A DNA stretch of 13,896 nucleotides from Microcystaceae cyanobacterium (GTDB taxonomy: Bacteria; Cyanobacteriota; Cyanobacteriia; Cyanobacteriales; Microcystaceae), in contig JBGTGT010000088.1 in NCBI GenBank assembly GCA_041746575.1, forward strand, positions 1-13,896. The letters run 5' to 3'. Below, piece by piece: positions 1 through 13,896 of the stretch. Position 1 is the first letter of the stretch. Each line of letters begins with the position of its first letter. The translations under genes and the position numbers were made by a program. The notes beneath the pieces are model-generated. The model was not told where the DNA came from, did no database searches, and was given only the letters and a program-made list of their open reading frames with translations.

Positions 1-68
1 CGGGCTGCTCCTTTTAGAGATTGAGCCGTTTCGATGTAGATTTTCTTGAGAGAATCCGTTAATTCCAT
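1..68 (-). CDS. 5' end of a probable ISAzo13-family transposase, running off the left edge
   Basis: Reverse complement from ATG at 68 reads MELTDSLKKIYIETAQSLKGAAR, resembling the recalled N-terminus of cyanobacterial ISAzo13 transposases (MELTDSLKxLxIETAxxLKGxxRR). Not in the ORF track; only 23 codons visible. Confidence 0.8.
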   Translation of the reverse strand, partial: MELTDSLKKIYIETAQSLKGAA

Positions 69-138
69 TGATTTCCAGCATCTCAGGTCTTTCTTACTCT
101 ACCTCATTTCTTTGACGATTTTATTCTTTGCAAGTCCC
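1..138 (-). mobile_element. Left end of an ISAzo13-family insertion sequence (partial)
   Basis: Minus strand reads TAA|GGGACTTGCAAAGAATAA... 70 bp upstream of the transposase ATG. A GG-starting end and a 3-bp AT-rich flank (TTA, 139-141) fit the family. The partner inverted repeat is outside the window. Confidence 0.65.
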
Positions 139-141
139 TTA

Positions 142-336
142 ACGTGAGTTCGACCCTCAAAAAATCTACGAGTCTTCTTTATTTAATTTTTTTGTGCAGG
201 GAGTGCGGGGGAGGCACTCCGTCCCCCGTTGGGGGGTTTGGGGGGCTAGTCCCCCAATCAAGAATTTGTTTTTCTTTCCTAATCCCAATTAGAATAGACA
301 AAAGGATTAAGATAATTGCCCTCGTCGAACTCACGT
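142..336. mobile_element. MITE (~195 bp) with IS982-like terminal inverted repeats
   Basis: Perfect 14-bp inverted repeat AACGTGAGTTCGAC (141-154) / GTCGAACTCACGTT (324-337), no transposase inside, GC-rich hairpin core at 199-257. ACGTGAGTTCG ends recall cyanobacterial IS982-family ends (from memory). Confidence 0.8.
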
Positions 337-372
337 TGTTTTAGAAGAGAATTTAAGGAACTAGATTTCGCC

Positions 373-1419
373 TTAAGATTTTGGTCTTTGTTGATGATCT
401 TTAATGAAAGATTCCACTAACTCAACATCTTCTTTACTGCCAATAATTAAAGGGGTACGAGTATGTAATTTATCGGGAATAATATCCAGTAAATTTTGCA
501 CACCATCACTAGCTTTTCCGCCTGCTTGTTCAATTAAAAAGGCCAAAGGGTCAGTTTCATAAAGTAATCTTAGTTTTCCTTCTGGTTTCTTTACTGTTCC
601 TGGGTATAAAAACACGCCACCCTGCATCAGAATGCGATGAATATCCCCCACCAATGCACCACTATAACGAGCCGTATAACCTTCGTGACGATGGACATAA
701 CGAGTGTAATCACGAATCGCCTCATCCCATTGCCAGAAATTCCCTTCATTGGTACTATAAACGGGGCCATGTTCAGGTATGCGGATATTTTCTTGTGCTA
801 GGATAAATTCACCGAGGCTGGGATCTAAAACGAAGGAATGTACCCCTTTACCTATCGAATAAACGAGGATAGTAGAAGGTCCGTAGAGAATGTAACCGAC
901 GGCAATTTGTTGATGACCATCTTGTAATAAATCTAAGGCTTCCCCCTCTAAATCATTTCCCTGTTGCTGACGAATCGCAAAAATTGAGCCCACATTAAGA
1001 TTAATATCTACATTCGACGAACCATCAATGGGGTCATAAAGGAGAGTATAACGACCCACTGGACAATTTTCTGGGATATAGTAGGGCTTATCCATTTCCT
1101 CTGAGGCGAGACGACAGACTAAACCACTTTGCTTGAAAACAGAAATGAAAACTTCGTTGGCAAAAACGTCCATTTTCTTGACAGATTCACCTTGAACGTT
1201 GGTTTCTCCGGTGAATCCTAGGACATCTGCCATTAAACCCGCCTTACTTAAGCGACGAGCAATCAATTTTCCTGCTAAGGCAATTCGATTCATAATCGCA
1301 CTTAAATCTTGGGCATCGGCAGAAAAACTGTGTAATTGTTGTAAAACGTGGCGAGAAAGGGTGGTACAATCTCGGTCTAAACTTTGGGGCGGAATTGTGA
1401 AAGGTTCTTGATTAGACAT
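373..1419 (-). CDS. fbp: Class 1 fructose-1,6-bisphosphatase
   Basis: Motifs [49 protein letters not shown] at 1419 (MSNQEPF, 348 aa) preferred over the TTG at 1464. Confidence 0.96.
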
Positions 1420-1552
1420 AATAAATAGGGGGTCAAAACTAAAATAAGTGGTTAAGGGAGACAACAGATAACAAGACTTCTTAGGCTTTTTTCCTCTGAT
1501 TTAATAAAATGATTTTAAGGATAAAGTTTTAGGATTTAATCGCTAACTTCTC

Positions 1553-1990
1553 TTAATTATCTTGGCAATAAGTTCGCATTTCTTCCCCTAATGTTTGTTC
1601 TTTTTGTCCAATTTGCTTTACTCTTTTTTTCATTAATTGAATAGTAGAAACCTCTTTATTTTGTAATGCTTCAACAAATTTACGGGTAGTTTCTGCATAG
1701 TCTCGATAAACTTGTGCCAGTCCTTTTTGATAAATAACAAGGCTTTGATCTTGTAACTTTAAGTTATTCATTTCTGACGCTTTTTCTTCAAAAATATCCG
1801 TTACTTCCAAAACTTTTTGAATATCATCTGCTTGACGATATTTCTCACTACTTTTAGCCATTTTTTTCATAATAACCATAATTTTCTGACATTGATAAGT
1901 CCGACTATCCGCACAACTATGGAGCATGACAGCCAAAATCATGAGGATGCTGATCGCAGTTAAAGAAAATCGTTGAGAAGTCATCATCAT
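1553..1990 (-). CDS. Probable helical lipoprotein of unknown function
   Basis: From ATG 1990: MMMTSQRFSLTAISILMILAVMLHSC, a basic residue, a hydrophobic stretch and lipobox-like LHSC, followed by a Lys/Gln/Glu-rich helical body. The ORF-track extension to 2038 is probably untranslated. Confidence 0.7.
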   Translation of the reverse strand: MMMTSQRFSLTAISILMILAVMLHSCADSRTYQCQKIMVIMKKMAKSSEKYRQADDIQKVLEVTDIFEEKASEMNNLKLQDQSLVIYQKGLAQVYRDYAETTRKFVEALQNKEVSTIQLMKKRVKQIGQKEQTLGEEMRTYCQDN

Positions 1991-2034
1991 TCTGTATTTG
2001 TGAACAATCCTCATAAAATTGTAACCAAAGTTGA

Positions 2035-2946
2035 TCAAGCCTGAGTAGAATCTTGTGGAAGAACCGAAGAAGATTTTGGTGTAAAAACAGGTAAAACACG
2101 CGGAATCACTCGAAATTCAGCAGGAGTTTGCGTGAAAATTTCTCCATCGGCATTAATGTCATGGGGTTGACGGGTGAGGATTTCTACGGTTTTGCCTTGT
2201 AGTGAGCGCACCCAAGGAAGTTCTCCCTGTACACCTTGAGGAAATGCCCAGATTAGGGGAAAAATCTGCCACCAGTGGCGTAATTCGAGACTGTAGATAT
2301 CGAGCCGTTGGTCGTCAATCGTTGCATCGTCGGCCACCATCATGCCTCCTCCATAATAACGGCCATTGCCTACGGCAATCTGAATCGTTTTCACTTGAAT
2401 GGGGGGATGATCGTCGAGGTGAATAGTGGCACGAAAAGGGCGGGTTTGGCTCAACACTTGAAGGGCAGTCAGACCGTAGGCGAAGGCTCCCCAGCGTTGT
2501 TTTGCCCCTTGAGTTAATTTTTGGGTAATATGAACGCTTAAGCCCATACTGGCCACATTAAAGTAGTATTTGCCGTTGACCCAACCGAGATCGATATATT
2601 TGAGGTGACCTTCAGCAATCACTCGACAGGCATCGGGAATAGAGAGCGGAAGATCAAGGGTTCGTGCGAGATCATTGGCTGTGCCTAAAGGGAGAATACC
2701 TAGGGGAAGATTGGCTTCAACTAAACTATCTACGACATAATTTAAGGTGCCGTCACCCCCACCCACAATCACTAAATCAATTTGTTGGGCATGTTTTTTA
2801 ACTTTCTCAGCTAATTGTTCAGCTGATTTAATGGGGACAGTCATTAATTCAAAATCAAGACCATTAAGAATATCCACAGCTTGGGCTAAACTTTTCTGAC
2901 CTTTGCGAGCATGACGATTAACCAACAGTAACGCCCGTTGCAGCAT
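2035..2946 (-). CDS. YegS/BmrU-family lipid (diacylglycerol) kinase
   Basis: LLVNxxA, GGGDGT ATP-binding loop, LPLGTANDLAR, GNGRYYGGG, DDQRLD and INADGE motifs. Confidence 0.93.
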   Translation of the reverse strand: MLQRALLLVNRHARKGQKSLAQAVDILNGLDFELMTVPIKSAEQLAEKVKKHAQQIDLVIVGGGDGTLNYVVDSLVEANLPLGILPLGTANDLARTLDLPLSIPDACRVIAEGHLKYIDLGWVNGKYYFNVASMGLSVHITQKLTQGAKQRWGAFAYGLTALQVLSQTRPFRATIHLDDHPPIQVKTIQIAVGNGRYYGGGMMVADDATIDDQRLDIYSLELRHWWQIFPLIWAFPQGVQGELPWVRSLQGKTVEILTRQPHDINADGEIFTQTPAEFRVIPRVLPVFTPKSSSVLPQDSTQA

Positions 2947-3092
2947 AACTAGGAAGACCTAAATTCTCGGATGTTAATGGATAGTGTAGCAAGCTCAATG
3001 AGATTAATATAACTTAACCTTGAAATGATTACAAACTGTTAAGAAAATCAGAAATTTTCTGGAAATTTAGCGATAAATTTCGAAACTATGGT

Positions 3093-3218
3093 TGGATAGA
3101 ACTAAATAGTCATACCAATTTGCGGGATATTGACGATAGATGCTATAAAAAAACTAAAAAATAGAGACTTAGGAATTTATTGCCTTATTTTGCAAAATTG
3201 GTACAAATTCTCTATCCA
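3093..3218. repeat. Nested inverted repeats upstream of the haloperoxidase (degenerate miniature element or structured leader)
   Basis: TGGATAGA (3093-3100) pairs with TCTATCCA (3211-3218) and encloses TACCAATTT (3113-3121) / AAATTGGTA (3195-3203). Confidence 0.45.
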
Positions 3219-3248
3219 TAAATAAACATTTAAGGAAAATTAAAAGTC

Positions 3249-5216
3249 ATGATACCAAGACGCTTGCAAGCCCGCCAAATTCGTAAAGACGCTGCCGAAT
3301 TTGCTAGTTTACGGGAACATCCCTCCCATATTAATAATGGTGAAGAATTCAAGTATCGTCGTACCGTTCAAAAAGACGGGAAAGATGTAAATGAATCGAG
3401 TCATATTGCTAACTTTACTAAAGGTTTACCCCATGACACGACGACGGGATCATTAGTCAATCCTGCCGATTATCAAACATTTATTTTAGGAATTCAGTCC
3501 GGAAGCACTGACGATTTTGCGCGGACTCCTCTTGGCTCTCCTAAATTCAATAATCCCAATAATCAAGGATCCATTTGGGAATCTAACATTGCTCAAACCG
3601 CTAAGAATGGCGGAGATGCAGACGTTCGTGCTTGGGAAAGTGCCGGTGCGGGACTCGTCTTTGAATTGGAAGGATTTGATGCCCAAGCCTTAACCATACC
3701 TCCTGCGCCGACATTAGATAGTCCAGAATTAGCGGCAGAAATCAGTGAAGTCTATTTACAAGCGTTACTGCGGGACGTTCATTTTTCCCAATTGCGCGAT
3801 TCCAGTCCAGACAATCCTCCCACTTTCTGTGCTGATCGTAACGTCAGTATTTCAGAAGCGATAAATATGCTTAATACCGTTAAAATTGGTGGAAAGAACT
3901 GGTTTAACTCAGACGAAACTGATTATCTCGATTTATTTGACAATACGAGCTTAACGACCCTTTTAGGCGATCGCTTTTTCCGTAGTATGGATTTAACAGA
4001 GGCGGAAACCCGACGTAAGCGTTCCCGTCGAACCTTAAGTAATCTTTTCCGAGGGGTTGCCCCCGGTGATCAAGTCGGACCCTATCTGTCCCAATTTCTC
4101 CTGATTGGCAATAAAGGAATTAATGGGAACCCGGCTTCCCAAGTTGTAGACTTTGCCGATGGCTTAATTACTTATGGTGCAGTACGGATTGATCAGCGCG
4201 TTCGTACTGCCGAACCCTGTAAGGATTATATGACGGCTTTTGAGGAATGGGTCGATGTGCAGAATGGGGCAGATTTACGGCGTTTAGAAACCTATACGAA
4301 TGGCACAGGCGCAAATGCCCCCTATCGCTTTATTACAACCCCTCGTGATTTAGCGACCTATGTTCACTATGACGCCCTTTATGAAGCCTATTTGAATGCT
4401 TGCTTAATTTTACTGGGTATGGGTGCGCCTTTCGATCCCGGTATTCCTTTCCAGCGTCCCGATGCCGAAGATAAACAACAGGGATTTGCTACTTTTGGAG
4501 GGCCAGTCATTCTAACGCTTGTCTGTGAAGTGGCAACACGAGCCTTAAAAGCCGTTCGTTACCAAAAATTTAATGTGCATCGTCGTCTGCGTCCTGAAGC
4601 GGTTGGTGGCTTAATTGACCGCTTTATGATCAATGTAAGTGAACAGGATGGCCAATTGATCACCCAAAACGAAGAATTAAAACCGCTAACTCCGTTAGTC
4701 AATGCGCTGAAAAATGTGGGTTTGTTAGACAAAGTTAAAACTCATAATAGTCAGCAAAATAGCAACTTTGGTCGAAATACCAGTGACAGTTACTTTTTAC
4801 CCATGGCTTTTGCTGAAGGTTCTCCCATGCACCCAGCTTATGGGGCAGGACACGCTACGGTTGCAGGGGCTTGCGTTACTATGCTTAAAGCATTCTTTGA
4901 TCATGGTTGGCAATTACCCCTTGGTCAAAATAGCGAGGGTAAATACATCGCCTATGAACCGAATGGGGATGGTAGCGGTTTAGTTCAGGTGTTATTAGAT
5001 GAACCCTTAACCGTCGAAGGGGAATTGAACAAAGTGGCAGCGAATATCTCAATTGGACGCAATTGGGCAGGGGTTCACTACTTTACCGATTATATTGAGT
5101 CCTTACGCTTAGGAGAACAGATTGCGATCGGTATTCTTGAAGAACAAAAGCTCACTTTTGGTGAAAACTTTACCATGACCGTTCCCCTCTTTGATGGAGG
5201 CGCAAGACAAATTTAA
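3249..5216 (+). CDS. Vanadium-dependent haloperoxidase (cyanobacterial/red-algal bromoperoxidase type)
   Basis: All three vanadate-binding motifs present: LKAVRYQKFNVHRRLRPE (K440, R448), GSPMHPAYGAGH (H528, G534, H535) and ELNK...GRNWAGVHY (R604, H610). AAGGA 11 nt before the ATG. No N-terminal signal peptide visible. Confidence 0.95.
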   Translation: MIPRRLQARQIRKDAAEFASLREHPSHINNGEEFKYRRTVQKDGKDVNESSHIANFTKGLPHDTTTGSLVNPADYQTFILGIQSGSTDDFARTPLGSPKFNNPNNQGSIWESNIAQTAKNGGDADVRAWESAGAGLVFELEGFDAQALTIPPAPTLDSPELAAEISEVYLQALLRDVHFSQLRDSSPDNPPTFCADRNVSISEAINMLNTVKIGGKNWFNSDETDYLDLFDNTSLTTLLGDRFFRSMDLTEAETRRKRSRRTLSNLFRGVAPGDQVGPYLSQFLLIGNKGINGNPASQVVDFADGLITYGAVRIDQRVRTAEPCKDYMTAFEEWVDVQNGADLRRLETYTNGTGANAPYRFITTPRDLATYVHYDALYEAYLNACLILLGMGAPFDPGIPFQRPDAEDKQQGFATFGGPVILTLVCEVATRALKAVRYQKFNVHRRLRPEAVGGLIDRFMINVSEQDGQLITQNEELKPLTPLVNALKNVGLLDKVKTHNSQQNSNFGRNTSDSYFLPMAFAEGSPMHPAYGAGHATVAGACVTMLKAFFDHGWQLPLGQNSEGKYIAYEPNGDGSGLVQVLLDEPLTVEGELNKVAANISIGRNWAGVHYFTDYIESLRLGEQIAIGILEEQKLTFGENFTMTVPLFDGGARQI

Positions 5217-5328
5217 GCATCCGTGTGAAAATCCCCGAACGAGGAATTGAGTTCGCAAAAACAGCGACATTGCCATACCTCTGGGCATAAAAAGAGCAAT
5301 CAGTTGAATAGAAAAATTATTAAAAGTG

Positions 5329-5358
5329 AAAGAGGGAGTATTATGCTCTCTTTTTTTT
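5329..5358 (+). terminator. Intrinsic terminator after the VHPO gene
   Basis: AGAGGGAGTA-TTA-TGCTCTCTTT stem with G:U pairs, running into T8. Confidence 0.65.
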
Positions 5359-5531
5359 GTCTTTTTAAACATGAAAATCAGTATTATTCAGTCTCTGACG
5401 GAATGAAATTTTCAGCTTAATACCTTATTTTTCTCAGGAATTTAGAAAATCCCTCTCAAAAAGTAAAGTTTTGTGAATTATTTTTGGTGAACAGTCACAA
5501 ACTCCCCCAATGCTTCCGATTAATAAGTACA

Positions 5532-5565
5532 AGCAACGAAGCAGAGTTTAAATTCTGACGTTGCT
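5532..5565 (+). promoter_or_regulatory. 5'-leader hairpin of the RTX gene
   Basis: AGCAACG (5532-5538) / CGTTGCT (5559-5565) outer stem and CAGAG / TTCTG inner stem, followed by an A-rich spacer and a GGAGAA ribosome-binding site at 5592. Confidence 0.55.
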
Positions 5566-5605
5566 CCCAATCAAATCACAGAAAAAACAACGGAGAACTA
5601 GAAAA

Positions 5606-6064
5606 ATGGCAACTTATTATGGAAGTTCTGGCAATGACTACATCCTAGGCGGAAATAGCAACGACAGTATCTATGGTCTGGCAGGAAATGATATCCTTCA
5701 TGGGGGTCGGGGTAGCGACTATCTTGCGGGTGGCGATGGGAATGATATTCTCCGAGGATGGCAAAAGGGTAACGGAATCATTAACCGAGATACCTTAGTA
5801 GGGGGCAGTGGGAGTGACCTTTTTGAGTTAGGTGACTCATCCGATGTCTTCTACACAGGGTCAGGCTTTGGCACCGTTGCTGATTTTAATCGCTACGAAG
5901 GAGATAAAATCCAACTCAAAGGTTCTTTATCTAACTATACTTTTGCCTTTGGCAATTCCGCCGGGGGTTCGCAGCTAGATACTGAAATCCGTCGCAATGG
6001 TAACCTCATTGCAGTCGTTCAAGATTTTACAGGACTGGTAGCGAGTGATTTTCACTTTGTCTAA
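5606..6064 (+). CDS. Small RTX (hemolysin-type Ca2+-binding repeat) protein, probable type I secretion substrate
   Basis: Tandem GGxGxDxLx-like nonapeptides (GSSGNDYIL, GGNSNDSIY, GLAGNDILH, GGRGSDYLA, GGDGNDILR, GGSGSDLFE) and C-terminal DFHFV. ATG 5606 follows GGAGAA, so the TTG at 5561 is rejected (152 aa). Confidence 0.88.
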   Translation: MATYYGSSGNDYILGGNSNDSIYGLAGNDILHGGRGSDYLAGGDGNDILRGWQKGNGIINRDTLVGGSGSDLFELGDSSDVFYTGSGFGTVADFNRYEGDKIQLKGSLSNYTFAFGNSAGGSQLDTEIRRNGNLIAVVQDFTGLVASDFHFV

Positions 6065-6092
6065 AAAACAATTATTTCAAATATTTCAGAAT

Positions 6093-6118
6093 AGGGGAGG
6101 TCTTGCCCTCCTTTTTTT
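6093..6118 (+). terminator. Intrinsic terminator after the RTX gene
   Basis: GGAGG / CCTCC stem, extendable with G:U pairs, followed by T7. Confidence 0.7.
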
Positions 6119-6267
6119 GTCTTTTTGGGCCATAAAACGGTGGGAACTCCTAACCCTTCAATAAATTCCTTATAAACAAGATTCAATCTTTAACGATCCC
6201 TTGACAGTTCAGCTAAAATCCTGAATAACTATCAGTATCGCGATCGTTTTTACCCTATCACTCATCA

Positions 6268-7644
6268 ATGGCTTTTATCTTAGATCCTTTAGCCCTTTCT
6301 AACCTGATTCCTTCGCAGTGGCGCAAATCAAGCCTTATTTTTCGTTTATTCAATCTTTTTAGAGAGTGGCGACAAGGTAGCTGGTTACTGCAATGGTCTG
6401 AACCCATTGGCGCACTTCTATTAAGTTTGGTTTTTTTACTCGGCCCTTTTGTCTCAACCGGATTAATCGGAGCAATATTAGTCGCAATGACCGGTTACTG
6501 GGTGCTATTAACGGTTAGTGAGCAAGAAAAAGGAAATATTAACTTAATACAAGTTTTAATCTTACTTTATTGGTTGATTGCCGGACTCTCAGTAATTTTG
6601 TCCCCTGTTAAAATGGCCGCTCTAGTCGGTTGGGTCAAATTCACTCTATATTTAGGCTTATTCGTTTTAGCAAGCCGAATTCTTCAGTCACCACCCTTGT
6701 TTAATCGGATAATCTTTTTCGTTCTGATGGTCGCTTTAGTCGTTAGTATTTACGGCATTCGTCAAGAATTCTATGGCGTCGAACAATTAGCCACTTGGAA
6801 TGATCCCACCTCAGAATTAGCAGGAGATACCAGAGTTTATAGTTATCTGGGAAATCCTAACTTATTAGCCGCTTATTTATTACCTCCCATTGCCTTGAGT
6901 GGGGCGGCGGTTTTAGTATGGCAAGGTTTACTACCCAAAGCCTTAGCTAGCACCATGTTACTCTTTAATAGTGCCTGTCTCTACTTCACGGACAGTCGTG
7001 GCGGTTGGATGGGTATGGTGGTATTAATCTTCGCTTTTGCCTTTCTGCTCTATCTCTGGTGGTTGCCTTATTTATCCCCTTTCTGGCAAAAATGGTTACT
7101 TCCCCTCGCAGGAGGGACTTTTACCCTGTTGGGCATTGCCGCCTTTGTAGCAGTTGAACCGTTGCGCCTGAGAATTATGAGTATTTTCGCTGGCAGACAA
7201 GATAGTAGCAATAACTTTCGCATGAATGTATGGGCATCCGTAATTGACATGATTAAAGCGCGTCCTCTGACGGGGATTGGTCCCGGTAATACAGCCTTTA
7301 ATGCCGTGTATCCTTTATTTATGCGTCCCAAATATAGTGCTTTGAGTGCCTATTCCGTTTACTTAGAAACGGCGGTAGAAACGGGATTAATTGGGTTAAG
7401 TGTCTTTTTAGGGTTTATTCTCACCGCGATCACCCAAGGTATTCAAAAAATGATCCTTTTGCGCAACGAAAACCATCGTCAAGGCCTCTGGATTATAGCA
7501 GCGATCGCTGGCATGATGGGATTATTGACCCACGGTTTAGTTGATACGGTTTGGTATCGCCCTCAGGTTAATAATTTGTGGTGGTTATTAGTGGCTATTA
7601 TTGTCAGTCAAATTAATCGAACATCCGTTCGCGTTAAGGAATAA
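6268..7644 (+). CDS. ictB: IctB family membrane protein (O-antigen ligase/polymerase-like; historically annotated as a bicarbonate transporter)
   Basis: EQLATWNDP, RVYSYLGNPNLLA, TDSRGGW, GRQDSSNNFRMNVW, GIGPGN, ALSAYS and DTVWYRPQV motifs; multiple transmembrane segments. Confidence 0.92.
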   Translation: MAFILDPLALSNLIPSQWRKSSLIFRLFNLFREWRQGSWLLQWSEPIGALLLSLVFLLGPFVSTGLIGAILVAMTGYWVLLTVSEQEKGNINLIQVLILLYWLIAGLSVILSPVKMAALVGWVKFTLYLGLFVLASRILQSPPLFNRIIFFVLMVALVVSIYGIRQEFYGVEQLATWNDPTSELAGDTRVYSYLGNPNLLAAYLLPPIALSGAAVLVWQGLLPKALASTMLLFNSACLYFTDSRGGWMGMVVLIFAFAFLLYLWWLPYLSPFWQKWLLPLAGGTFTLLGIAAFVAVEPLRLRIMSIFAGRQDSSNNFRMNVWASVIDMIKARPLTGIGPGNTAFNAVYPLFMRPKYSALSAYSVYLETAVETGLIGLSVFLGFILTAITQGIQKMILLRNENHRQGLWIIAAIAGMMGLLTHGLVDTVWYRPQVNNLWWLLVAIIVSQINRTSVRVKE

Positions 7645-7682
7645 GTCGTCGGGGAAACGGTGTTCTGCACTGATGGTAAAGT

Positions 7683-7700
7683 TTTGTAAAGTTTTGTAAA
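7683..7700 (-). promoter_or_regulatory. HLR1 motif (RpaB binding site) upstream of ctaA
   Basis: Minus strand TTTACAAA-AC-TTTACAAA is an exact match to (G/T)TTACA(T/A)(T/A)-N2-(G/T)TTACA(T/A)(T/A). It lies within the 10-bp tandem repeat GTAAAGTTTT x2.6 (7676-7701). Confidence 0.7.
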
Positions 7701-7870
7701 GCGATCCCAAAGGAAATCTGAAGAATTAGGCAAAATTTCTTAGATTGAGGTTCTATCGCTAAAGTCTTCGTTAAAATTTTGACCAGAATCCCTATTATCT
7801 CTAGCGAAAGGAGCGATGAATTCCCTAACGAATCCGAGAGCTAAAAGTAGAACATTTTATCGTAATTCCC

Positions 7871-8809
7871 ATGACAGAGTCCCTTATTAGACTTCCTCCT
7901 GTTTTTTCGGAAACATTTTCTTCTTTACAAACGTGGATACGCCGTCTGGTGTGGAAAATCGCCATTGCCACCCTTTTATTGATGATGGTAGGAAGTGCCA
8001 CCCGAGTGATGAATGCAGGACTGGCTTGTCCTGATTGGCCTTTGTGCTATGGGCAACTGATTCCCCGTCAGCAAATGAATTTACAGGTGTTTTTAGAGTG
8101 GTTTCACCGCCTTGATGCGGCCTTAATCGGTCTTAGTACTCTTAGCTTGCTTGGACTCTCTATCGGATTCCGTCGGCGACTTCCTCAATGGTTACCTTGG
8201 GCATCCCTATTGGCGTTAGGATTAATCATTTTTCAGGGAATTTTAGGCGGTTTGACGGTTACACAACTCTTACGCTTTGACATTGTTACTGCACATCTGG
8301 GAACAGCCCTTTTGTTTTTGGGGACACTCATTGTCATTGCTGTTAATTTAATGCCCTCATCTGCCACGATTCAACCGACAAAATTCACTTTGATTGGCTC
8401 TATTTCTGCAATTTTTATCTTTTTACAGTGTCTATTGGGCGGATTAGTCGGTTCTCGTTGGGCTGTTCATCAATGCTTAAACTTAAGTTTCAATCAATTA
8501 TGTACGGTGCTGAATAGCCATCTTTGGGGGGTTATTCCCTCAACCTTAGCAATTTTGACCTTGGGGATTTTGACATGGCGTACACCGTCTTTAAGCGTAA
8601 GTTTACGTCGTTTGGGTAAGGCAGTTATCCTTATTGTTCTTTTGCAAATTCTCTTAGGGGTTGCCACGTTTTGCCTTCATCTCCAGATAGAACCCTTAAC
8701 TATCGCCCATCACACCCTTGGGGCAATTCTTTTTGGCGTGTTGGTGGCTTTTACTGCTTTAAGTTTACGCCCTGAAAGTCTCCATCAGACATTAGAAACA
8801 CAGCATTAA
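7871..8809 (+). CDS. ctaA: Heme A synthase (COX15/CtaA)
   Basis: [32 protein letters not shown] and conserved histidines in the second half; about 8 transmembrane helices. Confidence 0.95.
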
Positions 8810-8862
8810 GACTTTTTTCTTTGGTCTTTCTTCTTCAAAAATTACGTTATTGGTTTGATATA

Positions 8863-9822
8863 ATGGTCGGAATTAATATTGCTCGTCGTCACGATTCTCC
8901 GTTACAAATTGCCAGAAGTTACTATCAATTAACCAAACCTCGAATTATCCCTTTGTTATTAATTACCACCGCCGCTTCAATGTGGATAGCCTCTAAAGGA
9001 CAGGTGGATTTTTTCCAGTTAATGATTACCTTACTAGGGGGAACCTTAGCGGCAGCCTCGGCACAAGTATTGAATTGCATTTATGATCAAGATATTGATT
9101 ATGCCATGCAACGTACCCGCTCTCGTCCCATTCCCTCGGGTAAAGTTCAACCCCGTCATGCCCTCATTTTTGCCCTCGTTTTAGCCGTTTTATCCTTTGG
9201 GTTATTTGCCATTTTTATTAACCTTTTAAGTGCCGGTTTGGCTTTCTCTGGCATTCTTTTTTATATGCTGGTTTATACTCATTGGTTAAAGCGTCATACC
9301 ACTCAAAATATCGTTATTGGTGGAGCGGCAGGTTCGATTCCTCCCCTTGTGGGTTGGGCGGCAGTCACCGGCGAATTGAGTTGGCCAGCGTGGGTGCTAT
9401 TTGCTATTATCTTTTTGTGGACACCTCCCCATTTTTGGGCATTAGCTTTAATGATTAAAGATGACTATCAAGAAGTCAGTATTCCCATGTTACCGGTTAT
9501 TGAAGGGGAAGAAAAAACGGTACGACAAATTTGGCTTTATACCCTTCTTTTTGTGCCTTGTACATTCTTGCTAACTTATCCTTGCCTTGCTTCTGGGTGG
9601 TTTTATACCATTTGTGCGATGATTTTAGGACTCATTTTTCTAAAACAGGTCTGGCAATTAAAACAATCTCCTTACGATAAAGATAGCGCGCGATCGCTAT
9701 TTAAGTTCTCCATTTTTTACTTGATGTTACTCTGTATGGCGATGATTATTGACAGTCTTCCCTTAACCCATCAGGTCATCGCTTTTCTAACGCAATCTTT
9801 CACTTGTTTTTCCGTTTCTTAA
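8863..9822 (+). CDS. ctaB: Heme O synthase (protoheme IX farnesyltransferase)
   Basis: [59 protein letters not shown] 8863 preferred over the TTG at 8821. Confidence 0.95.
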
Positions 9823-9849
9823 AATCTCGTCAATATTGACACGTTTATC

Positions 9850-9873
9850 GGTGGGTTTAATGCCCACTTTTTT
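9850..9873 (+). terminator. Intrinsic terminator after ctaAB
   Basis: GTGGGT-TTAAT-GCCCAC followed by T6. Confidence 0.7.
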
Positions 9874-9972
9874 GGGGGATGATTCCACAAAATTCTTAAT
9901 ATTTAAACCACAAAGGACAAAGCATTTTAAAATAGAGGTAGAACAGGAACACTATTGATGAAGTGATTCACC

Positions 9973-10467
9973 ATGAACAGTTGCGTTTTAATGGTTAAAG
10001 TAATTCGGAATCCGCAATTACGCTATACCCAAGATAACCAAACCCCCGTAGCGGAAATGTTGGTAGAGTTTGCTGGACTCAATCCCAATGATGAGCCGTC
10101 CACCCTCAAAGTCGTCGGATGGGGTAATCTTGCCACCAAGTTGCAGGAATCTTATCATGAAGGGGATTCTCTGATTATTGAAGGTCGTCTTTCGATGCGA
10201 GTCATTGAGCGACCCGAAGGATATAAAGAAAAAAGAGCAGAATTAATTGCTTCTCGCTTTCATTCTCTGAATTCTCTCGATTTAAGTGAGGTGGATGCTT
10301 CGCCTTGGGATAAACCCTCAAACCCCGATAATGTGGTTACGATGGAGACTTATCAGACAAAAGCCGATTCTTCGCCCAATTACGACGATTATGAGACAGC
10401 AGAGCCAGTGGACGCTAATACCTCTTCGGAGATAGCCGACGAAAATTTAGATGATATCCCTTTTTAG
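9973..10467 (+). CDS. ssb: Single-stranded DNA-binding protein (cyanobacterial Ycf41-like OB fold with acidic tail)
   Basis: MNSCVLM...PQLRYT...VVGWGNLA...IIEGRL OB-fold pattern, an acidic/proline-rich linker and the canonical SSB C-terminal tip DDIPF. Confidence 0.88.
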   Translation: MNSCVLMVKVIRNPQLRYTQDNQTPVAEMLVEFAGLNPNDEPSTLKVVGWGNLATKLQESYHEGDSLIIEGRLSMRVIERPEGYKEKRAELIASRFHSLNSLDLSEVDASPWDKPSNPDNVVTMETYQTKADSSPNYDDYETAEPVDANTSSEIADENLDDIPF

Positions 10468-10488
10468 GGGTAGAGTTATCCCTTTTTT
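10466..10488 (+). terminator. Intrinsic terminator after ssb
   Basis: AGGGGTA-GAGT-TATCCCT plus a T run, overlapping the stop codon. Confidence 0.6.
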
Positions 10489-10531
10489 AAAACAAGACAT
10501 TTGTTTTGAGAGATATTTTAAGTTAAGCACA

Positions 10532-10609
10532 AAAGTTTTCTTTTATCTCTCTGTTTTTTCTATAGAAAAAGCTTTCGGCTGGTTGAATGGGTATTGCTAT
10601 CTTTCTAAA
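10532..10609 (+). pseudogene. Decayed C-terminal fragment of an IS5-family (IS1031/IS427-like) transposase
   Basis: Translates KVFFYLSVFSIEKAFGWLNGYCYLSK, alignable by eye to the recalled consensus KGFxVLPxRWVVERTFGWLNRYRRLSK. Confidence 0.5.
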
Positions 10610-10708
10610 ATAAAAAGGAAAACCTTAAAATTATCTTGACTCCCAACTTCCCATTTCCGAAAAATAAAAATACCGTAGCTCATCTATAAAAGAACTACTC
10701 TATCAATA

Positions 10709-11455
10709 TCAATAATAGGGTTTGCTGGTTTGGCTAACGTGCGGGGGGTAAATTTGGAGAATCAATAAGGAAAAATAGGGTAATTTTAAGTGAGGATATT
10801 TATCTAAGTTTCGATGAATTTTTTGATCGGGCAAAGTTGCTTTTTCAACAACAAAAGCATGATTGAATAGCTGATGTTTTTCTAAAATCTGCCATACTTG
10901 AGAATAGACAGAAGCAACTTTCATTAAGACAATAACATCCGCCCATTCTAATACTTTTTCTAGTTCCTCAACGCGATACAAAGCAGGAATAATGGCAAGT
11001 CGTTGATCTCGAATCGTTAAAGGAATGCCTAAAGCAGATACGGCAGCCATAGGAGAACAAACGCCCGCAATTGTTTCAATATTAAAAAATTGATAGTTTT
11101 CTTGTAAGGTTTGCGCTAAATAAGTAAAGGTACTATAAAAACTAATATCTCCTTCACACACAAAGACAACATCTTGTCCTATTTCCAGATAAAGCCAAAC
11201 GGTTTTTGCGGCGGTTTGCCATGCTTTTTGTAAGGTGTTTTCGTCTCGGGTATAGGGAAAATTAAGGGGTAATAATTGATGCCGAGAATTTAACCATGGG
11301 GTTACAATTTGCTGGGCTAATCCAAGGTTATTACTTAATCCTTTAGGAAAAGCAATAATAGAGGTTTTTTGTAATCGTTTAAGACTCTTAACGGTCATTA
11401 ATTCGGGATCACCTGTTCCCACACTAATGCCGTATAGCGTGCCTAGAGATGTCAT
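10709..11455 (-). CDS. cobI: Precorrin-2 C20-methyltransferase (CobI/CbiL)
   Basis: LYGISVGTGDPELMTVK, CEGDISFYSTF, AGVCS, VLMKV and LPYFSL tetrapyrrole-methylase motifs. Confidence 0.92.
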   Translation of the reverse strand: MTSLGTLYGISVGTGDPELMTVKSLKRLQKTSIIAFPKGLSNNLGLAQQIVTPWLNSRHQLLPLNFPYTRDENTLQKAWQTAAKTVWLYLEIGQDVVFVCEGDISFYSTFTYLAQTLQENYQFFNIETIAGVCSPMAAVSALGIPLTIRDQRLAIIPALYRVEELEKVLEWADVIVLMKVASVYSQVWQILEKHQLFNHAFVVEKATLPDQKIHRNLDKYPHLKLPYFSLLILQIYPPHVSQTSKPYY

Positions 11456-11505
11456 CTTATACTAATTATTAATCTTGTAAAAAGGGAGAAGTAAGAGGTA
11501 ATTGA

Positions 11506-12336
11506 TTAGCGAGATTGAAGTTCTCGAATTTTTTGATTCATTCTGTCGGCTTCTGCCTGATTATCAAGTAATTTAAATAAATCAGATGCTTTTTGCAGAT
11601 TTTGAATGGCTTTTTCTTTTTGTCCAAGGGTGGCGTAGGCAAGCCCTAAGTTAGCGTGAGCTTCTGTATAGTCAGGGTAAAGGGCAATCGCTTGTTCTAA
11701 ATCCTCAATTGCTCCTTGAGTGTTGTCTATAATACCATAATTTGACCCTCGGTTGTAATAAGCTTGGGCATCACTGGGATCGATTTTTAAAGCGGCAGTG
11801 TAGTCATCAATCGCTTTTTGCGGTTGTCCAAGGCGACTGTAGATCGATCCTCTATTATTATAAGCAGAGGCATCTTGAGGATTAATGCGAATGCTTTCAT
11901 CGAAATCAGCGATCGCTTCTTTTAAACGACCATATTCAGCGTAAGTTACTCCACGGTTATAGTAAGCATCACTATTCTCTGGATTGATTGAAACGGCTTG
12001 CGTATAGTCTGCAATGGCGAGATCTGTTTTACCCTCATCCGCATAAGCATTCCCTCGATTGACATAGGCATCTGAAAAACTCGGATAGAGACGAATCAGT
12101 TCAGTAAAACTCTGAATTGCACCTTTTGGGTCGCCTTGCGCCGTTTTTCTTAAGCCTTCTTCCCACAGCGGACTTTCTACTCCTACCAACCCTTGACTAA
12201 TCAGATTTCCTTCGGTTTCAGAGGAGAAAAAGAGGAAACGTTTGGTAGGATAGGACAAAATAATGCCTGTCGTCAAGATGCCGATACCTAACAGGCTAAA
12301 AACTAAAGATTTCCGCAGATCCATGCTAATAAACAA
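11506..12336 (-). CDS. Membrane-anchored or exported tetratricopeptide-repeat protein
   Basis: N-terminal hydrophobic segment followed by about five to six 34-aa repeats (AYxNRG...AIxDY/F..AI.I.P). Start is TTG 12336 (AAGGTGG upstream) or ATG 12324. Confidence 0.88.
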   Translation of the reverse strand: MFISMDLRKSLVFSLLGIGILTTGIILSYPTKRFLFFSSETEGNLISQGLVGVESPLWEEGLRKTAQGDPKGAIQSFTELIRLYPSFSDAYVNRGNAYADEGKTDLAIADYTQAVSINPENSDAYYNRGVTYAEYGRLKEAIADFDESIRINPQDASAYNNRGSIYSRLGQPQKAIDDYTAALKIDPSDAQAYYNRGSNYGIIDNTQGAIEDLEQAIALYPDYTEAHANLGLAYATLGQKEKAIQNLQKASDLFKLLDNQAEADRMNQKIRELQSR

Positions 12337-12543
12337 GGTAGTACCACCTTAAAGTATCAAATTAATGATTATTGATGATTTTCGCCAGCTAGGTACTAAT
12401 AGCGTTGCGCTAGGGTTAGCCAGCTTTGATCGTCTATCATTATATTATTTAGTATAACGACAGTTAAGGCATAATAGTATTAAAGATATTGGATCTTTTT
12501 CCTTCTCTTCAATTGCCGCTTAAAAAGCATAAAAAAAATAAAA

Positions 12544-13776
12544 ATGATCAAAATATTACACCTTTCAGATATTCATATGGGCAGTGGTTTTTCCCATGGT
12601 CGTTTAAATCCTGAAACCGGCGTTAATACCCGCTTAGAAGACTTTGTCAATACCCTAAGTCAATGTATTGATCGAGCCATTACTGAACCGGTTGACTTAG
12701 TTTTATTTGGGGGTGATGCCTTTCCAGATGCTACCCCTCCCCCCTATGTTCAAGAAGCATTTGCAAGTCAATTCCGTCGTTTAGCAGATGCTGATATTCC
12801 CACCGTTTTATTAGTTGGAAACCATGACCAACATTCTCAAGGAAATGGGGGAGCAAGTTTATGTATTTATCGTACCCTTGGTGTTCCTCGTTTTATTGTA
12901 GGAGATAGTCTAGCCACCCATCAAATTGACACTCGTCAGGGAAAAATTCAAGTAATTACCTTACCTTGGTTAACCCGTTCAACTCTCTTAACTCGCCCTG
13001 AGACCGAAGGGTTATCTTTAGAAAGCGTTAACGAATTATTAATTGAAAAACTAAGCCATGTCCTTGAACATGAAATTCGTCAGCTTGATCCAAATTTGCC
13101 CACAATTTTATTGGGTCATTTAATGGCTAGTCGCGCTACCTTAGGGGCAGAACGTTTTTTAGCAGTGGGTAAAGGGTTTACCATTCCCTTATCTTTATTA
13201 TGCCGGCCGGAATGGGAATATGTGGCTTTGGGTCATGTCCATAAGCATCAAAATCTTAACCCAAATAACGATCCACCGATTATTTATCCCGGTAGTATTG
13301 AACGGGTAGATTTTAGTGAAGAAAAAGAGCAAAAAGGCTACGTTTTAGTGAGAATAATGAAAGGAAAAGTTGAATGGCAATTTTGTACCCTACCCGCTCG
13401 ACTTTTTTGCACCATTGAGGTAGATGTTTCGCAAATAGACGATCCCCAAGCAGCAATTTTAGAAGTTATTAAAAAACATAAAATTGATGATGCTGTTGTT
13501 CGTTTAATTTATCGAATTCGTTCAGAACAACTCGATTTAATTCAAACGTCAATTATTCATGAAGCGTTACAATCTGCTCATCATTATACAATTCGTCCTG
13601 AATTAATCAGTCAATTAGCGAGGCCAAGAATTCCTGAATTAGGCGTCAATCAAAGTTTAGATCCGATGAACGCCTTAAAAACTTATTTACAGTGTCGGGA
13701 AGGATTAGACGATATTACTGAGGATTTATTACAGGCAGCAGAAAAGTTATTAGCAAGTGAACTGTCCCGACGCTGA
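12544..13776 (+). CDS. sbcD: SbcD (Mre11-like) nuclease subunit; last codons derived from an IS end
   Basis: Metallophosphoesterase motifs HLSDIHMG, GGDAF, VGNHD, GH, ALGHVH, YPGS. The final (S)ELSRR* is read from the IS200/IS605 right end starting at 13757. Confidence 0.93.
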   Translation: MIKILHLSDIHMGSGFSHGRLNPETGVNTRLEDFVNTLSQCIDRAITEPVDLVLFGGDAFPDATPPPYVQEAFASQFRRLADADIPTVLLVGNHDQHSQGNGGASLCIYRTLGVPRFIVGDSLATHQIDTRQGKIQVITLPWLTRSTLLTRPETEGLSLESVNELLIEKLSHVLEHEIRQLDPNLPTILLGHLMASRATLGAERFLAVGKGFTIPLSLLCRPEWEYVALGHVHKHQNLNPNNDPPIIYPGSIERVDFSEEKEQKGYVLVRIMKGKVEWQFCTLPARLFCTIEVDVSQIDDPQAAILEVIKKHKIDDAVVRLIYRIRSEQLDLIQTSIIHEALQSAHHYTIRPELISQLARPRIPELGVNQSLDPMNALKTYLQCREGLDDITEDLLQAAEKLLASELSRR

Positions 13777-13870
13777 CGCAAACGTACAGCGCGGGCTTCT
13801 TACCCAGAGACAAGCGCAGTAGTAGATTTCTTTCGTCCTCTATTACTACGACTTACAGTCTGGCGATAAG
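13737..13870 (-). ncRNA. Predicted TnpB omegaRNA (reRNA): scaffold plus ~20-nt flank-derived guide
   Basis: Long stem at 13804-13863 (CCAGA/UCUGG; CGUAGUAAUAGA/UCUACUACUGCG), then the right-end hairpin and UCAC, then flank UUGCUAAUAACUUUUCUGCU. Boundaries are inferred from known TnpB reRNA architecture. Confidence 0.6.
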
Positions 13871-13873
13871 CTT
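13757..13873 (-). mobile_element. Right end of an IS200/IS605-family (tnpB; IS891/IS1341-like) element
   Basis: Minus strand ...TAA GAAG CCCGCGCTGTACG-TTTG-CGTCAGCGTCGGG ACAGT TCAC|: stop codon, subterminal imperfect hairpin (13766-13795) and terminal TCAC (GTGA at 13757-13760), the standard right-end layout. The left boundary is uncertain and may lie beyond the window. Confidence 0.8.
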
Positions 13874-13895
13874 CTTGATGAAGTTGTTCATGGGG
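13800..13895 (-). CDS. tnpB: 3' end of a tnpB-like reading frame (partial or remnant)
   Basis: Reads PHEQLHQEAYRQTVSRSNRGRKKSTTALVSG*. The last 23 residues resemble the recalled basic tail of cyanobacterial TnpB; the first 8 do not. Confidence 0.5.
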   Translation of the reverse strand, partial: PHEQLHQEAYRQTVSRSNRGRKKSTTALVSG

Positions 13896-13896
13896 G

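Follow-up and report, generated by a model that had tools for sequence, protein, structure and literature searches.

A tnpB-only IS200/IS605 element at the end of sbcD in a Microcystaceae cyanobacterium: a probably harmless tail swap and a generic, predicted TnpB guide

Here, we analyzed a window of 13,896 nucleotides, the entire contig C88 of a 134-contig cyanobacterial assembly, in which the last codons of sbcD are supplied by the right end of a tnpB-only IS200/IS605 element. The explanation that accounts best for all observations, and which we consider very probable, is insertion at the end of sbcD by TnpA acting in trans, a tolerated new protein tail, and the generic self-targeting of TnpB. 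Under this model, a non-autonomous IS1341-like element would have been pasted by TnpA in trans into a TTTAG located three codons ahead of the sbcD stop, on the non-coding strand. The element would then produce an omegaRNA, the last ~16 bases of which, originating from sbcD, may direct TnpB to the IS-free allele; by analogy with known systems, this guide may have helped the new allele to become fixed among the chromosome copies and, if the element were excised, would bring this allele back. Such self-targeting would be generic to every copy of the element and would need no link to DNA repair. The insertion allele now looks fixed, and the guide therefore appears to be without a standing target.

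The sbcD gene spans positions 12544-13776 (+) as one open frame of 410 amino acids, the native part of which extends to 13756, the first base of codon 405. The protein matches profile TIGR00619 with 251.8 bits (cut-off 78), is 78-79% identical to its orthologues from two genomes of the same genus (G001 and G002) and, as an AlphaFold model with a mean pLDDT of 75 and C-terminal helices at residues 374-384 and 389-409, matches known Mre11/SbcD structures in a structure comparison. Judging from the sequence and the model, it comprises the metallophosphoesterase core, the capping domain and the C-terminal helix-loop-helix that is predicted to bind SbcC; the C-terminal helix-loop-helix of Mre11/SbcD has been described, in excerpts of PMC3258140, to bind the Rad50 coiled coil. 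In an alignment of relatives, L402 and L403 are the last nearly invariant residues, and the tail is swapped after them, at the end of this predicted SbcC-binding helix-loop-helix.

Downstream of the swap point, the coding sequence belongs to the element: positions 13757-13776 (+) provide the last two bases of codon 405 followed by ELSRR and TGA, with the stop codon (13774-13776) located inside one arm of the hairpin at 13766-13795. Codons 405-410 encode SELSRR, a six-residue tail in place of three residues. This ending is absent from the SbcD of all 24 relatives compared, and the element copy in contig C89 ends an SSB-like prophage gene with the identical tail, in agreement with the previous proposal, made in a sequence-only reading of this DNA, that SELSRR and its stop come from the IS end. 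The same reading had suggested that the left end and the displaced part of sbcD be sought beyond the contig; both were recovered in contigs C91 and C90, where the native tail consists of Thr, Lys, Lys and a TAA stop. Because the left flanks in C90 and C91 start alike, the three-codon tail is the same whichever of the two contigs joins C88; synteny did not decide between them, as the neighbors of sbcD and of the hemH-like gene of C91 differ in G001 and G002. The SbcD encoded by the empty site is 407 aa long, exactly as are the orthologues in G001 and G002. Among the relatives, SbcD varies between 405 and 440 aa (18 measured), with 2-37 residues following the last LL or LM (the 17 of the 18 that fitted this pattern). 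In the reverse orientation, the right end has a stop in each of the three frames, after 1, 6 or 21 codons, and a short new tail thus comes automatically. Given that the swap sits at the variable end of the last helix, SbcD is presumed, from sequence and model, to still work, and the idea that loss of a short SbcD tail was tolerated holds by inference, the swap falling after L402/L403 and the displaced tail being only three codons long. Thus, tolerance of the insertion is well supported, if inferentially, and the tail swap is real but ordinary, and probably harmless. The hemH-like gene itself (C91:35070-36260) encodes a ferrochelatase-like protein whose tail is rich in histidine; the gene is closely followed by a short palindromic repeat and would be convergent with sbcD if C91 continues C88.

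The boundary of the element was placed by comparison of its copies. Positions 13757-13896 (140 bases) are 100% identical to C55:17431-17570 and are also identical to the end of C89, with which one extra base is shared; because the identity of the three copies stops at 13757, the boundary lies exactly there, confirming that the terminal TCAC (13757-13760, -), the right-end cleavage tetramer formed by the last element bases, is embedded in the sbcD frame. The three genome copies are identical over their overlaps, and the full one (C55:17431-18957; L026:1932-3458) is 1,527 bp long, with tnpB as the only long ORF and no tnpA; it interrupts a Ser/Thr kinase gene which also has an upstream frameshift. 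As anticipated for a tnpB-associated right end, the region 13757-13870 has clear relatives: all 29 related tnpB loci end in AGTTCAC, and the two closest right ends are 94-97% identical over 118-119 nt. Going inward on the minus strand, the TCAC is followed by the subterminal hairpin (13766-13795), recognized by fold and covariation as both the TnpA-binding palindrome and the last omegaRNA stem, by GAAG at the hairpin foot (13796-13799), which, judging from IS608, may serve TCAC as its right DNA guide, and by the TAA stop (13800-13802) and last 31 codons of tnpB (13800-13896), a 100% match to the C terminus encoded by the C55 copy. Both ends carry subterminal hairpins and lack terminal inverted repeats, a related left hairpin being present in C55, C90 and C91.

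The target motif is (T)TTAG. TTAG precedes all three left ends in this genome (C55, C90 and C91), and TTAC, which had been entertained conditionally as the target motif by analogy with IS891, was rejected on this ground. Among the 29 related loci, 21 left ends were recognized by pattern, 19 following TTAG and 2 following TTAA, and in genome G111 TTTAG precedes all seven copies. When the C55 copy is cut out after TTAG, the kinase frame is open across the site; together with the restored 407-aa SbcD, this places the insertion 3′ of a fixed motif, without target duplication. The assembly contains ~45,000 TTAG sites, so that no special reason has to be sought for a hit in a particular gene, and the three copies, at the kinase gene, in a prophage remnant and at sbcD, have no common theme. 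Related elements are widespread, with matches at E ≤ 1e-50 in 83 of the 301 genomes, its own genome counted. Ends of other multi-copy IS605-like elements were seen at C79, C119, C121 and C122, at C86 and C105, and at C3, C64 and C94; their left ends follow TTAA and TTTAG, their right ends terminate in TCAC, and their bodies, which are unassembled, could contain a tnpA or a compatible TnpB. Elsewhere in the related set, two near-identical tnpB elements face each other ~4 kb apart (G150:C1:6326269-6332410; L054, L116), a possible composite or inversion substrate.

The sequence-only reading invoked a compatible TnpB, and the element itself carries one in which, judged from the residues, the D-E-D triad is intact. 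The features of this protein were read from the C55 copy, because no more than the last 31 codons of tnpB fall within the window. TnpB matches NF040570 with 361 bits (cut-off 100), NF038281 with 391.5 bits, which is below the cut-off of 425 for that profile, and the Pfam families PF01385, PF07282 and PF12323; the RuvC triad is D179/E280/D362, and the zinc finger is present with two CxxC. It belongs to the same family as the ISDra2 TnpB (PMC8612924; PDB 8BF8, 8EXA, 8H1J), matching the 8BF8 structure with E 4e-63.

The predicted omegaRNA scaffold was delineated by alignment and covariation, with its 3′ 140 nt at 13757-13896 (-), overlapping the end of tnpB, and with the 5′ hairpin and the pseudoknot partner located ~50 nt past the contig end, where they were read in the C55 copy. 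In the alignment of 27 right ends, the fold comprises a hairpin on the 5′ side, a long stem with interruptions and a terminal hairpin; two-sided changes occur in 22 of its 41 pairs, 97.6% of the cells are paired, and none of 500 shuffles reaches this pairing (slid controls, 36-45% paired), although these controls flatter the fold, because it was derived from the same alignment, and relatedness alone can beat shuffles. The terminal hairpin (13766-13795) shows two-sided changes in eight of nine pairs in the 27 sequences, and a 4-bp pseudoknot to the element end, nearly invariant, is compatible with the alignment. Rfam yielded no match in the right-end region. The predicted guide, the first 16-20 nt outside the right end (13737-13756, -), is antisense to sbcD codons ~399-405 and complementary to codons A-E-K-L-L-A, precisely as the sequence-only reading had it. 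Given the intact triad and the covarying right-end fold, the guide prediction is sound. The proposed cis-antisense RNA is a different matter: the overlap exists by construction, but any opposite-strand insertion into a gene gives one, so that it is nothing special to sbcD, and it covers only 16-20 nt of the native mRNA, at the very end of the gene.

A role for the guide in trans was also considered. Even the best TTAG sites of the assembly differ from the 16-nt guide at three or more positions, and a 10-nt seed match on C118 was dismissed as a trans target, being within chance (~0.1 expected by our estimate). According to excerpts of PMC10705468 and PMC13622181, TldRs, the nuclease-dead TnpB repressors, combine a mutated RuvC triad with a guide that targets a trans site; with the triad intact and no trans TTAG target below three mismatches in 16 nt, this identity was rejected.

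This organism is presumably polyploid, as its relatives are, and the earlier reading had inferred homing into a repair gene. Empty-site self-targeting, the general part of this inference, is a published role of TnpB: excerpts of Karvelis et al. 2021 (PMC8612924) describe ~16 nt of flank as the guide and propose empty-site cutting and homing for ISDra2, those of Meers et al. 2023 (10.1101/2023.03.14.532601) report that TnpB cuts donor joints and raises the retention of tnpB elements, and those of Mears et al. 2025 (10.1101/2025.02.20.638934) report a TnpB drive in multicopy plasmids, with the comment that high ploidy is all a drive requires. The particular part, a special status of sbcD, is not supported, as an unrelated gene received the same tail, and that the element landed in a DNA-repair gene is most likely coincidental. 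A drive on the chromosomes of cyanobacteria would be a fair extension of the plasmid result by analogy, and not special to the sbcD locus. At the level of titles and abstract openings, we found no study of TnpB drive on polyploid cyanobacterial chromosomes; likewise, no paper combining a TTAG TAM, an IS605 TnpB and cyanobacteria was found in a search of main records.

The state of the allele was followed in the Logan contigs of four runs, hot-spring metagenomes from one study, three of which may be the source of the assembly. The IS-free sbcD end was found in the contigs, which drop rare variants, of none of the four runs, and a 23-nt pattern retrieved no IS-free allele or close strain from metagenome contigs. 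The contigs of these runs contain only the same three right flanks, and the depth of the element is ~3 times that of sbcD, depth being not equal to copy number. No Y1 TnpA was matched by PF01797 or NF033573 in an assembly that drops repeat bodies and misses core genes.

Three other accounts of the sbcD end have to be weighed. One holds that the junction arose during assembly, by attachment of a collapsed repeat to the end of sbcD; some reason for it is that the junction lies where a contig ends, in a metagenome assembly whose contigs overlap by 141 nt. However, independent Logan unitigs from all four runs continue past the native part of sbcD into the first 29 nt of the element, uninterrupted and with no mismatch, and the displaced tail adjoins a left end and yields the length of the orthologues, so that this account is largely refuted already and we give it hardly any credence. 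Another assumes a polyploid cell in which the sbcD copy is homing actively and the repair-gene target matters, through homing feedback or antisense control by the omegaRNA. The guide, TAM, scaffold and triad are all present, the omegaRNA end overlaps the sbcD mRNA as a matter of construction, and high ploidy alone would suffice for drive, as excerpts of Mears et al. (10.1101/2025.02.20.638934) state. Yet the contigs of the four runs lack an IS-free allele, a tnpA for new insertions was not found in this repeat-dropping assembly, none of the 24 relatives has the tail, the three copies sit at unrelated loci, the overlap with native sbcD mRNA is so short, and the TTAG sites available are so numerous, that we regard this account as very unlikely.

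The third account, in which the nuclease arm is dead or weak and the allele was fixed by drift alone, is compatible with the insertion part of our preferred explanation and concerns two in-frame 51-nt hairpin mini-repeats within tnpB, translated as two 17-aa inserts. One of these breaks the alignment to ISDra2-type TnpBs between the first two RuvC motifs; the other falls in the scaffold region and is also in the tnpB frame, its 3′ part appearing at 13870-13896 (-) as a gap block in the right-end alignment, with the contig ending inside the repeat. TnpB with its two inserts may be inactive, and excerpts of a published assay (10.1101/2023.03.14.532601) report a natural IS608 TnpB to be inactive. 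On the other hand, both inserts keep the frame and leave the triad intact, the insert of the scaffold occupies an unpaired linker, which separates the 5′ hairpin from the first long stem, and is common to elements of four other genomes (L039, L041, L042 and L048), and the RuvC-region insert recurs in L039. A dead or weak nuclease is a possibility to be taken seriously but one that we consider unlikely. Insertion by TnpA in trans, followed by toleration and generic self-targeting, remains our preferred explanation.

The left flanks pose a separate problem. Those of C91 (36270-36287) and C90 (33208-33225) share 18 identical bases, 14 of them beyond TTAG, and agree at 21 of 23 positions; the flank of C55 differs. 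The chance of such sharing is 1e-8 per pair from composition and 9e-7 among the TTAG sites of this genome, and none of 29 copy pairs from five other genomes, inspected by eye and not independent of each other, showed it (31 pairs, 2 excluded without a left end in view). C90 and C91 overlap by exactly 141 nt, as do most linked contig ends, and the sharing is therefore in the assembly graph. The sbcD-side flank looks native, giving the right protein length and matching G001 at 11 of 13 bases around the stop. The C90 flank sits in a truncated ribbon-helix-helix gene, with TTAG in register with the Leu-Gly of the paralogue in C66, a Lys and an Ala also matching; a 15-nt match between this flank and C66 was discarded, being at the chance level of other 15-mers. 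Pairing between the left end and the target was rejected as the cause as well, the longest complement of 4 nt being the mode of the shuffles.

We favor, with some reservation, recombination or template switching between the two identical copies, in which the tract went beyond the left end by 14 bases and sbcD more likely served as the donor. Capture of the flank by a cryptic TnpA cut seems improbable, and so, to the same degree, does an assembly artefact; that both flanks are native is less probable still. More specifically, break repair between IS copies, possibly triggered by TnpB and involving one-sided microhomology, could have pasted the element together with the donor's left flank elsewhere, the same nuclease having fixed the sbcD allele, but we rate this combined scenario as quite unlikely; if true, it would amount to ectopic homing without a transposase, with the flank as a donor tag, and would add a new way for tnpB-only elements to spread. 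Flank sharing of this kind did not come up in literature listings, a negative result of little weight.

The surroundings of the second copy deserve a description of their own. The prophage remnant (C90:31445-33225 and C89:11533-12947) encodes an IS110-type recombinase, Rep_trans and truncated RHH and SSB-like genes, and has an apparently intact paralogue (C66:85-8400) with small coat-like genes. In our reading, the remnant derives from an inovirus-like prophage with RHH and SSB-like genes. If C90 joins C89, rep and ssb are inverted relative to C66, that is, the remnant is rearranged. Outside this genome, no homologues of the RHH, SSB-like and Rep proteins were found, the C66 paralogue being the only relative.

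The gaps of the assembly caution against reading biology into absences. Neither sbcC, present in 83 of the 88 family genomes, nor smc, present in 85 of the 88, was found in it, 15 of 261 sampled ORFs of genome G415 had no match, including those which we take to encode a class II aldolase and riboflavin synthase, and further core genes were matched only by weak paralogues. With sbcC, smc and several essential genes missing, binning gaps are indicated, and the completeness figure of 99.78% therefore overstates the assembly; an orphan SbcD, with sbcC truly lost, was not accepted, as the assembly likewise lacks smc and several core genes. Elsewhere in the window, a 655-aa ORF (3249-5216, +) has no Pfam match at E 0.001; its C-terminal motifs resemble those of a vanadium-dependent haloperoxidase.

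Several known systems come close to this element. As in ISDra2, where excerpts of PMC8612924 describe an RNA (reRNA) that derives from the 3′ end of tnpB plus the right end and uses ~16 nt of the flank as its guide, the same arrangement is predicted here; unlike ISDra2, the element targets (T)TTAG rather than TTGAT, ends in TCAC, has no tnpA and carries the two 51-nt in-frame inserts. The ISGst elements are likewise tnpB-only and moved by TnpA in trans, according to excerpts of 10.1101/2023.03.14.532601, but they come from another host phylum, and their activity has been demonstrated, whereas here it is only predicted. In the IS605 plasmid drive, as excerpted from 10.1101/2025.02.20.638934, a new insertion similarly retargets the guide to IS-free replicon copies; that drive was shown for plasmids, whereas chromosome copies would be involved here. 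IS608, in excerpts of Morero et al. 2018 (PMC5934647), shares the subterminal hairpins, the tetramer cleavage sites and the lack of target duplication but targets TTAC and has tnpA, in contrast to the present element with its (T)TTAG and no tnpA. Its right tetramer and hairpin-foot guide are TCAA/GAAT versus TCAC/GAAG here, where the pairing is presumed by analogy; the left hairpin foot here is GAAG, whereas the IS608 rule would predict AAAC for TTAG. The widespread cyanobacterial (T)TTAG/GTTCAC tnpB elements have the same end motifs and fold, the nearest relatives being 78-80% identical.

Thus, the element type and the mechanism are already known from published work, and the sbcD insertion is a further tolerated insertion of a widespread element. 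As it stands, the case itself matters little, because the predicted guide would act as TnpB guides are known to. It does, however, supply a natural TAM, (T)TTAG, the end TCAC and a covarying omegaRNA fold for a large cyanobacterial clade of TnpBs, and with these in hand there is enough for testing the nuclease of that clade. If drive among chromosome copies proves true, the plasmid result would extend to chromosomes, and any copy of the element could show it.
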